Below, in pieces: positions 1-64,000 of a stretch of DNA of 64,000 nucleotides. Where the stretch lies: positions 142,205-206,204 of the forward strand of contig JBBQRF010000001.1 in NCBI GenBank assembly GCA_038215155.1, read 5' to 3'. The first letter of the stretch is position 1; each line of letters starts with the position of its first letter. The translations under genes were made by a program, and so were the position numbers. This stretch comes from Minisyncoccia bacterium (GTDB taxonomy: Bacteria; Patescibacteriota; Minisyncoccia; Phycocordibacterales; CAJBRS01). The notes under the pieces are model-generated. The model searched no databases and was not told the DNA's origin. It worked only from the letters and a program-made list of their open reading frames with translations.

Positions 1-37
1 TACTTAGTCGGCGGTATTGAGGAAATAAATAAATAAT

Positions 38-388
38 ATGGAATCCCCGAGATCAGAATTTGAAAATGATGGCTGGGAAATTGCCGATTTTATAGAGATC
101 TCGGACCCTGAAGAACGAGGAGGCCTTATTGCGCAGATAGCAACCATTTTAAGTACCACAGATGACTCCTTTAATGCTCAAGTACATGAAGACGATATGT
201 TAGCCTACGGCAGCAAGGCCATGATAGAGAATATTAGAAAAGCCATTAAAATGGGTCAAATTAATTCTAAGGCTCGTTGGTTACCTACATTAAATAAACA
301 ACTTTTAAGATTTGAAATTTATATGTCCGATTCAACTAGAGATCTAGAAAAAGGCCGAAAAGAATTGGAGGGCGAGACCAGCATATAA
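38..388 (+). CDS. hypothetical acidic protein
   Basis: Complete 116-aa ORF; no recognisable motif. Confidence 0.35.
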   Translation: MESPRSEFENDGWEIADFIEISDPEERGGLIAQIATILSTTDDSFNAQVHEDDMLAYGSKAMIENIRKAIKMGQINSKARWLPTLNKQLLRFEIYMSDSTRDLEKGRKELEGETSI

Positions 389-389
389 T

Positions 390-623
390 ATGAAACTCTA
401 TATTTACTCATTGGAAAGTATAGTTTACGAAGGAGAGGCCGAGGTAATTACCTTGCCTACCCGTGAAGGTGAGATTAGTGTCTTAGAGAATCATGTTCCT
501 CTTATTTCTGAATTGAAAGCAGGTGAGATCGTGGTCAGAAACGGACAGAATATAGAAGAGTTCCCTATCACTGGTGGTTTTGCCGAAATCAAACCTAAAA
601 AGACCATCTTGTTAGTAGAATAG
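390..623 (+). CDS. atpC: ATP synthase F1 epsilon subunit, N-terminal beta-sandwich domain only (77 aa)
   Basis: Sequence pattern typical of the epsilon N-domain (ITLPTREGEISVLENHVPLISELKAGEIVV...GGFAEI). The C-terminal helical hairpin is missing, and no atp operon is adjacent. Confidence 0.55.
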   Translation: MKLYIYSLESIVYEGEAEVITLPTREGEISVLENHVPLISELKAGEIVVRNGQNIEEFPITGGFAEIKPKKTILLVE

Positions 624-664
624 CTTGCTTATAAAGGCTGGGAGAGTATGATAAAAAAAGACCA

Positions 665-1525
665 ATGAACTTTCTAAATAAAGACAAGATTAGACCATTT
701 ACCAAGGAGGAGGCAGAGAATTTCGTTTACGAGCAAATCTACGAACTTCCCACCTATATCCTAAAACCGGAATTCATTCCGACAGCCAAACATGTTCATT
801 GTATTGACGATAGACATGTGGAAGATGATACTTTTTTGGCCTTTCCAGGTGCTAAGGCAGGAGAATTAGTCACTCATTTAACGGCCTTAAATGAGGAGCA
901 GAAATGCCTGGGGAGATCTATTGGTTACCTTCCTCAGATGGTCACCACTGCTTTTGAGCAATATTTGGGGATGCCGAATTTCCATACCGATGATCATGCC
1001 GGTCCTGAAGATCTGCCTTGTCGTGGGCGCGGACATTGTTTTAATCCCCTAATCCATCCTGAAGATTACAATCTAAATCATGAAATGGTTATCTTCTTGG
1101 AAAATTATTTTCAGGACTTAGGTAAAAGGATTAAGAAAAATAACGATCCAGAACGTCCTGGCTTTAATCCTGATGAAGTAATTCGGATTCCGATTTATTC
1201 GGGTGAACACCAGGCGCGCGCTATCTTTTTTGTGGATGATCTAACCTTAGGTCTTCGGCATAATGATGGTGAGAGCCAGGCGTATGTCTACAGCAGGGCT
1301 TGGCATCAGCGTTCGCTTCGATTAACGGCTTCACAGATTTTCTTTCGAGTGCTACTAATTCTTGCTCCGGAGGTGGATCTTCTCTCATATCAGGAAAAAA
1401 TTGTACCAGAAATCGCTTCTCTTCGTCTTGGCAGCACAGTTAAGTATCTAAAAGCCGGTAACTTGCCGAAATTTAGTGTCAAACGAGATGCGCGAAAAGA
1501 AATAATAGTTGTCCCGTTAGGTTAA
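665..1525 (+). CDS. hypothetical protein
   Basis: 286-aa ORF; no recognised family. Confidence 0.35.
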   Translation: MNFLNKDKIRPFTKEEAENFVYEQIYELPTYILKPEFIPTAKHVHCIDDRHVEDDTFLAFPGAKAGELVTHLTALNEEQKCLGRSIGYLPQMVTTAFEQYLGMPNFHTDDHAGPEDLPCRGRGHCFNPLIHPEDYNLNHEMVIFLENYFQDLGKRIKKNNDPERPGFNPDEVIRIPIYSGEHQARAIFFVDDLTLGLRHNDGESQAYVYSRAWHQRSLRLTASQIFFRVLLILAPEVDLLSYQEKIVPEIASLRLGSTVKYLKAGNLPKFSVKRDARKEIIVVPLG

Positions 1526-1543
1526 CCGGCGAAAGTCGGTTTT

Positions 1544-2752
1544 TTATTTATATTGCCGAAGAAAATTTTCCTTGAATTCTGGAAAATTTTCTTCTAGGAT
1601 AGACCGGCGAATATCTTTCATCAGGTGAACAATAAAATAGAGATTATGAATGGAAGCAAGGGTGCCTCCAAGAATTTCCTTAGCTCTAAAGAGATGTGCG
1701 AGGTAGGCGGCGGTGAAATTTTGACAAGTATAGCAAGTACAGCCAGAATCAATTGGGCTAAAATCTGAACGAAAGCGAGCATTTAAAATATTTATCTTCC
1801 CTTGCTTTGTATACATTGAACCGTTTCGGCCAATTCGAGTAGGAGCGACGCAGTCAAAAAGGTCACATCCATTTTCCACCCCTCCAAACAGATCTTCCGG
1901 CTCGCCAATGCCGAGCAAGTGCCGAGGACGGTCTTCGGGCAAAACACTATTGACCCATTCTACCGCCGTATTCATGTCCTCCTTGGCAAAAGAGCCACCG
2001 ATGCCGAAACCATCAAAAGCCATGTCGCCTATAATTTTAGCGCTTTCTTTACGTAATTCTTCATGCCGCCCACCTTGGACAATGCCAAAAAGAGCTTGGG
2101 ATTCGGCTCTTTCGGAGTGCGATTGATGCTCTGCCAAGCTTCGCTTGGCCCATCGATGTGTCCTGTCCAACGCCTCTTGCTGATATTTAATAGGTTCCGT
2201 TGGTGAAGTGCATTCATCAAAAGCAAAAATGATGTCAGCGCCAATATTATGCTGAACCTCAATTGATTTTTCTGGCGTAAAATAGTGGGCGCTACCGTCA
2301 ATATTAGATTTAAACATCACTCCGTCATGATCAATGTTAACTAGCGATAGATCATCACGTTCTTTAATAATTTTCCCTTCTGGTAAATAGAGAGGTTCTT
2401 CCCCTTTCACTACCTTGCTAATATTTTTGCCGTAAGCTGCCCCAAGGGAAAATACCTGAAAACCACCCGAGTCAGTCATGGTGGGCTTCTGCCAATTCAT
2501 GAACTTAGCCAAGCCGCCGGCCTCTTTAATTAATTTTTCACCCGGTTCTAGATAGAGGTGATATGTATTGCCAATTAATAATTCCGCGCCAATCTCTGCA
2601 AGTTGAGCAGGAGTAATACCTTTTACAGAGGCCTTTGTGCCCACGGGCACAAAGGCCGGGGTTTCAATCCGGCCGTGTGGCGTCTCCAATACTCCCGCCC
2701 GCCCCAATTTCCCCTTCAGTTTTTTCTCAATCGTAAATTTAATAGGCGCCAT
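1544..2752 (-). CDS. tgt: queuine tRNA-ribosyltransferase
   Basis: N-terminus MAPIKF..GRAGVLETPHGRIETPAFVPVGT and Zn motif CTCYTCQNFTAAYLAHL. Confidence 0.9.
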   Translation of the reverse strand: MAPIKFTIEKKLKGKLGRAGVLETPHGRIETPAFVPVGTKASVKGITPAQLAEIGAELLIGNTYHLYLEPGEKLIKEAGGLAKFMNWQKPTMTDSGGFQVFSLGAAYGKNISKVVKGEEPLYLPEGKIIKERDDLSLVNIDHDGVMFKSNIDGSAHYFTPEKSIEVQHNIGADIIFAFDECTSPTEPIKYQQEALDRTHRWAKRSLAEHQSHSERAESQALFGIVQGGRHEELRKESAKIIGDMAFDGFGIGGSFAKEDMNTAVEWVNSVLPEDRPRHLLGIGEPEDLFGGVENGCDLFDCVAPTRIGRNGSMYTKQGKINILNARFRSDFSPIDSGCTCYTCQNFTAAYLAHLFRAKEILGGTLASIHNLYFIVHLMKDIRRSILEENFPEFKENFLRQYK

Positions 2753-2866
2753 AAAATTATAGTTTCAGTTCAGATCGAAATTCGAACGCAACCTACAACT
2801 TTTAGCGAGACTTTCCCGTTATGGCCTGTCTCGATAAAAGTTCGTAGGTGCGGAAGAATTTAGCGG

Positions 2867-3355
2867 TTATTTACTCTGCACCTTCAACAACTCCACTTCA
2901 AAATGCAAGGTAGAATTTCCAGGAATCGGTCCCACCGCATTAGCGCCATATCCTAGATCAGGTGGAATAATTAGATCTCTTTTACCTCCTTCTTTCATAC
3001 CTGCTACTCCCAGATCCCAACCCTTAATCACCTGCCCTGCCCCCAGAGTGAAGGAGAACGGCTGTCCGTGATCGTACGAGCTGTCAAATTTTGTACCATC
3101 TGGAAAAGTGCCTACGTAATTGACGGTCACAAGATCGCCTGCCTTGGCTTCGGCTCCCGCCCCAATAATTACATCTTTAACCGCTAAGCTATTAACAGGG
3201 GTAGAGCTAGCTTCTTCATTTGCATTTTCATTTGATAGAGTCATATTTGGTTTTGGATTAATAAATCCGTGTAAATATCCGTAAATAATAAAAATAATAA
3301 CTACGGCGATGGCCGCACTGACGGCTATCCATTGGTTTTGGCTTAATTTTTTCAT
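2867..3355 (-). CDS. FKBP-type peptidyl-prolyl cis-trans isomerase with N-terminal membrane anchor
   Basis: FKBP core VTVNYVGTFPDGTKFDSSYDHGQPFSFTLGAGQVIKGWDLGVAGMKEGGKR; N-terminal TM. Confidence 0.85.
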   Translation of the reverse strand: MKKLSQNQWIAVSAAIAVVIIFIIYGYLHGFINPKPNMTLSNENANEEASSTPVNSLAVKDVIIGAGAEAKAGDLVTVNYVGTFPDGTKFDSSYDHGQPFSFTLGAGQVIKGWDLGVAGMKEGGKRDLIIPPDLGYGANAVGPIPGNSTLHFEVELLKVQSK

Positions 3356-3370
3356 ATATGTATATTATAC

Positions 3371-3631
3371 CTAATTTAAAAAACCCTCCAATTTTAAGAT
3401 TTTTCGTTTGGCCTTTTCTCCCCCACGATTATAATTTCCAATTTTTCCATCCGAACGAATCACTCGATGACAAGGCACGTCCTTGCGAAAGTTTTTACTT
3501 AAAACCATGCCCACTGCTCGCGAAGAGTTGGGCTGGCCAATTTTAACTGCCACTTCTTTATAAGTTAAAATTCTTCCTTTCGGAATTTTCTGGACAACTT
3601 TATAGACTTTCTCGGCGAATTTACTCTGCAT
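3371..3631 (-). CDS. ogt: methylated-DNA-protein-cysteine methyltransferase, DNA-binding/active-site domain only
   Basis: PCHRV active-site motif and an HTH ahead of it. I chose start at the internal Met (MQSKFAEKVYK) rather than the ORF-track start at 3709, to avoid a long overlap with the upstream ORF. Confidence 0.7.
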   Translation of the reverse strand: MQSKFAEKVYKVVQKIPKGRILTYKEVAVKIGQPNSSRAVGMVLSKNFRKDVPCHRVIRSDGKIGNYNRGGEKAKRKILKLEGFLN

Positions 3632-3956
3632 GTTTAGTACGATGATGGTCCCGGTGAGCACGATTCGCGGGATGATGACGATGGACCTTATGGCGCCAAT
3701 GACGGCCATGCCACCAGGTAGGATATTGGCCTGTTCTAAAAGAAAAAAGATCGTAGACCAGAAGAATTACCACTGCTTCGAGTAGAAAGTGAAAAAAACC
3801 TCCTCCGGCAGGATATGCGATCTGAAGATCAACGACAAATAAATAAATCAGAAAAAATAAACACGAAAGTGCCACCACCCAGCCGGGAAAATTTACAGGA
3901 TAGTAGGCGGCAAAATCACCAATTCTTTTAGGTTTAAACCAGTAGCGATTACTCAT
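3621..3956 (-). CDS. small membrane protein with His/Arg-rich C-terminal tail
   Basis: Two predicted TM helices; tail WWHGRHWRHKVHRHHPANRAHRDHHRTKH. Confidence 0.3.
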   Translation of the reverse strand: MSNRYWFKPKRIGDFAAYYPVNFPGWVVALSCLFFLIYLFVVDLQIAYPAGGGFFHFLLEAVVILLVYDLFSFRTGQYPTWWHGRHWRHKVHRHHPANRAHRDHHRTKHAE

Positions 3957-4533
3957 AAAGAGATTTTAACACAAACCTAGAGACAATATTAATACCTACA
4001 AAAGAAATTAGCATGCATATGCCCCAGAAAGTAATAATGGCCCAGAGTATCCGACTTTCTCGCCACTCTACTTCTTTCAGGGATCGGCCAGCCAATACGA
4101 AGCCGCTAGTAGAAGCATTTTGATACGAAACTACGACTGTGGCGATGCGGGTATCTTTTCTCGGTTGCCACGTAAGACGCTCTTCACCCATCCTCCGAAC
4201 ATTTTCAAAGATTCCCGGTGGAGGCTTGGGAAGGGATCCCTCAAAAATAGCGTTAGATATTAAAGGATTACCTCCCTTGTCGTAGATCACTAAAAAGGGG
4301 CTAAGGCTCTTATCAATCTCCATATTTCCCTGTCCTACAAGGGAATTAGGAGAAACACCGCCCGAAAGCAAACGGGCGGCGTCCTCCGCAATGGCAATTT
4401 GAGGATCATTCGCCCCTAATCTCAAGTCTTGTTGAACACTAAAATAAATAGTCCCAAAAATAATGGATATGACGGTCGCGGGAAAAAGCCACAGTATAAT
4501 CGGTTGGATAATTATTCTCGGGTGAATAATCAT
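3949..4533 (-). CDS. membrane-anchored hypothetical protein
   Basis: N- and C-terminal hydrophobic segments; translationally coupled to neighbours. Confidence 0.4.
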   Translation of the reverse strand: MIIHPRIIIQPIILWLFPATVISIIFGTIYFSVQQDLRLGANDPQIAIAEDAARLLSGGVSPNSLVGQGNMEIDKSLSPFLVIYDKGGNPLISNAIFEGSLPKPPPGIFENVRRMGEERLTWQPRKDTRIATVVVSYQNASTSGFVLAGRSLKEVEWRESRILWAIITFWGICMLISFVGINIVSRFVLKSLYE

Positions 4534-5195
4534 TTATTTAATAGACTATCAATTTTAGCTTTCAAAGCGGAGACAGTTAAATTATTATCAACTTCTTCCC
4601 CATTAATGAAGACCGTAGGAGTGTGATTGAGCCCAAGACGATTAGCATCGGCTAAATCGGCGCTAATGTGATCTTGATAAGTATTATTTGTGACTTCTTG
4701 TTGAAATTTTTCTACGTTCAGGCCAAGATCTTTAGCAAAACCCTTGAAAATAGTAATTGGATCTTTTGTTACGTTAGGATCCCACTGCGCCTGATTCTGA
4801 TAAAGCATCTCGTACATTGGCCAAAATTTTCCTTGTGCGCCGGCCGCTTCTGCCGCTTCGGCGCTGACTTTTGCGTATTGATGCTGGCTTAAAGGAAAGT
4901 GACGGAAGACGAAATTAAAGTTTGGGTTATTTTGATATGAATCGGTAACTTGTTTAATGATTGGAAAGGCAGCTCCACAAGCTGGGCATTGAAAATCTCC
5001 AAATTCCACCATGGTTACTTTGGCCGTACTAGAACCGGTCATATGACTGTCACTTTTTACTAAAAGCGCAGCCTTCTCCCCACTGACGGCCGGTGGAGCG
5101 ACGAAAGAAGAACTCTTGGCAACTAAGACTCCGATAATAATTAAAAAAACTAGAGCAATACTACTGATGATGATGGCTTCGCGTGATATTTTCAT
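4530..5195 (-). CDS. DsbA/BdbD-family thiol:disulfide oxidoreductase, membrane anchored
   Basis: Thioredoxin-fold CPAC active site (FGDFQCPACGAAFP); N-terminal TM. Confidence 0.8.
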   Translation of the reverse strand: MKISREAIIISSIALVFLIIIGVLVAKSSSFVAPPAVSGEKAALLVKSDSHMTGSSTAKVTMVEFGDFQCPACGAAFPIIKQVTDSYQNNPNFNFVFRHFPLSQHQYAKVSAEAAEAAGAQGKFWPMYEMLYQNQAQWDPNVTKDPITIFKGFAKDLGLNVEKFQQEVTNNTYQDHISADLADANRLGLNHTPTVFINGEEVDNNLTVSALKAKIDSLLNK

Positions 5196-5196
5196 A

Positions 5197-5694
5197 TTAA
5201 ATATTAATTTTATTAAGATGGCGGTAAATTATCATTAGGATAGTAATTAAAGTGGAGGCGGTCAAGGCAAGGAGAGGAATGGTAATAAAGCCGCCCCATT
5301 CAATGTATTTAGTGGTGCAGGAAACTCCCTGAAGACACGGGGCGGCACTTTCTGGCAGAATATTGTAGTAGAGAAGATTGTGATAGAGGCCGAAAAGCAT
5401 GGCAGTCATAGAAAGTGGCAATACATATTGATAGACTTTATTATCTTTGCGCAAAATACCGACGGCCAGTATGAAGGCCAGAGGATAAAGAAAGATACGC
5501 TGATACCAGCAAAGCACGCAGGGAGGGAATTTCATCACTTCACTGAAAAATAGGCTCCCCCCAAGAGCTAAAAGGGAAATAAACCAGGTTAAATAGAGAA
5601 GATGTCTTTCAGCAAAAACTTTCACATTTAAATTATAACAAAGCAGGCCTCGCTTCGCGAGGCCTGCTTTTTCCCTTCTTTCTTCAGAAAACAA
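5197..5694 (-). CDS. disulfide bond formation protein B (DsbB/BdbC-like)
   Basis: 4-TM protein with CVLCWYQRIFLYP motif; adjacent to DsbA. Confidence 0.75.
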   Translation of the reverse strand: MFSEERREKAGLAKRGLLCYNLNVKVFAERHLLYLTWFISLLALGGSLFFSEVMKFPPCVLCWYQRIFLYPLAFILAVGILRKDNKVYQYVLPLSMTAMLFGLYHNLLYYNILPESAAPCLQGVSCTTKYIEWGGFITIPLLALTASTLITILMIIYRHLNKINI

Positions 5695-6555
5695 TTAATG
5701 ATGAGTGGAAGTAGCTGTGCTCGAAGCATTATGATGATTGGAAGTAGCTGTGCTCGAAGCATGCTTATGAGAATCTTTTTCCAATTCTTTTAGTGCTTTC
5801 CTAATAGTCTCAGCATCTTCTCTAGCCGCTTTAAGATCCTCCTTTGCTGTCTTAATCATGTCACGAGCATTTTTTAAGGCCTGCTGGTTAGCATCTTGTT
5901 TTGTCTTATCTCCATTGTCCGGTGTAAGGGCTAGCGTACTTGAAGCAGCAGCAGCGGCCTTTAATTTAGCGTCAGCTAGCTTTGCGTAGTAGTCACTAAG
6001 GGTGGCACTTAGACTGGAAGTGCTTCCAGTGGCCACGCCGGAGATTCTAGTCTGAAACTTAGCACCTATGCCATTCATCATATCAACTACCACATTAATT
6101 CGGTCAGCCGCCAACACAATCTCAATTTGAGGCATCACTAACTTATAGATTCGAAAAGACGAGGTAATTGAAGCGATATCATTTTTCAGAACTGTAGCAT
6201 CCGTATCAGCATCAATTTTTGCCTTTAAAGTATTAAGATCATTAATTGAAGCTTGAACTTTTGCCACTAAACTTACTTTCGAACTTGTGGCAATCTTCTT
6301 CATGTCATTAATCCGTGCTTGAAGATGAGTTAAGTCCGAGATTCTATCATCGATCATTTTATCAGCCCGGGCAATCTCATTACTTAACTTACGAGTGCTA
6401 GTGGCTGTTGATGAAGCAAGGTGTCTGTCCCCTTCGTGGTGATCTTGTGTGCTTGAAGCATCATCATGTCCCACTCTACCCCCTTCGGCCAAAGTAAAAC
6501 TAGCGGTTCCGAAAAGAAGTGCCAAACTTAAAATTCCGTATACGATTTTTTTCAT
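5695..6555 (-). CDS. secreted coiled-coil protein with His-rich ends
   Basis: Signal peptide; HHEGDRH.. / HKHASSTATSNHHNASSTATSTHH. The C-terminus is encoded by a 36-nt-period tandem DNA repeat at 5705-5764. Confidence 0.45.
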   Translation of the reverse strand: MKKIVYGILSLALLFGTASFTLAEGGRVGHDDASSTQDHHEGDRHLASSTATSTRKLSNEIARADKMIDDRISDLTHLQARINDMKKIATSSKVSLVAKVQASINDLNTLKAKIDADTDATVLKNDIASITSSFRIYKLVMPQIEIVLAADRINVVVDMMNGIGAKFQTRISGVATGSTSSLSATLSDYYAKLADAKLKAAAAASSTLALTPDNGDKTKQDANQQALKNARDMIKTAKEDLKAAREDAETIRKALKELEKDSHKHASSTATSNHHNASSTATSTHH

Positions 6556-6566
6556 ATTTGTATAAT

Positions 6567-6860
6567 TTAACGATTTCCTTGATAAAGTCCCTTCATTTGG
6601 GCATCCACCTTAGCTAGGTCTGACTGCAAGTCTGAATCAGAGTTTCCTGCCGAAAGACTGGTAGAATCCAGAGCTGAAGCTCCATTCGGATACTTATTAC
6701 TAAAGTGCTGGCTAGTAGCCATCCAGGCAATAACACCTACTATCACCAGAATTAGAACGACTCCTAGAACAGTTTGAGTATTTTTATTCATTTTTAAAAG
6801 CCTAATTAATAATTCCCTCCTGCCGCATATTATACCACAGCCTACTCGCCAGATTGTCAA
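6567..6860 (-). CDS. small membrane protein
   Basis: Single TM helix. It overlaps the next ORF by ~59 nt, so its real start may lie later. Confidence 0.3.
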   Translation of the reverse strand: MTIWRVGCGIICGRRELLIRLLKMNKNTQTVLGVVLILVIVGVIAWMATSQHFSNKYPNGASALDSTSLSAGNSDSDLQSDLAKVDAQMKGLYQGNR

Positions 6861-7839
6861 TACTAAAGGAGGAGGGAGTAACTAGTAAATAGAGGGATGC
6901 GCCAAAGAGAATAAGGTGGGGCCATACTGCCTCACCAAATAAGAATAGAGACAAAGTAAGATAGAAGAGGCTAATTGTGACGACTAAGCGGGTTTGAAAG
7001 CCGAAGATGATACATAAGCCAATGAGAGCTTCCACTATCCCCGCCCCGAGGACAATTAGCAAGGGATCGTGCGGAAAAAGAAAATGAAAACGAGGGAGAT
7101 CATAGCCATTAACTACCGCCAGAGTGATAGCGGGATGAAGAAACTTAACATAAACGGCTGCATAGAGGAGGGCCAGACCGTAACTAATTCTAATAATTGG
7201 TTGCTCCCACTCTAGTTTAGTCCAAAGCCCTCTTCTCTTAAAAAAGAGGTAGTCTAGAGAATAGATTCCGGAGCCAAAAAAGATTAAAGCAAGAAATTCT
7301 CCGACGTAGCTTAAATAATTAAATAAATAAGCGCCGAAGGCAATAGCCGAAAGCTTTAAGACTATTATAGAGATCAGCCCTGCTGCTTCAGAAAATAATC
7401 CTAAAGCGATTAGAGCGCTAAGAAGGTAGAGGACGATTCTTATATAAGGAATGAAGGTAAGCTGATTTAAAGAAAGTTCCGGTCCGAGAAAGTTTTGAGA
7501 ATAGGCAGAATAAAAAAGGGCGGCCGCAACAGCCAGTCGAATGAAGATGGCGCCAAAATTGCCCAAGCGCTCAATTTTGGCGCTCAACTTATTCCCCACT
7601 CCTGATTGTTGAAATATAAAATTAGCAATTACTAAAACAAATATTCCAATACCAATTAATACCACTAACTGAATATTGGCCGGATCTAAAAGGGCGCGAA
7701 AAGGGTGGACGGTCGAATCCCTAAAACTTTGAGCAATTTCTCCCTCTGATAAAACATAAACTTCGTGTGCACTAGAAGATATCGGGAGACTAAAAAGTAA
7801 GAGGGCTAAGAAGTAAAATAGATTTTTCCAGTTACTCAT
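6802..7839 (-). CDS. polytopic membrane protein
   Basis: About 9 predicted TM helices; stop abuts the start of the giant fibre gene. Confidence 0.45.
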   Translation of the reverse strand: MSNWKNLFYFLALLLFSLPISSSAHEVYVLSEGEIAQSFRDSTVHPFRALLDPANIQLVVLIGIGIFVLVIANFIFQQSGVGNKLSAKIERLGNFGAIFIRLAVAAALFYSAYSQNFLGPELSLNQLTFIPYIRIVLYLLSALIALGLFSEAAGLISIIVLKLSAIAFGAYLFNYLSYVGEFLALIFFGSGIYSLDYLFFKRRGLWTKLEWEQPIIRISYGLALLYAAVYVKFLHPAITLAVVNGYDLPRFHFLFPHDPLLIVLGAGIVEALIGLCIIFGFQTRLVVTISLFYLTLSLFLFGEAVWPHLILFGASLYLLVTPSSFSIDNLASRLWYNMRQEGIIN

Positions 7840-10800
7840 TAAGGTGTAGTGCTACTATCTGCAGGAGGAGGCGCGTCGGTGGCAGAAGGTGCGCTGACTG
7901 AAGAGGAATTTCCGGTTTCAGTTGGCGGAGTAGGAGTAGGAGTGGTATCTGGAGATGGATCAGCCGGTAGCTCAGAAGTTGGAGGTAAAACAGACGTTGA
8001 CGTTGCAGCAGGGGGCGTATTTATAATGACAGGAGGCGGAGGCGTTGATATGACGTTGGTAGTACTTGTAGCGTTTTCATCCAGACACTCTCCTGGATCC
8101 GTCTTCATTGCGCCATTTTGCATAGTGATGCAGTAGTACTTTCCGGTAATCTTATCTTTAATAGTAATACCCTCTTCCACTTTCACGTGCTTCACCGTCA
8201 ACCTCTCCACGAAGACATCTTTCAGATATGCAATGCCATCTACTACTTCGGCGCCAAAACTTTGAAGGGCGCCGAGAATCTCTCCCCCAATAGAGGTGTG
8301 GTTAGTAGAAAGATTAGTTAATGATTCAATAGAAGCCACTCTAATCTCAAGCTTTCCTAGTGCTTCAGTAGTCGAAGCACTGTGGGAGTCTAGTTTCTTA
8401 GAAAGAGCTTGAATACCAATAAGTGCTACGCCTGCTGGATCAATGGAGGAGATACTGGTGTCAGATCCTCCTAGGTGGAACTTTTCATAGAAATCTTGGG
8501 CTACGGGACCAATGTGAGTAATTCCAGAGTTTTCTGATTTGTAATTCCACTGTTGGATATTAAGGTTATTGATCTTGCCCAAGACTTCTTCCCCATTTAA
8601 ATCTGTGAAGTTCTCCTTGAGATTGCGGTCCGAGGCGTTGGTCCAGGTACCTCCGACTGATAGGCAGGCGCCGTTTGATGCCAAGACACTCTTGTCTCCA
8701 TTAATAGAGAGCCATCCGTTGCAGTATCCTATTTGAGAAGAAGAGGAGGTGGCGTTTGTGAGACAGGCGCCGAAGGCGGAGGCAAGACAGGCAGAGGCGG
8801 TGTTGAAGAAGCCGAATGCATTGGATGAGGTGCCGGAAGCACCATTAGTTAAACCTATTGCAGAGCTTTTGTATCCACTAGAACTATTACCTACACCGAA
8901 TGCGACCACACAAACTCCGGAAGAAGTGTTGAGGTACCCCGCAATCGAAGCTCCTAACCCACTAGCAGTATTAGCAATACCGAAGCTTGAACTTTTATAG
9001 CCGCTCGAGGTGTTAGTCATGCCAAAAGCAAAAGCACAATTATTAGAGACGGTGTTTTGATATCCAAAACCTCCCGACAAATTGCAACTGACATTATTGA
9101 GCCAACCGAAGGCATTCGAATTGGATCCTGAAGAAGTATTTTGAATACCGAAAGCCACACTAGCATTTCCACTTGAAATGTTAGATTTTCCATAAGCCAC
9201 AGCAAAGGTGGTGCTAGCAATGTTTGAGTATCCACCGACAGAACTGCCAGGACCGGAGGCGGTGTTGGAATAACCAAAACCTGAGCTGTAATCTCCTGAG
9301 GCGGTGTTGCCGTAGCCGAAGGCGGAAGATAAATTGCCCGAGGCAATATTTCTATAACCGAAAGCTGAAGCAAAACGGTTGCCACTAGCCGTGTTGCAAA
9401 GACCAAGGGCGGAGTTGTAACAACTACTAGCCGTGTTGCAAACGCCGAAGGCGGAGGAAAGGTTGCCGGAGACGGTGTTGAAGCGGCCGACGGCTGATGA
9501 GAAACCTCCAGTAGCACAATTTACAAATCCTACGGCAACGCTCCCATTCCCAGCAGTAAACCCGCTATTGTTCCCCAACCCAACCACCACGCTACCATTA
9601 AAAGCGGCATTGGCAGAATTATTTATACCGATAGCAATGTTGTTGTATCCTCCGATAGCGGCGTTGGCATTATTTCCTAAACCAAAAGCCATACTACAAA
9701 TGGCATTAGTTTGATTACACGCCCCGAATGCAGCTCCCAAACAACTACTAACGGTATTGCGGTAACCCGAGGCGGAGGAGCAGCTTCCCGAGACAGTATT
9801 GTATGCTCCGGAGGCAGAACTGCGATTATTTGAAGCAAGGTTACAAAAGCCAAATGCACTTGCGGCAGATCCGCTTGCTGTATTGCAAAAACCAAAACCC
9901 GAAGCCCCTCCACCAGAAGCCGTGTTTAAATAACCTGCAACGGAACTACTATCTCCAATTGCTCTATTACAAAACCCCACCGCCGATGCCCTGCAACCAG
10001 AAGCTGAATTATAAACTCCGCTTGCTGTGGAGTAATCTTGAGTAGCGCAATTTTGATAGCCAAATGTATTTGAAACGTACGAGGTAGAGCAATTACGCGT
10101 ACCTAGGGCTAATGATCCATAACCTGTTGCAAAACTACACCGACCAAATATGGCACTGTAATTACCTGAAGAAGTATTAGCTTCTCCGATCGCTATAGAA
10201 CTACAGGCGCTTGCAATGTTAGAGAAGCCAATAGCGTAGCTTCTATATCCACTTGCAGTATTGCAGGCTCCAACTGCAGAGGAGTACGATAGCAGTCCGC
10301 CATATCCTCCTATTCCCCCTGCTTTGTTGCAATAACCAAGAGCCGTTGATCCCGTACTTGTTGCTTGATTTCTAAATCCCACTGCACTAGCATTTACTCC
10401 AGTAGCTGAGTTCTGGAATCCCACCTCTATCGGATTCAAGTTATTAACATTGGCTGCAGTTGTGGATGAGAAATTAGAACAGAAGGTGTTAAAGTTCTGA
10501 TTAATATTATTGATCTGATTCTGTATATTCTGCACCTCGGCTTTACTGACTCCATCCATGTGACCGATGACTGATCCACCAGCGTAGGTAATGTAGTTGT
10601 TGGTGACTGGAATTGTACTTGGTTGATTGTTTGCGGTATAGATCTCTGCTTCAAGCTTGTCGTTGAGAGCTTTTAGTTTTTGATTGAGTAATGTCTCGGT
10701 GACTCCATTAACAATGGTGGTGTTGCGGATGACTGTCACAGGTCCCGAGCTTGGCGAGGGACCTGTTGGAGCAGAAGGTCCTCCACCTTGAGAGGTGTAA

Positions 10801-11258
10801 TTGTTAATGATGGTGGTAGTAGAGTAGGTAGAACGTGGCAGTGGTGGGGGTGGAGTAGTAGGTTGGATGACTTTAATGATTGGAGAAGGTGGAGTGGGTT
10901 TTTTGAATAGATCAAAGAAGGAAGAGATGATGTCTCCAATAGAACTAATGACGCTTCCAGTAAGGGATAGTGGTTTAATGAAAAGAGCGTTCGAGTTTAA
11001 AGCAAGCTGGCCATTTCGGAAGTGCGAAATGGCCAGGAATTTCTGGATATTCCCGGGTTTTAGATCAAGAGAGTTGTTGGCTATTCTCTTTAAAGGGGAG
11101 GGGGTGGTTTTTTCGCGTGGTGAAAGAGAGTTTTCGCTTCCCAGAGTGCGAAAAAGGAGGAAAATAGCTAGAGAAAGTAAGGTTAATTTAGAAAGAAGAC
11201 GTTTCATTGATCCCTCGTTAATGATGGGATTATTGTAGCATATTCTAGAGGGGTGCAA
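7839..11258 (-). CDS. giant surface fibre protein (1139 aa): ~50 Hep_Hag-like G(Y/F)xN(T/I)ASGxxSSAxG repeats plus C-terminal intramolecular chaperone (peptidase S74 / tail-fibre) domain and Pro/Thr-rich tail
   Basis: N-terminal signal. Motif WTNASDRNLKENF...GPVAQDF typical of endosialidase/tail-fibre chaperone domains. Coiled coil, a two-Cys domain (YYCITMQNGAMKTDPGEC), then a PT-rich tail. Confidence 0.7.
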   Translation of the reverse strand: MHPSRICYNNPIINEGSMKRLLSKLTLLSLAIFLLFRTLGSENSLSPREKTTPSPLKRIANNSLDLKPGNIQKFLAISHFRNGQLALNSNALFIKPLSLTGSVISSIGDIISSFFDLFKKPTPPSPIIKVIQPTTPPPPLPRSTYSTTTIINNYTSQGGGPSAPTGPSPSSGPVTVIRNTTIVNGVTETLLNQKLKALNDKLEAEIYTANNQPSTIPVTNNYITYAGGSVIGHMDGVSKAEVQNIQNQINNINQNFNTFCSNFSSTTAANVNNLNPIEVGFQNSATGVNASAVGFRNQATSTGSTALGYCNKAGGIGGYGGLLSYSSAVGACNTASGYRSYAIGFSNIASACSSIAIGEANTSSGNYSAIFGRCSFATGYGSLALGTRNCSTSYVSNTFGYQNCATQDYSTASGVYNSASGCRASAVGFCNRAIGDSSSVAGYLNTASGGGASGFGFCNTASGSAASAFGFCNLASNNRSSASGAYNTVSGSCSSASGYRNTVSSCLGAAFGACNQTNAICSMAFGLGNNANAAIGGYNNIAIGINNSANAAFNGSVVVGLGNNSGFTAGNGSVAVGFVNCATGGFSSAVGRFNTVSGNLSSAFGVCNTASSCYNSALGLCNTASGNRFASAFGYRNIASGNLSSAFGYGNTASGDYSSGFGYSNTASGPGSSVGGYSNIASTTFAVAYGKSNISSGNASVAFGIQNTSSGSNSNAFGWLNNVSCNLSGGFGYQNTVSNNCAFAFGMTNTSSGYKSSSFGIANTASGLGASIAGYLNTSSGVCVVAFGVGNSSSGYKSSAIGLTNGASGTSSNAFGFFNTASACLASAFGACLTNATSSSSQIGYCNGWLSINGDKSVLASNGACLSVGGTWTNASDRNLKENFTDLNGEEVLGKINNLNIQQWNYKSENSGITHIGPVAQDFYEKFHLGGSDTSISSIDPAGVALIGIQALSKKLDSHSASTTEALGKLEIRVASIESLTNLSTNHTSIGGEILGALQSFGAEVVDGIAYLKDVFVERLTVKHVKVEEGITIKDKITGKYYCITMQNGAMKTDPGECLDENATSTTNVISTPPPPVIINTPPAATSTSVLPPTSELPADPSPDTTPTPTPPTETGNSSSVSAPSATDAPPPADSSTTP

Positions 11259-11276
11259 GAAGATAAAAGAAGAAAA

Positions 11277-11930
11277 CTATCCTCCAAAGATGTCCATCTC
11301 GCTTAGAGGCTCAGCCTCTAAGCTCTTCCTTCGTTGAATATCCTTTATAGAATCCGAAGCAAATGATCTATAATCTTCCAGTGAGACAAACTGATCTAAA
11401 ATAACATTTTTTCCAATACAAATATCATTCGCCTCTATCTCCGACCTTTTATACTCTTCCCAGCTCGACACACTCAACTTAGAGGCTGAGCCTCTAAGGG
11501 TGTTATTTAAATTAATATAAGCGCTCAGATGAAGAAGATAGTGGTTAGAATCTATATGTTTGTTTTTATATCTTCCTTCAAAGAGACATCCGGTACGTTG
11601 ATATTTATCATTGAAATATCTGGTATAGCCGGTACTTACCCGATGCATGAATTTATTAACTCCTGAATCACTTATGGCCTTAACTAGAAAATGGTAGTGA
11701 TTGGAGTTAAGACAATATGATACAAATTCAACCAACTTAGAGGCTGAGCCTCTAAGTCCAGATCTGAAAGAGTTCACATGCAAACCTCCACCTGCGTATT
11801 CGGTATTAAAAATTATCATACTTTTAAAAAAACGCTTGAGATCGTTTGGGGCCATAAAAATATCCCGTTTATCAACACCTCGGTTATATATATGATAATA
11901 TTCCCCTTCTATAATTTTTATTTTCCTCAT
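11277..11930 (-). CDS. IS200/IS605-family Y1 (HUH) transposase, REP-associated tyrosine transposase (RAYT)-like
   Basis: YHIYNRGVDKRDIF, HUH motif NHYHFLV, catalytic Tyr region TGYTRYFNDKYQRTGCLFEGRYK, HYLLHLSAYINLN. The ORF contains three in-frame copies of a 21-nt palindrome, each translated as LRGSASK or SLEAEPLSE. Confidence 0.75.
   Translation of the reverse strand: MRKIKIIEGEYYHIYNRGVDKRDIFMAPNDLKRFFKSMIIFNTEYAGGGLHVNSFRSGLRGSASKLVEFVSYCLNSNHYHFLVKAISDSGVNKFMHRVSTGYTRYFNDKYQRTGCLFEGRYKNKHIDSNHYLLHLSAYINLNNTLRGSASKLSVSSWEEYKRSEIEANDICIGKNVILDQFVSLEDYRSFASDSIKDIQRRKSLEAEPLSEMDIFGG
11302..11322. repeat. 21-nt perfect palindrome cttagaggc(t/g)(c/a)gcctctaag, copy A (inside the 3' end of the transposase ORF)
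   Basis: Direct reading of the sequence. Confidence 0.9.
11478..11498. repeat. 21-nt palindrome copy B (inside the transposase ORF)
   Basis: Direct reading. Confidence 0.9.
11736..11756. repeat. 21-nt palindrome copy C (inside the transposase ORF)
   Basis: Direct reading. Confidence 0.9.
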
Positions 11931-11943
11931 ACTTAAGGGCCGA

Positions 11944-11964
11944 CTTAGAAGTTCAGCCTCTAAG
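11944..11964. repeat. degenerate palindrome copy D (cttagaagttcagcctctaag), 14 nt upstream of the transposase start
   Basis: Direct reading; 2 mismatches in the left arm. Confidence 0.7.
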
Positions 11965-12020
11965 TAAGATACAGAAACGTAATAAAGGAAAAATAAAAAT
12001 TAGATTAAATAGCTTCTTTA

Positions 12021-12065
12021 CTCAGTGCAGTACTTAGAGGCTCAGCCTCTAAGTACTGCACTGAG
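12021..12065. repeat. palindrome copy E embedded in a 45-nt perfect hairpin (ctcagtgcagta-[21-nt palindrome]-tactgcactgag)
   Basis: Direct reading. Confidence 0.9.
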
Positions 12066-12082
12066 TACCGTGTTAAGTAGAG

Positions 12083-12874
12083 CTATTTCCAAAAGTTGAG
12101 GTTCTCCAAGGGAGCAGCGAAGGCACCTAATACTTTTGGCCATTGAGGATCAATTGGTTCTACTTTGCTGCGAATGTCGTGAAGCCCTTTGAAACCATGG
12201 ACAGAGTCATCTTCCCAGGTCACTTGTTTTACATCCTCAAAATTATGTTTGAATGGCTTCTCATCTAAAAACTTGTAAATTTCTTCCATAGTCTTCTGCG
12301 GTTCTCGCGTCAGTTGTTCAAATTCTATAAAAAACATTCGATCTCGATATCCTCTATTAATAGCGTCGCGAATGCGAGAGTAAGCGAGACCTACTGGCTG
12401 ATCAACCTGCATCCAAACATCCACGCGCCCTTCCACTGTCTGAAATTTAAAATAATTGGCGGATTCTTGATTGATTTGTGTGGTACTGGAATTTGCTCGC
12501 CAAAGTTTTTCAAAGCTCGCAAGAATATCGCGGATGTCGCGCACTGGTACTAAAACTTTGGCTGGTCTTCCAATAACTGCTTCTGCCATTTCAATTAAGG
12601 AAAGCCAGCCCCGACATTTATCAAAGATTACTGGTTTTTCAATATCTTCGTAATAACTTTCTAGAATGCCGCGCATCACTCGCAGTAGCGCGGCGTCATT
12701 CGGCGCCGCTTGAAACTCCACTAGATTGTGCCATTGATTGCGCACACCAAACATTACATCCATGATGCCGCTCGTACCAGTAGTATGAAAGCGTGGATTT
12801 TGGGCCAGAATATTAGCAAGCAATGTTGACCCAGAACGAGGGAGGCCTGCAATAAAATGATAGGTCTTTTTCAT
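12083..12874 (-). CDS. sulfotransferase family protein
   Basis: N-terminal PAPS-binding P-loop-like GLPRSGSTLL (5'-PSB motif), size ~260 aa. Confidence 0.65.
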   Translation of the reverse strand: MKKTYHFIAGLPRSGSTLLANILAQNPRFHTTGTSGIMDVMFGVRNQWHNLVEFQAAPNDAALLRVMRGILESYYEDIEKPVIFDKCRGWLSLIEMAEAVIGRPAKVLVPVRDIRDILASFEKLWRANSSTTQINQESANYFKFQTVEGRVDVWMQVDQPVGLAYSRIRDAINRGYRDRMFFIEFEQLTREPQKTMEEIYKFLDEKPFKHNFEDVKQVTWEDDSVHGFKGLHDIRSKVEPIDPQWPKVLGAFAAPLENLNFWK

Positions 12875-12980
12875 CCTTCACATTATAACAGAGAGGAAAG
12901 AAAATATTTTAGCCGAAAAAACTAAGGATGACGCGGGCGTATAAAAATGTGTGGTATATGATTTCCATAATGATTAATTA

Positions 12981-15900
12981 TTAATTGGCAATTGAAACGG
13001 GGGCGTCTGGGGCGCTGATTGGTGCAGAGATAGTAGGAGCGGAGACGATGGGTGCTGCGATGGTTGGAACTGGAGTGACGACAGCTTCGACTGGGGCGGG
13101 ATTAGCAGGAGAGTTGCTTGGAGATGGAGCGACGCTCGCTGGTGCAACGTCTGGAGTAGGATCCGTTGGTGGAGTAACAGGAGGATGATCTATAGCACCA
13201 ATACCATCAACTGGTGAAGAGGTTGGGGCCGTTGCGACTGGAGGAGCGGATAAAGTTATAGTGTTGTTATTTGAATCGGTAGTAATAACTGAGTTAGTAG
13301 AAGTTGCGGTGGAATCAGGACACTCCCCTGCGTCACTTTTCATTTGACCATTCATAAAGTAGACACAAAGTGGTGCTCCAGTTCCCCGATCGTAGATAGT
13401 GAAGCCAGTTTTAGTAACGTCCTTGCCTTTAATGGTGAGATTCTGAGTAGTAAAGTGTTGAACAAAAACATTTTTCAGATATGAAATGCTGTCTACTATT
13501 TCAGATCCAAAGGATGTCAAAGTGCTGAAAAGTTCGGAGCCTAGACCCGCGCCTCCGGCGCCGCCCCCCATCCCCTCTTTCAATCCCTCTAAACTCTTCA
13601 CTCGAATATCAAGTGAAGCAAAAGCAGCGGTAGTAGAAGCATTTAAAACATCCTGTTTATTCATATAGTCAGTAGTGGATGCAGTGCTTGAAGCCAGGTT
13701 TTGATAAAGAGCCTTAACCGATGACATTAACAATCCATTAACGGAAACCTGATCAATTACATTTCCCCACATAAACTGTGGATCAACTTCGTCGGCAATA
13801 TATCCTAATCGTTTCTTAGCTAGCAGACTATCAGAACCATATCCTTCAACATCGTTCTTGTATCGGAAATAATGAAGAGGGGCGTCCAGGATTTTCTTCA
13901 AGCCATCATTATAGTCATCGTAATTTTCAATATCCTGCTTCGTCTCTCGTACAGAAGTTTGAGCTCCCACCACTACCCCAACGGTGTCCGTAGTCGTTGC
14001 CTGAAGAGGGTTAACTCTGACATTACCAGCGGAGTCTACCCACATAAATGTAGAGGTTCCGACTTTTCCAACAAATTGAAGAGCACCCGGACTAGCATTT
14101 GTCGCATTTGAGTTTCGCCCAAGGGTTAAGAATTGTCCTCCACTACCATTCCCTCGATCATAAGATGGTAAGACTAAGGAAGCGGTTCCTGAAGCGGCAG
14201 TGCTAAATTGCCCCGAATTTCCAATATCTAATAAGCGGGTAGGGGTAGAGGTGCCGATTCCAACCAAACCTCCGGCAGTGATATGTAAAACTGATGTTCC
14301 TGTGGATGAGGCAATGTCTAATATACCGTTTGCGCCCGCCAGACCCACCACCGAAAATCGGGAAGAACCAGTGCTTGTACCGATATTAATGACTCCATTC
14401 AAAGTATCTGCCACAAAAAGATGCGTGTTACCAGCCGACCCTTGAATTTGTAAAGCCGTCACAGAATCTGAGGTACTCTGAAAAGAAACAGGAGCACTTA
14501 CCACTCCTCTAAGTTGTACTCCGCCAATTTGGTATGACGTAAGAATTGCACCAGTTTGCAGTTGCACAGCATCAAGAAAGAAAGTTCGGCCTAAGGCATC
14601 TGTTTGTTCAATAAAAATATATGGGGTTCCGGAAATAGTACCGGAAGTAAATGTACAGGAAAATCTCTTCCATCCTCCCGTAACTACCGTAGTGTTGTTT
14701 AAAGTACAGGTTTGTTCATTTACTCCATCACTTGCTATCCCTGCTCTAATAGTAAAATTTGAGCTTGAGGCTTGGGCATAGAAAGATAAAGTGTATTGAG
14801 TAGCTGAAGACAAAGTATTTGTAAAAGCTGTGGTCTTAGCACCACTACTTGCTACAGCTGCATCAACAACTTGGAGCGAACTGATTCCGTGATACTTATT
14901 GGTAGTAACGCCAGTGATGGATCCAGATCCTAAGACTGGCGCCCATCCGTTTGTATTTGATTCAAACCCCGGATTATTCACTAAGTTAATAGTGCTTGTA
15001 TCTACCGTAAAGATAGGAGCACCCTGACTATTTTGGACCTGAAAAGCATTTGTGGTGTTTGTGGCAGTAAGAATACTTGCAGTTCCTACGACACTTAAAT
15101 TTTGCGAAGGAGTTGATGTTCCAATTCCAACATTTCCATTCTGTAGAACGGTTAAGAGAGAGATTCCTGTGGAGGAAGCAACGTTAAATGGATTTACTCC
15201 TGAGGATCCCTGAACGTTGAAGGTGAATGAAGAAGATGTGGCGTTAACTCCAGCTACAGTGGCGTTATCTAAAAATAATCCGGATGACAAAGTTGAAGCA
15301 CTGGTCCAGCGTGCTAGGAATCCATTTGTGCCTCCGGAAAGTGATCCTCCACCAATACCCAGAGTGGAGGTCGCTACCCACTGAGTGCCCGCCCCGTTTG
15401 TTTGCAAAACCATGCCATTAGTGCCGGCACTAGAATTTCTATCAAAAAATGTACCTGCAAGTGATAGCGCTCCACCAACCGAAAGGTTATTGGTGAAGGT
15501 GGAAGTGCCGGCACCGATTACAGTCGTCAGTCCGGTAAATAGGCCATTTCCGACAACGGAGAGAGCGGCCGTAGGAGACGATGTACCAATACCCACATTC
15601 GCCGTATTATTATTAAAAATATTGTTTCCGCTCTGAGTCCACACACTATTTAAAGTTGCTCCACTAAATGAAAGGCCGGTGCCCGGGGTGATCGCTGCTT
15701 GTTTACCATTAAAGGTACTCCAATCAGTTGCTGTTAGTAATCCCCTATTTGAGGCAGAGGCACTTGGCATATTAAAAGTGTGGATTGTCCCCGAAGAAAC
15801 AATGGAAAAATCTGTACCAGTAGTAGTGGTCGCAAAGGTTTGTGAAGATCCGCTAAGACCGTTAAGTGAAGTTATTCCCGATCCCCCACTAATTCCCAGA

Positions 15901-16784
15901 GTAGAGGTGGCAACCCAACGAGAAGATGTTCCTGTTGTTTGAAGCACCATACCCTGAGTTCCAATTGAGGAACTTCCATCGAAGAACCCTCCTGATAAAG
16001 AAAGTGCGCCACCAATGGATAGATTATTGTTGAAAGAAGATGTGCCAGCGCCGGAGACGGTGGTGATGCCGGTAAATAGTCCATTGCCAGCGACGGAAAA
16101 TTTTGTGCTGGGGGTGGTGGAACCAATCCCGACATTGCCGTTACTTAAAACACTGAAGACATTGGTGGCTCCACTGAAAAGATCGAAAACATTTCCCGTA
16201 CTATTTTGAGTGATGGAAAGTGCTGTTTGAGAAGATGAAGCGTTAATCGTTCCAGTTTGATCGGCTCGAACGTATTGCGTAGATGAAGCACCTCCAAGAT
16301 TATAAGATTCAATGGAGGCCGGTGTGGCGCCAAGGATTTTTCGTGGAGTCATTTCTGCATCGGATTCGATGGTGACACCAAGGTAAAGTGATTGGTTAAA
16401 ATTAACACCAGTAAATGGTGTGGTGGATCCGAGCATGATACTAAAGAGTCCACTTGTTACTTGAACCTTATTAGCTGCCGTATCACTCTCAGTCCAAATG
16501 GCCGCTCCCCCAGTGGAAACTGTGTAGAGTTTAAAAGTCATGTTATATAACCCGTCGGCCACTGCCACGTTAGAAGCGTTAGTTAATTTCCCTTGATAAT
16601 TGATCTGCTGGTTAATAGCAGCGTTTGCAATATTAAAATTAGCGCCAAAAATTGTAAAAAAAATACTCCCAGTAATAAGGAGTGTAAGTATGAGGGATCT
16701 TACGAGTGACTTATTAAGTTGTTTGTTAAATTTGCTTAACTGGACCATTTCAGAATCCCTCTGAAATCTATCCCCCTTGCTCAT
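12981..16784 (-). CDS. giant surface fibre protein (1267 aa) with internal ~190-aa repeats, CBM4/9-like domain and C-terminal intramolecular chaperone (S74-like) domain plus PT-rich tail
   Basis: Signal/TM LVRSLILTLLITGSIFFTIFGANFNIANA; repeated TTVSGAGTSSFNNNLSIGGALSLSGGFFD modules; NPGFE...GW carbohydrate-binding-like module; C-terminus paralogous to 7839..11258. The better start is probably the Met at 16748, which has GAGGGA 7 nt upstream. Confidence 0.7.
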   Translation of the reverse strand: MSKGDRFQRDSEMVQLSKFNKQLNKSLVRSLILTLLITGSIFFTIFGANFNIANAAINQQINYQGKLTNASNVAVADGLYNMTFKLYTVSTGGAAIWTESDTAANKVQVTSGLFSIMLGSTTPFTGVNFNQSLYLGVTIESDAEMTPRKILGATPASIESYNLGGASSTQYVRADQTGTINASSSQTALSITQNSTGNVFDLFSGATNVFSVLSNGNVGIGSTTPSTKFSVAGNGLFTGITTVSGAGTSSFNNNLSIGGALSLSGGFFDGSSSIGTQGMVLQTTGTSSRWVATSTLGISGGSGITSLNGLSGSSQTFATTTTGTDFSIVSSGTIHTFNMPSASASNRGLLTATDWSTFNGKQAAITPGTGLSFSGATLNSVWTQSGNNIFNNNTANVGIGTSSPTAALSVVGNGLFTGLTTVIGAGTSTFTNNLSVGGALSLAGTFFDRNSSAGTNGMVLQTNGAGTQWVATSTLGIGGGSLSGGTNGFLARWTSASTLSSGLFLDNATVAGVNATSSSFTFNVQGSSGVNPFNVASSTGISLLTVLQNGNVGIGTSTPSQNLSVVGTASILTATNTTNAFQVQNSQGAPIFTVDTSTINLVNNPGFESNTNGWAPVLGSGSITGVTTNKYHGISSLQVVDAAVASSGAKTTAFTNTLSSATQYTLSFYAQASSSNFTIRAGIASDGVNEQTCTLNNTTVVTGGWKRFSCTFTSGTISGTPYIFIEQTDALGRTFFLDAVQLQTGAILTSYQIGGVQLRGVVSAPVSFQSTSDSVTALQIQGSAGNTHLFVADTLNGVINIGTSTGSSRFSVVGLAGANGILDIASSTGTSVLHITAGGLVGIGTSTPTRLLDIGNSGQFSTAASGTASLVLPSYDRGNGSGGQFLTLGRNSNATNASPGALQFVGKVGTSTFMWVDSAGNVRVNPLQATTTDTVGVVVGAQTSVRETKQDIENYDDYNDGLKKILDAPLHYFRYKNDVEGYGSDSLLAKKRLGYIADEVDPQFMWGNVIDQVSVNGLLMSSVKALYQNLASSTASTTDYMNKQDVLNASTTAAFASLDIRVKSLEGLKEGMGGGAGGAGLGSELFSTLTSFGSEIVDSISYLKNVFVQHFTTQNLTIKGKDVTKTGFTIYDRGTGAPLCVYFMNGQMKSDAGECPDSTATSTNSVITTDSNNNTITLSAPPVATAPTSSPVDGIGAIDHPPVTPPTDPTPDVAPASVAPSPSNSPANPAPVEAVVTPVPTIAAPIVSAPTISAPISAPDAPVSIAN

Positions 16785-16937
16785 TTTGAAAGTCGGAGCA
16801 CGACTTAATCCCTCGTCTAAAATTATAGCTTAAGCAGATTTTTAAACAAGCACCTTGGGAGGACGGGCCGATAGAACTTTAAGGGAAAACGAGCTTGAAG
16901 AATAAGGCTGCTTTAGCAGGGTCGGAGTTATCCCCAC

Positions 16938-18311
16938 CTAGCGGCTAGACAGAGGGTCACAAGATTTTGCTTTTGCTCTGCGATAAAGACGAAATAGTAA
17001 ATATAGAATTAGGATGAGTAGGATCCACCATAGGTAGCACCAATTGTTTTTGGGAACGGAAGTACCTTCAGTTTGAATTTCATATTTGTCTTCTGAAATA
17101 GTTTTACCGTTGTTATCTTCCCCACCAATAAAGAATGAGTAGTGATTTATTTTTTTAAAGGACGGCAGAATACCTTGAAATGTGTTGGTGTCCCCTTCTC
17201 TCATTAAATTATAAGAATGGTAAAGTGTAGCATCATCTTCGTCCTGAACACTGACAATTAACTCTCTGAAGTTAAGTGGCAAATTTTCTATAGAAGCAAT
17301 TACTTTTAGTGGTATTCCGATTTTCACTCTGGCACGGCTATTGTAGAAATAAATCTGCTGGTTATCTTGTTCTAAATTTATTTTCACTTTTAAAGTGGAG
17401 GAATCGAGATTAATCTTGTTGGTCGAAGTAGAGGTGGGAGTGAACACTTTAACTTCGCCACTTTTAATTAACCTAACATAAAGAAGAGCGCCTGATGAAA
17501 AGTTTCCATCATTGTTCTCCACAAATGCCGCGTAGTAATAATCTTGATCAATTGATAAATTGGAATCAGTAACAGAGTTCCCCGCTCCCTTATAAATTAA
17601 TTTTCCGAATGTTGGGTCGGTGGGATAAAAATATTCAGAACGCAAGATCAAGACATCCCGAAAAGATTGATTGGAAGAATATTTCCAAGAAAGTTTAAGA
17701 TCGTTGCCTACTAATTTATAAGAAAAATTTATAACATTTATGGGAGATCGAAAACGACTTGTGGTGACGAAAGGTAATGCACCAACATAAGTGATATGTC
17801 CGTCTTTGTCAGTTGATTGGATTTTAAAATAATACTTAGTACCTGGCTCTAAATTATCCAATTCAATTTGATGATGTGTGCTGTAGTTAATTTCGGCCAC
17901 GGCGCCGTAATCCGCATCGGTATTTTTTCCCCACGATAAAGTGCCCAACGAATAACCGTAAGTTTGCCAGTGAATGATAACTGAGGTATCTGAAAGAATC
18001 TCTACTCGAATGCTTCCAGGATAAATGGCACTACCGTTAAAAGAGCCGCCTGGTGAAGTAGCAGGATTAGGATTGGAGATTGTACCGATAGTGCTTGGAG
18101 TGTTGCAATCAAGTGGGCAGCCTTGATAAGTTTCGCCGAATTGAGGCTCGCAAATATTATTGTTATTACAATTATGAACTTCGAGATTAACTACGCCGCC
18201 CGCTACGGCCGCCGCGGCGGCCGTAGCGGGCGATCCGTCGAAAAATAAAAACAGTGCGGGCAAGGTTGCCATTAATAAGAATGCCTTCCTCATTCCCATA
18301 TTATAGAGCAA
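16938..18311 (-). CDS. secreted protein with Cys-rich module, FN3-like domain and C-terminal TM anchor
   Basis: Signal peptide; CNNNNICEPQFGETYQGCPLDC; FN3-like GTKYYFKIQSTD; C-terminal WCYLWWILLILILYLLFRLYRRAK. Confidence 0.45.
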   Translation of the reverse strand: MLYNMGMRKAFLLMATLPALFLFFDGSPATAAAAAVAGGVVNLEVHNCNNNNICEPQFGETYQGCPLDCNTPSTIGTISNPNPATSPGGSFNGSAIYPGSIRVEILSDTSVIIHWQTYGYSLGTLSWGKNTDADYGAVAEINYSTHHQIELDNLEPGTKYYFKIQSTDKDGHITYVGALPFVTTSRFRSPINVINFSYKLVGNDLKLSWKYSSNQSFRDVLILRSEYFYPTDPTFGKLIYKGAGNSVTDSNLSIDQDYYYAAFVENNDGNFSSGALLYVRLIKSGEVKVFTPTSTSTNKINLDSSTLKVKINLEQDNQQIYFYNSRARVKIGIPLKVIASIENLPLNFRELIVSVQDEDDATLYHSYNLMREGDTNTFQGILPSFKKINHYSFFIGGEDNNGKTISEDKYEIQTEGTSVPKNNWCYLWWILLILILYLLFRLYRRAKAKSCDPLSSR

Positions 18312-19014
18312 TAGCCGTTACTGTAACGGAAGCTGTGTAGGTACCGGCGTCTTGAATCTTATTCGTCCCAATACCTACTTGGTATTTAATCGAGGTAGTA
18401 GCGCCCACCGGTTGATTGGCCGTACTTGTTAGAGAGATGGTCTTAGAACTAGTAGATAAGCCATCCCAACAACGGTCAGTAGTGTCAGTGGAGCCGGTGT
18501 TACAAAGGGTGCCATTATTTCTATATCGTGCAATAACATCATTGCCATGGGGAGAAAAGCCAAAAGTGGAGGAGGCAGCGCCATAAGTAAAAGTAAAATC
18601 GGGAGCGGCTCCAACAGGCAGATAGTCTGTGATGCTAGAGCTGGCTGATTTTAGCGCGGGGGAAGTAGTAGCGGTAACTGAAAGTTGATAACCAGCCGGA
18701 TCATCAGTTACTACTACCCAATCTGATTGAGCTTGACTGGTGCCTCCAGAAATACCCCCAATACTTGGTAGAGTAATGTTAACTGTATTAGAAAGTGCTA
18801 TGTAATTTGCAGATAAAGCTTGATATCCGGCACTCAATCTATAATTTGTACTGGTGCCAAATCCGGTCCCCACTTCACCCACCGTACTTTCTGTTTTGTA
18901 ATTAGTGCTAGTGCCTAATCCCCCTCCACTATTAAGACTATCGGACTGAATCCGATAGGATCCACTCTGCATCACATAAGCTAATAGAACTATTGGAATG
19001 AAAAGGCTTTTCAT
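18301..19014 (-). CDS. secreted Thr/Ser/Gly-rich beta-rich protein, pilin/SCPU-like subunit (paralog of 19995..20648)
   Basis: Signal peptide; shared block W.V.TDD.AGY.L..T and C-terminal AGTYTASVTVTAIAL. Confidence 0.45.
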   Translation of the reverse strand: MKSLFIPIVLLAYVMQSGSYRIQSDSLNSGGGLGTSTNYKTESTVGEVGTGFGTSTNYRLSAGYQALSANYIALSNTVNITLPSIGGISGGTSQAQSDWVVVTDDPAGYQLSVTATTSPALKSASSSITDYLPVGAAPDFTFTYGAASSTFGFSPHGNDVIARYRNNGTLCNTGSTDTTDRCWDGLSTSSKTISLTSTANQPVGATTSIKYQVGIGTNKIQDAGTYTASVTVTAIAL

Positions 19015-19989
19015 CTATCTCTTTCTCTTGAATTCAAAATTCTTTCGAAGGAAGTAACTAGCTGAGACGATAATTAATAGAATGAGGAGTACAATAGCAA
19101 TCCACTTCCAAGGAATAACCCAGATTGAAATTTTAAGAACATCGGTAGTGCTGCCGTATCCTCTATTGAGGGAAACTTCGGCAGTGTAACGGCCAAAGGC
19201 AGCGGTTCTTCCCCATGGAATTTCTCGATAGCGAAGGGAGTGCGGTAGAGCGAAATAGGCATCAACTGGTAACTGATCTACTGTTGCCCCCCACATATTT
19301 TTAACCGTGATATAGCCATAAGGAACTAAGTGAACATTTCCATCATTGTTAAAGTAGATCTGAAAAGTTAAATTAGCGTTTTGGTAAACCGGTCCTTTTT
19401 CTTTAACCCGAAAATCTGAAAGGTGTCCACTTTGTGTGACTGGTCCGTTTACTCTAACAAAGAATAGTGAAGCGATTCGCGAAATGATGGTAGCTCCGGG
19501 CGCTTCGGCTGCACCGGTAGTGGTAGCTCCGAGCTTCGAAGGAGCATTAGAAACTATCATAGCCGCGTAGAATCCGCCCGGTGCAGCGGTTTTTGGAAGT
19601 TCTATTGTAACGGGAATTTGAATTCGTTGGCCAAAATTTAGAGTAAACTGTTTAATCTCTGGATGAAGATAATCTTTTAAGGAATATGGACTCTTGTCCC
19701 CTCCCAATAAAATAACAGGCTGATCTATTTGATTAGAGCCGATGATATCTTCGGAGGTAAGTGCGAAAGTTATTGGACTCTTCACCCGGCTCGTAATGGA
19801 AATACTCCGAGTGGCAGACTCCCCCGGATTAATATTTACTTCTTGTTTGGCTGGCTCAACAATAAAATCGTTCCTGTCGGCAACAGTGCTTTGGAATAAA
19901 GTGTAAGCTCGAAGAGCTATAGCTCCAACTAATAAGAAGATGACGATACTACTGATAGAGAGAAGCAGTTTCTTCTTATTGTTGGGCAT
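19015..19989 (-). CDS. membrane protein anchored at both ends (N-terminal signal-anchor, C-terminal TM plus basic tail)
   Basis: MPNNKKKLLLSISSIVIFLLVGAIAL... ; C-terminal WKWIAIVLLILLIIVSASYFLRKNFEFKRKR. Confidence 0.45.
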   Translation of the reverse strand: MPNNKKKLLLSISSIVIFLLVGAIALRAYTLFQSTVADRNDFIVEPAKQEVNINPGESATRSISITSRVKSPITFALTSEDIIGSNQIDQPVILLGGDKSPYSLKDYLHPEIKQFTLNFGQRIQIPVTIELPKTAAPGGFYAAMIVSNAPSKLGATTTGAAEAPGATIISRIASLFFVRVNGPVTQSGHLSDFRVKEKGPVYQNANLTFQIYFNNDGNVHLVPYGYITVKNMWGATVDQLPVDAYFALPHSLRYREIPWGRTAAFGRYTAEVSLNRGYGSTTDVLKISIWVIPWKWIAIVLLILLIIVSASYFLRKNFEFKRKR

Positions 19990-19994
19990 AGATT

Positions 19995-20648
19995 CTATAA
20001 GGGTGTCGCTGTCCCAATAACAGTAGCGTTGTAAGTAGCTGCTGGAATGAAGAAGTTGTTTTGCTCAACTGCATAACAAGTTGTTGTTACTATTCCTGCA
20101 GGTGTGGTGGTGGCAGCGCGAGAGGCCACATTTTTTTGGACAGTATAGGCCGCTGAAGTTGTAGCTAGACCTTGATATTTAAGAGTGGTGGAAATGGCGT
20201 TTCCGACTCCACAGTTAGCTCCTGTTCCCCAGTCGGAGGTAAGAGTATCTGTTCCAAAGGCTGAATAACCAAAGTAGGCATTACTTGTGGTAGCTGACCA
20301 AAGGTTTGGGGCTCCTTTTTGATAGTCTGTGATTGAGAATCCTCCAGTGGTAGATTGCATGGCGGGAGTACTAGTGGAAGTGAGTGCCAGAGTGTATCCG
20401 GCACCGTCGTTCGTAATGACGGTCCACGTAGTAGTACCTACGGCAGTATTTTGAGCAATACCTAGTGACGTACTCATGGTTGAGTTTCCAGAATTAGTCA
20501 AACTAATTCCCTGAGTGACGTTTAAAGTAATTACAACTTGAGCGGTAACTGCTTTAGCAAATTGAGGTTCCAATGCTCCCCAAGAAAAGAAAGCCACTAA
20601 AGTAAGGACTAGTGTGGTTGGAATAATAGTACGAAGGTGCTTTAACAT
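19995..20648 (-). CDS. secreted Thr/Ser/Gly-rich pilin/SCPU-like subunit (paralog of 18301..19014)
   Basis: Signal peptide; TTTWTVITNDGAGYTLALTSTSTPAMQ...SITDY; C-terminal AATYNATVIGTATPL. Confidence 0.45.
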   Translation of the reverse strand: MLKHLRTIIPTTLVLTLVAFFSWGALEPQFAKAVTAQVVITLNVTQGISLTNSGNSTMSTSLGIAQNTAVGTTTWTVITNDGAGYTLALTSTSTPAMQSTTGGFSITDYQKGAPNLWSATTSNAYFGYSAFGTDTLTSDWGTGANCGVGNAISTTLKYQGLATTSAAYTVQKNVASRAATTTPAGIVTTTCYAVEQNNFFIPAATYNATVIGTATPL

Positions 20649-20789
20649 AATAGTTTTTATTAATAGAATTATACCCCGCGCTATTTACAAGCGCAAGGAA
20701 AATAACTATTGGTGGGGATAAGTTCCCCAGAGACCATCCCTCTTAATGATAGTAGACGGGGAAAGTAAAGTTATCTTACATTTAACTAA

Positions 20790-21422
20790 CTATAGAATCC
20801 TTTCTCCGATCGTTCCGCCGATCGAATCATCATTCATGTGAACGTAACGATGTCGCTCTTTGTCGAGTCTGGCCAACTCCATCACTCTTTGTACAAGTAC
20901 TTTAGGATCGTCGCTAAAGATCACTTTGTCATTAGATCTATGACTCTTATCCATAATATGTTTAATCACTTCGTCAGTGTCTTCCCAATCGCCAGTTAAA
21001 ACGCCAATTGGTTTTAAGTCTTCAAAAGCAATAGTGAATTCGTGAATGGTGCCGATTCGTCCTGGCCCAATAATAATGGCGTCGGCTGAACGAGTCATTA
21101 AAAGGTCCCGGCCCGAGTAACCAAAACCGGTATAAATAATTAGATCCATATTATCAAGTGGTAGACGATATGTTTCTACGTGTTCTATTTCGCCTGAGGC
21201 AGGAGAAAGTCCGATAGAGATGCCTTTTTCCTCCTTTGCTCCAATGGCAGACCACAGCGGAAAACCAGTAGTAGCGCCAGTAATCAAAATACCGTTCTGG
21301 CGAACTATTTCTTTGCCAACTTCCTTTGCTTTGTCGTAGGCAATCTGGCCGAGAAATCCCATCTCTGCCGCTCCGGAAACCGCTACTTTTATTTTTAAAT
21401 GACCGTGTTTATCAGAATCCAT
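20790..21422 (-). CDS. LOG/TIGR00725-family Rossmann-fold nucleotide-binding protein
   Basis: KIKVAVSGAA..GILITGATTGFPLWSAIGA...IIIGPGRIGTIHEF pattern. Confidence 0.5.
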   Translation of the reverse strand: MDSDKHGHLKIKVAVSGAAEMGFLGQIAYDKAKEVGKEIVRQNGILITGATTGFPLWSAIGAKEEKGISIGLSPASGEIEHVETYRLPLDNMDLIIYTGFGYSGRDLLMTRSADAIIIGPGRIGTIHEFTIAFEDLKPIGVLTGDWEDTDEVIKHIMDKSHRSNDKVIFSDDPKVLVQRVMELARLDKERHRYVHMNDDSIGGTIGERIL

Positions 21423-21444
21423 ATAGAAAAATTATAACACAGAA

Positions 21445-22410
21445 TTACTTACGCAATATTTTTAAAATTTCTTTTTTTAGCTCAGTGACAGAGGTGTCGT
21501 CATAAACAGATACGACATAAATCTTAGTGTTAGAAGAGGAAAGGACTTTTTTTGCTTGGTCTAATACATCTTCCGAAACTAAATCAGATTTTGTCAGAAT
21601 AATTATTTCAGATTTTTTCGCCATTATTGGATCGAATTTTTCAATTTCGGCCCGAATAGTTTTATAGTTTTCAAGTATGTCGCCCTCAGCAGAGATGCAG
21701 TGAAATAGATAAGTAGTTCGTTTAACATGACGGAGAAACTTATGACCCAATCCCTTCCCTGCTGATGCGCCGGAGATTAAGCCTGGAATATCAGCCAGGA
21801 TAAATTCAAAGAGTGCTCCGAGATTCGGTTCCAGTGTAGTGAATTGATATTGTCCCACTCTCGCTTCCGCTCCAGTTAAGGCGTTAAGTAAACTAGATTT
21901 GCCGGCATTGGGTAATCCGATTAACCCCGCCGCCGCCACTAATTCCACCTCAATAAAAAAATCCGCTTCTTCTCCGGTTTTACCGGGAGTGAATTCGGTC
22001 GGTCGAACGTTAGTAGATGCTTTAAAATGCTCGTTACCCAGACCCCCGCGTCCGCCTTCCAGGAGAAGGACGGCCTCCTCTTTATCTACTAGACTGATTT
22101 TCTTGCTAGTTTCTAAATTGGTGATGACAGAACCGATTGGTACGTTAATAGTGAGATCTTCTCCATCTTTTCCGTGCATGCTTCTTTTCATGCCGCTTTG
22201 ACCATTCTCCGCACTAAATTCCTTTTTGTGGCGATAGTGGGAGAGTATATTTAAATCACTAACTGCCTTGGCATAAACACTACCACCTCGACCCCCATTT
22301 CCTCCAGATGGTCCCATGAATTCCTTACCTTTTTCATGCAGCCAGCGCACCACTCCGTCGCCTCCGCGGCCAGCTTTTATGTGTACTCTTAATTCATCTA
22401 CGAAAGCCAT
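21445..22410 (-). CDS. obg: GTPase Obg
   Basis: Obg N-domain FVDELRVHIKAGRGGDGVV..GGNGGRGGSVY; G-domain GLIGLPNAGKSSLLNALT. Confidence 0.9.
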   Translation of the reverse strand: MAFVDELRVHIKAGRGGDGVVRWLHEKGKEFMGPSGGNGGRGGSVYAKAVSDLNILSHYRHKKEFSAENGQSGMKRSMHGKDGEDLTINVPIGSVITNLETSKKISLVDKEEAVLLLEGGRGGLGNEHFKASTNVRPTEFTPGKTGEEADFFIEVELVAAAGLIGLPNAGKSSLLNALTGAEARVGQYQFTTLEPNLGALFEFILADIPGLISGASAGKGLGHKFLRHVKRTTYLFHCISAEGDILENYKTIRAEIEKFDPIMAKKSEIIILTKSDLVSEDVLDQAKKVLSSSNTKIYVVSVYDDTSVTELKKEILKILRK

Positions 22411-23297
22411 TATGATTGAACTGCTATTTCTGCTAAGGCGTTCGCTGCTTCGCGTGTCTTAGCAATTACTAAATGCCGACCATTGTGACAAAAAACTGCT
22501 CCTTTTACGCCGCTTACCTTTTCAAAATCCTCGTCACGCTTGCCTGCCCAGCTTTCGGGAAAAAGTTTGCGACTTTTAAATGATACACCCTCATCTCGAA
22601 CACCAGCCACTGCCCATTCGGGACGACGACCATCATTTGCTACTACAAAAAGTGGTTCGGCGAAACTGCTTAAAATTTCTTTCCAATTATAAGTATCATT
22701 AATAACGATAATTCTTTTGTCTGGTGCTTCTTCATAGGCCTGGTAAACGAATTTCTTTCCTTCTAAATAATGTTCCGCTCGAGTCACCTCGCGGGTTAAA
22801 ATTTCTTTAAGTGCTGGCAGAATTTTAAGAAAGGATTCGTCTACGTTTTGATCTTTCTCTTTCCAGGTGGGAATGAAAGATGAAATAGCGGTCTCAATTT
22901 GATATGGGCGAACGTTTTTAGAAATTGGCTCGAAAACCGCCACTCCATTATCTTCTGCGTCTATTGATTGAATTAATTTCTGGTCAATTCGGAATGCCGC
23001 TTCCTCGCCGCTGCAAATTTTAGGTCCAAACTCTTTCCAAACCAATCCAAAAGAAGCGTACGGCACCCCATTTGCACGCACTCCCCCTCCTCCTTTTTGA
23101 TGATGGTCGAAGCGATTATTTTTAGGATCCAATTCTCCTCCAATATCCACCACGTAATCGCCGGTCTTAATTATTTCTGGATCACGAGTACGGATAATTT
23201 CACAATCTTTAGCTTCAATCTTTAAATACAAAAGTATGGTGGCAACGGCAAAAAGCTCGTCTGGATGAAAGTTGCCGCTGTGAGTAATAATTCGCAT
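22410..23297 (-). CDS. MYG1/UPF0160-family metal-dependent hydrolase
   Basis: ITHSGNFHPDELFAVATIL signature. Confidence 0.7.
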   Translation of the reverse strand: MRIITHSGNFHPDELFAVATILLYLKIEAKDCEIIRTRDPEIIKTGDYVVDIGGELDPKNNRFDHHQKGGGGVRANGVPYASFGLVWKEFGPKICSGEEAAFRIDQKLIQSIDAEDNGVAVFEPISKNVRPYQIETAISSFIPTWKEKDQNVDESFLKILPALKEILTREVTRAEHYLEGKKFVYQAYEEAPDKRIIVINDTYNWKEILSSFAEPLFVVANDGRRPEWAVAGVRDEGVSFKSRKLFPESWAGKRDEDFEKVSGVKGAVFCHNGRHLVIAKTREAANALAEIAVQS

Positions 23298-23323
23298 TCT
23301 ATTGAAGTTTTTTAATTAGAGTA

Positions 23324-24601
23324 TTAGAAGTATTTTACAATACCATGACTCACGGCAAAAGAAAGCGGTTTAGAAAGAATAATTTGAGCATTATTACTGA
23401 CTGGAAATTTTCGGGAAGGTCGAAAGTAGTGATCAAGATCGTTGCGATTATTTAAAATTTTATCCGCAAGGTATGCCCCCAACGCGGCAGCCCACGGTAA
23501 TCCTGTGGCCCCACCCATATAATAAACCTTTTTTAACGCTGGATCTTCTCCTGCAATAGGAAAGAGATCTTTAGTTACTCCAATCAGTCCTGGCCAGACA
23601 TATTCAAATTCCATCTTACTATTAAATTTCTTATTCAAATATTCTTTCATTTTTTCAATGATAGAACTAAAGTCCATTGCTCTTTCTTTCATATAAGTCT
23701 CTATTAGAGTAGACGCCCCCATGAGCAGGCGATTATTTTCTATAGTCCGAAAGTATTGGTAAATCAAATCCGTATCCCAGACCATTAAGTGCTTGTTCGG
23801 GAAAATGGTTTTAATAACCGCTTCTGAAAGTGGAGCACTTACCGCTAAGAAAGTTTGAGCGTGGTAAATATTAGGTTTTTGAATATCTAAACTCGGTAAG
23901 AATCTATCTGTGGCAATAATAAGATTTTCCGCCCTCACAACCAATCCCCCCTCAGTCACTATTGAGCCCTCTCTAATCTCTGATACTTTCGTATCTTCAA
24001 ATATCTTCAATCCTCTTTCTAATAGAACGTCCTTCATGCCCTGACAATATAGAAAAGAGTTTAGTCCGAAACATTCTCCATAACGGACGGCTCCAAAGTA
24101 TTGAGAGCTATTCAAGGCTTCCTTCATTTCAGACTTCCCATAAAGCTGGCTATCATAGCCTAAATCCTTGCGGGCATGATGTTCATCTTCTACTTCCTTA
24201 AAAGATTTTTTGGAGTTAGCCACAAAAAATGAATCCTGAATTTGGTAATCACATTCAATTTTATATTTCTCAATATTATTTTTAATTAACTCGAGACCAC
24301 CATTTACGAATTCTCGTAATTCTTTTGCACCTTTTTTCCCATATTTATTTAGTAGGTCAGCGAGCTGAAGTTCTGAGTCTGGAGTTAAAAACCCGGAACT
24401 TTTACCGCTTGCGCCGCCGCCACAAAACGAACTTTCAACAATGATTACTTTGCGGCCACTTTCTGACAAAATTTGGGCCGCGGATAATCCGGCCATGCCG
24501 CCGCCGACGACGCAGACGTCGGCGGCGGCATCTTCCTGAAGTGTTATTTTTTTAGGATCCTTCTTAGAGTACCAGTAAACTTCCTCTTTAATTTTCGCCA
24601 T
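23324..24601 (-). CDS. FAD-dependent oxidoreductase (DAO-like)
   Basis: FAD-binding DVCVVGGGMAGLSAAQILSESGRKVIIVE. Confidence 0.7.
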   Translation of the reverse strand: MAKIKEEVYWYSKKDPKKITLQEDAAADVCVVGGGMAGLSAAQILSESGRKVIIVESSFCGGGASGKSSGFLTPDSELQLADLLNKYGKKGAKELREFVNGGLELIKNNIEKYKIECDYQIQDSFFVANSKKSFKEVEDEHHARKDLGYDSQLYGKSEMKEALNSSQYFGAVRYGECFGLNSFLYCQGMKDVLLERGLKIFEDTKVSEIREGSIVTEGGLVVRAENLIIATDRFLPSLDIQKPNIYHAQTFLAVSAPLSEAVIKTIFPNKHLMVWDTDLIYQYFRTIENNRLLMGASTLIETYMKERAMDFSSIIEKMKEYLNKKFNSKMEFEYVWPGLIGVTKDLFPIAGEDPALKKVYYMGGATGLPWAAALGAYLADKILNNRNDLDHYFRPSRKFPVSNNAQIILSKPLSFAVSHGIVKYF

Positions 24602-24819
24602 TAAAAGGAGCTGATAGAATTAATCGGATCAACATAATTATGTAAGAAACTAGGAATTGCAAATAATAGGCCGATAAGCGGAAGAACAAAGAGCGCCACG
24701 GTAATAATCATAGTCCAGAAAAAATATTTTCTTAGTTTCTCCACCGATTTATACATCTCTGCAATCATCTGCTGCTGCTCTGTAATTTTCTCCTCTAATT
24801 TTTGAAAATCTGGATTCAT
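24601..24819 (-). CDS. small membrane protein
   Basis: One TM helix; translationally coupled to the downstream gene. Confidence 0.3.
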   Translation of the reverse strand: MNPDFQKLEEKITEQQQMIAEMYKSVEKLRKYFFWTMIITVALFVLPLIGLLFAIPSFLHNYVDPINSISSF

Positions 24820-24851
24820 GTTATCTATGCTAACAAGTTATTAATAAGAAG

Positions 24852-25589
24852 TCACTTGAAAAATTCTCTGCGAATTTTCATCACATCCTGGTGATAGGTA
24901 AGCCCCTGTTCTCGTCTAGGATATGGCAACTCTATCTTAAAAATATTGGCCACCTTCCTATCTTTAATTAAAATTACTCTTTCAGCCAACGATACTGCCT
25001 CTTCAATTAAATGAGAAACTATAACAATGGTCTTCTCAGTGGTTCGCCAGATTTTGATTAAATCATCGTGAAGCTCGGCGGTGGTTTTAGCATCTAAGGC
25101 CGAAAATGGTTCGTCCAGCAGTAAGACTTGCGGGTCAACTGCTAAAGCCCGGGCAATGCCTACTCTTTGGCGTTGCCCACCCGAAAGTTCGGCCGGATAT
25201 TTATTAATAAAATCTTCTAGACCCATCATTTTTACGTAATTTAAAGTTTCTGTTTTAATCTTATGCTCAGAATATTTTTCCTCCCCATTTAATAAACGAT
25301 TCCGAGCGTTAAGTCCGAAAGAGGCATTTTCATAAACGTTAAGCCAAGGAAAGAGGGCGCCACCCTGAAAGGTCATGGCAATAATGGCGGGTTTTTTTAC
25401 TTCACCAGTTGTAGCTTTCTCTAAACCGGCAATTATTTTCAAAATTGTAGTTTTTCCACCCCCCGAAGGGCCTATCAGACATGCGAATTCGCCCTGATCG
25501 ACTGTAAAATTAATATCACTTAAAGCCGCATCTTTTCCATCGGCATAGATCTTAGAGACATTTTTAAATTCAATAATTGGATTGCTCAT
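24852..25589 (-). CDS. ABC transporter ATP-binding protein (nitrate/sulfonate/taurine-type)
   Basis: Walker A GPSGGGKTT, signature LSGGQRQRVGIARAL, Walker B LLLDEP. Confidence 0.85.
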   Translation of the reverse strand: MSNPIIEFKNVSKIYADGKDAALSDINFTVDQGEFACLIGPSGGGKTTILKIIAGLEKATTGEVKKPAIIAMTFQGGALFPWLNVYENASFGLNARNRLLNGEEKYSEHKIKTETLNYVKMMGLEDFINKYPAELSGGQRQRVGIARALAVDPQVLLLDEPFSALDAKTTAELHDDLIKIWRTTEKTIVIVSHLIEEAVSLAERVILIKDRKVANIFKIELPYPRREQGLTYHQDVMKIRREFFK

Positions 25590-25591
25590 GA

Positions 25592-26389
25592 TTATTCAAA
25601 TCGATATCTCTCAGCTGATCTAAGGAGTTTTTGCCAAACGAAAAAATTCAGAAAAACTATAGCTAGAATCATCACAAAAAGAGTCAGTACGAATAGGTCA
25701 TTGTTACCGCTCGCAGCCGCTCTTACCAAAACCGATCCAATACCTAATAAGTCTTGTGCAGAGGTCCCGCCAGGAATATAGGTGTGCAGAACCTCAGCTA
25801 CAATAATGATGTTCCACCCTTGCGCTACCGCTAAGATAGAGCCAGTGACAAACTGCGGGAAAATAGCTGGCAAAATGACCTTTCTTAGATAATCTAATCG
25901 CTCTAGGCCAAAAACATGAGCCACTCCTTTAATATCGGGAGGAATAATCTTCAGTCCTCCTACTAAAGTAAAAACTAGATTCCAAAGCATAGAAAGAAAG
26001 ATGATGAGAATAGCCGCCCCATTTAAGAAGTTGGAGCGGACAAAGAAAATAATCAGAATGGGGAAAAAAGCCAGCGCTGGAACCGATTCTAAGATATCAA
26101 AAACCGGTAAAAAAATGGATTCCATTTTGTGACTCTTAGTAGAAAAAAGAGCCAGTGGTATTGCCACCATGACCGCTAAGCAGTAGGCGATAAAAAGACG
26201 ACCGAGAGTAAGAACTAAGGCATGAAGTAAAAAATAAAAATAGCCGGTATGACTTCCTGTCGGTAAAATATTTGAAAATATACTAACGTTGGATATTAAT
26301 CTAAGTCCAACAAAAAAAATAACTAAAAAAGTAATCGGACCCCAGATTAAAGTATAAAGTTGCTCTGATCGTCGATGATGGTGCCTCAT
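25592..26389 (-). CDS. ABC transporter permease (SsuC/TauC-like)
   Basis: 6-TM BPD-transporter-like permease adjacent to the ATPase. Confidence 0.75.
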   Translation of the reverse strand: MRHHHRRSEQLYTLIWGPITFLVIFFVGLRLISNVSIFSNILPTGSHTGYFYFLLHALVLTLGRLFIAYCLAVMVAIPLALFSTKSHKMESIFLPVFDILESVPALAFFPILIIFFVRSNFLNGAAILIIFLSMLWNLVFTLVGGLKIIPPDIKGVAHVFGLERLDYLRKVILPAIFPQFVTGSILAVAQGWNIIIVAEVLHTYIPGGTSAQDLLGIGSVLVRAAASGNNDLFVLTLFVMILAIVFLNFFVWQKLLRSAERYRFE

Positions 26390-26412
26390 AGAATATATTT
26401 TACTATGAAAAT

Positions 26413-26453
26413 CAAAACAGCGCTCCGCCCTTTCGGGCGGAGCGCTGTTTTAT
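26413..26453. terminator. bidirectional rho-independent terminator
   Basis: Hairpin acagcgctccgccc-tttc-gggcggagcgctgt flanked by A and T tracts. Confidence 0.55.
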
Positions 26454-26467
26454 ATCTTTAGCTTAAT

Positions 26468-26620
26468 TTAGGCAATAGGATTTCGTCCCCGAATAACTCG
26501 GATCAAAATAACAATGATGGCAATGACCAAGAGAATATGGATCAAAGCACCAATTGTTGGAAAGGCCAACCAACCGACTAACCAAAGCAGTATCAAGATG
26601 ATGGCGATTGTCTCAAGCAT
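26468..26620 (-). CDS. 50-aa lmo0937-family-like small membrane protein
   Basis: Unlisted small ORF MLETIAIILILLWLVGWLAFPTIGALIHILLVIAIIVILIRVIRGRNPIA. Confidence 0.4.
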   Translation of the reverse strand: MLETIAIILILLWLVGWLAFPTIGALIHILLVIAIIVILIRVIRGRNPIA

Positions 26621-26687
26621 GGTTTTTTCTGTTTAGCTAATAATAATTTATTCTACCACTTATATAGACGCCGGCTAGAGGCACTTA

Positions 26688-27479
26688 TTACCAGGCCAGC
26701 TTCATAATCCGTCCATGAACCTTTACCCAAACAAAGGCCCGATAGAAAAGAAATGAAATTAAACCGACATAAAAAAGATTTAAAGCGGTACCAACGAGAA
26801 AATAGTTCCAAGGGAAGACACCAGTATGAATAATGCTTCGCATACCCTCAAAAACATAAGACGATGGCAAAAGGTATGAGATGAATTGAATATAATGAGG
26901 TAGGGCAGAGATGGGATAAAAGACGGCGCTGAAAGGCTGGAGAATGAAAATGAGACTGAAGGCGATAATGTTTGCGCCGCTTCCGAATCGAAAAGTAATG
27001 GTGGTGGTAAAAATACCAAGAATCCAGCCGAACAAAAGAAGATTGAGTATAAATGGAATGGTGTAAAATCCGAACTGGAGAATATTAAAGTGGTAAAGTA
27101 GCAAAGAACCAATTCCTAAAACCACACCGCAAATAATAATTCGTACTAAACCAAGCAGGAAAGTGGAAGCAAGAAACTCGCTCACCCGCATCGGACTAAC
27201 AAATATATTCAAAAAGTTCTTCTCCCAAACTTCTTCCATAAAAGCAAAGGAGACCGCCTTCTGCGACTGGCCGAGAAGATCCCAAAATATAATAGCCCCC
27301 AATAGAAGACTGACAATATTAAGGCCGCCGAGGCCACTTTTTTCTAAATAGAGACTGAGAAATCCCCAAACCAAAATTTCTAAAATTGGCCAAAAGAAAA
27401 GATCCATCAGGCGCGGCAAGCTTCGCTTGTATAGATACAAGTGGCGCATTAATAGGGCATTTAAACGATAAATTTTCAT
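26688..27479 (-). CDS. ABC-2 type transporter permease
   Basis: 6-TM ABC-2 permease pattern; adjacent to an ABC ATPase. Confidence 0.7.
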   Translation of the reverse strand: MKIYRLNALLMRHLYLYKRSLPRLMDLFFWPILEILVWGFLSLYLEKSGLGGLNIVSLLLGAIIFWDLLGQSQKAVSFAFMEEVWEKNFLNIFVSPMRVSEFLASTFLLGLVRIIICGVVLGIGSLLLYHFNILQFGFYTIPFILNLLLFGWILGIFTTTITFRFGSGANIIAFSLIFILQPFSAVFYPISALPHYIQFISYLLPSSYVFEGMRSIIHTGVFPWNYFLVGTALNLFYVGLISFLFYRAFVWVKVHGRIMKLAW

Positions 27480-27481
27480 AA

Positions 27482-28222
27482 CTATGATTCTACCTTTTCT
27501 GTCTCCCCTCGAGCAATCATTAGAAAAACATCATTGAGATCATCTCGACCATATTTTTTAACTAATTCGGCCGGCACGCCGTCATCTTTTAATTTGCCCT
27601 GATGAATAAAGATGGCGCGGTCGCAAATCTCTTCTACTTCAGCCATATTGTGCGTGGTGTAGAGAATAGTTACTTTTTTATCTTTTTGAATTTTCTTTAA
27701 CAAAGAGCGAGTGCGGTCGGCAATATCTGGATCTAGAGAAGCTGTTGGTTCATCCAAAAAAAGTAGAGCCGGATCATTCAAAAGGGATTTAGCTAAATTC
27801 AATCGAGTCAATTGTCCTGTGGAGAGCGATGAAGTAAGTTTCGGCAAAAACTCTTTAATATTAAAATATTCAGTCAGCTCATCAATCTTACTCTGAATAT
27901 TTTTGATGCCGTAAAGCCGGCCAAAAGTATAAAGATTTTCCCAGACTTTTAAATTGCCTGGAAGGGCTACATATGGAGATGAAAAATTTACTTTATTGAG
28001 AATTTCTTCTCGGTTATTCTTCATATCCTTGCCAAAAAGTTTAATTGTCCCAGAGGTTGGAATAATTAGATCCAAAAGCATTTGAATAGTGGTAGTCTTC
28101 CCTGCCCCGTTTGGACCAAGAAGCCCAGTAATCGTACCCTCTTCTACGTCGAAAGAAAGATTATCAACGGCGGTAAAATCACCAAATTTCTTCACTAGGT
28201 TTTTCACTTCAAGAATTGCCAT
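27482..28222 (-). CDS. ABC transporter ATP-binding protein
   Basis: Walker A GPNGAGKTT, signature LSTGQLTRLNLAKSL, LFLDEPT. Confidence 0.85.
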   Translation of the reverse strand: MAILEVKNLVKKFGDFTAVDNLSFDVEEGTITGLLGPNGAGKTTTIQMLLDLIIPTSGTIKLFGKDMKNNREEILNKVNFSSPYVALPGNLKVWENLYTFGRLYGIKNIQSKIDELTEYFNIKEFLPKLTSSLSTGQLTRLNLAKSLLNDPALLFLDEPTASLDPDIADRTRSLLKKIQKDKKVTILYTTHNMAEVEEICDRAIFIHQGKLKDDGVPAELVKKYGRDDLNDVFLMIARGETEKVES

Positions 28223-28330
28223 GAATTTTAGATTATCATGACATTTACTTGGCGTCCATTAAAAGATCTGTAATTTAGTTTTTCTTGACTTTAGACTCCT
28301 ACAAATATAGTCTCAAGTTAGAAAGTAATC

Positions 28331-29134
28331 ATGAACAATCAAATACAGATGGAAGCGACAAAGGGTTTCAGTGCTTTAGGCATGAATCCCTATCCTGGAA
28401 GAATCATTATCGTCGGTCTCGATGAAACCGGTGAGAACCTCGTTCAAATTTATGCCATTATGGGCAGGAGTAAGAATAGCCGAAATCGGATCTTTTCCGT
28501 CGATGATGGTCGTCTTTTTACAGAGGCGGCTAATCCAAAAGAGGTTGCCGATCCCTCTTTTATTATTTACAACGCCATGATGGAAAAAGAAGATATTCAT
28601 ATCTCTCAGCGAATTCATGTAGTTAGTAATGGGGCCCAGACTGATCGAGTGGCGGATTCCATGGCTTCTGGAGACTCACTGGGTTTAGCCTTAAGCGAAT
28701 GGGAATATGAACCCGATTCCCCCAATTTTACCCCACGTATTACCGCTTTTAGTTGGTGGAAGAGGGACGGGAGCAATAAGTTAAATTGTCATATGGGAGT
28801 GGCTCTTCTTCGCAAGGCCATCGAGGGAGGGTCTTGTGATCAGTCTTTCTTTTTTTATGACAATTATCCGCCAAATTTGAAAGGCGAGTCTCAAGAGAGT
28901 ATTCCCGCTGGATACGGAGTGATGGTACATACCTATCTGGGGGAGGGAGATCCCTTACCAGCTTTTCGAGGAGAACCGCGTTACGTTCCTCTTGAGGGTA
29001 ATATTGACCAGCTGTTGGATAGATATTGGGAAGTTCTCAATAAAGAAAACCGCATATCACTTGCGGTGAAATTCATTCCGCCGGATCAACATTCCTCGAT
29101 CATTAGAATCAAGAATCAGTACGCAAAAATTTAA
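28331..29134 (+). CDS. purO: PurO-like (archaeal-type) IMP cyclohydrolase
   Basis: PurO-type motifs GRIIIVGLDETGENLVQIYAIMGRSKNSRNR, VSNGAQTD and NFTPRI. Confidence 0.5.
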   Translation: MNNQIQMEATKGFSALGMNPYPGRIIIVGLDETGENLVQIYAIMGRSKNSRNRIFSVDDGRLFTEAANPKEVADPSFIIYNAMMEKEDIHISQRIHVVSNGAQTDRVADSMASGDSLGLALSEWEYEPDSPNFTPRITAFSWWKRDGSNKLNCHMGVALLRKAIEGGSCDQSFFFYDNYPPNLKGESQESIPAGYGVMVHTYLGEGDPLPAFRGEPRYVPLEGNIDQLLDRYWEVLNKENRISLAVKFIPPDQHSSIIRIKNQYAKI

Positions 29135-29151
29135 TCCGTCTTAGTCTTCTC

Positions 29152-29177
29152 AGCATCCAAGGATGCTATTTTTATTT
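29152..29177. terminator. rho-independent terminator between convergent purO-like gene and secA
   Basis: agcatcc-aa-ggatgct followed by a T-tract. Confidence 0.55.
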
Positions 29178-29182
29178 AAAAA

Positions 29183-31666
29183 TTACTTTTTTCCAGCCAA
29201 ATTCTGCTGATGCTCATCTGTATTCTTCAGGCCGCAATTTTTGAATTTCTTGCCTGAGCCGCAGAAACATGGATCATTGCGGCCAATTTTATCTTGAGAG
29301 TTGTCCGGGATGGTATTTGCTTTCAATTCAATGATTGGTGCTGGATTCCCGACGGAAAACACGCCATTTCCCATATTAGGAATTGCTTCTAGGATGGATA
29401 GGTTAATAGAGCGCTGCATCTCTTTAAATAATTTAAGTCCTTCCCTTTTATATTCAACTAAAGGATCTCGTTGGCCATAAGCTCGTAAGTTTACTGAGCT
29501 CCTTGTGTAATCCATCACTTCTAAGTGATCGACCCAGAAGAGATCTATTGTCTGCATAAATATTCTTCGGATACCTGAGTAGAATTGTTCGGGCCCTAGC
29601 TCAAGTTTTTTCTTCTCAATTTTTTCTGCTTCCTCGGCAGTGGCTTCCTTTTCTATTTCTTGTAAAACTTCCTTTACAGCCATTTGATCCCCTAATAAAA
29701 TTTTACGCCGTCTTTCGTAAACCACTTGTCTTTGAGAATTCAACACGTCGTCATATTCCAAAACATGTTTTCGGGCGTCAAAATTAAAACCTTCAATTTT
29801 TGTTTGAGCATTTTCGAGCGCCCTTGTAATTAATCTATTTTCAATTGGTTGATCTTCCGGAATACCAAATCGTCCCATCATATTCTTAATAGTGTCTGTA
29901 GCAAAAATCCGCATTAAACTGTCTTCGAGTGACACAAAAAACTGGGTGGCGCCAGGATCACCCTGGCGACCTGATCGTCCTCGAAGTTGGTTATCGATTC
30001 GTCTAGCCTCGTGTCTTTCGGTACCTAAGACAAACAGACCACCAAGATCTTTAATCTCTTGGAATTCGGCGGCGCCCGGAGTGGCGCCGCCTAACTTAAT
30101 ATCCACTCCCCTTCCCGCCATGTTTGTAGAAATGGTCACCGCCCCTTTCTTGCCCGCTTCAGCAATAATCTCCCCTTCTCTTTCGGCGTACTCTGGTTTT
30201 GCATTAAGAATCTGGTGTTTAATTCCTTCTCTTTTCAAATAAGCAGATAGCAATTCATTCTTCTCAATAGAGACAGTGCCCACTAAAACTGGCTGACCAG
30301 TCTCATTTAATTCCTTAATTTTCTTAGCAATGGCAATGAATTTTCCTTTTTCCGTTTGAAATATCTGGTCATTTTCATCTAGTCTGACAACCGGCTTGTT
30401 AGTTGGTACTTCTATGACATCTAAACCATAAACCTTAAAAAACTCTTCGGCATTAGTTTTGGCCGTTCCCGTCATCCCAGAAAGTTTGGAATAGAGACGG
30501 AAATAATTTTGAAAAGTAATCGAGGCATAAGTGCGAGATTCTTTTTGGACCCGCACCCCTTCCTTCGCTTCAATAGCCTGATGAAGTCCTTCCGACCACC
30601 GGCGACCAAGCTGAAGGCGGCCAGTAAATTCGTCAACGATGATGATCTGATTGTCTTTAATAACGTAATCTTTGTCCCTTTCAAAAAGAGCCCGAGCCCG
30701 TACTGAAGTTTCCAAATGATGAACGTATTTAATTCCTTTTTCTGTATATATATTTTCTACTCCAAGTAACTTCTCGGCTAAATCAATCCCTTCTTCGGTT
30801 AAACTAATGGCTCGAAGTTTTTCATCCACTATAAAATGTTTCTCCTTTTCCAACTTGCGAGCAATAGTGGCAAAGGTGCCATAGAGATCTTCTGACTCAG
30901 TAGTAGGCATGGAAATAATAAGCGGAGTCCTAGCTTCATCAATTAAAATGGAATCCACTTCATCAACAATGGCGAAGTTATAGGGTCGCTGGCGGAGATT
31001 CTGAATATCATATTCGATATTGTCTCGCAAATAATCAAATCCGAATTCATTATTCGTTCCATAAGTAATGTCGGCATTATAGGCCTCACCTCGACTGACT
31101 GGTCGCAAAAATTCATAAACTATTTTAAAAGAAGCCACTTCATCCCGTTTTTCATCTAATTCTCGGTGAGCCATATCATATACATAAGAAGTGTCTTGAT
31201 TGATTACTCCCACGGTAAGACCTAGGAAGGAGTAGATTTCTCCCATCCATACTGCGTCTCGGCGGGATAGATAGTCATTTACAGTTACAACGTGCACACC
31301 CTTACCACTTAAGGCGTTGAGGTAGGAAGGTAGAGTAGCCACCAATGTCTTACCTTCTCCGGTTTTCATCTCGGCAATTTTTCCTTCGTGAATGATCATA
31401 CCTCCAATTAGCTGCACATCAAACGGTCGTTGCTTAACGGTTCTTTTGGCGGCTTCTCGGACTACGGCAAAAGCTTCCGGCAGCAAAGCTTCCAAGCTTT
31501 CGCCTTTTCCAATTCGTCCTTTAAATTCAGTGGTTTTCTCTTTTAAATCAGAGTCAGAAAGACTGCTTAGTTTTTCTTCAAAGGCATTAATTTCTTCCAC
31601 TCGAGGGGTGTAATTTTTCAGCACTTTCGAGGGGGAACCACTGAAGAGATTTTTAAGAGAAATCAT
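29183..31666 (-). CDS. secA: preprotein translocase ATPase SecA
   Basis: DEAD motor domains; C-terminal Zn finger CFCGSGKKFKNCG. Confidence 0.95.
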   Translation of the reverse strand: MISLKNLFSGSPSKVLKNYTPRVEEINAFEEKLSSLSDSDLKEKTTEFKGRIGKGESLEALLPEAFAVVREAAKRTVKQRPFDVQLIGGMIIHEGKIAEMKTGEGKTLVATLPSYLNALSGKGVHVVTVNDYLSRRDAVWMGEIYSFLGLTVGVINQDTSYVYDMAHRELDEKRDEVASFKIVYEFLRPVSRGEAYNADITYGTNNEFGFDYLRDNIEYDIQNLRQRPYNFAIVDEVDSILIDEARTPLIISMPTTESEDLYGTFATIARKLEKEKHFIVDEKLRAISLTEEGIDLAEKLLGVENIYTEKGIKYVHHLETSVRARALFERDKDYVIKDNQIIIVDEFTGRLQLGRRWSEGLHQAIEAKEGVRVQKESRTYASITFQNYFRLYSKLSGMTGTAKTNAEEFFKVYGLDVIEVPTNKPVVRLDENDQIFQTEKGKFIAIAKKIKELNETGQPVLVGTVSIEKNELLSAYLKREGIKHQILNAKPEYAEREGEIIAEAGKKGAVTISTNMAGRGVDIKLGGATPGAAEFQEIKDLGGLFVLGTERHEARRIDNQLRGRSGRQGDPGATQFFVSLEDSLMRIFATDTIKNMMGRFGIPEDQPIENRLITRALENAQTKIEGFNFDARKHVLEYDDVLNSQRQVVYERRRKILLGDQMAVKEVLQEIEKEATAEEAEKIEKKKLELGPEQFYSGIRRIFMQTIDLFWVDHLEVMDYTRSSVNLRAYGQRDPLVEYKREGLKLFKEMQRSINLSILEAIPNMGNGVFSVGNPAPIIELKANTIPDNSQDKIGRNDPCFCGSGKKFKNCGLKNTDEHQQNLAGKK

Positions 31667-31700
31667 AGAAAGATACTATAACATACAAAATTCCTTGAAA

Positions 31701-31781
31701 ACTCCGCAGAAAGCTCTGGGCGGAGAGTAAGACTTGGCCTAGCGGCCCGGAGCGCTCTCCGCCCAGAGCTTTCTGCGGAGT
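31701..31781. promoter_or_regulatory. 27-nt perfect inverted repeat (actccgcagaaagctctgggcggagag / complement) with 27-nt spacer, in the secA leader
   Basis: Direct reading; the arms are exact reverse complements. Confidence 0.5.
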
Positions 31782-31825
31782 TTGTGATGGGGTTTGTGAC
31801 ATTTTCATATCAATAAAAATAGAAA

Positions 31826-31854
31826 GCAAAAACCCCTCTTTCGAGGGGTTTTTG
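31826..31854. terminator. bidirectional terminator (cccctc-ttt-cgagggg flanked by A5 and T5)
   Basis: Direct reading. Confidence 0.55.
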
Positions 31855-31873
31855 CTTAGTGAGAAGAAGGCAA

Positions 31874-31966
31874 TTATCGTCGTCGTTTTGCTGCCTTCTT
31901 TGCCTTTCGCTTTGGAGCGGCCTTTTTCTTTGTCACTTTCTTAGCCTTTTTCTTTTTTGCTGCCAT
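31874..31966 (-). CDS. 30-aa Lys/Ala-rich basic peptide MAAKKKKAKKVTKKKAAPKRKAKKAAKRRR
   Basis: Tiny ORF below the ORF-track length cutoff, followed by the terminator at 31826-31854. Speculative. Confidence 0.25.
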   Translation of the reverse strand: MAAKKKKAKKVTKKKAAPKRKAKKAAKRRR

Positions 31967-32220
31967 AGTATTTTTTATCGTCTTTTCTACCTTCATTTCA
32001 ATTTGCTTTAAAGAACGCTGTGAGAATGAGATAAATCTGACGAGAGATTATTTTTTAATAGGTTTTCCGATTAAAAATTTTTCGACCCTATTCTTAATTC
32101 TGCCTAATCCCTTAAAGCAGGAATTAAAATAGAATTAAAAATTTTTATGAAAACTTAATATAATTATCTAATACCTGCGCTCAATTACAATGGTTTTATA
32201 AATTAAAGTGTGGATAAGTA

Positions 32221-32263
32221 ATTAGTGCGAAAATATTTTTCAGAAAAATATTTTCGCACTAAT
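32221..32263. promoter_or_regulatory. 43-nt perfect palindrome (20-nt arms around a cag centre): attagtgcgaaaatattttt cag aaaaatattttcgcactaat
   Basis: Direct reading; AT-rich, operator-like or a hairpin. Confidence 0.45.
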
Positions 32264-32444
32264 CCCGCCACTTCTAAAATTTCTTCGCTTTTTAATTTTA
32301 GAAACCTAAAAAAACATTTTAAAATATCAAATAAAAAATCCTGTCGATAAATGGTTAGCGGGTGCTAGCTCCAAAGTAAACATCTTATGTGAGTGCAGCC
32401 GCTAACCGTCCATTGACAGGATTTACTACCATTCTATCAGCAAA

Positions 32445-32474
32445 ACAAAAACCCCGTCAAAGACGGGGTTTTTG
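32445..32474. terminator. bidirectional terminator (ccccgtc-aaa-gacgggg flanked by A and T tracts)
   Basis: Direct reading. Confidence 0.55.
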
Positions 32475-32929
32475 CGATGTTTACTTTGTGGTGAGCTAAC
32501 CATTAATAATCAACTCTCACACGTAGGTCTACTATAGCATACTCTGCTCAAAAAAGCAACCACCCCCCCTAAACGACCTACTTGAGTTTGACTTTCTCTA
32601 TGACAAACCTTTATTATTCCTCCTAGATTATGAATCTTTCTCCTCCTAAATGCCGTAAGTGCCGGGACAAAGGCAAAATAGTGCGTGCTCGATCAACTTT
32701 TCCATGTGAATGCCCTTCAGTACTGACCGCAGAGTTCCCTTTTGCCGGTATCGCCGGGCCCATTACCGGAGCGGAAATTAAAAGACATTTCGCCCCTAAC
32801 TGCCCCCAACCTGTCTTTCTCGGTTTAAGAAGAATTCCAGTCGATTATTTTCGACGAAGGATTGAGGAAATTTACGGCTCACCTGCCACGGTGCCAGCTA
32901 GCAGCTAACCCCATCAAATTTGGTGGTTT

Positions 32930-33217
32930 TTATTTTGTTTTTAATTTTTTAATGCTAACCGAATTTGTCTTAGACGTATTCTTGATAAGCTTTAATTTCT
33001 CTTCTCTCCGCCAGCCTTTAATTTCATACTCTCTTCCTCTGGCTTCTTTTAGGGTATCGAATTTTTCAGAGTATAAAAGTTTGACCGGTCTTCTTATTTT
33101 TGTGTAATGTGCTCCTTGCTTTGAATTGTTATGTTGAATGAGTCTCCTTTCTAGGTCGTTGGTGCAACCTGCGTACAAACTTTTATCAGCACATTCGAGG
33201 ATATAGGTGTAGTACAT
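32930..33217 (-). CDS. GIY-YIG nuclease family protein (UPF0213-like)
   Basis: YYTYILECADKSLYAGCTNDLERRLIQHN GIY-YIG motif. Confidence 0.75.
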   Translation of the reverse strand: MYYTYILECADKSLYAGCTNDLERRLIQHNNSKQGAHYTKIRRPVKLLYSEKFDTLKEARGREYEIKGWRREEKLKLIKNTSKTNSVSIKKLKTK

Positions 33218-33330
33218 GAAAGCTTTCTTGATTAACTATAGTGTACCAGAATGAGCCATCTCGCTCGCTATATTTGTAAATTGCCAATATGTATTCTAGA
33301 ATAAAAAGAAATTAATAAAATAAAAAAAAT

Positions 33331-33807
33331 ATGACATCAAAAAATACTATTTGTCTTTGGTTTGATAAGGATGCGGAAAATGCAGCGAACTTTTATGCTG
33401 CTACTTTTCCCGATAGCAAAGTAACTGGTGTTTATCATGCGCCTGGCGATTATCCGAGCGGCAAGAAAGGCGACGTGCTTACGGTAGAGTTCACCGTTTG
33501 TGGAATTCCTTGTATGGGCCTGAATGGCGGTCCCGTATTCAAGCAAACCGAGGCATTTTCTTTTCAGATTGCAACGGACAATCAGGAAGAGACCGATCGT
33601 TATTGGAACGCCATCGTTGAAAATGGTGGAGAAGAAAGCGAATGTGGATGGTGTCGTGACCGCTGGGGAGTTTCATGGCAAATTACTCCCCGTACACTAA
33701 CTGAGGCACTTACCATTGGTGGTGCAGAAGCTGAACGCGCTTTTAAAGCGATGATGGAAATGAAAAAAATCGACGTTGCTACTATTGATGCGGCGCGGAA
33801 AGGCTGA
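33331..33807 (+). CDS. VOC-family protein (PhnB/3-demethylubiquinone-9 3-methyltransferase-like domain)
   Basis: ICLWFDKDAENAANFYAATFPDSKV...VEFTVCGIPCMGLNGGP pattern. Confidence 0.65.
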   Translation: MTSKNTICLWFDKDAENAANFYAATFPDSKVTGVYHAPGDYPSGKKGDVLTVEFTVCGIPCMGLNGGPVFKQTEAFSFQIATDNQEETDRYWNAIVENGGEESECGWCRDRWGVSWQITPRTLTEALTIGGAEAERAFKAMMEMKKIDVATIDAARKG

Positions 33808-34132
33808 GCGGAGAACTAGTTTTTATAGTCGCTACGCTCGTTAACTATTATTCACGCCAACTCAAAGATTCGTCGGCGCGCTGAAATTTTATAGTCAGTC
33901 GTGCCTCCTTATAATTATCTACGTCGAAATGTACTCATTTCGACGCGATTTTTACGCTTAAAAATCGGCTGCGGGACTAGGAAAAGTCTTAATAATAGAG
34001 TGCCACATACATTAGAGTATCGTTTCTTCTTTTCATAGAGTTACTCGAACCCTGTTAAGTATCTAGGTTCCCAACTTTAGGCCCCAAGCAACTGAAATTG
34101 ACATATAAAAAAAAATATGCCAATTTCAGTTG

Positions 34133-34203
34133 CTGCGGGACTAGGACTCGAACCTAGATACGCAGATCCAGAATCTGCAGTCCTACCATTAGACGATCCC
34201 GCA
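34133..34203 (-). tRNA. tRNA-Gln(CUG)
   Basis: Cloverleaf TGCGGGA-TC-GTCT..GGAC-GCAGA-TTCTGGA-TCTGC-..CTAGG-TTCGAGT-CCTAG-TCCCGCA-G; no CCA encoded. Confidence 0.85.
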
Positions 34204-34428
34204 ATATATTAAAATTATTACATTCTCTTAACCTATTAACATTATACTGACTCTGTTGCGGACTGCCGATGTATACGCCCATCGGCACTGCTGTTTACGG
34301 GAACACTCGCAAAGCTTCGTGTGTAAACAAGGAGCCTACCATTAGACGATCCCGCAATAGATGGGCTTTAGAATATCTTTTTTAGGATTGGAAATCAAAT
34401 AAATAAAAAGATCTGCGCCAGCTCAGAT

Positions 34429-34743
34429 CTACAGCTCTATGCTTTCTGGCACAGGCCCAGCTAATTCACTCATCGTCTGATGACGGATTTGTTCCGTCCA
34501 ACAATTCTTTTGGACGACAAGTCCGCAATTCTTGCAGACTTTTTCATTGGTACAATACAAAAAAGAACCCGAAAAAAATATCCCTCCCACGTTTTCTACC
34601 GGCTGTTGTGACCTTATCACTCTGTGTTCGGTATTATTTCTCCAGCATTTCCGACAAATCTTATCGTCGGCGTATTTGACGGCAAAAGCCATCAGAATAG
34701 CAGCGACTAATAAGCCAACTACAATTAGTATGGGAATTAACAT
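34429..34743 (-). CDS. small membrane protein with two CxxC pairs (zinc-ribbon-like)
   Basis: N-terminal TM; CRKC...CKNC. Confidence 0.35.
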   Translation of the reverse strand: MLIPILIVVGLLVAAILMAFAVKYADDKICRKCWRNNTEHRVIRSQQPVENVGGIFFSGSFLYCTNEKVCKNCGLVVQKNCWTEQIRHQTMSELAGPVPESIEL

Positions 34744-34787
34744 ATTATTCTAAAAATAGGTTATGCCACTTTCAATAAATAGTCAAT

Positions 34788-36446
34788 TTATTTTCGTCTG
34801 GAGGCCACTTTAATGAAGGCAGTGAAAAGTGGATGGGGGCGTAAAGGGCGAGCTAAAAATTCTGGATGAAATTGTGTGCCGATAAAAAACGGATGTGAAG
34901 TCCGAGGCAATTCAGCAATCTCCATTAACTTGCCGTCAGGTGATGTTCCGGAAAATATTAATCCTGCCTTTTCAATTTCTTCCACATACTTACTATTTAC
35001 TTCGTATCGGTGGCGGTGGCGTTCGGATATGGTGAGAGGGCGCGTCTTTCGCGCGCCCTCTTCGTAGGCCTCAGCAGCAATAGTCCCTTTCTTTAGTTTG
35101 CATGGATAAGCACCTAGTCTCATCGAAGCGCCATACCTTCCTTCTTCCATGTGGCGCTTCTGATGCTCCATAATATCAATGACGGGATTTTTAGTTCGCT
35201 GATCAATTTCCGTGGTGTTCGCATCTTTCAATTTCAAAACGTTACGAGCATATTCCACTACCATGAGCTGCATGCCATAACATAGGCCTAGGTACGGGAT
35301 GTTATTTTCTCGAGCAAATTGAATAACTTTTAATTTGCCGGCAATGCCCGTTTCTCCAAAACCGCCTGGCACTAGAACGCCGTCATATTTTTTTAGTTCT
35401 TTCACTTTTGCTAGATTATTTTCAAAATGTTTAGAATTTAGCCAAGTTAATTTGACCCTCACGCCGCTCGCATAGGCGGAAAATTTAATTGCCTCAATCA
35501 CTGAAACGTAGGCGTCCAACAGCACAAAATTCCCTGTATCAAAATATTTTCCCACTACAGCAATATTAATAATCTTCTTACCATTCTTCGAGCGGCGGAC
35601 AAAAGCCACCCAATCGCGCAGATTGGTCGGCTTTTTTTTCATTTTCAAGAGATCCGTCAGATGATCTCCTAACTTATCCTTTTCAAAATTAAGCGGTACG
35701 TCATAAATACTTTCAATATCAGGGGCAGAGATAACATTTCCAGCAGGAATATTGCAGGAAAGCGCTAGCTTTTCTTTACGCTTCTTATCCAAAGGCACTT
35801 CGCTCCGCGCAATGATTAAATCCGTCTGAACACCATAGGAATTAAGTTGACGAATGGCATTCTGAGTAGGCTTAGTCTTCATCTCGCCAATTTTATTCGG
35901 AATCGGCAAGAAGCTGACCATAATAAATAAGACGTTCTGTGGATGCTTCACCTTTAATACGCGAGCTGCCTCAATGAACATGATGTTCTGATAATCACCC
36001 ACTGTGCCACCAATCTCAATAATAGAAATATCAGATTTATTATTTCGCGCAGCGCTTTCGTAACGATGAATGATCTCATCGCGAATGGTGTCCGCGTCAA
36101 TGCAGCGACCACCATAGCCAAGTGCTCTTTCTTTATCAATGACGTGTTTATAGATCATGCCACTTGTCATATAATCCCCATTCGAAAGGTCTCTATTCAT
36201 AAAACGCTCATAATTGCCCATGTCCTGATCTGTCTCTAGACCGCTATTTAAAACAAAAACCTCACCGTGTTCGGTGGGGTTCATGGTGCCGGCATCAACA
36301 TTCAGATACGGATCTACTTTAATGATATTAACGTTGAATCCTTTTGCAGCGAGGATGGTGCCAATAGAGGAAGTGGTAATGCCTTTGCCGACGCCGCTCA
36401 TCACTCCTCCAATAACAAAGATATATTTGTGCTTTCCACTTTTCAT
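34788..36446 (-). CDS. pyrG: CTP synthase
   Basis: N-terminal KYIFVIGGVMSGVGKGITTSSIG; C-terminal glutamine amidotransferase domain with GLCYGMQ. Confidence 0.95.
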   Translation of the reverse strand: MKSGKHKYIFVIGGVMSGVGKGITTSSIGTILAAKGFNVNIIKVDPYLNVDAGTMNPTEHGEVFVLNSGLETDQDMGNYERFMNRDLSNGDYMTSGMIYKHVIDKERALGYGGRCIDADTIRDEIIHRYESAARNNKSDISIIEIGGTVGDYQNIMFIEAARVLKVKHPQNVLFIMVSFLPIPNKIGEMKTKPTQNAIRQLNSYGVQTDLIIARSEVPLDKKRKEKLALSCNIPAGNVISAPDIESIYDVPLNFEKDKLGDHLTDLLKMKKKPTNLRDWVAFVRRSKNGKKIINIAVVGKYFDTGNFVLLDAYVSVIEAIKFSAYASGVRVKLTWLNSKHFENNLAKVKELKKYDGVLVPGGFGETGIAGKLKVIQFARENNIPYLGLCYGMQLMVVEYARNVLKLKDANTTEIDQRTKNPVIDIMEHQKRHMEEGRYGASMRLGAYPCKLKKGTIAAEAYEEGARKTRPLTISERHRHRYEVNSKYVEEIEKAGLIFSGTSPDGKLMEIAELPRTSHPFFIGTQFHPEFLARPLRPHPLFTAFIKVASRRK

Positions 36447-36535
36447 TCATCTTATTTTAGCGCAAAAGAAGACGGTGGCAACTGGGGAAAGCTTAATTGA
36501 TTTATCAGAGAAGTGTTGTATCCTTGAAAATAGAA

Positions 36536-36753
36536 TGCCCTCTAGAAACCTTGCCCTCTGTATGGCCTTGTTTATCTTCATCTCCTGGTCAGTTTGTTAC
36601 TTTCTCGGCTTCCCTGTTTTTATCGCCCTGGTAATCGCAGCATGTCTGTTCTTTAAACAGTTTTGTGGCCTGCTCCTAAATATTGGAGTCTGTGCCCTTC
36701 TAATTTTTTTAGGTTCAGTAGCCTTTATAAGATCTTTGAAGCGACCGACTTAG
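36536..36753 (+). CDS. possible small membrane protein (C-terminal part of ORF-track 36274..36753)
   Basis: Two hydrophobic helices. The upstream part of this ORF overlaps pyrG on the antisense strand, so that part is probably spurious. Confidence 0.2.
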
Positions 36754-36764
36754 TCGGTTTTTAT

Positions 36765-37691
36765 TTAAACTTTAAGATATTTCTTCACAGCTAGGAAGCT
36801 CGAGACGGTGCCAAGAAATAACCCAGCTCCAATGATCACTAAGGAGATCTGCCAGAGGTGGCTAATATAATAACTAAATAAATTTAAGCCGGTGCCTAAA
36901 CGTTCTGTAAGAGGTCCGAAGCCGAAAGTGATTGGATAGAGCAGAATTAAAGTGACGAGGGCAGAAATAATGCCATACATTAAACCAGCCGTTACAAACG
37001 GCCCGCGAATAAACATGTTAGAAGCTCCCACCAATCTCATTACAGAAATTTCTTCTCGGGAAATATAAATAGCTAGTCTAATAGTGTTAAAAGTAATGAG
37101 AATGGAAATCAAAACAAAGAAAATCCCAAGAATGAGGCCAATCTTACTGGAAGAATCAATAATGCGATTAAGAGCATCGATAGCTGCCTTATTCTCAGAA
37201 TAATTAATCTTGTCAATAATTGACGAGCTAGGAGAAATGGCGGACGCTTTAGTTTCTACAAAATTAGCAATGCTTTCGTATTGCGAAGGGTCTTTGGCCT
37301 TAATATTTAAACTAGCGCCAAGCGGATTGTCATTCAATTCATCAAGGGCTTGTAGGGTAAGCTGGTCACTAGAATGTTTTCCTCGAAAGTTATTCAAGGC
37401 CTGCTCTCGGGAGATGTATGAAACACTGGCAACTTCTGGCTGAGATTTAATAGAATTTTCTAGACTGAAAATCTGATCTTCTGGTGCGGTAGTGACAAAA
37501 TAAACATTAACGTCAACCTTTTCTTTAATTCCAGATAGTGTCGATTGCAGCATCGCTCCGATAAAAATCAGAGCGGCAATTACCGACAAAGTAACTGTCA
37601 TCACTAAAACAGAAGCTAAAGAAACATAGCCATTTCGCCAAAAGCTGACAAATCCTGATTTAATTACCCGTTTTACTTTAGTCCAAAACAT
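36765..37691 (-). CDS. ftsX: cell division permease FtsX
   Basis: 4-TM FtsX-like permease immediately downstream of ftsE. Confidence 0.8.
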   Translation of the reverse strand: MFWTKVKRVIKSGFVSFWRNGYVSLASVLVMTVTLSVIAALIFIGAMLQSTLSGIKEKVDVNVYFVTTAPEDQIFSLENSIKSQPEVASVSYISREQALNNFRGKHSSDQLTLQALDELNDNPLGASLNIKAKDPSQYESIANFVETKASAISPSSSIIDKINYSENKAAIDALNRIIDSSSKIGLILGIFFVLISILITFNTIRLAIYISREEISVMRLVGASNMFIRGPFVTAGLMYGIISALVTLILLYPITFGFGPLTERLGTGLNLFSYYISHLWQISLVIIGAGLFLGTVSSFLAVKKYLKV

Positions 37692-37694
37692 AAA

Positions 37695-38375
37695 TTACAA
37701 AATATATTTACCACTTTTATCATCACGAATAATTTTACCATGCTCCAGAGTTATTACTCTTTTCTCCAAAGAATCAATCACTCCTTTATTGTGTGTGGTT
37801 AGAATTACAGTGGTGCCTAGATCATTTATCTTTTTCAGAATTTGGACAACATCGTAAGTGTTTACTGGATCAAGATTTCCGGTAGGCTCATCGGCAATGA
37901 TTAGATCGGGTTGATTTACTATGGCGCGAGCGATAGCTACTCGTTGCTTTTCTCCACCAGAAAGCTGATGCGGAAAATTCCAAATTTTACGGCCAAGATC
38001 TACCAGTTCTAGTACGTGCGGCACATCAGCAGCAATCTCCTCTTCGCTGCGACCGGCGGCTTCCATGGCAAAAGCAATATTTTCGTAAGCAGTTTTATCG
38101 GGAAGAAGGCGAAAGTCCTGAAAAACTGTGCCAATACGACGGCGGTATTTATTTATTTCACCCCGACGAAAATTATGGACGTTTGTTGATTCAAAAAAAA
38201 CTGAGCCGGAGGTTGGTAGTTCCTCGGCAAGAATCATCTTTATAAGAGTGGTTTTGCCGGCGCCAGATTGACCGACTACTGAAATGAATTCTTTTGGCTC
38301 TACGTTGAAGCTAACGTCCTCCAAAGCGACGGAATTATCAGCATAGATTTTTGAGACCTTATCAAAATAAATCAT
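37695..38375 (-). CDS. ftsE: cell division ATP-binding protein FtsE
   Basis: GQSGAGKTT, LSGGEKQRVAIARA, IIADEPTGNLD. Confidence 0.85.
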   Translation of the reverse strand: MIYFDKVSKIYADNSVALEDVSFNVEPKEFISVVGQSGAGKTTLIKMILAEELPTSGSVFFESTNVHNFRRGEINKYRRRIGTVFQDFRLLPDKTAYENIAFAMEAAGRSEEEIAADVPHVLELVDLGRKIWNFPHQLSGGEKQRVAIARAIVNQPDLIIADEPTGNLDPVNTYDVVQILKKINDLGTTVILTTHNKGVIDSLEKRVITLEHGKIIRDDKSGKYIL

Positions 38376-38420
38376 AGAGTTTTAGTATAACAAATTTAGA
38401 GACGAGGGAAAAAGCTTAGA

Positions 38421-39305
38421 TTACAGACCTTTTTCCGCTTGAATAAATTCGTCTAGCTCTCCGTCAAGGACTTTGTCAACTTGGCTGGTTTCGACGTTAG
38501 TGCGATGGTCTTTGACCATTTTGTACGGGTGCAGCACGTAAGAGCGAATTTGGTTGCCCCATTCTGCGTCCGTGGTTTTAGAAATATACATGCCTTTTTC
38601 CTTAGCCATTCTTTCCTGCTCTTTTAAAGAGTAGATCTTTCCGGCTAATAAGGCCAAGGCCCTATCCTTGTTTTGAGCTTGAGAGCGTTCGGTGTCAACA
38701 TGGACAGCGAGCTTAGTCGGTTTATGAACGATGCGTACTGAAGTCTCGCGTTTGTTGACGTTCTGACCTCCGGGGCCACTTGATCTTTGGAAGGTTATTT
38801 CTATATCATCTTCGGGAATTCTAAATTCTGTTAACTTTTCAAATTTGGGAATAACTTCTACCATGGAAAAAGAAGTGTGACGAAGTTTTTTTGAATTAAA
38901 TGGGGAAAGGCGCACCAACCGATGAACCCCTGATTCGTTTTTTATAGTTCCGTAAACATTTCGGCCGTTGACCTCGAAAGTTAAATTGCGATATCCGCCA
39001 TGATCGTTTTGATTTTGGTGGAGGATGACTGCTTGCCACCCTTTCCTCTCAATAAACTTGCGATACATTTCAAATAGGATGCGGGAAAAATCCTCAGAGT
39101 CGTCTCCGCCGGCGCCGCTAAAAATAGTAATTATCGCCGGGCCAGCGTCGTAGGGACCGCCGCCAGGGTTTGAGGCGGCGGCTTTCAATTCCTGCAATTC
39201 TTTAATGGTCGCTTGGGCCTTTTCTTTATCACTCCAAAAATTCGGCTCCCCTATTTTAGTTTCTAAATCCTCAATTTGTTTTTTAATATCTTTCATAAGT
39301 GCCAT
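38421..39305 (-). CDS. prfB: peptide chain release factor 2 (single ORF, no programmed +1 frameshift; short N-terminus)
   Basis: SPF tripeptide (RF2-specific) and GGQ motif; SD GAGGGA 6 nt upstream of the start; only 16 nt separate it from the upstream tRNA. Confidence 0.85.
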   Translation of the reverse strand: MALMKDIKKQIEDLETKIGEPNFWSDKEKAQATIKELQELKAAASNPGGGPYDAGPAIITIFSGAGGDDSEDFSRILFEMYRKFIERKGWQAVILHQNQNDHGGYRNLTFEVNGRNVYGTIKNESGVHRLVRLSPFNSKKLRHTSFSMVEVIPKFEKLTEFRIPEDDIEITFQRSSGPGGQNVNKRETSVRIVHKPTKLAVHVDTERSQAQNKDRALALLAGKIYSLKEQERMAKEKGMYISKTTDAEWGNQIRSYVLHPYKMVKDHRTNVETSQVDKVLDGELDEFIQAEKGL

Positions 39306-39321
39306 ATGCTTCCCTCGCCAG

Positions 39322-39394
39322 AGCCGGAGGCCAGAATTGAACTGGCGACCTCTGCTTTACGAAAGCATTGCTCTACCAACTGAGCTACTCCGGC
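39322..39394 (-). tRNA. tRNA-Thr(CGU)
   Basis: GCCGGAG-TA-GCTC-AGTTGGTA-GAGC-A-ATGCT-TTCGTAA-AGCAG-AGGTC-GCCAG-TTCAATT-CTGGC-CTCCGGC-T. Confidence 0.8.
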
Positions 39395-39442
39395 TCTGGC
39401 AAGACAATCGAGGTCGGGCCAACTAAAAAAGTTTAACACACA

Positions 39443-39708
39443 TGGAGCCGTTGTCCGGGATCGAACCGGAGACCTCTTCCTTCGTTTACACCTCTTTTTC
39501 AAATATATAAGAGGACTAGACTGTATCTTAATCCTTCTAAAGAAGGATTCCTTTGTCAGTCGTTCGAGCGTTTCAAAAAGATACGCTACGGTCTTAACCT
39601 AGGATTTAGGCCTTTAACCGTTATTGAGGATACACCCAAAGAATTACTTCTTTGAGGGGCAAATGTCGCTTTACCATGGAAGTGCTCTACCAGCTGAGCT
39701 ACAACGGC
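39443..39708 (-). tRNA. tRNA-Thr(GGU) interrupted by a 190-nt intron in the anticodon loop (CCA encoded)
   Basis: 5' exon GCCGTTG-TA-GCTC-AGCTGGTA-GAGC-A-CTTCC-ATGGT (39673-39708). 3' exon AA-GGAAG-AGGTC-TCCGG-TTCGATC-CCGGA-CAACGGC-T-CCA (39443-39482). Exon halves pair perfectly in the acceptor and anticodon stems. Confidence 0.7.
39483..39672 (-). ncRNA. group I-like self-splicing intron (190 nt) inserted after U36 of tRNA-Thr(GGU)
   Basis: 5' exon ends in U and the intron ends in G (omega G). Candidate P7 strands GACUGAC/CAGUC with an S-like UAAGAUACAGUCUAGUCC element. Hairpins consistent with P2, P5, P6, P8 (AAUCCUUCU-UUAG-AAGGAUU) and P9. Confidence 0.5.
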
Positions 39709-39735
39709 ATACTTTATATATGCTCGGTAATAATA

Positions 39736-40341
39736 TTATAAAGTTTGTAGATTTTCAATTGATTTATATAAAATATCGCGCAATTTTTTGTTATTGTAAT
39801 AGACAGTAACCACACCGTATTTCGATTTATTTTTATAGGTACCTGGATTTTTTGAAGGAGTAATTATTGTTTTATAAAACTTGTTTTTATCTACCTTTAG
39901 TTTCGGAAGCCAGTAATTAAATACTTCTTCCTCCGACAAATCATTAAAGATTTGCAATCCAAATCTTAATTTGTCTTGATCGATATTGTAAATAATTTTT
40001 AGAAAATCAATAAATTTTATAATCAGAGCAGGATCCGAATTTCCTAGTCGAATTGAATACTGGTTGCGTTTATTTCCTTCTCCCCAATAAAGTCCCACTC
40101 CTATTCCATACAGAAAGAACTCTGATATTTTAAAATTTTCTCTAATTTTAAAAGGGTGACCATTTGGGTTCCATTTTATATAACTGGCGTCAGAAATTGA
40201 TCTTTTTTTAATATTATATTTTTTTATCCAATAATTAACTTTGTTTTCCGAGCATCTCAATATTTGGCCGATTTCAGCACTAGATTTTCTCTTTTTATTA
40301 TAGAGATCTATTAAGGTCTCTTTGGATATTGTTTGCATCAT
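39736..40341 (-). CDS. HTH plus LAGLIDADG-like (homing-endonuclease-like) domain protein
   Basis: N-terminal HTH (SSAEIGQILRCSENKVNYWIKKYNI); motif FLYGIGVGLYWGEGNK followed by QYSIRLGNSDPALIIKFIDFLKIIY, resembling a LAGLIDGEG helix-strand core. Its stop lies 28 nt from the 5' end of the intron-containing tRNA. Confidence 0.35.
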   Translation of the reverse strand: MMQTISKETLIDLYNKKRKSSAEIGQILRCSENKVNYWIKKYNIKKRSISDASYIKWNPNGHPFKIRENFKISEFFLYGIGVGLYWGEGNKRNQYSIRLGNSDPALIIKFIDFLKIIYNIDQDKLRFGLQIFNDLSEEEVFNYWLPKLKVDKNKFYKTIITPSKNPGTYKNKSKYGVVTVYYNNKKLRDILYKSIENLQTL

Positions 40342-40452
40342 TTAAATTTTATACTTCTGACATAAAATTTATATAAAGAAACGATAAAGCCGATTTTATC
40401 TTTCATCCCCACCACCAAAGTATTTGGAGGATAAATAAAATATAATTAAATT

Positions 40453-41124
40453 ATGAGAATTTTAGTAATCGAAGATGATCCAGATATTGCCCTATTTTTG
40501 AAAAGCGCCCTAACGGAGGAAGGATTTTCTCTGGATGTAGCTATGGATGGTGAGCGCGGCTCCTACCTCGCCCGCACAAATGAATACGACCTGATTATTC
40601 TAGATTTTGTATTACCGAAAAAGGATGGCAAAACTATCTGTCAGGAAATTCGCAATACTGGAAATAGTGTTCCTATCATTATGCTCACCGTCCGCACTGA
40701 AATTCCCGACAAGATCAGCATGCTCCATTTAGGAGTTGACGATTATGTCACTAAGCCCTTTTCTTTTGACGAACTAGTGGCCCGTATTCGGACAATTCTT
40801 AAACGACCGCAGGTAATGATTAATAATCCTATTTCTTTCTCTACCCTTACTCTAGATTCCCAAAAACAAATGGCGTGGAAAGGTAAACAGGAAATCTACT
40901 TAACTCGAAAAGAATTCCAGCTATTAGAGCTCTTCATGAAAAATGCCGGCAAGGTCCTATCACGCGGCACTATCATGGAACATGTTTGGACTATTGATAG
41001 CGATCCATTTTCAAACACCATTGAGGCGCACGTTCTTAATTTAAGAAGAAAGATTGATACCGGACGCCAGAAGCTTATTCACACGGTTCCGGGCCGCGGC
41101 TATAAAATGGATATTAAGAAATGA
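40453..41124 (+). CDS. OmpR/PhoB-family response regulator (orphan, no kinase nearby)
   Basis: Receiver Asp pocket (LIILDFVLPKKDG) and winged-helix C-domain. Confidence 0.85.
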   Translation: MRILVIEDDPDIALFLKSALTEEGFSLDVAMDGERGSYLARTNEYDLIILDFVLPKKDGKTICQEIRNTGNSVPIIMLTVRTEIPDKISMLHLGVDDYVTKPFSFDELVARIRTILKRPQVMINNPISFSTLTLDSQKQMAWKGKQEIYLTRKEFQLLELFMKNAGKVLSRGTIMEHVWTIDSDPFSNTIEAHVLNLRRKIDTGRQKLIHTVPGRGYKMDIKK

Positions 41125-41159
41125 ATGGTGGCGGAGGCAAAGCTCCCGCCGCCATTCCC

Positions 41160-41522
41160 CTACTTCTTCTTATGGAGCGTAATTTTATTCTTATCCGGAT
41201 CTCGAATAACAATCATTTGGCAGCTGGGAAAATCATGAGGTCCCGTGACTATCGGCACGTTGTTTTTCTTAATCATCTCAAGCGCTTCCTCAAAGTTTTC
41301 TACTTCCAATGCTGCAGAGGCGCCGTCTTCAGAGGGTTTCCACATGTCAGGTGCGTAGCCAATAGCTAGCGACCCACTTCCAACGTTGTACTCTACATAA
41401 TCTGGATTTTTAGTGCCATCAAATTCATTATTAGGCTCAAGTCCTAAAACTCCTTCATAAAAAGCTCGAGCCTTAACCATATCGTTAACTGGATAAGCGA
41501 CAAAAGCAATATCTTTAATCAT
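41160..41522 (-). CDS. VOC/glyoxalase-family protein
   Basis: MIKDIAFVAYPVNDMVKARAFYEGVLGL pattern. Confidence 0.65.
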   Translation of the reverse strand: MIKDIAFVAYPVNDMVKARAFYEGVLGLEPNNEFDGTKNPDYVEYNVGSGSLAIGYAPDMWKPSEDGASAALEVENFEEALEMIKKNNVPIVTGPHDFPSCQMIVIRDPDKNKITLHKKK

Positions 41523-41554
41523 AAAATATAAGAATTACTAATAACAATTTTATC

Positions 41555-42373
41555 TTAACACACAAATTTACTAATTAATTTTGAAAATATCGAGAGAGGC
41601 AATATCTTTCTCATAAAAATAAGCAGTTTTGCAGTACCATCAGGGGTTCGTCTTAGTTTGTTTGATGAACCTGCCGCTTTATAAATTTCCTTAGCGACAA
41701 TTAAGGGGTCGGCTCCTCTTGCACCTATCTGATCAATTCTTTTTATAAACAATGAATATCTTTCATCGTATACTTTTAATTCTTCCGTCACGACAGATTG
41801 AATTTTATTTTCAAAAAATTTTGTTTTTATAGAACCGGGCTCAATAAGTCGTATTCGAATACCAAATTTAGAGACTTCCTGATACAGTCCCTCAGCAAAT
41901 CCCTCAAGTGCCCATTTTGAAGATGAATAGGCAGAAAAAAATGGCATAGACATACGACTGAACATCGAGGATACGAAAACGATCGTTCCCTCTCCTTTCG
42001 CTCGCATAAATGGAAGTACGGCACGAGTTAAACGCATGGCCCCAAAGAGGTTTACCTCAAATTGGTCTAACAATTGTTCATCAGTTAAAGATTCGAAAGG
42101 GCCAGCAAGCCCATAGCCGGCATTATTTACCAGCACGTCTATTGATCCCAAGTGTTCTATTGCTGCTTTGACGGATCTCTCAACCATCCCAGAATCTCGC
42201 ACGTCTAATTCAATTATTTTTAAATTTTCAGGTTTTATTTTTTTTAAATCATTGGCTTCTCCCGGAAGAACCGTCCCCACTACATTCCATCCTTTGGAAA
42301 CAAAATACTTTGCTGTCGCCTCTCCAATGCCTGAAGATATTCCTGTAATAAGGATATTTTTCATACAATTCAA
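41555..42373 (-). CDS. SDR-family oxidoreductase
   Basis: TGISSGIGEATA Rossmann motif; YSSSK catalytic motif. Confidence 0.85.
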   Translation of the reverse strand: MNCMKNILITGISSGIGEATAKYFVSKGWNVVGTVLPGEANDLKKIKPENLKIIELDVRDSGMVERSVKAAIEHLGSIDVLVNNAGYGLAGPFESLTDEQLLDQFEVNLFGAMRLTRAVLPFMRAKGEGTIVFVSSMFSRMSMPFFSAYSSSKWALEGFAEGLYQEVSKFGIRIRLIEPGSIKTKFFENKIQSVVTEELKVYDERYSLFIKRIDQIGARGADPLIVAKEIYKAAGSSNKLRRTPDGTAKLLIFMRKILPLSIFSKLISKFVC

Positions 42374-42390
42374 TAGCCCACACTATTATT

Positions 42391-42813
42391 TTAGCTCTGG
42401 AAATCAACCTCAAATGAATACATCCCCATTCCGCACGTCCCTTGCAAGGTAGCCAACTGCTTGTTCCCAACATCAACGTCAGTTGACCCAGTTTGCGGTA
42501 GTACCTTGCTTATATTCAAACTAGGAATTCGGATTGAGGAAGAACAATCAAATGTTCCGTTAGTATCAAATCGTATGATTGTAGGCAGTCCAGCTTTTGC
42601 GACACTCTTCTGTGGTTGGAAACCACCCTTAGCATTGATCGTAATGATCTGGTTGCCATCTATAACACTGACATTGTTTCCAGCCACCTGATTACCTGTT
42701 TGAGATTGAGAATTTCCTCTGGTAAATATGAATACTCCCCCGATGAGGACGACTGCTACGATGATTGATATGATGATTGTTTTCATGTGATTTTGCGAAA
42801 TCATGTCGCGCAA
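42391..42813 (-). CDS. membrane-anchored cupredoxin-like putative copper-binding protein
   Basis: N-terminal TM; C-terminal LQGTCGMGMYSFEVDF (Cys/Met-rich cupredoxin-like end); in the copper gene neighbourhood. Confidence 0.4.
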   Translation of the reverse strand: MRDMISQNHMKTIIISIIVAVVLIGGVFIFTRGNSQSQTGNQVAGNNVSVIDGNQIITINAKGGFQPQKSVAKAGLPTIIRFDTNGTFDCSSSIRIPSLNISKVLPQTGSTDVDVGNKQLATLQGTCGMGMYSFEVDFQS

Positions 42814-42855
42814 CCGTCCATTAAAGCGCGACTTGTTTATTATAATAAAATTAAT

Positions 42856-43887
42856 CTAAAAATTAAAGATTGGCGGAATAACTCCAATCACCACTAAACT
42901 ATTAATTAGGTTGAATAGGGCGAACATTATCACCACAAGTCCTGCACTTTTGAAAAAAATGCCAGCTTTTGAGCTATTTTGAATACTAAATGAACTGAAG
43001 CTGATTAATGCTAAGACAGGTAATGTACCGAGCGCGAATGCAAGCATGGTGAGTCCTCCTTTTAGAAAACTTCCCGTGCTGAGGGTGTAAAGCTGCATGG
43101 ACTGTGTAAATCCGCAGGGAAGAAAAAATGTGGCGATACCAACGAGCAGAGGCGTGAGGGTGTGATTGAATTTTGATACTCCATGAGCGTGTTTTGCAAT
43201 AAATTTAGGCATCGATGGTTGAAGTTTTTTCGCCCATGGAAAGACATCGAGAAGATTGATCCCGAGAATGAGCATGACAATACCTATAATTAAGCTGAGG
43301 GTAAATGTCGCAGAGGTATTGAGAGTAAATGCCGCACCTAACGCACCGATAACCCCGCCAAGTATAAAGAATGAGACGATACGACCCCCATGGAACATCA
43401 GTTGGGGTTTTATTTTATCCCCTTCTTTTGCAAAGGTGGCCGACATCGAGAGGAGAAGTCCTCCAACTACTGCCATACATGTGGAGAGTGAGGCAATGAT
43501 GCCAATGATAAATGCCGTGCCGTATGTAACTTTTCCTCCTCCGACTAAACTAATCAGTCCAATTTTTTGTAGAACAACAAACAAGACTGCGAAACCGAGT
43601 GCTATCGGAACTGCAATTTTGAAGTCAGTCCATTTTCTTTCTTTTACTTGTTTCTCAACTGAAACTGTATATCCATGTCGTTTGAGAGGAATGGTTAAGT
43701 CTTCTGCGATTTGTTCAGGTGTCTTATTGCCAAAATCTCCAACGACTTCGACAGAATGATTTTTAAGATTTGATTTAACTTGAGTGATATTCGAGAGATC
43801 ACCAAGCTCGCTTTCAGTCATAAGGATGCACGCCTTGCAGTGCATGCCGTGAACGTGGAAGGTGTATTTTTGTGTTTGTGTAGTCAT
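42856..43887 (-). CDS. heavy-metal-associated (HMA) domain fused to CcdA/DsbD-like transmembrane thiol-disulfide transporter
   Basis: N-terminal GMHCKAC metal-binding motif; TM Cys motifs SLSTCMAV and FFLPCGF resembling CcdA SPC/LPC. Confidence 0.55.
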   Translation of the reverse strand: MTTQTQKYTFHVHGMHCKACILMTESELGDLSNITQVKSNLKNHSVEVVGDFGNKTPEQIAEDLTIPLKRHGYTVSVEKQVKERKWTDFKIAVPIALGFAVLFVVLQKIGLISLVGGGKVTYGTAFIIGIIASLSTCMAVVGGLLLSMSATFAKEGDKIKPQLMFHGGRIVSFFILGGVIGALGAAFTLNTSATFTLSLIIGIVMLILGINLLDVFPWAKKLQPSMPKFIAKHAHGVSKFNHTLTPLLVGIATFFLPCGFTQSMQLYTLSTGSFLKGGLTMLAFALGTLPVLALISFSSFSIQNSSKAGIFFKSAGLVVIMFALFNLINSLVVIGVIPPIFNF

Positions 43888-43905
43888 AATGATTATGTTT
43901 TTTTA

Positions 43906-46308
43906 TTAAAGTTGCTTCGTCTTAATTCGCAGCGAGTTCGACACCACTGATACGCTCGAAAAGGCCATGGCCAAGCCTGCAAATACTGGATTGAGAAGCC
44001 AGCCAAAAATCGGATAAAACACTCCGGCGGCAAGAGGGATACCTACGATGTTATAGATAAATGCCCAAAATAGATTTTGTTTGATGCCCCGCATGGTCAT
44101 CTTTGAAAGTTTGATTGCCTTCACCAGTTTTGAGATGTCCCCACCGAGAAGAGTAATGCCGGCCGACTCTATCGCCACATCGGTTCCAGTCCCCATGGCA
44201 ATACCCACATCAGCTTGAGCAAGTGCTGGTGCATCATTTACTCCATCCCCTGCCATTGCCACAATTCGTCCCTGCGATTGCAGCTCTCTTATTTTTGCCA
44301 GTTTATCTTGTGGCAAAACATGAGCAATCACATCGTCAATGCCGACAAGAGACCCTATATACTTTGCTGCCTTTTCATCGTCTCCGGTAAGCATAACCAC
44401 TTTAATTCCGAGGGCGTGAAGATTCTTCACCGCCTCGACTGATTCTGTTTTTATCTCATCAGCCACCATGACAAAGCCGAGCACTTTTCCCTCGTCTGCT
44501 TCCGAACCAACGTGAGGGTGGGCAGGTTTCGTTGCGAGAATAACTGGAGTCTTGCCCTGCGAAGTGAATTCATCTAATTTTGTGGGATCAAAGGAAATCT
44601 TGAGGTCGGTAAGCATTTTTGTATTGCCGACAAAATATTCAATGCCATTAACCGATCCTTTAAGTCCCTTGCCTTGAATACTTTCGAAATTCAGAACATC
44701 ATACAAGGAAATATTTTTCTCTTCCTCCCTTACAGGATCTTGAATGTAGTTTATGATTGCGTTTGCAATTGGATGTTCAGACTTCTTTTCAAGAGATGCG
44801 ATTATCGAGATCAGTTCTTCATCCCTTTGATTGGAAAGGTTGACGATATCTACGAGCGTTGGTTTGCCGATAGTGATCGTCCCTGTCTTATCAACCACTA
44901 CCGTATTTACCTTATGAAGCTTCTCGAGAGTTGCAGCGTCTTTAATCAATATTCCTTCTTTTGCTCCCTTGCCAACACCGATGATGATAGCGGTTGGGGT
45001 TGCTAGTCCGAGAGCACAAGGACAAGCAATGACAAGTACTCCGACAAATGAAACAAGGCCGTATGAGAGTGCTTGTGAGAAGCCGAGTGCTTCGGTACCA
45101 AAGAAAAGCCATACTCCCAGTGCAAGGAAGGCGATGGCGAGGACGATAGGTACGAATACGGATGAAATCTTATCTGCCAGAGCTTGAATGGGCGCTTTAC
45201 TACCTTGGGCTTCTTCTACCATTTTTATGATTTGGGCGAGCAACGTTTCAGACCCGACTTTTGTGGCTTTAAAAGTAAATGACCCATTTGTGTTCATCGT
45301 ACCGGCCACAACAGAATCGCTAATTTTCTTTTGGACGGGCATTGGCTCGCCAGTGACCATTGATTCGTCCACGAACGATGATCCTTCGCTTATCACCCCG
45401 TCGACAGGAATCTTTGCCCCAGGTTTTACGATGATCAAATCCCCATGCTTCACCTCAACAATTTCAATCTCTACTTCTTTTCCATCACGAATGACGAGCG
45501 CAGTTTTTGCCTGAAGATTGAGAAGCTTTTCGATGGCGTCTCCTGTCTTTATTTTCGATCGAGCTTCCAGATATTTGCCGAGAGCGATAAAGGTGATGAC
45601 CACGATCGTAACGTCGTAGTAAGTGTGATTAACATTTATGTATGGGCGAAGTGCTTCTTCAAAAGCCATGACCACGAAGCTGTATGCATAGGCTGCAACA
45701 GTTCCGATACCGATGAGCGTGTCCATATTTGCTTTGCCATAACGCAGAAATCGATAGAAACCGAGAAGGTAGGGCTTTCCTACTACAAAGAGCGTATAGG
45801 TCGCCATCAAAGGTAGAAGGTGATGAAAGAATTCACTCACCGTATAGCTCATTGCGGGCACTGCTTTGTATTGAGCTAAAATATCCCAGCCCATGACAAA
45901 AATACTAATGATGGCAAGTGGAATAGCTGATATGACTTTAGTCCGCATATCTTTTACCTCTGCGAGCTTTCCATCTTTTGACTGATTGAGGCCGAGGTGG
46001 GCGGCATGTTCGTCGGGAGACATACCCATTTCTTTGGCTGATTGAGTGTGATTAGTATGAGGATTGCTTTCTGATAGAACGAGAGAATATCCTAATGGTT
46101 CTATTTTTTTTGAAAGCGCCTGAGCATTTGTCTTTGACTCATCGAAGCTTACCTTTGCTTTTTCTGTCCCATAGTTCACCTCTACAGACTGAACACCTTC
46201 CATTTTCTTGAAAGTCTTTTCAATAATCGAAGAACACGAGGCACAATGCATTCCTTTTACTTTGTATACTTTTGTATTCATATGATTTAGCAAAATCATG
46301 CTGGGCAT
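43906..46308 (-). CDS. copA: copper-translocating P1B-type ATPase
   Basis: N-terminal [12 protein letters not shown]; CPC motif [12 protein letters not shown]; DKTGTIT; HP and GDGVNDAP motifs. Confidence 0.95.
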
Positions 46309-46583
46309 TATTTTCTCTTAAGCTTATAGACTTTTAGGATCTCCTTTTTTGCTTTGTTTGATTGACCTGTTTTTAATTGATTAAGAATGCAGCCACTCAA
46401 ATGATTTTCGAGTAATAAATCTTCCACGTTGGATAGTCCCTGCTTGACTGCAGATGTTTGAGTAATCACATCAATGCAGTATGTGTCGCTTTCAATCATT
46501 TTCTGTAATCCCCTTATCTGACCTTCTATCAGTTTAAGTCGACGGATGATTCGACTCTTATTTTTGTCTCCTATATATTTCAT
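46308..46583 (-). CDS. csoR: CsoR/RcnR-family metal-sensing transcriptional repressor
   Basis: YCIDVITQ ... ENHLSGCI Cys/His ligand pattern; 91 aa; overlaps the copA start (operon). Confidence 0.8.
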
Positions 46584-46594
46584 TTGCTGCCATC

Positions 46595-46612
46595 ATACCC
46601 CCTAGGGGGTAT
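46595..46612. promoter_or_regulatory. putative CsoR operator: perfect GC-rich palindrome ATACCCCCTAGGGGGTAT overlapping a TATAAT box
   Basis: Direct reading, 12 nt upstream of the csoR start; matches the known CsoR operator type (TACCC..GGGTA). Confidence 0.6.
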
Positions 46613-46665
46613 AATGATCAATAGGAAAAAATAATAATAGATTGCGACATATTTTGGAGTCTCAT

Positions 46666-46700
46666 GGCTCCTTACCATAGAGTTAAAAAACTTCACATTG
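46666..46700. repeat. left inverted repeat (ggctccttaccatagagttaaaaaacttcacattg) bracketing the tRNA cluster
   Basis: The exact 24-nt reverse complement is found at 47319-47342, and a 17/19 match at 47281-47299. Confidence 0.6.
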
Positions 46701-46807
46701 TCATGATTTCGCGCCTAAAGGCTTGTTGCCATAGAGTTACTAAAGTCAAACGGTCGGAGCCGGCGTGGAGACTAAAAAAGAGCAGCAAAAGCTGCCCTAT
46801 TTTAGTC

Positions 46808-46884
46808 TGGCGCGGCCGACCGGACTTGAACCGGCAACCTCTCGCGTGACAGGCGAGTGCTCTAACCAGTTGAGCTACGGCCGC
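46808..46884 (-). tRNA. tRNA-Asp(GUC), CCA encoded
   Basis: GCGGCCG-TA-GCTC-AACTGGTT-AGAGC-..CTCGC-CTGTCAC-GCGAG..GCCGG-TTCAAGT-CCGGT-CGGCCGC-G-CCA. Confidence 0.85.
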
Positions 46885-46908
46885 AATTTCGCATTCTTAA
46901 AATACGAG

Positions 46909-46981
46909 TGTCGGAGGTGGGGATCGAACCCACGACCCCGGGCTTATGAGTCCCGTGCTCTACCGACTGAGCTACCCCGAC
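46909..46981 (-). tRNA. elongator-type tRNA-Met or tRNA-Ile2 (anticodon CAU)
   Basis: GTCGGGG-TA-GCTC-AGTCGGTA-GAGC-A-CGGGA-CTCATAA-GCCCG-..GTGGG-TTCGATC-CCCAC-CTCCGAC-A; the 1-72 pair is intact. Confidence 0.8.
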
Positions 46982-47068
46982 ATTTGGTTGGTTAAATATA
47001 TAGGAAATTGCTAATAAAATAAAGATACGTTATATTGGGTAATCTAATCAAAGAGTCACTATTTAAAT

Positions 47069-47130
47069 CGGGGGTGGAGTAACAGTAGCTCGCAAGAGAT
47101 CTATAGACTCATAACCTCTGATGGAGTAAG
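47069..47130 (+). repeat. partial or diverged duplicate of the tRNA-like element (shares GGGGTGGAGTAACAGTAGCTCG and CTCATAACCTC)
   Basis: Direct comparison with 47157-47227. Confidence 0.4.
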
Positions 47131-47156
47131 GTAAATATACATACAATTTTAAATAT

Positions 47157-47227
47157 AGCGGGGTGGAGTAACAGTAGCTCGGGAGGCTCATAACCTCCAG
47201 GCCTCGGTGCAAATCCGAGCCCCGCAA
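47157..47227 (+). tRNA. noncanonical tRNA-like element, anticodon CAU (possible divergent initiator tRNA or pseudo-tRNA)
   Basis: AGCGGGG-TG-GAGT-AACAGTA-GCTC-G-GGAGG-CTCATAA-CCTCC-AGGC-CTCGG-TGCAAAT-CCGAG-CCCCGCA-A. A1/A72 mismatch and A11:U24 are initiator-like; it lacks the D-loop GG and has TGC instead of TTC in the T-loop. Confidence 0.35.
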
Positions 47228-47280
47228 CAAGTTAACGCACATTAGAGTACTAGTGATTTGCACCGAATAATTGGGCAAAT

Positions 47281-47342
47281 AATTCTATTGTAAGGAGCCC
47301 TAAGACTCGAAGGTCGGTCAATGTGAAGTTTTTTAACTCTAT
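47281..47342. repeat. right inverted repeats (aattctattgtaaggagcc ... caatgtgaagttttttaactctat) bracketing the tRNA cluster
   Basis: Reverse complements of 46666-46684 and 46677-46700. Confidence 0.6.
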
Positions 47343-47516
47343 AAATAAAAACGCCCCTACCAATAAGAGGCGTCGATCCAGGCGCTGCGAATGGTTTTTT
47401 TGGTTAAGAGGCGGCGCGAAGCGCCGCCTCTATCTCCTTTCCAACAAACTTTGATCCAGGTAAAAATCTTCATCTGCCACTATTAAACCGCCAACCGCTT
47501 AAAATTCCCCTAAAAA

Positions 47517-48200
47517 TTAAATAAAACGAAATTCCTGGAATACGCTTTCGTAGAGACCAATTATCCGCTTAGCTTCTCGCTGGGAAAGCAGAAAATCAGC
47601 TCCCTCATGAGCAATGGCATTCCGAATTTTATGCGCTTCCCACGCGCTATCTATAGTACTAAAGTCGCTCTGTTCCACACTTTTTAACATATCTCCGATA
47701 CCCTCCCCTCGATATCCCATTGATTCGAGTAAATCACTAAGTAAAATATCGCCCTCTAAAATAGCTAAGCGCCAATCCGATGGATTATCGCTGTTTACGT
47801 GATTGAGCACTCGCTGCCATTTAATATTGCCAGCGGGTAAATCTTCAGCTGTTTTACTTAAATACTGGGCTTTTTCTTTTTTTGCATGACGGGCTTTCTC
47901 TACATATTTCAATCTGAAAAGAGCGTAGATTATGCCCATAAAAAACAAGACTGAACAGAAAATGGCTAGTAATTCTATAGTTGGAAATACACCCCCGAAC
48001 CAATTTGCTAATGTATGCCCAATAATTGAGAAGAATAAACCAATACCCCCTACTCCAGCAGCTCTATCTCCTCCAAAGTGAGCAGAGAAAAAATTTCCTA
48101 AACGATTGAGGATGAAGAAAAAGATGATCACTCCAGCAATTATTTCAAAGGCCGTAATAGCTTTGTCGGAACCGGCATCTTTTTTCTTATCTTCAGCCAT
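47517..48200 (-). CDS. membrane protein with C-terminal HEPN-like (Rx4H) domain
   Basis: Three N-terminal TM segments; C-terminal AWEAHKIRNAIAHEG fits the HEPN Rx4-6H motif. Speculative. Confidence 0.3.
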   Translation of the reverse strand: MAEDKKKDAGSDKAITAFEIIAGVIIFFFILNRLGNFFSAHFGGDRAAGVGGIGLFFSIIGHTLANWFGGVFPTIELLAIFCSVLFFMGIIYALFRLKYVEKARHAKKEKAQYLSKTAEDLPAGNIKWQRVLNHVNSDNPSDWRLAILEGDILLSDLLESMGYRGEGIGDMLKSVEQSDFSTIDSAWEAHKIRNAIAHEGADFLLSQREAKRIIGLYESVFQEFRFI

Positions 48201-49605
48201 GATAATTTTCGAGTTGTTTACCTATCTCAAAAAGCCTCTCGTCGGCGAGAAAGGGCGCGGTGAATTGAATACCAAGTGGTAATCTCTTACCACTCACTTC
48301 AGTGAAGCCTGATGGAACGGAGATGGAAGGCATGCCCGTAATGTTGGCGGGGACTGTAAAAATATCTGATAAATACATTGATACAGGATCTGTAGTTTTT
48401 TCCCCTATTTTAAAGGCGGGTGAAGCAGTGGTTGGAGTTAAGATTAAATCAATATTTTGAAAAGCTTTTTCAAAATCATTGCGAATTAAATTTCGAACAC
48501 CGTTAGCTTTTCCATAGTATGCATCATAATACCCACTTGAGAGTACGTAGGTGCCAAGCATAATGCGACGACGTGATTCTTTTCCAAAACCGTTACCTCT
48601 TGAAAGAAGGTAGTCTTCCAACAAATTACTTCCCTCCTGATGGTAGCCGAACTTAACTCCATCATAGCGAGCTAGGTTTGAAGAAGCTTCGGCAGGCATG
48701 ATGATGTAATAGACGGCAAGAGAATATTTAACATTTGGTAATTCAATTTCTACTATTTCATGGCCTAAACTTTCTAACTTTTTAATTGATTGTTGAAAAT
48801 TACTCATTACCGCTTCGTCTACTCCTTCGGCCAAAAAATGGTATGGTATTCCGATTTTGAATTTTTTCTTTTTGTTTTCTTCTTCTTTTACTTCATCGCT
48901 TAGAGAAGTGCTGTCCTGTGGATCCTTACCTTTAATAAGGTTATAGAAAATTTCCGCATCCTCAACTGTTTTAGTAAAAGGGCCAATTTGATCAAGTGAT
49001 GAGGCTAGAGCCATTAGTCCTGAGCGCGAGACACGACCGTAACTTGGTTTAAAACCTACCACTCCACAAAAGGCCGCCGGTTGACGAATGGAACCGCCAG
49101 TATCAGAACCAAGCGACGCTAAGGCAAGATCCGCGGCGATTGCGGCGGCGGAGCCGCCGCTTGATCCGCCGGGCACTCTTTCGAAATCATGTGGATTTTT
49201 TGTCACACCATAGGCTGAATTTTCTGTTGAAGAACCCATAGCAAATTCATCCATATTAGTACGTCCGAGAATAATTGCTCCAGCCTCTTTTAATTTTTTA
49301 GTAATAAAAGAATCATAAGTAGCAACGTAGTTTTCCAAAATCCTAGAACCTGACGAAGCTTTTTTTCCTTTAATAAGCATATTGTCCTTCAGAGCGACGG
49401 GAATGCCTGACATTGGATGGCTAAACTCTTTAATTAATTCAGCACTCTTAAGAGCGTCGCTAAAAACTTCTAAATATACATTTAGTGCTGAATTTTTCTC
49501 TTCAATATTTTTCAAATAAGCGGCCGTCAATTCTTTAGCAGAAAAATCCCCATTCTTCAGGTGGTCGCTGGCTTTTTTAATTGTTAAGGTCTCTAAATTA
49601 ATCAC
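48193..49605 (-). CDS. gatA: Glu-tRNA(Gln)/Asp-tRNA(Asn) amidotransferase subunit A
   Basis: Amidase signature GGSSGGSAAAIAA; Ser-cisSer-Lys triad context. Confidence 0.9.
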   Translation of the reverse strand: MINLETLTIKKASDHLKNGDFSAKELTAAYLKNIEEKNSALNVYLEVFSDALKSAELIKEFSHPMSGIPVALKDNMLIKGKKASSGSRILENYVATYDSFITKKLKEAGAIILGRTNMDEFAMGSSTENSAYGVTKNPHDFERVPGGSSGGSAAAIAADLALASLGSDTGGSIRQPAAFCGVVGFKPSYGRVSRSGLMALASSLDQIGPFTKTVEDAEIFYNLIKGKDPQDSTSLSDEVKEEENKKKKFKIGIPYHFLAEGVDEAVMSNFQQSIKKLESLGHEIVEIELPNVKYSLAVYYIIMPAEASSNLARYDGVKFGYHQEGSNLLEDYLLSRGNGFGKESRRRIMLGTYVLSSGYYDAYYGKANGVRNLIRNDFEKAFQNIDLILTPTTASPAFKIGEKTTDPVSMYLSDIFTVPANITGMPSISVPSGFTEVSGKRLPLGIQFTAPFLADERLFEIGKQLENYHG

Positions 49606-49613
49606 TTTATAAA

Positions 49614-49907
49614 TTAAAGAATTTTCTTAACTTTAATATATTGGCCCATCCGACCCGGCGAGCTTTCGAGAAGTGAGTCGGTAAAAATTCCAGACGGATG
49701 AGGTTCAGCGTCCCGGCGAAAGATGTTTCGATTTTGGTGTCTTTCTGATTTTTCGGAAGCCGCCGCCCCTGCTGCGGCGGCGGCTTCTCTGACCTGATCA
49801 ACATAGGCGAGAATTGAATCCATATCTTTGAGGAGGGCGGTTTTCTCCCCTTCCGCAAGATTAATCCGAGAAAGAGAGGCTAGTTTTTCAATATCTTTAA
49901 TTTCCAT
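49614..49907 (-). CDS. gatC: Glu-tRNA(Gln) amidotransferase subunit C
   Basis: 97 aa, MEIKDIEKLASLSRINLAEGEK; immediately upstream of gatA. Confidence 0.8.
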   Translation of the reverse strand: MEIKDIEKLASLSRINLAEGEKTALLKDMDSILAYVDQVREAAAAAGAAASEKSERHQNRNIFRRDAEPHPSGIFTDSLLESSPGRMGQYIKVKKIL

Positions 49908-49922
49908 CCTATTAAGTATATC

Positions 49923-52004
<2,082 letters not shown>

Positions 52005-52553
52005 TTAGTACTGAACCTCAAGCCCTCTTTCTACTCGACGAGGGTTAGCAGCATCGCAGGTATTGTAGCCGCGAGATAAAACATCGGTAAATACATCACT
52101 ACCGGAAATGCTCTTATTAACAATGACGTTGACAATTGGGGTGTTGGGATTATTTGCCGCTACACACTCGGGGGAATCGTAGACTAGATCAAAGATGGTG
52201 TCGTAGGAACCGGGAGCAGCGTTGGTCCGTGTACTTAGTTGAGTAATGTAACTTACCGGGTGCACAAGATTACAAGTTAGGCTACTTTGATTAAGATTCG
52301 TCGCATAGGTAGAGGAAGTGGCAAATCCCTGGCTGTTCTTGTCCCAATACAAGGCACACTCAATTCCCGTATCAGAATTATAGAAAGCAAATTGCGATTC
52401 CTTAGCGGCCGAGGAAAGTAGTACTTGTTGGAGGGTAATGTTTAAAATGGCGATACCCACGGAAAGCAATAGACTAACGATTAATGACGCGAACAAAAGA
52501 GTAAAGCCGGTATTCTTTTTTGAGTATTTTATTGACATGGTAAGCCACCGCAA
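52005..52553 (-). CDS. type IV pilin-like/pseudopilin protein
   Basis: N-terminal KKNTGFTLLFASLIVSLL class III signal-like sequence (no Glu at +5). Confidence 0.55.
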   Translation of the reverse strand: MRWLTMSIKYSKKNTGFTLLFASLIVSLLLSVGIAILNITLQQVLLSSAAKESQFAFYNSDTGIECALYWDKNSQGFATSSTYATNLNQSSLTCNLVHPVSYITQLSTRTNAAPGSYDTIFDLVYDSPECVAANNPNTPIVNVIVNKSISGSDVFTDVLSRGYNTCDAANPRRVERGLEVQY

Positions 52554-53464
52554 GTTGGATCTGGAGGTGGAGCTGCTGTTACAGTGACAATGACCGTGCT
52601 AGTTGCAGTAGTGCTTGTAGCATTTTGGGCGGCGAACTTATATGTATAGGCACAACCGTAAGCCGCTCCCGTACCAGGCACGGCCAAAGTAGCGTTTCCG
52701 TTCAAACTATTTATAGGGTCAATTGAAGGCGTAGGCCACGCACAAGTAGAAGCCGAGCGGCTAGAATTATGAGTAAATGCGCTTCCTCCAGTTGAAGACC
52801 AGGTCAAAGTAAAACTGCCTCCTTTATCGGGAACGTCACTTGAAGTGGTAAGACTAGCAGTTAAAGGAATACCGCCTGATACACCAGTGGCTAAATTATC
52901 CCAATTAAATAAGTTTTCGGTGATTTGAAACTTTGCAGGTGCTTTTAGGTTGCCTACTGACCAGTAAACAGTCACTGTCACCTTATCTTCATTGCTACTA
53001 ATAGGAGTGACTTCAATCTTTCGATAAAAAGGTGATGCAGGATATGTCCCAATCGGCCCTTGGTGATAAACACTGGTAGAGGGGTCGTATTGAACGGGAA
53101 AGCTATTAATATTGTTAGTAGAATTAAGACTAGTCGTTAGAGCTTTTCCATTAACGAATAAATTCGAGGTATCGATTCCACAAGGGGACGCCGTGGTGCA
53201 CCCCGTTAGTCCTGCATCCCAGGCAACACCACTGGAATTATTCTGATTAATAAAATTAGTGTCGCGCAGATAGCGCATGTATTCAATCCCCTCCTGCGCT
53301 AGGTAAAAGGCCGTTACTTGATTATTGGCATAATAGGCCGAGTTTAAGCTATTAGAGGCAATGACAAGCGGGCCCATAATGGCCAAGATTAAAATAGCAA
53401 TGGCTACTAATGTTTCAATTAGAGTAAAGCCTGATTTCGAATTTGAAATTTTAAATTTAAGCAT
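52529..53464 (-). CDS. minor type IV pilin
   Basis: Prepilin motif KSGFTLIETLVAIAILILAI. Confidence 0.7.
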   Translation of the reverse strand: MLKFKISNSKSGFTLIETLVAIAILILAIMGPLVIASNSLNSAYYANNQVTAFYLAQEGIEYMRYLRDTNFINQNNSSGVAWDAGLTGCTTASPCGIDTSNLFVNGKALTTSLNSTNNINSFPVQYDPSTSVYHQGPIGTYPASPFYRKIEVTPISSNEDKVTVTVYWSVGNLKAPAKFQITENLFNWDNLATGVSGGIPLTASLTTSSDVPDKGGSFTLTWSSTGGSAFTHNSSRSASTCAWPTPSIDPINSLNGNATLAVPGTGAAYGCAYTYKFAAQNATSTTATSTVIVTVTAAPPPDPTCGGLPCQ

Positions 53465-53467
53465 ATT

Positions 53468-54013
53468 TTAGCTGTCTAAAAGACGCTGAGTGATTAATGT
53501 TTCTACTTGAAAAGTTGATTGAGTCTTTAGTGAAGCACCAGTCTTCCCTTGCAAGACCAGGAAGACCGTCGGCTGTTGGCTGTCGGGCTGACCATTACCT
53601 TTTATAGAGAAGGACATATTAGTAATCTGAACTTCTGGCGCTGTAATTGATGAAGCCGGGCCGCCATTAACGCTTTTCATAATAGAGCCGTTCAAGTAAC
53701 TGTACGTAACTGTTTGATCCAAACTATTCCGAAAACTAATTGATTGGCTGTTAACAGTGGGAGGACAGCCGTAGGTTCCTGTGGCGCAATAATTGCTTCC
53801 TTCGCGAATATCTCGAATCATACTTTCCAAAGCAAAGCTGATGTTAGTCATCACTGAGTTTATGGATTGCGCCTTACGATTAACATCAACGATGCTCAAA
53901 ACTGAAGCAATGGAAATAACCATAACAATGATAAATATGCTAGAGGCAACCATTAATTCAATGAGAGTAAAACCGGCCTGTTTACCTTTTTTATTTTGTC
54001 GGTTTTTTAACAT
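53468..54013 (-). CDS. minor type IV pilin
   Basis: KQAGFTLIELMVASSIFIIV. Confidence 0.7.
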   Translation of the reverse strand: MLKNRQNKKGKQAGFTLIELMVASSIFIIVMVISIASVLSIVDVNRKAQSINSVMTNISFALESMIRDIREGSNYCATGTYGCPPTVNSQSISFRNSLDQTVTYSYLNGSIMKSVNGGPASSITAPEVQITNMSFSIKGNGQPDSQQPTVFLVLQGKTGASLKTQSTFQVETLITQRLLDS

Positions 54014-54654
54014 GGCGTAGAAGTTGCTGTAGTTGAAGACGCTGAAACCGCCACTTGGCCCGTTTGATAAACGTTAATGCATTTGTATCTGTCTCCGAGA
54101 GCAGAGATAATTGTAATGCTTGCCTGAGTGTAAGAAGGACTGGTAACGGAGCCTCCGGGATCAAAATGATGGTCAATACTTATATTAGCAGCGGGGTTGG
54201 GGCGGAGAAATAGAATATCGAGAGTGCTGAAAGCTCCAGTTTTTGAACAAGTTTTAACATTGGCATAATCAGTAACACAAAGATTTGATATTGAAGCGCC
54301 GAGCTGAAGATTGAAATTGTTTACCACATTATCAGCTGGTGTCGGCGCGCCATCGTAAAGCTGATCAACGTTATTGTCAGCAACCAAAGCATACGAACTT
54401 GAACTCGCCTTATCAAAATCAATTCCGTAACCAATTTGGTAATTGCTACTCGCTCCTTTAACGCCAAGCCCGTAGACTTGGGCTTGGCGAATAGAGAGGG
54501 CAATTTGATAGGCGAGATTAGTAAGCTGAATGTCGCTAGAAAACTTGTTTTGTCGCGCCAAGACAACAGTAGTAATGATGACAAAAATAGCTAGGACGAC
54601 GAGAAGTTCCACTAAAGTAAACCCTCTCTTATATTTTCGTTTAAAAGAATTCAT
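54007..54654 (-). CDS. minor type IV pilin
   Basis: KRGFTLVELLVVLAIFVIIT. Confidence 0.7.
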   Translation of the reverse strand: MNSFKRKYKRGFTLVELLVVLAIFVIITTVVLARQNKFSSDIQLTNLAYQIALSIRQAQVYGLGVKGASSNYQIGYGIDFDKASSSSYALVADNNVDQLYDGAPTPADNVVNNFNLQLGASISNLCVTDYANVKTCSKTGAFSTLDILFLRPNPAANISIDHHFDPGGSVTSPSYTQASITIISALGDRYKCINVYQTGQVAVSASSTTATSTPC

Positions 54655-55475
54655 TGAAGAAAGTAGGCTAGCCCCGTCACATCAATTCTGAAAAAATAAA
54701 CTAACAAGATTCCAAGAATTAGGAATGGAGCAAATGGTATTTCAGTCTTCATTGTAACCTTTCTAGATTGAACAATCAAAAGAATGATGCCAATGATGGC
54801 GCCGCTCCAGAAGCCCAATACTATGGCTGAAAGACCACTGATAAAGCCGAGAAACCAACCAATGCCTATAGCCAGTTTTGCATCACCGAAACCCATCCAA
54901 CGACCACCGGAAAAATACCAGAGGAGAAAAAATGGCAGAAAAAAAAGCGGTCCGGCAAAGAGGTCCCATTTTAGATCTGTAGTACCTAGTGAAAGTGGCA
55001 GAAAAAAAGAAAATAATAGTCGTAAGAGACTGAAAATTATAAAAGTGTAGACAATACCATCGGGAATAATTTTGTGTTTCAGATCATAGACAAGAATGAC
55101 AACCAGGAGACTGAAAATAATTAAATCAAAAATAAAAAATATGGAAGGGGAAAATTGGAACAACGGGAAGTTAGCAGAACCAAAATAATGGATAAAGGTG
55201 GCGGCAAATAGAGTACCGGTAAAAAATTCAACGCTCGGATATTGCCAGGAGATTTTTGAACGACATTTTAGACAGCGCCCGCGCAGAAAAAGAAAGCTGA
55301 AAAGAGGCACGAGCTCGGCGAAGCCGAGCTCGTGCGCGCAATGAGGACAAGAAGACCGGCCGAGCGCTACGCCTCGGCCGGTGTTAAATCGCAGGATCAC
55401 TACGTTTAAAAAACTACCAATGATAGTGCCGAGGAAAAAGAAGGTGAGAATTGAGAATAGGGAATAAATAACCAT
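54651..55475 (-). CDS. pilD: prepilin peptidase (A24 family)
   Basis: Zn-binding CPHC...CLKC tetracysteine; polytopic; GFGDAKL catalytic Asp context. Confidence 0.85.
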   Translation of the reverse strand: MVIYSLFSILTFFFLGTIIGSFLNVVILRFNTGRGVALGRSSCPHCAHELGFAELVPLFSFLFLRGRCLKCRSKISWQYPSVEFFTGTLFAATFIHYFGSANFPLFQFSPSIFFIFDLIIFSLLVVILVYDLKHKIIPDGIVYTFIIFSLLRLLFSFFLPLSLGTTDLKWDLFAGPLFFLPFFLLWYFSGGRWMGFGDAKLAIGIGWFLGFISGLSAIVLGFWSGAIIGIILLIVQSRKVTMKTEIPFAPFLILGILLVYFFRIDVTGLAYFLQ

Positions 55476-55888
55476 TACTGATTGGAGACCTTAAAACTGT
55501 TTGCGGGCACATTTGTAGTACATGAGGCACTGCTCCCAAGAGTAGCGCCATTAATTACTTCCAGGGTGACTCCGAGACAATAGGTGTTAGCCGTCGCAGC
55601 GGTATAACCATAGGGATGGCTGGGGCCTAAGGGATCTGCGGGTACAGAGGGTAAATATGTGGGCGCCAACACAGACAAGCAACTTGTATCTGCACAAACT
55701 GGATAAGCAAGATTATTAGTAAAATAATTTTCTAGGGCAAGCTGCAACTGCTTAATATCCCCCGCTCGTTTAGAGTCACGCCCTTTGGCTCGGGCGGTGT
55801 TCAAATTAGCAATAACAATAGAAGTGAGGACGCCGATAATTCCGATGACTACAATAAGTTCGATTAGAGTAAAGCCCTTTTTCTTCAT
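55475..55888 (-). CDS. type IV pilin (PilA-like)
   Basis: KKKGFTLIELIVVIGIIGVL. Confidence 0.8.
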   Translation of the reverse strand: MKKKGFTLIELIVVIGIIGVLTSIVIANLNTARAKGRDSKRAGDIKQLQLALENYFTNNLAYPVCADTSCLSVLAPTYLPSVPADPLGPSHPYGYTAATANTYCLGVTLEVINGATLGSSASCTTNVPANSFKVSNQ

Positions 55889-55902
55889 ACATTAAGTATA
55901 TC

Positions 55903-55936
55903 AAAACAAAAATCTCGCGCGAGGCGAGATTTTTGT
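55903..55936. terminator. rho-independent terminator after the major pilin gene
   Basis: atctcgc-gcgag-gcgagat followed by a T-tract (read on the minus strand). Confidence 0.5.
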
Positions 55937-55959
55937 TAACTTCAAACTGAACGAAGGAA

Positions 55960-56397
55960 TTAGGAACAGACTACGTTTGTAGCGAGGGTGGTTGTTGCCA
56001 CTGCTGTTGCCAATACTTGCGTTGGATCAGCACACCAAGTTGTACCTCCCTTTAGAGGAACAGTTATAACAAAACTTGCGCCATTGGCGGTGCAGTAAGC
56101 ACCTCCGTTAGCGTTGGTGTTCAACGTGGTAATGATAGAGGTGGAACTAGCAAAAACGTTGTTCGTTCCTGGTGAAGTACAGACGGCTGTAGCCAGAGTA
56201 CCGTATGACTGGTTATTGGTGTCGTAAAAAATAGCCCCATTAGATCGCAATTGTGCCAATTCCGATTTTACAGCTGCATCAGATCCTTTGTTTCTTGCTG
56301 TGTTCAAAGATGCGAGCACAACAGAAGCAAGGATACCAATGATGGCGATAACCACCAAGAGTTCGATCAAAGTGAATCCTTTATTTAATTTCTTCAT
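55960..56397 (-). CDS. pilA: major type IV pilin
   Basis: KLNKGFTLIELLVVIAIIGILASVVLASLNTARNKG; monocistronic with its own terminator. Confidence 0.8.
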   Translation of the reverse strand: MKKLNKGFTLIELLVVIAIIGILASVVLASLNTARNKGSDAAVKSELAQLRSNGAIFYDTNNQSYGTLATAVCTSPGTNNVFASSTSIITTLNTNANGGAYCTANGASFVITVPLKGGTTWCADPTQVLATAVATTTLATNVVCS

Positions 56398-56404
56398 TAA
56401 TTTT

Positions 56405-56439
56405 TAATAATTCTAATAATTCTAATAATTCAATAATTC
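56405..56439. repeat. 9-nt tandem repeat (taataattc) x4 in the pilA promoter region
   Basis: Direct reading. Confidence 0.6.
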
Positions 56440-56506
56440 GACTTATGCTTATATTATATAGGTAAACCCCCTCTATTAATACAAGGCCTGTGGACAATTA
56501 AAGGGA

Positions 56507-57715
56507 CTAGATGGCAGAGCTAATGTTGTAAATTGGAACGAGGACAGAAGCCAAAAGGAATCCGACACCAAGACCAAGAAGAACGATCATCACTGGCTCA
56601 ATCAAATCTACCAGTGTGTCTACCGCATTTATTACTTCTCGTTGGTAGAACTTAGCTAAAGTATCAAGAATGTGGCCGAGCTCTCCTGTCTCTTCACCGA
56701 TTTTCATCATCTGCACCATGATGCTTGGAATATCGGGGTAACGTGCCATTGCGTCAGAGAGGGCACTTCCCCCTTTTACTAATTCCAGCACTTCACTGAG
56801 GATTTTCTGATAGATGATATTATCCACCACGCTAGCTGTTAACTCAATAACTTTAATCATAGGAATACCGCTAATAAGCAATGTATTCATGTTGTCAGCA
56901 ATGCGCGAAAGGTATAGCTTGCGGTAGAGATTACCGATGTAAGGGATATTTAATTGAAAACGGCCAAAAGCCTCTTTACCGGTAGGCTTCTTCAAGAATG
57001 AATATACGAAAAATCCCAGAATAATAAGAGCGATAATGAAAAAGAGTCCATAATTTACAATGAAATTGCTCATGCCGATAACGATTCTGGTATAAATTGG
57101 AATTTGTTGGCCCGCGCTAGTGAGGATGTTGCCAATTTTTGGAATGACCAGGGTAAGCATCAAGACCATCACAGATATAAAGGTAAAGACAACGAAAGCC
57201 GGGTAAATTAAGGCATTTTTAGCTTTAGAAGTAACTGCATAATTTCGATCAAGATAGTCAGCTAAATAGACAAAAGTCTCATCAAGCTTGCCGGATTCCT
57301 CTCCAGCTTTGACCATGTTGACATAAAAGACTGAAAAAACTTTTGAATGTTTAGATAAGGCTTTGGAAATAGTACTTCCGCCCTGAAGGTCATCCGCTAC
57401 TTCAGTAAGGATAGATCGTAAGGCCTCACTTTCCACTTCAGTGGAAAGCAATCGAAAGATACGAAGAGCAGATACTTGAGCACTAAAGAGAGTGGACATT
57501 TGTCGCGAGAGTATGACGACGTCCTTGTTGGAAACATGTTGAAAGATGGTTAAGTTGCGGCTGAAGAGACTGCCGGCCTCTTCAGCCGACTTAATCTCCG
57601 AAATTATCAACCCACGCCGCTGCAAGCTATTGATAGCAATATCAACATTCACTGCATCTATTGAACCAGTTTTCTCACTTCCTGTTGAATCTATGGCTTT
57701 GTAATTAAAAAGCAT
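56507..57715 (-). CDS. pilC: type IV pilus assembly platform protein PilC (GspF family)
   Basis: Two GspF repeats; polytopic. Confidence 0.9.
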   Translation of the reverse strand: MLFNYKAIDSTGSEKTGSIDAVNVDIAINSLQRRGLIISEIKSAEEAGSLFSRNLTIFQHVSNKDVVILSRQMSTLFSAQVSALRIFRLLSTEVESEALRSILTEVADDLQGGSTISKALSKHSKVFSVFYVNMVKAGEESGKLDETFVYLADYLDRNYAVTSKAKNALIYPAFVVFTFISVMVLMLTLVIPKIGNILTSAGQQIPIYTRIVIGMSNFIVNYGLFFIIALIILGFFVYSFLKKPTGKEAFGRFQLNIPYIGNLYRKLYLSRIADNMNTLLISGIPMIKVIELTASVVDNIIYQKILSEVLELVKGGSALSDAMARYPDIPSIMVQMMKIGEETGELGHILDTLAKFYQREVINAVDTLVDLIEPVMIVLLGLGVGFLLASVLVPIYNISSAI

Positions 57716-57717
57716 GG

Positions 57718-58779
57718 TTATAACATTTTCTCAAGCACCTTCGGATCAAAAGCGTGCTTGTATCCATTTTCCAAAGTTATTTCTCCGGCTCGAATTAAAT
57801 CTACTATCGATCGATTCATATCAATCATCCCCTCTCCTGAGCTAGTCTGAATAACTGTATTAATTTCATGAGTGCGCTTTTCTCGGATTAAGTTGGATAC
57901 AGCATTGTTGGCAATCAGCAGTTCGTAAATTGGAATAAGGCCGCCAGAGATGCGAGGTACTAAACGTTGGGAGAAAACTCCACTTAAGGCGCCCGCTAAT
58001 TGAACCCGGATTTGGTTTTGTTGTTCAGCGGGGAAAGAGTCAATGATACGGTCAATAGTTTGGGCAGCATTATTTGTGTGAAGAGTAGAAAAGACGAGGT
58101 GACCTGTTTCGGCGGCCGTGACGGCGGCCGCCATTGTCTCTGGATCGCGCATTTCTCCAAGCAAGATCACATTCACATCTTCGCGCAAGACACTTATTAA
58201 GGCAGTTTTAAAGTCGGCAGTATCTACTCGGACTTCTCGTTGATCAATGATGGATTTTTTCTGCTCGTAGATATATTCAATAGGATCCTCAATAGTAATA
58301 ATGTGTTCAGCCCTCTCCTGATTAATCATTTCAATGAGAGCAGCGAGAGTAGTAGTTTTTCCTTGACCGACTGGCCCTACTACCAGAAAGAATCCTTGTT
58401 TCTTACGGGCAAAATTCTCCAAGATATCGGGTAATTTCAATTCAGCCAGACTTGCAATTAATTTGGGAATAAGCCGTAGAGCAATACTAACCTTTGCCTG
58501 CTGATAATATCCGTTACCTCGGAATCGTGCTTGATCATTATAATTATAAGAGAAATCAATCTCCTTATTTATTTGAAAATGGGCCTTATTACTCGGGCTT
58601 AAAAATATGTCTAAAAAGGCAGTGGTGTCCTTGGCAGTCAAAATTTCTTTCTTTAGTAAAGGAATTAATTCACTAGCCACTCGAATGGTAGGATGACGCC
58701 CTTCAGAAAGGTGAAGATCAGATCCTCCTTGAGTAATGACTGTCTTAATTAAATCGTCTAGTTCTTTTTTGTAATCCAT
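57718..58779 (-). CDS. pilT: twitching motility retraction ATPase PilT
   Basis: Walker A GPVGQGKTTTL; Asp box, His box; 353 aa. Confidence 0.9.
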   Translation of the reverse strand: MDYKKELDDLIKTVITQGGSDLHLSEGRHPTIRVASELIPLLKKEILTAKDTTAFLDIFLSPSNKAHFQINKEIDFSYNYNDQARFRGNGYYQQAKVSIALRLIPKLIASLAELKLPDILENFARKKQGFFLVVGPVGQGKTTTLAALIEMINQERAEHIITIEDPIEYIYEQKKSIIDQREVRVDTADFKTALISVLREDVNVILLGEMRDPETMAAAVTAAETGHLVFSTLHTNNAAQTIDRIIDSFPAEQQNQIRVQLAGALSGVFSQRLVPRISGGLIPIYELLIANNAVSNLIREKRTHEINTVIQTSSGEGMIDMNRSIVDLIRAGEITLENGYKHAFDPKVLEKML

Positions 58780-58785
58780 TACGAA

Positions 58786-59169
58786 TTATCTATGGGCTTT
58801 TAATATTCTGGTTACTTCTTTCAAAACTTCCGAAGGAATAGTAGTAGCTTTAACAATATAGCCATCAATGCCAAGTTGTTTAGCTTTTTCAATATCAGCC
58901 GATTCTGTTTGGTTGGTCAATATAATGACAATAGATTTAGGAATTAATTTCTTCTCACGTAATGTCTCTAAAAATTTCAAGCCGTCCATGGTAGGCATAA
59001 TAATATCCAACAGAACTGCATCCGGAACCAGACCATCTTCTACTTTTTTCAAAGCCGCGGCGCCATCATTGGAAGTAAAAACTTCAAAGTTATCCTTTTG
59101 AAATTTCATAGCGTACATGTTGAGGAGGAAATTATCGTCGTCAATGATGAGAATCTTCGATTTATTCAT
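58786..59169 (-). CDS. CheY-like single-domain response regulator (PilH-like)
   Basis: KILIIDDD...LLDIIMP receiver motifs; lies between pilT and pilB. Confidence 0.8.
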   Translation of the reverse strand: MNKSKILIIDDDNFLLNMYAMKFQKDNFEVFTSNDGAAALKKVEDGLVPDAVLLDIIMPTMDGLKFLETLREKKLIPKSIVIILTNQTESADIEKAKQLGIDGYIVKATTIPSEVLKEVTRILKAHR

Positions 59170-59187
59170 AAATTAATTCTATCACAA

Positions 59188-60912
59188 TTACAACGTATTC
59201 ACTTCTTCAAATGGAATAATTTTATTGAAGGCTTTAATCATGGCGTCTTCTCGCATACTGAGCATACCTTTTGAGCGAAGGATTTTAGAAAGATTAAGCT
59301 CCGTAGGATCTTTAAGTATGGCGCTTTCTAACTCCTTGTCCATTTTAAAAGCTTCGAAGACGGCAATTCGGCCACGCGTTCCTTTTGGAGAATCTTCAGT
59401 AGGCACGGCTTCCAGAACGGTTTTGCTAATAGGCACCTCCTTCCTATATTCTTCCGGTAAATCTTCAAATTGCTTGTCGATCATGATTTTTGTACTGCCC
59501 TCTACTGGAATTTCCTTACCTCCTCCCGGAGAAATTTTGGCTACTAATCGCTGAGCCATAGTTAAAATCAAAGTCGGAGCAATTAGATAAGGATCAATTC
59601 CCATGTCTATTAAACGTGGAACTGCACCGACGGCGGTATTGGTGTGAAGGGTAGAAAGCACTAAGTGACCGGTGAGGGCGGCCTGAATAGCCAAGGCCGC
59701 CGTTTCCTTATCTCTAATCTCTCCTACCATAATAATGTCGGGGTCTTGTCGAAGTGTAGTACGTAACCCCGTAGCAAAGGTGTAGCCAATTTCGGGTCGC
59801 ACCTGTGACTGGCTAACTCCTTCAATGTTATATTCCACCGGATCTTCCAGTGAAAGAACGTTTGATCCTTCTTTATCTAACTCATTAAGCATCGAGTAGA
59901 GAGTGGTACTTTTTCCAGAACCAGTAGGACCCGTGATAAGAATTAAGCCGTAGGGACGAGTGATGGCCTCACGAATAAGAGCTAAATTTTTTGCGGAAAG
60001 TCCCATGTCAGCACTATCGAGCTTCTTTACTCCTTTCTCCTGATCAAGAATTCTCATTACAATTTTCTCACCATAATAAGCCGGGAAAGTAGATACACGG
60101 AAATCAATCTTTCGCCCTTCTATACGGGCGCTAAAGCGCCCGTCTTGCGGTTTGCGTTTTTCATCCAATTTCATGTCGGAAAGAATTTTAATACGTGCAA
60201 CCACCGCTGAATGAACGTTCATTGGTAAGAGTAATGAAGTATTTAAAACACCATCCACTCGAAAGCGCACCCGGACCTTTTCGCGCATCGCTTCAATGTG
60301 CACGTCGGAGGCCGCCCCATCAAGGGCGTAACGCAAAATAGTAGCGACAATTTTTGTTACGGGAGCATCTTCTATAATGTTGGCTTGCTTTGAGCCTTTT
60401 CCTTTGTCCTTCTCCTGCTTCTCAATTTCAATTTCTTCATCCGAGAGTTCCCCTTCGAGCTCGGTTAGAGCTCTGGTCACTTCCCCAGAAAGGCCTTTGT
60501 AGGAATTGAGCACCCGTTCAAAATCTTCTTCGCTTACAACGAAGATTTTGAACGGCAAATTATTCTTGGAGGAAATAAAGTTCAGGGCGTCGCGGGCTTC
60601 AATATTATCCGGCTCTACTACTCCTACCTCCAGTACTCCATCCTTAACTGCTAGCGGAATAATTTTATAGTGAAGAGCGGATTCCTCGGGAATGTATTTT
60701 AAAATTTCAAATGGAATTTCGCGACCATTTAAATTCTGAACAGGAATCTGCATGTATTCGCTTTTGGCTTTCAAAATTTCTTCCGGACTTACTCCCCTTT
60801 CACGCAAGACCTCATCAATACTTTTGTCTTGCTGCTGAGCTTCATCACGAATAGCGAAAACATCATCAGGAGAAATGATATTTTTATCGGCTAGTGTGTC
60901 TAAGAAACTCAT
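59188..60912 (-). CDS. pilB: type IV pilus assembly ATPase PilB (GspE family)
   Basis: N-terminal GspII_E domain; Walker A GPTGSGKSTTL; tetracysteine-less variant. Confidence 0.9.
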   Translation of the reverse strand: MSFLDTLADKNIISPDDVFAIRDEAQQQDKSIDEVLRERGVSPEEILKAKSEYMQIPVQNLNGREIPFEILKYIPEESALHYKIIPLAVKDGVLEVGVVEPDNIEARDALNFISSKNNLPFKIFVVSEEDFERVLNSYKGLSGEVTRALTELEGELSDEEIEIEKQEKDKGKGSKQANIIEDAPVTKIVATILRYALDGAASDVHIEAMREKVRVRFRVDGVLNTSLLLPMNVHSAVVARIKILSDMKLDEKRKPQDGRFSARIEGRKIDFRVSTFPAYYGEKIVMRILDQEKGVKKLDSADMGLSAKNLALIREAITRPYGLILITGPTGSGKSTTLYSMLNELDKEGSNVLSLEDPVEYNIEGVSQSQVRPEIGYTFATGLRTTLRQDPDIIMVGEIRDKETAALAIQAALTGHLVLSTLHTNTAVGAVPRLIDMGIDPYLIAPTLILTMAQRLVAKISPGGGKEIPVEGSTKIMIDKQFEDLPEEYRKEVPISKTVLEAVPTEDSPKGTRGRIAVFEAFKMDKELESAILKDPTELNLSKILRSKGMLSMREDAMIKAFNKIIPFEEVNTL

Positions 60913-60929
60913 TTAAATGGCCACTTTAG

Positions 60930-61349
60930 CTAGCGCGTTCGGTTAGTCTTGAGAGTACTAGTCGCTGTGGGCGTAGTGGAAAAATTAAGATTATTGGAAT
61001 TATTAGTAGCGTCAGAAGTTATAGTCGGTTGATTGATGCCGTCGTTACCTATTGGAGCAAATGGGTTGGGTCTGCCCTGAGGTTGGGTAGGAACAGGCTG
61101 GCTAAAATCCTGTAGAGCATTAAAGCTCGGATTGGAAAAAATTTCACTATTTAGTTGAATACTCTGAAGAGTCAGGAGTTGATTAAGGAATGATTGACCT
61201 ACGGTATTATCCGCTACCGCGATGGTATTAGAAGTTAGGACGGCGCCGGTATTACTGCTGCTGCCATGAAAATAGCTATACAAAATGAAGGCCAAAACAA
61301 GAGCGGCTATGATACTAAGAGGTGTTTTATATTTTCGAATAATATCCAT
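60930..61349 (-). CDS. membrane-anchored hypothetical protein in the pil operon (PilP-like position)
   Basis: N-terminal TM; low-complexity Asn/Thr-rich C-terminus. Confidence 0.3.
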   Translation of the reverse strand: MDIIRKYKTPLSIIAALVLAFILYSYFHGSSSNTGAVLTSNTIAVADNTVGQSFLNQLLTLQSIQLNSEIFSNPSFNALQDFSQPVPTQPQGRPNPFAPIGNDGINQPTITSDATNNSNNLNFSTTPTATSTLKTNRTR

Positions 61350-61353
61350 AATT

Positions 61354-61896
61354 TTATTTTAACCAATATGTCTCTAGAGTGAGGTTATAAATGAAGGAGC
61401 CACTATTATCGTTGGCGTTAGCATTGAAAGAAAGACTGGTAATATTCACTAATCTCAGACTATTCTCCAGGTCCTTTAAAAAAGGTTGTAAGTTTTCATA
61501 GGGACTTACTACTGAAAACGAAAGTTGAATCGAACCGAGGGGGCTTTGTCCCGTTCCAGGAGCGCTGGCTGCAGTTTGAATTTGCGATATCTTTATATTC
61601 TTAATACTCATGCCGTATTTAGCGGCAATACCATTAATATCTAAGATAAGCCGAATATTATCCACGGAATCAGGTAACATCTTCTGTAATCGGTCGACGG
61701 ACGTTTTATCAAAAGAATTATAGCGGGCAACTAAATCATTCCTAATCTGACGCAAGTGAGCTGAATTATCCAGAGCCTTATTGTATTCAGCGGCTTGAAG
61801 TTTCAGAGTCTTAGTATCTTTGTAAAGCGGATTAGCGCCAAAGTAAAAAACGGCGATGGCGGCGAGAATTAAAATGGTGGAAATAATAGAGCGCAT
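61354..61896 (-). CDS. PilO-like pilus assembly protein
   Basis: N-terminal TM plus coiled coil; operon position. Confidence 0.5.
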   Translation of the reverse strand: MRSIISTILILAAIAVFYFGANPLYKDTKTLKLQAAEYNKALDNSAHLRQIRNDLVARYNSFDKTSVDRLQKMLPDSVDNIRLILDINGIAAKYGMSIKNIKISQIQTAASAPGTGQSPLGSIQLSFSVVSPYENLQPFLKDLENSLRLVNITSLSFNANANDNSGSFIYNLTLETYWLK

Positions 61897-61898
61897 GT

Positions 61899-62543
61899 TT
61901 ATTGTTTATTGAAAGGACTATTGGTGGGCGGCGTGACGGGAGGGGCCTCATTATTCACTGCCACGCCATTGGTAAATAGAAAATCTTTTTTATCTAAAGT
62001 AGTAACTACTGAAAACGAAACCTTACCTGTGGAATCTAAGTCTAAATTTGAAAAAATGGGATTCTTAAAAATAGGGTTAGCGTCGAGGGCGTCGGACTGC
62101 GCGGCAACGTCGGCATAACTCAATGCCTGTCCCTTTAGTGAAAGAGTAAGAGTGTTGTTGACCCCATAGGCTAGACCGAAATCAGTAAAGCGAACAGTTT
62201 TCAAAGTGCTTGTCTGAAGCTGATCAAATATTTTTGAGGAGGCCAAGTGACTTCCTAAAAGTCCCCCCGCAGAATTTAGCCGATCATTTAATCGACTTAA
62301 AACAGTAACGGTCTTTGGATCAAACTCCTTCTCTCCTGCCTTTAAACTGGAAGTAGCGTTACTAATTCGACTCTGAAGATAGCTCTTGTAAAGAAAAACC
62401 CCTCCCCAAAGTATCAGGCTTATAATAAAGATCAGAATGGAAATTAATCTTAAAAGACTGGGCGACTGACGAGAACTCCTATCGCTTGTTGTATCAAGAG
62501 GTTTCTTCGGTATAAAAGATGTTTGAAATTTACTTTCGACCAT
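61899..62543 (-). CDS. PilN-like pilus assembly protein
   Basis: Basic N-terminus, single TM, periplasmic domain; follows pilM. Confidence 0.55.
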   Translation of the reverse strand: MVESKFQTSFIPKKPLDTTSDRSSRQSPSLLRLISILIFIISLILWGGVFLYKSYLQSRISNATSSLKAGEKEFDPKTVTVLSRLNDRLNSAGGLLGSHLASSKIFDQLQTSTLKTVRFTDFGLAYGVNNTLTLSLKGQALSYADVAAQSDALDANPIFKNPIFSNLDLDSTGKVSFSVVTTLDKKDFLFTNGVAVNNEAPPVTPPTNSPFNKQ

Positions 62544-62599
62544 AAAATAGTGGGGCGTTCATGATAATTATAGCACTAAAAACTTAAATGGATACAAGG

Positions 62600-63712
62600 T
62601 TATTCTATCTCTTGAAGTTTTCTGAGGGCAATTCCTACAGCTACAGCAAATTCCAAACCCGTTGCTTTTAAAACTTCCTCTAAAAAGGCAGGGGCCTCTA
62701 CCTTTGCAAAAGGTTCCCCTATCACTACTTCCGTCTGGAAATTAGTCTTAGCTAATTGAGGAAGTCCTTGCAGTGCCACGCCACCTCCAGTCAAGATAAC
62801 CTTGCTAACCGTTTTTTGAAATTTCTTTTGGAAACCCAAAAGAACACTATTTGCTTCCGAGAAAATATAATCTAGAGCCAGAGAAATCATTTCCGTAATA
62901 TTTTTTTGATCTTCTGGTTGAAGAGAATTGTCACTGAGATTTCTTTTAATGTGTTCAGCTCTAGCTACTGGCAAATTCATTCCTTTAGCAATACTTTGGG
63001 TAATATCTTGTGAACCCTTATTAATTATATGCGAGGTTTTAATCACCCCATGATCTACTAAATAAATTTTAGTAGAAGAAGCTCCCATGTCAAAAATCAT
63101 TACCGGCGAAGGTTCTTGATCCAAAATAGCTCGGGCAGTGCTGAACATTTCAATCTCAAAAAAACTGGCAGCAAGATTTGCTCCTTTAATAATACTGTTG
63201 TAGGAATTCAGTACTTCATTATGAATAGAAACAACCAATACGTCAGTCTTGTCGCGGGCGGCCGGGGGTTTTTCTTCATCGTCTAAAAGAGCGGAGTTTT
63301 CTTGTGGAATAACCCACCAGTCTAAAGTAACTTCTGATATCGGCACCGGAATATATTTTCTCGCTTCCAGTGGAATCATCTCGTCCAGTTTTTTCTCCGA
63401 AACTTTTGGTAATTCAATTAAAGTAACGAGGCTTGAACGAAAAGGAATAGAGATGCCAGCATTAAGAGTGGAGGTATTGGCTTCCTTCAAAACGTCGGTA
63501 ATGGCCTCGCTAATTTTCTCTGGAGATAAATTGGTCACCTGCCCTACCGCTAAGCCGGTGTAGGGTCCGAGAGCTAATTCCCCATATGTCTCAAGAACGG
63601 CCCGACCCTTCTTTTTTCGCAGCTGTACTACCTTAATAGCAGAGGTGCCGATATCAATACCAAGGACGCTTTCTTCGGTTTTTTTTAGTAGATTCTTAAA
63701 AGGGTTTTCCAC
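62600..63712 (-). CDS. pilM: type IV pilus assembly protein PilM (actin-like ATPase fold)
   Basis: LGIDIGTSAIKVVQL ... actin/Hsp70-like fold motifs. Confidence 0.85.
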   Translation of the reverse strand: MENPFKNLLKKTEESVLGIDIGTSAIKVVQLRKKKGRAVLETYGELALGPYTGLAVGQVTNLSPEKISEAITDVLKEANTSTLNAGISIPFRSSLVTLIELPKVSEKKLDEMIPLEARKYIPVPISEVTLDWWVIPQENSALLDDEEKPPAARDKTDVLVVSIHNEVLNSYNSIIKGANLAASFFEIEMFSTARAILDQEPSPVMIFDMGASSTKIYLVDHGVIKTSHIINKGSQDITQSIAKGMNLPVARAEHIKRNLSDNSLQPEDQKNITEMISLALDYIFSEANSVLLGFQKKFQKTVSKVILTGGGVALQGLPQLAKTNFQTEVVIGEPFAKVEAPAFLEEVLKATGLEFAVAVGIALRKLQEIE

Positions 63713-63818
63713 CTTGAAATTATAACACTTTATCTATTTTTCAGCATAATTTCATGGCTCTATTGATAGGGTTTTTAGATGCTATGGTTTGAGCAGGGCG
63801 GTAATTGGGGGAAAAGAA

Positions 63819-64000
63819 TGCTTGATTTAGTTTTGCCTCGCTCATCTTTGCTGAAAAATCTGGAGGAGATGAGCGCGGCAGATTTGTCGAGCCGGATAGT
63901 GCCTAAATATTTAAAGGGCGATAGCTCCATTGCTTTCTTCTTTTCCTATCGAGACACTTTAATCAGAGCGGCTATCTGGCAAATTAAATACAGAAATGAT
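63819..64000 (+). CDS. ComF-family/phosphoribosyltransferase-like protein, N-terminal fragment (runs off the window end)
   Basis: AFFFSYRDTLIRAAIWQIKYRND resembles the ComF N-terminal region; partial. Confidence 0.3.

Follow-up and report, generated by a model that had tools for sequence, protein, structure and literature searches.

Within the window, by which we mean the whole 64-kb stretch of DNA that was analysed, the minus strand carries a tRNA-Thr(GGU) gene in two pieces, with an intact tRNA-Thr gene and a candidate promoter close by:

39730 to 39758, minus strand: candidate sigma-70-like promoter, TTGAAA-17-TATTAT, 22 nt upstream of the tRNA 5' end
39673 to 39708, minus strand: exon 1 of tRNA-Thr(GGU), 36 nt, tRNA positions 1-36 (ARAGORN -i)
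39483 to 39672, minus strand: group I intron, 190 nt, first bases AAAGCG, last bases AAACG, terminal (omega) G at 39483
39443 to 39482, minus strand: exon 2 of tRNA-Thr(GGU), 40 nt, tRNA positions 37-76, first bases A37 A38
39321 to 39394, minus strand: intact tRNA-Thr(CGU), the neighbour of the split gene

Exon 1 ends in the anticodon G34 G35 U36 (GGT), the 190-nt insert lies between U36 and A37 and has G as its last base, and exon 2 encodes the CCA at 39445-39443, directly preceded by the discriminator T. Spliced in silico, the two exons give a clean 76-nt tRNA-Thr(GGU) with a canonical cloverleaf: the acceptor stem is GCCGTTG/CAACGGC (7/7 bp), the D-arm GCTC-AGCTGGTA-GAGC, the anticodon stem CTTCC/GGAAG and the T-arm TCCGG-TTCGATC-CCGGA. 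An earlier, sequence-only reading of this DNA had proposed tRNA-Thr(GGU) halves with these arms and CCA, 190 nt apart, and each element lies on the minus strand where that reading had placed it. ARAGORN calls the spliced 76-mer a normal tRNA-Thr(GGU), and in intron mode reports tRNA-Thr(ggt) i(37,190) for the window. The candidate promoter matches at 10 of 12 hexamer positions, with a site count not above shuffle expectation.

Standard tools do not see this gene: default ARAGORN and Rfam at gathering thresholds both miss it, as the sequence-only reading had anticipated of a standard scan. The covariance-model check proposed in that reading had a mixed outcome, since RF00028 matched from end to end of the model with 28.6 bits (E = 2.2e-5 for a search of 551 nt) but did not reach its gathering threshold of 50. 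The RF00028 alignment places P1, P2, J8/7 and P7' correctly, with P1 and J8/7-P7' at high posterior probability. Among five homologues searched with the same model, one scored 23.9 bits and four went unreported even at E <= 1. The sub-threshold score is a limit of model sensitivity, and two published accounts likewise report low sensitivity of RF00028 for bacterial tRNA introns (Nakagawa et al., 2026, PMC13011429; Williams, 2020, bioRxiv 10.1101/2020.01.27.920355).

The host is, judging by its sequence, a Patescibacteria (Paceibacteria-like) bacterium. The best 80 matches to its RF2, at 53-69% identity, are all CPR/Patescibacteria metagenome-assembled genomes except one labelled Bacteriovorax, which is probably mis-binned. 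An identical FtsE occurs in SRR19962015, and an exact-protein search turned up a single 3.1-kb Logan contig, which ends at prfB and so adds nothing on the gene's surroundings. The gene order Thr(GGU), Thr(CGU), prfB is kept in relatives. A survey of the relatives for intron-less tRNA-Thr(GGU) alleles, as the sequence-only reading had suggested, found 42 such alleles at RF2 loci versus five split ones; the intron-less gene of one relative, L056, is 90% identical to the spliced product. Split tRNA-Asp genes were also seen in three relatives (L005, L010 and L056).

The intron is a member of a large family, conserved and specific to tRNA-Thr(GGU). The core pattern (shared family core CGAACGACUGACAA...AAGAUACAGUCUA) gave 126 matches, namely the window, five of 80 related genomes (the RF2-syntenic set) and at least 120 metagenome contigs; it gave no matches in viral contigs. 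Wherever the 5' exon is visible, in 122 copies (114 mapped and 8 further), the host is tRNA-Thr(GGU). In every one of the 114 fully mapped copies the insertion is at position 36/37; the anticodon is GGT, position -1 is U, the last intron base is G and exon 2 opens with A37 A38. A split gene that recurs in relatives and metagenomes with identical splice-site geometry is far beyond chance. Family members are 169-256 nt long with a median of 194 nt, and the 190 nt of the window's copy are typical. ARAGORN labels many of them Arg(gcg), His(gtg) or Pro(ggg), while the tRNA geometry is Thr(GGU) in all.

Three other ideas about the family were discarded. Two apparent non-GGT hosts, L083 and L120, are artefacts of the D-arm anchor, and both read CCATGGT up to the junction. 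A32 was rejected as an intron-linked feature because it also occurs in 18 of the 42 intron-less alleles. A phage- or plasmid-like origin was likewise rejected; when the locus was compared with 50,697 phage records by a distant blastn search, the only match was the neighbouring tRNA-Thr(CGU).

The secondary structure of the intron resolves into the following elements, all on the minus strand:

39658 to 39675: P1, exon GGU plus intron AAA (39675-39670) paired with UUUGCC (39663-39658)
39633 to 39657: P2 hairpin, GUAA (GNRA-type) tetraloop, one bulged G
39627 to 39629: P3 5' strand CCU, partner AGG at 39552-39550
39588 to 39621: P4, ACGGU (39621-39617) with ACCGU (39592-39588), enclosing J4/5, P5 and J5/4
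39612 to 39596: P5 hairpin, inside P4; 3/4 pairs covary
39567 to 39587: P6 hairpin, AGCGU...ACGCU; 5/5 pairs covary
39550 to 39566: J6/7, P7 5' strand, J7/3 and P3 3' strand, an invariant core of CGAAC, GACUG (39561-39557), ACAA and AGG (39552-39550)
39530 to 39549: P8 hairpin, AAUCCUUC-UUUA-GAAGGAUU; 4/4 pairs covary
39519 to 39529: J8/7 and P7 3' strand, AAGAUA (39529-39524) and CAGUC (39523-39519)
39484 to 39516: P9.0, GU (39516-39515) with AC (39485-39484), and P9 (39514-39491)

All helices from P1 to P9 are present in canonical order, including the P3/P7 pseudoknot and the P4-P6 domain. The model, 49 pairs in 10 helices, was evaluated on a well-anchored alignment of 106 distinct family sequences. 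It is 95.6% base-paired, where shuffles give 78.8% (none of 500 attains the observed value) and controls with slid partners 29.7-42.9%, and it contains 992 doubly changed cells versus 303 +/- 25 in shuffles; the shuffle statistics treat the sequences as independent, with relatedness uncorrected. Every pair of P2, P6, P8, P9 and P9.0 covaries. Sequence invariance in P4 and P7 makes covariation uninformative for these two helices; moreover, the homologues were gathered by a core-motif pattern, which itself accounts in part for the invariant core of the set. RNAalifold independently predicts the helices P1, P2 and P4 through P9, and the window RNA alone folds to the same hairpins (-55.2 kcal/mol, z = -3.86). 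The identification in the sequence-only reading of a group I intron, from P7, an S-element-like J8/7 and hairpins in the order P2, P5, P6, P8 and P9, is thus borne out by covariation over 106 homologues and by the full-length, if sub-threshold, RF00028 match.

Individual helices differ in how much the alignment says about them. In P1 (97.3% paired) the internal guide GCC (39660-39658) gives a U36-G wobble at the 5' splice site; the pairs GC, GC and UG are each found in 106/106 sequences (columns 3/40 are UG in 106/106), and the three intron pairs covary (GU, AU, GC, UA). P2 shows compensatory change at 10/10 pairs and is capped by a GNRA loop (L2) in 100 of 106 family members; in the window's own P2 there is a C-U mismatch as well as a bulge. 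P3 has no more than 3 bp (99.4% paired), with few variants and limited covariation; its third pair is CG in 94 sequences, UA in 5 and UG in 5, the window having a compensated U-A. A longer P3 was dropped since pairs beyond 3 bp were inconsistent in a 10-sequence alignment judged by eye, with no formal count. P4 is 100% paired and invariant, and J4/5 reads UAAAG, an A-rich joining segment. The closing pair of P6 in the window is A-U, compensated relative to the usual G-C (AU in 15, GC in 84).

P7 consists of 5 bp, GACUG/CAGUC, invariant and 100% paired; the sequence-only reading had these strands, together with two further 5'-strand nucleotides (GACUGAC), of which the extra AC belongs to J7/3. 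J8/7-P7' is AAGAUACAGUC; this segment does not vary in the family and is placed with high posterior probability opposite AAGAUAUAGUC of the RF00028 consensus. P9 is 98.5% paired, with covariation at 5/5 pairs, and the 2-bp P9.0, which adjoins the terminal G, is 100% paired (GC in 55, AU in 49 and UA in 2 for one pair; CG in 57, UA in 46 and UG in 3 for the other). For the window alone RNAfold proposed extra pairs around P9, U158-A189 and A159-U188, which on inspection are not conserved in the 106-sequence alignment; P9.0 (G160-C192, U161-A191) is preferred because covariation supports it.

Together with the site and family data, this structure bears on whether the insert is a group I intron at all, rather than a protein-spliced (bulge-helix-bulge) intron, an insertion element or a pair of chance tRNA-like halves. 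The RF00028 score below threshold would be consistent with such an origin. However, the site is 36/37 in 114/114 copies and not the canonical 37/38 of bulge-helix-bulge introns in archaea and eukaryotes, which a splicing endonuclease cuts out; the U-G at -1, the terminal G, the anticodon-pairing guide and the covarying P1-P9 of group I architecture are all present; the insert has neither repeats nor ORFs; and every visible 5' exon among the 126 family matches is Thr(GGU). On these sequence grounds we regard a non-group-I insert as effectively refuted, with next to no probability left to it.

A tertiary contact may brace the fold. Among members with a GAAA loop in L2, 31 of 58 have a receptor-like motif in P8, as against 3 of 48 with other loops (p = 8e-8, an exploratory value, since the column-based receptor core was defined after seeing the data); with a strict regular expression for the 11-nt tetraloop receptor (exact CUAAG...UAUG), the association with L2 loop type has p = 0.11. 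Across the family, P8 receptor type tracks L2 loop type. The putative L2-P8 contact and the covariation in P9.0 suggest a fold stabilised by RNA only.

At every column that is invariant among the 106 aligned sequences (60 listed), the window's copy has the family nucleotide, and its two deviations from the family, in P3 and P6, are both compensated. Since every invariant nucleotide is kept, the intron has not decayed, and the retained invariants together with the compensatory deviations indicate purifying selection. These observations argue against a decaying pseudogene with an inactive relic intron, whose decoding would be done by an intact tRNA-Thr(GGU) elsewhere. In favour of a pseudogene, the visible portion of the genome is 64 kb and most relatives are intron-less (42 versus 5 split among RF2 loci). 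Nonetheless, the cloverleaf built by the two exons is perfect and its CCA is encoded, the gene occupies the conserved slot Thr(GGU), Thr(CGU), prfB in which the Thr(GGU) gene of relatives also lies, and the 64-kb window has no second Thr(GGU) copy. Moreover, the supplement to a recent survey gives a tRNA-Thr count of 2 in published intron-bearing genomes and 3 in most others (PMC13011429), a count compatible with a sole, split GGU gene in those published genomes. We consider decay very improbable, and conclude with high confidence that the window holds a functional tRNA-Thr(GGU) gene of a Paceibacteria-like member of the Patescibacteria, in which a compact group I intron of 190 nt separates U36 from A37.

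For such an intron we infer a splicing route of the usual two-step kind. Once the transcript is made, the intron would fold into P1-P9, and the invariant guide GCC would pair with the anticodon GGU to form P1 with the U36-G wobble. The P3-P7 pseudoknot and P4-P6 would build the active site, with the L2 tetraloop-P8 contact bracing the fold. A free guanosine bound in P7 would then attack after U36, and the terminal G (39483), placed by the 2-bp P9.0, would take its place. Finally, the 3' OH of U36 would attack after the terminal G, ligating the exons to a mature 76-nt tRNA and freeing the intron.

Several mitochondrial group I introns need protein help to splice, and an alternative possibility is that the window's insert is a genuine group I intron that depends on a protein cofactor or chaperone to splice efficiently in vivo. 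The minimal periphery, a P3 of just 3 bp, the bulge and C-U mismatch in the window's P2 and the divergence of the core from the Rfam model would all be compatible with such a need. By contrast, comparably compact bacterial tRNA introns self-splice, for example the 205-nt Azoarcus intron (PMC13168695), as do Asn and Asp introns of the same phylum in vitro (PMC13011429). As noted above, an RNA-only fold is suggested by the L2-P8 contact and by covariation in P9.0; in addition, the intron encodes no ORF, and Patescibacteria proteomes are very reduced. We think a protein requirement unlikely, and self-splicing is the predicted mode.

The phrase 'divergent group I introns' reportedly stems from Castelle in 2018. 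Introns so described lie at position 36/37 of tRNA-Thr(GGU) in three complete Patescibacteria genomes (GCA_001029635.1, GCA_016700375.1 and GCA_030583745.1), two of them Paceibacteria (Nakagawa et al., 2026, PMC13011429, Table 1). The supposition of the sequence-only reading that group I introns were not known in tRNA-Thr is contradicted by that table. Host tRNA, anticodon, 36/37 site and phylum are all the same as in the window's family; both sets are missed by RF00028 at standard thresholds; both show the same ARAGORN miscall as Arg(GCG) at 34/35 (here, for example, in L069); and both have a length comparable to canonical compact introns. The published Thr(GGU) introns are detected by tFind (PMC13011429), and the tFind paper describes widening the four classical tRNA settings to 21 (Williams, 2020, bioRxiv 10.1101/2020.01.27.920355). 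Matched by description rather than by sequence, the window's family is very likely the same as these introns. The intron class is thus already reported in Patescibacteria, and the window's copy is a well-supported further example, not the first. Whereas the published set comprises three complete-genome cases, the family described here has at least 120 metagenomic members, a covariation-backed structure and lengths down to 169 nt.

The classical bacterial introns at 36/37, in Azoarcus tRNA-Ile(CAU) and Agrobacterium tRNA-Arg(CCU), belong to subgroup IC3, and the 205-nt Azoarcus intron self-splices robustly (Reinhold-Hurek and Shub, 1992; PMC13168695). Like these two, the window's intron is inserted right after the third anticodon base, a U, so that the anticodon serves as the exon side of P1, and it consists of P1-P9 only, without P5abc or large extensions and without a homing endonuclease. 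It differs from both in host tRNA, guide and core sequence, with J8/7-P7' as given above. The guide is GCC in the window's family and GUG in Azoarcus. The GNRA loop of L2 apparently docks on P8 in the window's family, and the Azoarcus intron has a corresponding L2-P8 contact. The family is also shorter: its median length is 194 nt and its smallest members have 169 nt, against 205 nt in Azoarcus; the suggestion that 190 nt would be among the smallest therefore holds against Azoarcus but not within the family, where it is near the median.

The compact architecture and 36/37 site of the window's intron resemble those of IC3 tRNA introns. In the published phylogeny, the Thr introns are placed within the IA clade, on a long branch, and not in IC3, no Patescibacteria tRNA intron falls in IC, and the suggested neighbours of the Thr introns are those of Patescibacteria tRNA-Asn and tRNA-Asp, which are inserted at 35/36, belong to subgroup IA and self-splice in vitro; splicing tests in that study covered the Asn and Asp introns only (PMC13011429). 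The Asn and Asp introns share with the window's intron a Patescibacteria host and a tendency to be missed or mis-mapped by standard tools; they differ in site (35/36 rather than 36/37), host tRNA and core sequence. Some of them encode homing endonucleases, and the Asn examples quoted in the supplement have cores that read ...cagagactagg... and ...gagatagtcc... (PMC13011429).

The window's intron changes nothing known in principle, and its significance is partly practical. Because default tRNA finders and Rfam skip the split gene, the genome would seem to have no tRNA-Thr(GGU), the tRNA for ACC and ACU codons; completeness estimates of Patescibacteria genomes draw on tRNA counts. In intron mode, ARAGORN frequently gives family members the wrong label, Arg, His or Pro. 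For RNA biology, the family offers at least 120 metagenomic copies at one tRNA site, without an endonuclease and with 169-nt members smaller than the 205-nt Azoarcus model, and its covariation-backed structure is a ready starting point for biochemistry. We put forward tentatively, as a possible but rather doubtful reading, that the Thr(GGU) family is a distinct, uncharacterised structural subgroup that includes the smallest natural self-splicing group I ribozymes, retained for very long at one site in reduced Patescibacteria genomes; this would describe members of 169-200 nt with a 3-bp P3 and no endonuclease, braced only by L2-P8 and P9.0. If Thr(GGU) introns do splice autonomously, they would provide a smaller model ribozyme than that of Azoarcus. 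Persistence in what is probably a single-copy tRNA gene could mean that the intron is of use, for example in coupling tRNA-Thr supply to GTP or Mg2+ status, beyond being merely tolerated.

Two tRNA halves lie 190 nt apart on the minus strand within 39708-39443, and an uninterrupted tRNA gene follows them:

39708-39673, minus strand: exon 1, GCCGTTG-TA-GCTC-AGCTGGTA-GAGC-A-CTTCC-AT-GGT
39482-39443, minus strand: exon 2, AA-GGAAG-AGGTC-TCCGG-TTCGATC-CCGGA-CAACGGC-T-CCA
39394-39321, minus strand: tRNA-Thr(CGU), 48 nt downstream of the split gene

Joining the exons in silico yields a 76-nt tRNA-Thr(GGU) with a perfect cloverleaf (ARAGORN), and ARAGORN in intron mode calls the unspliced DNA as tRNA-Thr(ggt) i(37,190). 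The sequence-only reading had predicted that standard scans would miss this gene, correctly, since neither ARAGORN in its default mode nor Rfam with gathering thresholds reports more than the five uninterrupted tRNAs in the window. The structural details that it listed are all present, except that P7 is GACUG/CAGUC rather than GACUGAC/CAGUC. Its proposed search with the Rfam group I model RF00028 aligned the whole model length (E = 2.2e-5 in a 551-nt search), with P1 and a splice site after U36, and J8/7-P7' placed at high posterior probability, at a score of 28.6 bits that falls below the gathering threshold of 50; the model left four of five homologues unreported even at E <= 1. A sigma-70-like promoter candidate (TTGAAA-17-TATTAT) lies 22 nt upstream, in an AT-rich region that holds no more such matches than shuffling would lead one to expect.

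The window intron and the split copies in five relatives (L012, L016, L021, L069 and L077) have in common the invariant core segments ACGGTTAAAG, AAGACCGT, CGAACGACTGACAA and AAGATACAGTCTA. A two-block core pattern matched at least 120 metagenome contigs, and had no match in 2.9 million viral contigs. ARAGORN boundary calls on family members scatter between Thr, Arg(GCG), His(GUG) and Pro(GGG), an artefact of a kind described for Thr(GGU) introns (PMC13011429), and for this reason we placed the exons from the geometry of the tRNA. Among the matches listed, 114 copies could be mapped, and in every one the anticodon is GGT, position -1 is U, the intron ends in G and exon 2 starts A37 A38; in the eight unmapped copies with a visible 5' exon, the junction likewise directly follows CCATGGT. 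Intron length among the matches listed is 169-256 nt (median 194), making the 190 nt of the window copy typical. On the metagenome contigs L082-L201 and relatives L069, L016 and L077, ARAGORN -i shifted the intron boundary by 1-3 nt and so labelled many Thr(GGU) genes as Arg(GCG), His(GUG), Pro(GGG), Leu(GAG) or Gln(UUG), a systematic annotation hazard for this family. The longest members, L198 3875-4135 (256 nt) and L104 609-867 (254 nt), carry peripheral-loop insertions of ~60 nt, in P9 and in P5 and P6, respectively, which are too short for a homing endonuclease.

We derived a structure model from an alignment (A3) of 106 distinct intron sequences, with elements in this order:

P1: GGU|AAA (exon|intron) with UUUGCC, the guide GCC pairing with the anticodon
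P2: hairpin with a GNRA loop
P3: CCU/AGG, followed by J3/4
P4: ACGGU/ACCGU, then J4/5 UAAAG
P5 and P6: hairpins, followed by J6/7
P7: GACUG/CAGUC, with J7/3 after the 5' strand
P8: hairpin, then J8/7 AAGAUA
P9.0: 2 bp immediately before the terminal G
P9: hairpin

Standard pairs occupy 95.6% of the 5082 cells, as compared to 78.8% with partners shuffled (0 of 500 shuffles reach 95.6%) and 29.7-42.9% with partners slid by 1-3 columns. Both sides have changed in 992 cells (303 +/- 25 in shuffles), and the covariation score is 0.475, versus 0.159 for shuffles and 0.06-0.09 for slid partners. Compensatory change is seen at each pair of P2, P6, P8, P9 and P9.0. The two pairs of P9.0 switch between G-C/C-G and A-U/U-A with pairing kept at 100%, so that the 3' splice site is fixed without recourse to the tRNA model. 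P3 varies in 10 of 106 sequences, at one pair (five U-A, five U-G); P4 and P7 are invariant, which is consistent with the model and no evidence for it. With no structure supplied, RNAalifold predicts P1, P2, P4, P5, P6, P7, P8 and P9, and the window RNA folded alone forms these hairpins too, at -55.2 kcal/mol (z = -3.86), a stability that 0 of 200 shuffles reached.

It is unlikely that the window locus is a decayed pseudogene, given that its intron keeps all 60 positions that are invariant across the 106 sequences, and that its departures from the majority are compensated (U-A at the third P3 pair, where most have C-G, and A-U at the P6 closing pair, where most have G-C). There is also no other Thr(GGU) gene within the 64-kb window. 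In the tRNA table of PMC13011429, two Thr genes are detectable in each of the three genomes that have a Thr(GGU) intron, and three in most others; these counts also argue against decay and are as expected if those published genomes have no GGU copy besides the split gene. This is a real, conserved and very probably functional group I intron in a patescibacterial tRNA-Thr(GGU).

Boundaries, family and structure come from this analysis, and we propose the steps of splicing by homology to characterised group I introns. The guide GCC would pair with G34 G35 U36 to form P1, a U-G wobble marking the 5' splice site, within a core that the P4-P6 domain builds together with the P3/P7 pseudoknot. An exogenous guanosine occupying P7 would cleave after U36; the terminal G, presented by P9.0, would next take the same site, and the exons would be ligated. 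The model allows a possible, weak P10, in which A37 and A38 would pair with U residues on the 5' side of the guide G.

Two elements covary in a way that suggests a tertiary contact:

39648-39645: L2 (A3 columns 53-56)
39549-39530: P8 (A3 columns 196-198 / 223-227)

The P8 motif CUA...UAYG, which resembles the 11-nt GAAA receptor, occurs in 31 of 58 members with a GAAA L2 and 3 of 48 with other loops (Fisher p = 8e-8; the sequences are related, and the motif definition was revised once a stricter version had given p = 0.11). Where the loop is GUAA or GCAA, as in the window copy, P8 is a plain C:G-rich helix. The pattern suggests a tetraloop-receptor brace between L2 and P8, such as is present in compact tRNA introns like that of Azoarcus.

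The window is bacterial chromosome (~41% G+C), and the flanking minus-strand genes are pyrG, ftsX, ftsE, a 294-aa RF2 and tRNA-Thr(CGU). We identified relatives by an RF2 protein scan (one genome per species, best 80 matches, the window's own species absent). Identity ranges over 53-69%. Apart from one genome labelled Bacteriovorax, all 80 are Patescibacteria/CPR metagenome-assembled genomes, the majority of them from Paceibacteria/Parcubacteria lineages. The order Thr(GGU), Thr(CGU), prfB is widely conserved among them; five have the split gene, and the intron-less allele that the sequence-only reading had suggested looking for is found at 42 loci. One of these, from L056, shares 90% identity with the spliced window tRNA, and the two differ mostly by paired changes in the anticodon stem. 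The prfB ORF (38421-39305, minus strand, 294 aa) aligns to TIGR00020 from profile position 111, and tRNA-Thr(CGU), 16 nt upstream, is too close for the ~60 residues usual at the N terminus, or a +1 frameshift leader, to fit in between; since matches to the best 80 relatives begin at about residue 1, this short RF2 looks typical of the lineage. The only public contig with an identical FtsE (L001; Logan SRR19962015, 3128 bp) starts exactly at prfB; that short-read assembly breaks at the tRNA-Thr pair and thus lacks the split gene. A tight tRNA cluster at 46808-47228 holds Asp(GUC) and Met(CAU) on the minus strand and one further gene:

47157-47228, plus strand: second Met(CAU)-type tRNA, lower-scoring (52.6 bits), first acceptor pair mismatched; may be an initiator or tRNA-Ile2(CAU)

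Near their counterpart of the split tRNA-Thr(GGU) locus, relatives have split tRNA-Asp(GUC) genes with inserts of 205-227 nt (L005 2875-3160, L010 572-853, L056 2525-2826) and a split tRNA-Met with a 224-nt insert (L003 2625-2920), as would be expected of the 35/36 and 33/34 classes described in PMC13011429; in the window itself, tRNA-Asp (46808-46884) and the tRNA-Met genes have no insert.

Bacterial tRNA introns were classically known from four settings, Leu(UAA), fMet, Ile(CAU) and Arg(CCU), which tFind raised to 21 (Williams, 2020). The earlier supposition that no tRNA-Thr case was known is outdated: Thr(GGU) 36/37 introns have been published from three complete Patescibacteria genomes (Nakagawa et al., 2026; PMC13011429). 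These were undetected by RF00028 and found by tFind, two were called Arg(GCG) 34/35 by ARAGORN, and they form a long branch in the IA clade; the name given to them, 'divergent group I introns', is credited to Castelle et al., 2018 (PMC13011429). Given the likeness in host tRNA, site, phylum and tool behaviour, the window intron almost certainly belongs to this class, a match of description rather than sequence. Its 190 nt, which had been supposed to be among the smallest lengths, is below the 205 nt of the Azoarcus intron (PMC13168695) and near the minimum of 184 nt among 333 bacterial tRNA introns in a 2026 survey (PMC13011429), but it is ordinary in its own family. The shortest members among the matches listed, L095 4729-4902 and L102 (169 nt), L165 (170 nt) and L112 (172 nt), fall below both values; they have very short P5, P6, P8 and P9 hairpins and a complete core, and there may be no smaller group I introns in nature. 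What is added here lies at the level of the family: strict specificity for Thr(GGU) in at least 120 environmental copies, a P1-P9 model, with P9.0, that covariation supports, the coupled variation of L2 and P8, and introns as short as 169 nt. For specialists the interest is modest.

Follow-up and report, generated by a model that had tools for sequence, protein, structure and literature searches.

A candidate free-standing homing-type endonuclease gene abutting an intron-split tRNA-Thr(GGU) in a Minisyncoccia bacterium

Introduction

A 201-aa open reading frame (ORF) of a Minisyncoccia bacterium ends immediately before a tRNA gene that is interrupted by an intron, and the question raised by this locus is what kind of protein is encoded there and how it relates to the intron. 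The window, i.e. the whole 64,000-nt stretch of DNA that was analysed, had received an initial annotation in which the ORF was read as a helix-turn-helix (HTH) protein with a LAGLIDADG-like segment, being either a free-standing homing or maturase-like endonuclease or a domesticated relative acting as a transcription factor. Group I introns in some CPR tRNAs have been mentioned as a passing remark only (PMC8172020), and full-text searches, whose coverage leaves out most subscription journals, returned nothing on the protein family of the ORF or on its association with tRNA genes. Systematic comparison of the ORF, the intron and their homologs was therefore done with profile, structure-prediction and locus-level analyses.

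Results

The ORF and its two-domain product

The ORF lies on the minus strand where it had first been placed, and the peptide segments quoted for it are found exactly at aa 75-116 of its product. Its features are as follows.

39736..40341 (minus): 201-aa ORF with ATG start, stop codon included; HTH plus unclassified C-terminal domain
40168..40341 (minus): N-terminal HTH module, aa 1-58 (Pfam, AlphaFold, PHROG, BFVD)
39739..40158 (minus): C-terminal domain, aa 62-201, candidate catalytic domain (AlphaFold, pLDDT 88-89)
40069..40107 (minus): motif GIGVGLYWGEGNK, aa 79-91 (alignment of 40 sequences)

Judged by its comparative record the ORF is a real gene, because it has more than 800 homologs at E<=1e-3 (best non-identical E 1e-71) and dN/dS between diverged copies is 0.08-0.16. 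The best 120 of these homologs are about 200 aa long and 50-61% identical to the ORF; almost all homologs are unnamed or "hypothetical" proteins from Patescibacteria/CPR metagenome-assembled genomes and from metagenomes, with no precomputed Pfam domain except an occasional HTH and one DUF3606 match. The ORF scores 315 bits against the family HMM, with which no further family member was found in the window. The family profile, searched against 1.84 billion cluster representatives, matched 7,736 of them at E<=1e-3, in many cases through the HTH module alone. Tandem arrays of 5-14 copies of the approximately 58-aa HTH module were seen in P0130 (701 aa), P0133, P0144 and many others of these matches, and some members carry, beside the HTH or in its place, an extra N-terminal basic or zinc-ribbon-like extension of the form C..C....(Y/F)CS..C (P0124, aa 1-78; P0100, P0116 and P0118; L137:2228-2905).

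The N-terminal HTH proposed in the initial annotation was borne out. Matches of the ORF to HTH_28 and HTH_23 at aa 8-44 are weak and under the Pfam cut-off; HTH_23 is matched by 31 of the 40 aligned family members, and AlphaFold predicts helices at residues 7-16, 21-27, 32-41 and 49-57. PHROG families 7545 and 8446, both termed "HNH endonuclease", cover aa 1-53 with an E of 4e-5; PHROG families of this designation match the HTH module of divergent family members at E 2e-10 and 6e-9. HNH endonucleases in BFVD likewise align structurally to the HTH module only, over 50-70 residues and with 27-31% identity. The module is shared with HNH endonucleases, in keeping with the way homing endonucleases typically shuffle their modules.

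AlphaFold models the full-length protein at pLDDT 89 and the C-terminal domain alone at pLDDT 88 and pTM 0.83, with a predicted order of alpha(72-88)-beta-alpha-beta-alpha-beta-beta-alpha in that domain. No match to the domain was obtained in Pfam, NCBIfam, PHROG, PADLOC or PDB, and none of the recognised nuclease domains (GIY-YIG, HNH, LAGLIDADG, PD-(D/E)xK, EDxHD, His-Cys box, Endo VII-like) was matched in the ORF. Foldseek comparison of the domain with PDB gave no match at E<=1e-3, the best TM score of 0.39 belonging to the OmpA-like YfiB. An anti-phage defence system was rejected as a candidate, there being no meaningful PADLOC match for the ORF.

The conservation of the domain is concentrated in a series of motifs, GLYWGEGNK ... 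RLGN(S/T)DP ... FGLQIFxD ... GTYK ... YGV, the first of which is kept as (L/I)YWGEG(N/T/A)K in paralogs and phage relatives. Among the 40 aligned sequences G79, G81, G83, W86, G87, E88, G89 and K91 are invariant within aa 79-91, as are L84, N101, Q130, D134, Y169 and R188, among others, in the family; E88, within GLYWGEG, stands at the end of the helix 72-88.

Assessment of the LAGLIDADG assignment

It was a segment of the ORF product that had been likened to the helix plus beta-strand core of LAGLIDADG enzymes, and the likeness is not without basis. LAGLIDADG enzymes and maturases (I-CreI; LAGLIDADG_1/2/3) share with the ORF a short Gly-rich helix that closes with G-(D/E)-G and bears an invariant acidic residue. 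By eye, GLYWGEG can be aligned with (V/I)DGDG; a small-residue helix (GxGxG) precedes it, and the acidic residue of the C-terminal end of the LAGLIDADG motif helix is present as E88, which in this alignment takes the catalytic position. The strand that follows ends at N101, which would correspond to Gln47 of I-CreI. The top BFVD match of the model is annotated "LAGLIDADG DNA endonuclease family" (E 1.2e-3) and another LAGLIDADG entry follows at E 1.4e-2; such matches to phage proteins annotated LAGLIDADG or "endonuclease" are marginal, in the E range of 1e-3 to 1e-2 and with high rmsd. The intein endonuclease domain of PDB 7qss was matched by Foldseek with probability 0.94 but with E 0.21, which is marginal too.

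The formal searches point the other way. Pfam LAGLIDADG models, among them the LAGLIDADG_1/2/3 families suggested for the check, gave no match at E<=10 in the ORF, in 40 family members or in 10 distant members, and none at E<=1 in phage relatives. The Pfam test itself works, since a neighbouring protein in L012 matches LAGLIDADG_3. NCBIfam returned no LAGLIDADG match for the ORF, and searches of PDB by sequence (phmmer) and by profile returned no match for the family. In hhalign, the alignment of the C-terminal domain was paired with an I-CreI family alignment at a probability of 0.5%, the motif remaining unaligned, and with the LAGLIDADG_3 protein of L012 at 0.2%. With Foldseek no LAGLIDADG structure was found in PDB at E<0.2, and when the model of the domain alone was compared, the top 50 matches in PDB included no LAGLIDADG enzyme. 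The AlphaFold models lack the alpha-beta-beta-alpha-beta-beta-alpha fold with its antiparallel saddle; their element order differs, and from their beta-alpha-beta pattern a sheet of mostly parallel strands would follow, unlike that saddle.

The LAGLIDADG assignment was consequently rejected on Pfam, NCBIfam, PDB phmmer and profile searches, hhalign, Foldseek and predicted fold order, with only the GxGxGLYWGEGNK motif and its invariant Glu, and the marginal structural matches, recalling the family; all formal LAGLIDADG tests fail, and the fold is left unclassified. That the ORF should be a genuine, extremely divergent single-motif LAGLIDADG endonuclease appears improbable. The searches that found no LAGLIDADG fold did not place the protein in an unrelated family either. 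The L012 protein is in itself a genuine LAGLIDADG_3 protein of 148 aa (L012:2261-2707, plus strand; Pfam E 5e-6); it is located some 300 nt upstream of the L012 family ORF and is unrelated to the family by hhalign.

A group I intron without an ORF splits the adjacent tRNA-Thr(GGU)

Downstream of the ORF, on the same strand, the following features were read.

39673..39708 (minus): tRNA-Thr(GGU) 5' exon, positions 1-36, ending ...CCAUGGU at U36 (sequence reading, covariation)
39483..39672 (minus): ORF-less group I intron of 190 nt, P1-P9, P7 GACUG/CAGUC, terminal G (Rfam, covariation)
39443..39482 (minus): tRNA-Thr(GGU) 3' exon (39482-39446) plus encoded CCA (sequence reading, covariation)
39321..39394 (minus): tRNA-Thr(CGU), next gene of the cluster (ARAGORN, Rfam)

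The cluster is followed by prfB, ftsE and ftsX, an order that is repeated in L012 and L140. The last base of the ORF stop codon is at 39736 and the tRNA starts at 39708, leaving a spacer of 27 nt; the stop codon was thus correctly described as close to the 5' end of the tRNA, at a distance one nucleotide shorter than the 28 nt first given. ARAGORN, and Rfam at the gathering threshold, left tRNA-Thr(GGU) undetected and reported only tRNA-Thr(CGU) downstream of the ORF. Rfam Intron_gpI scores the window intron at 28.6 bits (E 2e-5), short of the gathering score of 50. The 5' splice site after U36 forms a U.G wobble pair with the internal guide UUUGCC.

A DNA pattern made from two conserved core segments of the intron retrieved at least 120 metagenome loci. 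Together with the earlier loci and the window, the 120 loci listed make up 132 matches, in 118 of which the insertion falls within a tRNA of anticodon GGT. RNAalifold analysis of 60 tRNA-plus-intron homologs recovered the split cloverleaf together with P1, P2 and P4-P9, with compensatory changes in 38 of 60 pairs, an essentially invariant U.G in P1 and an invariant P7 GACUG/CAGUC. On this covariation the group I intron in tRNA-Thr(GGU) is real, and the claim that the neighbouring tRNA carries a group I-like intron is upheld. Estimated intron lengths among the matches listed range from 169 to 254 nt, therefore none of these introns contains an ORF.

Linkage, decay and loss of the ORF at tRNA-Thr(GGU)

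Among distinct intact close homologs fetched by protein, all 11 (window, L001, L002, L006, L009, L011, L012, L140-L143) are followed after 0-130 nt by an intron-bearing tRNA-Thr(GGU), a proportion that may overstate the specificity of the linkage, depending on the base rate of the intron among CPR tRNA-Thr(GGU) genes. The distance from stop codon to tRNA has a median of 16 nt in 41 intact copies, and in 14 of these 41 the stop codon lies within the tRNA, nine using the tRNA's own U8-A9-G10 as stop. One such locus is L009:3597-3606; if ORF and tRNA were co-transcribed, processing by RNase P would remove a stop codon embedded in the tRNA. The sole intronless tRNA-Thr(GGU) in all fetched DNA is that of L005, where the ORF copy has at least two frameshifts. 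In L004 the copy has two in-frame stops and lacks the HTH.

The intron-seeded loci give a broader view, for of the 120 metagenome loci listed in the intron search 99 were informative, and these comprise 30 with an intact ORF, 16 with a remnant and 53 without the ORF, absence being judged at the adjacent locus from contigs, so that a trans copy elsewhere in the genome is possible. The 16 broken copies are shortened, internally deleted or stop-containing, typically as a C-terminal remnant against the tRNA, and even the "ORF-less" L051 retains the last ~10 codons of the ORF. Intron length is 194 nt with the ORF and 193 nt without it (p=0.31). Equal intron length, and the presence of the intron without the ORF at about half of the loci, indicate that splicing generally needs no ORF.

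The spot upstream of the tRNA is occupied by other putative nuclease genes in some ORF-less loci. In L035 a 139-aa HNH-motif ORF on the opposite strand ends 33 nt upstream of the intron-bearing tRNA-Thr(GGU), and in L023 and L056 a 286-aa zinc-ribbon plus PD-(D/E)xK-like ORF, with a weak Phage_endo_I match, lies 340-485 nt upstream of tRNA-Thr(GGU). On the other side of the tRNA, a serine recombinase (HTH_38, Recombinase, Zn_ribbon_recom) was observed directly downstream of the intron-bearing tRNA at L007:3905-5302 and L008:3905-5302 (minus strand), that is in two of the three contigs (L006-L008) that carry an identical family protein; its position hints that an element has inserted on the tRNA's 3' side.

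Paralogs and phage relatives at other tRNA genes

Paralogs of 24-42% identity that keep the (L/I)YWGEG(N/T/A)K and NSDP motifs end 3-25 nt before the following tRNA gene, or within it.

L033, L077: paralog 5' of tRNA-Thr(UGU)
L043, L081: paralog 5' of tRNA-Tyr
L050: paralog 5' of tRNA-Trp
L110: paralog 5' of tRNA-Met

The Thr(UGU), Tyr, Trp and Met tRNA genes beside which intact paralogs stand are intronless. One further locus combines a paralog with a different intron.

L109, 767-1036: tRNA-Tyr(GUA), split after U35; intron at about 801-989

The L109 intron is likewise of group I but distinct from that of tRNA-Thr(GGU) (Rfam 45 bits, E 4e-10), and the Tyr-type paralog (ORF 139-759) lies 8 nt upstream of the split tRNA-Tyr; the same type of paralog precedes intronless tRNA-Tyr in L081 and L043. 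Distant relatives of the family are found within the tRNA clusters of viral contigs of 55-446 kb, and that of L135 ends exactly at the start of tRNA-Val.

These distributions bear on the maturase-like role that had been offered for the protein, more generally that of a cofactor of splicing or tRNA maturation which, by binding the intron or the precursor of the tRNA beside which it is transcribed, would assist in folding, splicing or processing. LAGLIDADG maturases promote the splicing of organellar group I introns, and a comparable role here would be in keeping with the adjacency of all intact close homologs to an intron-bearing tRNA, with the co-oriented and sometimes overlapping arrangement of ORF and tRNA, with the small size of the intron and its few peripheral elements, and with strong purifying selection on the ORF, conserved much as PrfB is. 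Yet among the 99 listed intron loci the ORF is missing next to the tRNA in 53 and dead in 16 (notwithstanding possible trans copies), introns are equally long with and without the ORF, paralogs adjoin tRNAs that have no intron, and the HTH is of the DNA-binding type common to HNH endonucleases. An obligatory maturase is disfavoured by the 53 listed ORF-less intron loci and the equal intron lengths, and a cofactor role as a whole is considered rather unlikely.

Selection, inheritance and the region between ORF and tRNA

For diverged pairs of the ORF dN/dS is 0.08-0.16 with dS saturated, and for the close pair L062/L104 it is about 1.1. In four syntenic genomes, which share the order ORF, tRNAs, prfB, ftsE, the ORF products are 54-60% identical and PrfB 56-73%, with equal rank order. 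From these comparisons the ORF seems to have been passed on vertically for a long time while under purifying selection, a pattern at least as compatible with a gene useful to the host as with a selfish one.

Among the loci compared, no clear-cut case of horizontal transfer came to light. L051:3716-3960 and L125 (oriented 742-984) have the same tRNA exons and introns of 97% identity, with flanks at background similarity, and the intron identity with L088, a syntenic relative, is only 90%. The pattern is suggestive of lateral exchange of a tRNA-intron cassette; it was rejected as a decisive footprint of horizontal transfer, since its weight would depend on how the two genomes are related.

The short interval before the tRNA was also inspected for promoter-like sequence.

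39730..39758 (minus): best sigma-70-like match, TTGAAA-17 nt-TATTAT, 10/12 (consensus only; not significant against shuffles)

The match falls within the ORF's final codons, some 22 nt before the tRNA, and across locus classes the AT-rich sequence upstream of the tRNA gave no clear signal of promoter conservation. It is our guess that ORF remnants persist because they carry the promoter of the tRNA.

In another reading the protein is a non-catalytic, sequence-specific DNA-binding protein, domesticated or never catalytic, which would bind at the promoter or gene region of the tRNA and regulate, for instance, the tRNA operon, whose promoter would overlap the 3' end of the ORF. The HTH is the only recognisable module and a nuclease fold was not found, the best promoter-like site for the tRNA falls in the ORF's last codons, conservation looks vertical, and the motif Glu is lost in some divergent members (SKG in P0245, AGG in P0263). 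Against it stand the patchy distribution and frequent decay at a fixed locus, and the invariance of E88, K91, N101, Q130, D134, Y169 and R188, which is more typical of an active site. Relatives of the ORF, moreover, occur in phage tRNA clusters, and the ORFs found between the tRNA genes of such clusters typically encode homing endonucleases, as do T4 segB and the endonuclease genes of the T5 tRNA region. We regard such a non-catalytic role as unlikely, though it merits being kept in view. The maturase and transcription-factor alternatives of the initial annotation are less favoured.

Discussion

The reading that we put forward, for which a probability of roughly 0.5 seems appropriate, is that the ORF encodes a homing-type endonuclease that is free-standing, has a catalytic domain of unclassified type and is paired with an intron lacking an ORF, as in "collaborative homing". 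Comparative context in this way sustains the earlier idea of a free-standing homing gene tied to the intron, and its LAGLIDADG identity is what falls away. The ORF would encode a site-specific DNA endonuclease of the free-standing homing type, or a recent descendant of one, whose N-terminal HTH would bind DNA as in phage HNH homing endonucleases and whose C-terminal domain of 140 aa, with an invariant Glu in GLYWGEGNK and further invariant Asn, Gln, Asp, Tyr and Arg residues, would be the catalytic one. The ORF directly adjoins the 5' end of tRNA-Thr(GGU), and its protein may cut the intronless form of this tRNA gene in or near the anticodon stem-loop; we infer the insertion site in the anticodon loop as the cleavage target. 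At the DNA level the anticodon stem forms an inverted repeat, which would suit a dimeric enzyme. Repair from the donor would copy the ORF-less intron, which follows the first 36 nt of the tRNA, and frequently the ORF beside it too, and as the intron would split the target, a carrier genome would be protected. Once fixed in a lineage, the ORF would be free to decay, leaving the remnants beside the tRNA.

A homing signature is supported, as far as gene comparison goes, by the fixed site, the occurrence of intact, decaying and absent states, the HTH of HNH type and the relatives in phage tRNA clusters. It is further supported by the other nuclease genes at the spot and by the intact copies standing with the intron while the copy at the intronless allele is dead. 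The main counter-evidence is that a nuclease fold is not recognisable, that the conservation is housekeeping-like and that intact paralogs stand beside intronless tRNAs, so that the intron cannot be a general means of self-protection. A bolder proposition, less likely than not to be correct, is that the C-terminal domain represents a new homing-endonuclease catalytic fold, in a large family specialised on the tRNA genes of CPR bacteria and their phages, and that these loci are snapshots of an endonuclease and an ORF-less intron converging before their merger into a mobile intron.

Among known systems the closest are the collaborative (trans) homing pairs, namely F-CphI with the psbA group I intron of cyanophage S-PM2, and mobE with the nrdB intron (I-TevIII) of phage T4 (PMC6083498, PMC2790892, PMC3984707). 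In these pairs as here, a free-standing endonuclease-like gene lies beside a conserved gene with an ORF-less or defunct-ORF intron, the intact ORF and the intron are found together, and the presumed target would be split by the intron. The pairs differ from the present case in that F-CphI and mobE reside in phage whereas the ORF is on a CPR bacterial chromosome with a tRNA gene as its presumed target, in that the domain of the ORF is neither HNH nor Endo VII-like, and in that its paralogs also stand beside intronless tRNAs.

Homing endonucleases connected with tRNA genes provide two further comparisons. I-Ssp6803I is a PD-(D/E)xK homing endonuclease encoded inside the group I intron of a cyanobacterial tRNA-fMet; it thus lies within its intron and has a restriction-enzyme fold, whereas the ORF described here stands 5' of the tRNA without being part of the intron, and another fold is predicted for its product. 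The free-standing homing endonucleases T4 SegB and the T5 F-Tfl enzymes are of the GIY-YIG or HNH type. They resemble the present family as small modular genes between or before tRNA genes, the relatives of the ORF occurring in viral tRNA clusters, and are unlike it in that only the HTH module is common to the family and the HNH enzymes.

Conclusion

Overall, we present a comparative analysis of a two-domain gene and the split tRNA-Thr(GGU) that it adjoins. Since the split tRNA is missed by ARAGORN and by Rfam at the gathering threshold, such genomes seem to be without an essential tRNA, and the neighbouring gene stays "hypothetical". If the product is an endonuclease, a new modular nuclease family of about 200 aa would be added to the short list of homing-endonuclease types, and the locus would be a chromosomal bacterial case of collaborative homing, which to our knowledge has until now been described from phages alone. 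Natural genomes show the ORF in each of its stages, intact, decaying and lost, and the proposed pairing of a free-standing endonuclease with an ORF-less intron would, if true, help to explain the commonness of group I introns in CPR tRNA genes.

Follow-up and report, generated by a model that had tools for sequence, protein, structure and literature searches.

The question raised by this locus is whether a short run of tRNA genes lying between inverted repeats is the load of a movable or invertible piece of DNA, or an old part of the chromosome whose edges have been altered. An earlier note on the window (the whole stretch of 64,000 nucleotides, 64 kb, analysed here) had drawn attention to the repeats and to a noncanonical, partly duplicated CAU tRNA-like element between them. 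Our reading, to which we give a probability of roughly 0.6, is that the region is a conserved initiator/Met (or Ile2)/Asp tRNA cluster of a Paceibacterota (Patescibacteria/CPR) bacterium, and that the repeat arms are not the ends of a cassette. The features are the following.

41555-46583, minus strand: copper-resistance cassette csoR-copA-HMA/DsbD-cupredoxin, with an SDR gene, annotated with Pfam
46591-46621, minus strand: putative csoR promoter (TTGATC, 18-nt spacer, TATGAT), overlapping the operator palindrome ATACCCCCTAGGGGGTAT
46648-46701, plus strand: left arm, outer unit of about 54 nt, with the small hairpin GGAGTCTCATGGCTCC and the 24-nt core at 46677-46700
46702-46755, plus strand: left arm, inner (older) unit, with 72% identity to the outer one
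46769-46808, minus strand: predicted intrinsic terminator of the Met-Asp unit, stem at 46779-46798 and then a T-run
46808-46884, minus strand: tRNA-Asp(GUC), 71.7 bits, with canonical GG D-loop and UUC T-loop
46908-46981, minus strand: elongator-type CAU tRNA, Met or Ile2, 65.9 bits
46995-47036, both strands: putative divergent promoter region, kept in the related loci L122, L125 and L127
47069-47119, plus strand: pseudo 5' half of the initiator (acceptor 5' strand, D-arm and anticodon arm)
47120-47156, plus strand: duplicated leader, a second copy of the ~37 nt before the tRNA, which completes an 89-bp duplication unit
47157-47227, plus strand: initiator tRNA-fMet (CAU), found by ARAGORN and Rfam, CCA not encoded
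47256-47280, plus strand: hairpin after the initiator, an inverted T-arm copy with the T-loop-like GGGCAAAT, then AAUUCUAUUGU
47273-47342, minus strand: right arm, about 1.3 inverted units of the ~54-nt repeat, with the core at 47319-47342
47350-47374, minus strand: predicted intrinsic terminator of the convergent 227-aa gene, abutting the right arm

The tRNA calls were confirmed by ARAGORN and Rfam, with one Asp(GUC) tRNA and two full CAU tRNAs. The CAU tRNA on the plus strand scored 52.6 bits with RF00005, for a gathering threshold of 29, and carries the marks A1xA72, G2:C71, C3:G70, A11:U24 and A73; the identity elements of bacterial initiators used for this list are established knowledge. 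In its anticodon stem the pairs are A29:U41, G30:C40 and G31:C39, that is, two of the three consecutive G:C pairs at 29-31:39-41 that the E. coli rule contains. The oddities that had been noted in this copy (the A1xA72 mismatch, A11:U24, the absent D-loop GG and the UGC T-loop) are all readable in the sequence. The D-loop is AACAGUA, 7 nt long, in which A-G stands at the usual G18-G19, and the T-loop is UGCAAAU, with U54-G55-C56; of the canonical elbow, G18-G19 and U54-U55-C56, one G and C56 are retained. The pairing G19:C56 would still be possible, and a contact A18/G55 would take the place of the near-universal G18/Psi55, in the initiator only. Since CCA is not encoded, it is presumably added post-transcriptionally.

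Taken by themselves, these departures could describe a non-functional tRNA-like relic, with the true initiator encoded elsewhere: the nearly universal G18 and U55 are missing, the anticodon stem has lost one of its G:C pairs, and the Rfam score is the lowest of the five tRNAs in the window, the other four of which retain the GG and UUC motifs. We hold this to be extremely improbable, considering that at least 35 distinct sequences from many lineages keep the same form with fully compensated stems, that the gene is syntenic in three relatives and that no second initiator-type tRNA was found in the relatives' loci examined. In these 35 sequences, which are the distinct 71-nt members of the initiator class of the window, pairing in the stems is 100% at every position, with as many as five kinds of pair at a single one, so that compensatory changes preserve all the stems. 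The D-loop, A-R-N-A-G-Y-A, and the T-loop, UGCAAAU, hardly vary. A11:U24, G2:C71 and C3:G70 are invariant (35/35), and position 1:72 is A.A or C.A in 31/35.

The same form was found well beyond the closest relatives. Scanning 185,579 species genomes with a pattern for the G55-type initiator gave at least 120 loci, mostly Patescibacteria among the matches listed; G55 was required by the pattern, so the fraction of Patescibacteria initiators that have it is not derivable from this count. The combination of A1xA72, a 7-nt D-loop devoid of GG and a UGC T-loop is common to the initiators of more than 70 genomes, mostly Patescibacteria. In a set of 79 genomes, whose CAU tRNAs passed an initiator-type pattern and a stem filter, position 1:72 was A.A in 46/79 and C.A in 18/79, the 11:24 pair was A:U in 75/79, the D-loop GG was absent in 75/79, and positions 29-31 read AGG (AGG/CCU) in 60/79.

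Taking into account these data, the gene at 47157-47227 is, as judged from its sequence, the working initiator tRNA of the cell, and its unusual elbow is in all appearance the normal form of the initiator throughout the Patescibacteria superphylum. The proposal of a divergent initiator is thus upheld as regards the initiator and not as regards the divergence, since within its own lineage this is the standard form; that of a pseudo-tRNA fits the partial copy and fails for the full one. The "noncanonical" CAU gene would be annotated as tRNA-fMet and the fragment upstream as a pseudogene. No published description of an initiator with G55 or without GG was found in the searchable literature. The superphylum appears to initiate translation with a tRNA that has neither G18 nor U55, while its elongators retain both, which questions the universality of the G18-Psi55 elbow contact and of TruB/TrmA-type modification of initiators. 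The idea is directly testable in the few cultured Patescibacteria.

The neighbourhood of the initiator is equally old. In the relatives L122/L124, L125 and L127, ligA-gatC-gatA, the 227-aa gene and fMet occur with fMet on one strand and Met and Asp on the other, followed by variable cargo, a response regulator and tRNA-Thr, all in the orientation seen in the window. In L122, L125 and L127 the orthologous initiator occupies the same place on the same strand, and the inner intergenic DNA is homologous to that of the window (E from 1e-13 to 8e-5). The elongator-type CAU tRNA, with G1:C72, C11:G24 and an A31.G39 mismatch, is also kept in these three loci. The cluster would be transcribed divergently from the shared promoter region, in which we recognised TTGCTA, a 17-nt spacer and TATATT (47008-47036) for the initiator on the plus strand, and a -10 TATATT (47000-46995) for Met-Asp on the minus strand. 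As three relatives have the same cluster, gene neighbour and orientation and do not have the repeats, the cluster is ancestral and not the cargo of a cassette.

The inverted repeat itself is real. As reported earlier, 46677-46700 and 47319-47342 are perfect reverse complements; allowing up to 3 mismatches, the 24-nt core occurs twice in the window, a number that 0/100 shuffles gave. The adjacent inverted partner, 46666-46684 with 47281-47299 (17/19), was recovered as a piece of a 32-nt inverted match at 84% (46654-46685/47280-47311), and the diverged direct copy as 46648-46690 with 46702-46744, at 72% identity and with a 54-nt period. The arms are most readily understood as patches in which a unit of ~54 nt is repeated in tandem, two copies of it on the left side and about 1.3 on the right. 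Identity between the right patch and the outer left unit is 84-100%, and the two sides are ~90% alike overall; with such an identity the perfect run of 24 nt is no statistical outlier in the register of the tandem unit. In a 63-nt register the run was unexpected (permutation p = 0.003), an effect that is gone in the tandem-unit register, and a "special" core was consequently rejected as significant in one register only, being better explained by the ~90% identity of the arms.

Each arm lies just downstream of an outermost tRNA, in the same orientation relative to its own tRNA, and the arms look like an inverted repeat because the two flanking tRNAs face opposite ways. Both occupy DNA that the relatives do not have, the right one in an expanded spacer and the left one at the junction with the copper-resistance cassette. 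The Logan assembly of SRR19962015 (L001) is identical over 46935-47520, right arm included and in the same orientation; this independent support covers the right arm only, and the left arm is known from the source assembly alone. As regards other contigs spanning the left junction, CopA and CsoR had no exact-protein record, and the contig reached through the response regulator ends inside copA.

The earlier note had offered an invertible or integrative cassette with the tRNA-like element as cargo, a possibility that the shared site and orientation in the three relatives do not support. No target-site duplication was found, the outer flanks (...CTCCTTACC and AAATAAAAA...) being without a direct repeat. 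In its most specific form the idea would be that the arms are recombination sites of an invertible segment, 46701-47318, whose flip aims the initiator unit at csoR-copA and makes copper resistance phase-variable. The layout agrees with this in some respects: perfect 24-nt inverted sites bound a promoter-bearing segment of 618 bp, no more than a weak hairpin stands between the initiator and the arm, and the Met-Asp unit, which now faces csoR, carries a strong terminator. We regard it nonetheless as highly unlikely. The cluster is oriented as in the three relatives, and the sole other assembly crosses the right arm in that same orientation. Sites of the hix, gix and Fim types have dyad symmetry; the 24-nt core has none, and the arms are tandem-repeat patches rather than discrete sites. 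No Hin-like or XerD-like recombinase was detected in the 64 kb by phmmer with approximate Hin/XerD queries on all six-frame ORFs of the window, a search of limited sensitivity, and none appeared among the genes covered by the Pfam annotation, which were those of the neighbouring Logan contigs and seven left-flank ORFs.

The copper-resistance cassette to the left is inserted between tRNA-Asp and a glyoxalase/response-regulator pair, at a site where the relatives have different cargo or none. Its module csoR-copA-HMA/DsbD-cupredoxin is present at an unrelated locus in L130, and CsoR is 85-91% identical across many Patescibacteria. The csoR operator and promoter are shared with the cassettes of L130, L131 and L132, and the homology ends at about 46625-46640, which places the left arm outside the copper cassette. 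A cassette origin of the arms was rejected on this ground, the homology upstream of csoR with the three other cassettes stopping at the operator/promoter.

No known family matching the arms was found. Genome-wide REP-like noise was rejected on the strength of the 64-kb window, where a third copy is absent even at word size 7; the rest of the genome may hold further copies. The exact 24-mer gave 0 matches in viral contigs; a degenerate 21-base unit pattern and the 21-mer core gave 0 matches in metagenome contigs. With nhmmer, neither arm had a homologue in 128 loci, nor a match at E<=10 in the relatives. Marks of a transposon or MITE were not seen either: in the window, the viral and metagenome contigs and the 128 loci there are no other copies, and the relatives offer no empty site, since the enclosed tRNA cluster occupies the same site in them without the repeats. 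As regards a tRNA-integrated island, the window has no integrase and the tRNA-Asp 3' end is not repeated in it. Derivation of the arms from the tRNAs or from the pseudo-half was rejected, local alignments against shuffled controls giving p > 0.3 with two exceptions. One is the stretch 47255-47266, an inverted copy of the initiator T-arm (12/12, p ~0.03), contained in a hairpin of -9.8 kcal/mol which may be a weak terminator of the initiator transcript; inverted T-arm fragments are at the equal relative position in L079, L086 and L116. The other is 46740-46768, the tRNA-proximal end of the inner left unit, against the reverse complement of the tRNA-Asp 3' end, a weak, heavily gapped and unconvincing alignment (p ~0.05). 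By eye the hairpin of the unit had looked similar to the anticodon arm of the initiator, an impression that the shuffle-controlled alignments did not bear out.

In related genomes the same tRNAs are targeted by two kinds of elements, GIY-YIG cassettes and a covarying 145-nt element, which we define here as R1 and for which a covariance model was built from 12 members. The arms could accordingly be copies of another small non-coding mobile element, lineage-specific and of the same niche as R1, that inserts at or after tRNA 3' ends in fixed orientation, the inverted repeat being a side effect of two insertions by divergent tRNAs. Both arms are indeed tRNA-downstream with the same relative orientation, the right one is preceded by the inverted 12/12 T-arm copy, in the way in which R1-type elements start, and the same positions carry R1 in relatives (after Asp in L122; after fMet in L063, L079, L092 and L108). 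We consider this unlikely, given that no third copy and no arm homologue came out of any of the searches above, that the tRNA 3' end is not directly repeated after either arm and that the likeness of the left flank to tRNA-Asp is marginal. Membership in R1 itself was rejected by MAFFT, nhmmer and a filters-off covariance search; run over the whole window, the latter left the arms unmatched and had its best score, 10.7 bits (E = 0.04), in coding DNA.

It may also be asked whether the arms work where they stand, as functional cis-elements at the cluster edges that bind a regulator or a nucleoid protein, or that help to terminate or process tRNA transcripts which read through. The ~90% likeness of the sides with its 24-nt perfect stretch, the promoter-like TTSGAG-N18-TAGART and the small hairpin that we read in each ~54-nt unit, and the T6 run that the core holds when read outward would be in line with such a function. 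We judge it quite unlikely, since the arms are absent from relatives that conserve the cluster, the promoters and the neighbouring regulator, the T-run has no hairpin directly before it, and the promoter-like direction is antisense into the tRNA genes. Nor do the arms fold better than shuffled sequences (z-scores between -0.7 and -1.4 for both strands), and a structured RNA was rejected on that basis and for want of a notable Rfam match at E<=10.

We favour the reading of the arms as rearrangement debris at a tRNA-flanking hotspot, where they would have arisen as by-products of duplication and repair. It should be observed that two patches at ~90% identity could also reflect selection for a binding site.

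The partial tRNA copy bears on the history of the same flank. The resemblance described earlier was confirmed, with 22 nt exact (47071-47092 = 47160-47181) and 13/14 nt over the anticodon loop. The copy has a net insertion of ~10 nt (the 12-nt CAAGAGATCTAT replacing GG) and neither T-arm nor 3' acceptor strand, and the Rfam tRNA model misses it even at E<=10. The stretch 47032-47068 resembles 47120-47156 (~53% ungapped, with a common TTTAAAT end), the copies lying 89 nt apart. An old 89-bp tandem duplication of the leader and tRNA positions 1-43 accounts for the partial copy, which by its sequence is the upstream, defunct member. A homologous pseudo-half is present in L125, with the same insertion and a change of AGGCTC to AGACTC, and in L122 and L127 the promoter directly precedes the initiator. 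Each pseudo-half matches the D-arm variant of its own genome (22/22 in the window, 19/19 in L125), and gene conversion would prevent its first ~25 nt from diverging from the live gene. As it still stands behind the ancestral promoter, the pseudo-half is probably included in the pre-tRNA leader and cut off by RNase P. It may be more than debris, possibly with a role in the leader, because it has outlived the split between lineages in which the flanking protein has no more than 54% identity, a long time for neutral DNA.

Instead of a plain tandem duplication, the pseudo-half might be the scar of a GIY-YIG cassette that entered the initiator gene, brought along a new 5' half in exchange for the old one and has since been deprived of its ORF, a proposal that we consider less likely than not. 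In L092, L069 and L055 the order is an initiator pseudo 5' fragment, a GIY-YIG ORF (Pfam E = 1.6e-17 and 3.1e-15) and the intact tRNA, an arrangement seen in 3/3 ORFs directly upstream of an initiator. The pseudo anticodon loop lies immediately before the start of the ORF, whose stop is the TAA in the genuine anticodon loop, and at the equivalent junction the window and L125 show ATGGAG and ATGGAA. This likeness to an ORF start amounts to a few bases, however, and the spacer in the window is just 37 nt and leader-like, which is what a plain duplication predicts.

If the cluster is seen as a hotspot, selfish elements would target fMet-Met-Asp while preserving its tRNA genes: the GIY-YIG cassettes would duplicate a tRNA half, and the ~145-nt covarying element would be antisense, in its 5' part, to the last third of the tRNA beside it. 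The pseudo-half, the T-arm hairpin and perhaps the arms of the window would be decayed products of such events. That both things go together in the Patescibacteria, an initiator-specific elbow (A18/G55) and an fMet-Met-Asp cluster that is a hotspot of selfish elements, is a possibility we put forward with reserve. In terms of genome dynamics, the cluster flanks are sites of cargo gain and loss in these small genomes, here of the copper-resistance cassette, at which tRNA fragments and repeats build up. No relevant description of tRNA-linked GIY-YIG elements in CPR was found in the literature. One paper on rRNA insertions names GIY-YIG and does not mention tRNA.

Comparison with known systems helps to place these features. 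In invertible DNA switches, short inverted repeats flank segments of a few hundred bp that carry promoters. The window is like Hin/hix, Fim and the Bacteroides invertons in this layout and differs from them in that no recombinase was found, in that its sites have no dyad symmetry, in that only one orientation has been seen and in that an ancestral tRNA cluster lies inside. TIGR arrays of Patescibacteria produce 36-nt RNAs from long arrays beside a Nop-domain Tas gene (PMC12045711). The window shares with them a CPR genome and short tandem repeats with small stem-loops; a TIGR array was rejected, as unit size and copy number are wrong (two 54-nt units) and no Tas-type gene is in the neighbourhood.

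Among tRNA-targeting elements, phage T4 SegB is a GIY-YIG homing endonuclease in a tRNA cluster (PMC2330249). With SegB and with integrases that leave attL/attR the locus has in common partial tRNA copies by an intact gene and variable cargo downstream, and the order in the related genomes, with GIY-YIG ORFs between tRNA fragment and gene, is SegB-like. The window is unlike them in having no integrase, no GIY-YIG ORF at the locus and no direct repeat of a tRNA 3' end around the copper cassette; moreover, its duplicated piece is a 5' half, only 89 bp from the gene.

The tRNA itself is close to the metZ/metY-type tRNA-fMet of E. coli, with which it shares CAU, an unpaired 1x72, G2:C71, C3:G70, A11:U24, G30:C40, G31:C39, A73 and a nearly identical acceptor stem xGCGGGG. 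It differs by A1xA72 in place of C1xA72, by A29:U41 in place of G:C, by the 7-nt D-loop with A-G for G18-G19, by G55 for U/Psi55 and by the unencoded CCA. Natural initiators with fewer than three anticodon-stem G:C pairs have reportedly been described by the Varshney laboratory in Mycoplasma and some Rhizobiales; these are a functional departure from the three-G:C rule, as is the window class with its AGG/CCU, and unlike the window tRNA they presumably keep the canonical GG/T-Psi-C elbow. The eukaryotic initiator has a T-loop of its own, with A54 for U54 (PMC7912444). It belongs to another domain of life, and in the window the change is at 55, not at 54 or 60, and is accompanied by the loss of G18; in both cases a nonstandard T-loop is found in the initiator alone, while the elongators of the same organism are canonical.

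ARAGORN and Rfam concur with the earlier note on the tRNA genes enclosed by the repeats: a tRNA-Asp, a tRNA-Met/Ile(CAU) and, on the opposite strand, a CAU cloverleaf. The main features are:

41555-46640, copper cassette csoR-copA-HMA/DsbD-cupredoxin, with a CsoR operator (ATACCCCCTAGGGGGTAT) over its promoter
46648-46755, left repeat arm
46808-46884, minus strand, tRNA-Asp(GUC) (ARAGORN and Rfam)
46908-46981, minus strand, elongator-type CAU tRNA (ARAGORN and Rfam)
47069-47119, plus strand, partial copy of the initiator (pseudo 5' half)
47157-47227, plus strand, initiator CAU tRNA (ARAGORN and Rfam)
47273-47342, right repeat arm

The Logan assembly of SRR19962015 is identical to the window across 46935-47520. 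To the right of the cluster lie gatA, gatC, ligA and pilin/type II secretion genes, and to the left csoR with its operator palindrome, copA, an HMA/DsbD protein, a cupredoxin, an SDR, a glyoxalase and an OmpR-type response regulator. The elongator-type CAU tRNA is a tRNA-Met or tRNA-Ile2 with a conserved 31:39 non-pair, A.G in the window and A.A in other lineages (loci noted: L122, L125, L127, L057, L063 and L066); in some lineages this tRNA also has G55 in its T-loop.

The cluster was compared with that of three relatives, L122/L124 (GCA_035652395.1), L125 (GCA_017881075.1) and L127. All three carry ligA-gatC-gatA, a homologue of the 227-aa flanking gene, the opposite-strand initiator and then the CAU tRNA and tRNA-Asp, and beyond tRNA-Asp a variable content leads to the response regulator, two tRNA-Thr genes, prfB, ftsE and ftsX.

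Content of the variable spot beyond tRNA-Asp
L127: none, tRNA-Asp directly against the regulator
L122: Band_7 and glyoxalase
L125: toxin-antitoxin pair and synthetase-like gene
Window: copper cassette and SDR, beside the shared glyoxalase

The inner intergenic region, with promoters and leader, has recognisable homology in all three relatives (nhmmer E = 1e-13, 1e-6 and 8e-5), and neither arm region was matched in 128 loci at E<=10. The suggestion that the tRNA-like sequence is cargo of a small invertible or integrative cassette is not supported, since the cluster occupies the same site and orientation in three relatives that have no repeats; by these comparisons it is ancestral. The equal strand arrangement also implies no net inversion in the window. 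That the arms form an invertible switch is considered most improbable. Adjacent tRNA-Thr(GGU) and tRNA-Thr(CGU) genes separate the response regulator from prfB in the relatives; the window (39321-40453) has tRNA-Thr(CGU) only, with a 201-aa ORF without known family in the same interval.

Across many Patescibacteria genomes CsoR identity is 85-91%, far higher than that of the neighbouring 227-aa protein, whose best named homologues are in Candidatus Paceibacterota/Parcubacteria (closest 63% identical). The csoR-copA-HMA/DsbD-cupredoxin module was also found at an unrelated locus in L130. These data point to horizontal spread within Patescibacteria, among which the module is probably mobile. Homology between this module and the window extends as far as the operator and promoter of csoR, just before the left arm.

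The 24-nt perfect inverted repeat of the earlier note is exact (46677-46700 against 47319-47342). Allowing up to 3 mismatches, the 64 kb contain just these two sites, a number reached in 0 of 100 shuffles. The reported 17/19 partner proved to be part of a 32-nt inverted match of 84% (46654-46685/47280-47311), and the diverged direct copy belongs, as second unit, to a tandem repeat with a 54-nt period (46648-46690 and 46702-46744, 72% identical). Read outward from the cluster, TAAYTCTAT is followed on both sides by a segment of 23 nt that includes a small hairpin (GGAGCC-N4-GACTCC), and then by some 22 nt whose end is CAATGTGAAGTTTTT. Two units make up the left side, an outer one at 46648-46701 and an inner, older one; the right side has about 1.3. 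The right patch is about 90% identical to the outer left unit (24/24 and 27/32), but only 61% identical to the inner one outside the 24-nt core. Considering this overall likeness, the perfect 24-mer is not clearly a separately constrained site. Both patches lie downstream of an outermost tRNA, each oriented alike with respect to its tRNA, and this explains why together they read as an inverted repeat.

That position would also suit a small mobile element of tRNA flanks, an explanation we consider unlikely. The flanking sequence had no target-site duplication, no recombinase was detected nearby, and viral and metagenome collections held zero copies. The arms gave no significant match to the enclosed tRNAs and no Rfam match, and their fold is neither stable nor unusual. 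On these grounds the arms are treated as private patches, originated by duplication and repair in two DNA stretches expanded or rebuilt in this lineage; a functional cis-site in them is considered quite improbable. The right arm is separated from the 227-aa gene by two terminator-like hairpins (47364-47375 and 47405-47416) that share TAAGAGGCG, and the spacer beside that gene is 289 nt, against 42-79 nt in the relatives, so the right side was also expanded by local duplication. Another hairpin (47256-47280, -9.8 kcal/mol), between the initiator and the right patch, contains an inverted 12/12 copy of the T-arm and a T-loop-like GGGCAAAT; it may be a weak terminator.

The partial copy beside the full tRNA is also present as described. 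It shares 22 exact nucleotides with the initiator (47071-47092 and 47160-47181) and 13 of 14 over the anticodon loop, carries a net insertion of about 10 nt (the 12-nt CAAGAGATCTAT replacing GG), and lacks the T-arm and the 3' acceptor strand. The reading as pseudo-tRNA holds for this 5' half and not for the full copy, a conserved initiator. A conserved promoter (TTGCCA or TTGCAA, 17-nt spacer, TATATT) precedes the initiator by 11-25 nt in L122 and L127. The same promoter in the window (47008-47036) and in L125 is separated from the gene by about 30 nt, the pseudo 5' half and a spacer of about 37 nt, in that order. This spacer resembles the roughly 37 nt upstream of the pseudo-half, and TTTAAAT closes both immediately ahead of the acceptor strand; an 89-bp tandem duplication of leader and tRNA positions 1-43 is therefore the simplest origin. 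The pseudo-halves of the window and L125 share derived characters (insertion CAAGAGATCTAT/CAAAGAACTAAT; AGGCTC to AGACTC) yet carry the D-arm variants of their own genomes (GUGGAGUAACAG versus GUAGAGUAGCAG), which indicates a single old duplication with later gene conversion templated by the live gene. If the two 5' halves recombined, the single-gene state of L122 and L127 would be regained.

A tentative alternative, less favoured, is that the pseudo 5' half is the scar of a GIY-YIG cassette. Small GIY-YIG ORFs lie against tRNA genes in several CPR genomes:

L092:1431-1706, minus strand
L069:553-810, minus strand
L055:7356-7556
L097:4353-4667
L063:1862-2215

In the first three a pseudo 5' fragment lies on one side of the ORF and the intact initiator on the other (Pfam E = 1.6e-17, 3.1e-15); the ORF begins just past the pseudo anticodon loop and ends at the TAA of the real one, and in L092 it extends into the tRNA up to this stop. 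The L097 ORF is flanked by the initiator and by a repeated tRNA 3' end, inside an insert bounded by the tRNA 3' repeat. Such ORFs look like a cassette that would target tRNA genes while restoring them. For the window, the tandem duplication remains the preferred origin. Elsewhere in it, a 95-aa GIY-YIG gene (32930-33217, minus strand) adjoins an ORF-poor stretch of about 1.2 kb (31666-32930) with a long near-perfect hairpin (31697-31788) and a lysine-rich 40-aa ORF (31874-31996); no Rfam family fits this stretch.

Initiator fragments were found within 700 nt of the gene in 19 of about 120 loci, most of them direct 3'-end copies 58-200 nt downstream. The intervening DNA is a recurring element of about 145 nt. 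On its 5' side it is antisense to the 3' third of the neighbouring tRNA (acceptor 3' strand and T-loop); it continues with a hairpin with loop AAACUGCUU, a GGAGC...GCGAG internal loop that resembles a kink-turn and a third hairpin, and its last stretch directly repeats the tRNA, starting from the T-loop. Compensatory changes occur at 25 of 32 predicted pairs (RNAalifold). The covariance model found 22 copies in 100 loci, to which four nhmmer-defined copies in L108, L120 and L122 were added. Examples of the element are L122:7109-7251, L058:4255-4402, L063:1715-1843 and 2283-2411, L091:237-379 and L108:275-439. A same-strand tRNA (Asp, Met or fMet) precedes 25 of these 26 copies, in many Patescibacteria, at 73 nt or less for 24; one copy, 219 nt off, is the second of two in tandem. 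In L063 and L090 a GIY-YIG ORF follows the element. Rfam 15 has no matching family, and the window holds no copy.

The initiator itself reads AGCGGGG-UG-GAGU-AACAGUA-GCUC-G-GGAGG-CUCAUAA-CCUCC-AGGC-CUCGG-UGCAAAU-CCGAG-CCCCGCA-A. Bacterial initiators are marked by an unpaired 1:72, G2:C71, C3:G70, A11:U24, G:C at 30:40 and 31:39, and A73, and all these marks are present in it. A genome scan with the pattern CTCATAACC-N8-12-GGTGCAAATCC, one genome per species, gave at least 120 loci; among the matches listed, Patescibacteria groups were the majority (Saccharibacteria, Parcubacteria/Paceibacteria, Zambryskibacteria, Adlerbacteria, Berkelbacteria and others), and as the pattern demanded G55 it yields no frequency of this form across all Patescibacteria. 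In 79 genomes whose CAU tRNAs passed an initiator-type pattern and stem filter, 1:72 is A.A in 46 and C.A in 18, 11:24 is A:U in 75, positions 29-31 are AGG in 60, and the D-loop is without GG in 75, nearly always with 7 nt (AGUAGUA, AACAGUA and similar). For the window's class, 35 distinct sequences of 71 nt were compared: their stems are paired at every position in 35/35, with up to 5 pair types per position, and the D-loop A-R-N-A-G-Y-A and T-loop UGCAAAU show essentially no variation, which signifies purifying selection on a working tRNA. On this evidence the gene is the normal initiator of its lineage: of the proposed "divergent initiator", the second word stands and the first does not.

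A73 is followed by CAAG as 3' trailer in the window (47228-47233) and in initiators of 31/79 other genomes, CCA not being encoded; this conserved trailer suggests a processing signal. L055:7646-7715 carries a perfect tandem duplication of the 35 nt that end the initiator (variable loop to discriminator), with CCA after the second copy only.

C56 and one D-loop G are retained, so that G19:C56 could still form, and A18 and G55 would stand in place of the G18/Psi55 contact. The other four tRNAs of the window keep GG and UUC; therefore the elbow change is specific to the initiator. No description of a G55, GG-less initiator was found in the literature searched. G55 with a GG-less D-loop was also seen in CAU tRNAs outside CPR, in Acidobacteriota (L003, L015, L016, L031, L051, L054, L056, L084, L098 and L107), where the tRNA encodes CCA and is near-identical in ten genomes, and in Verrucomicrobia (L002, L006, L052 and L071). 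The same paired changes in unrelated lineages support the view that positions 18 and 55 are structurally linked.
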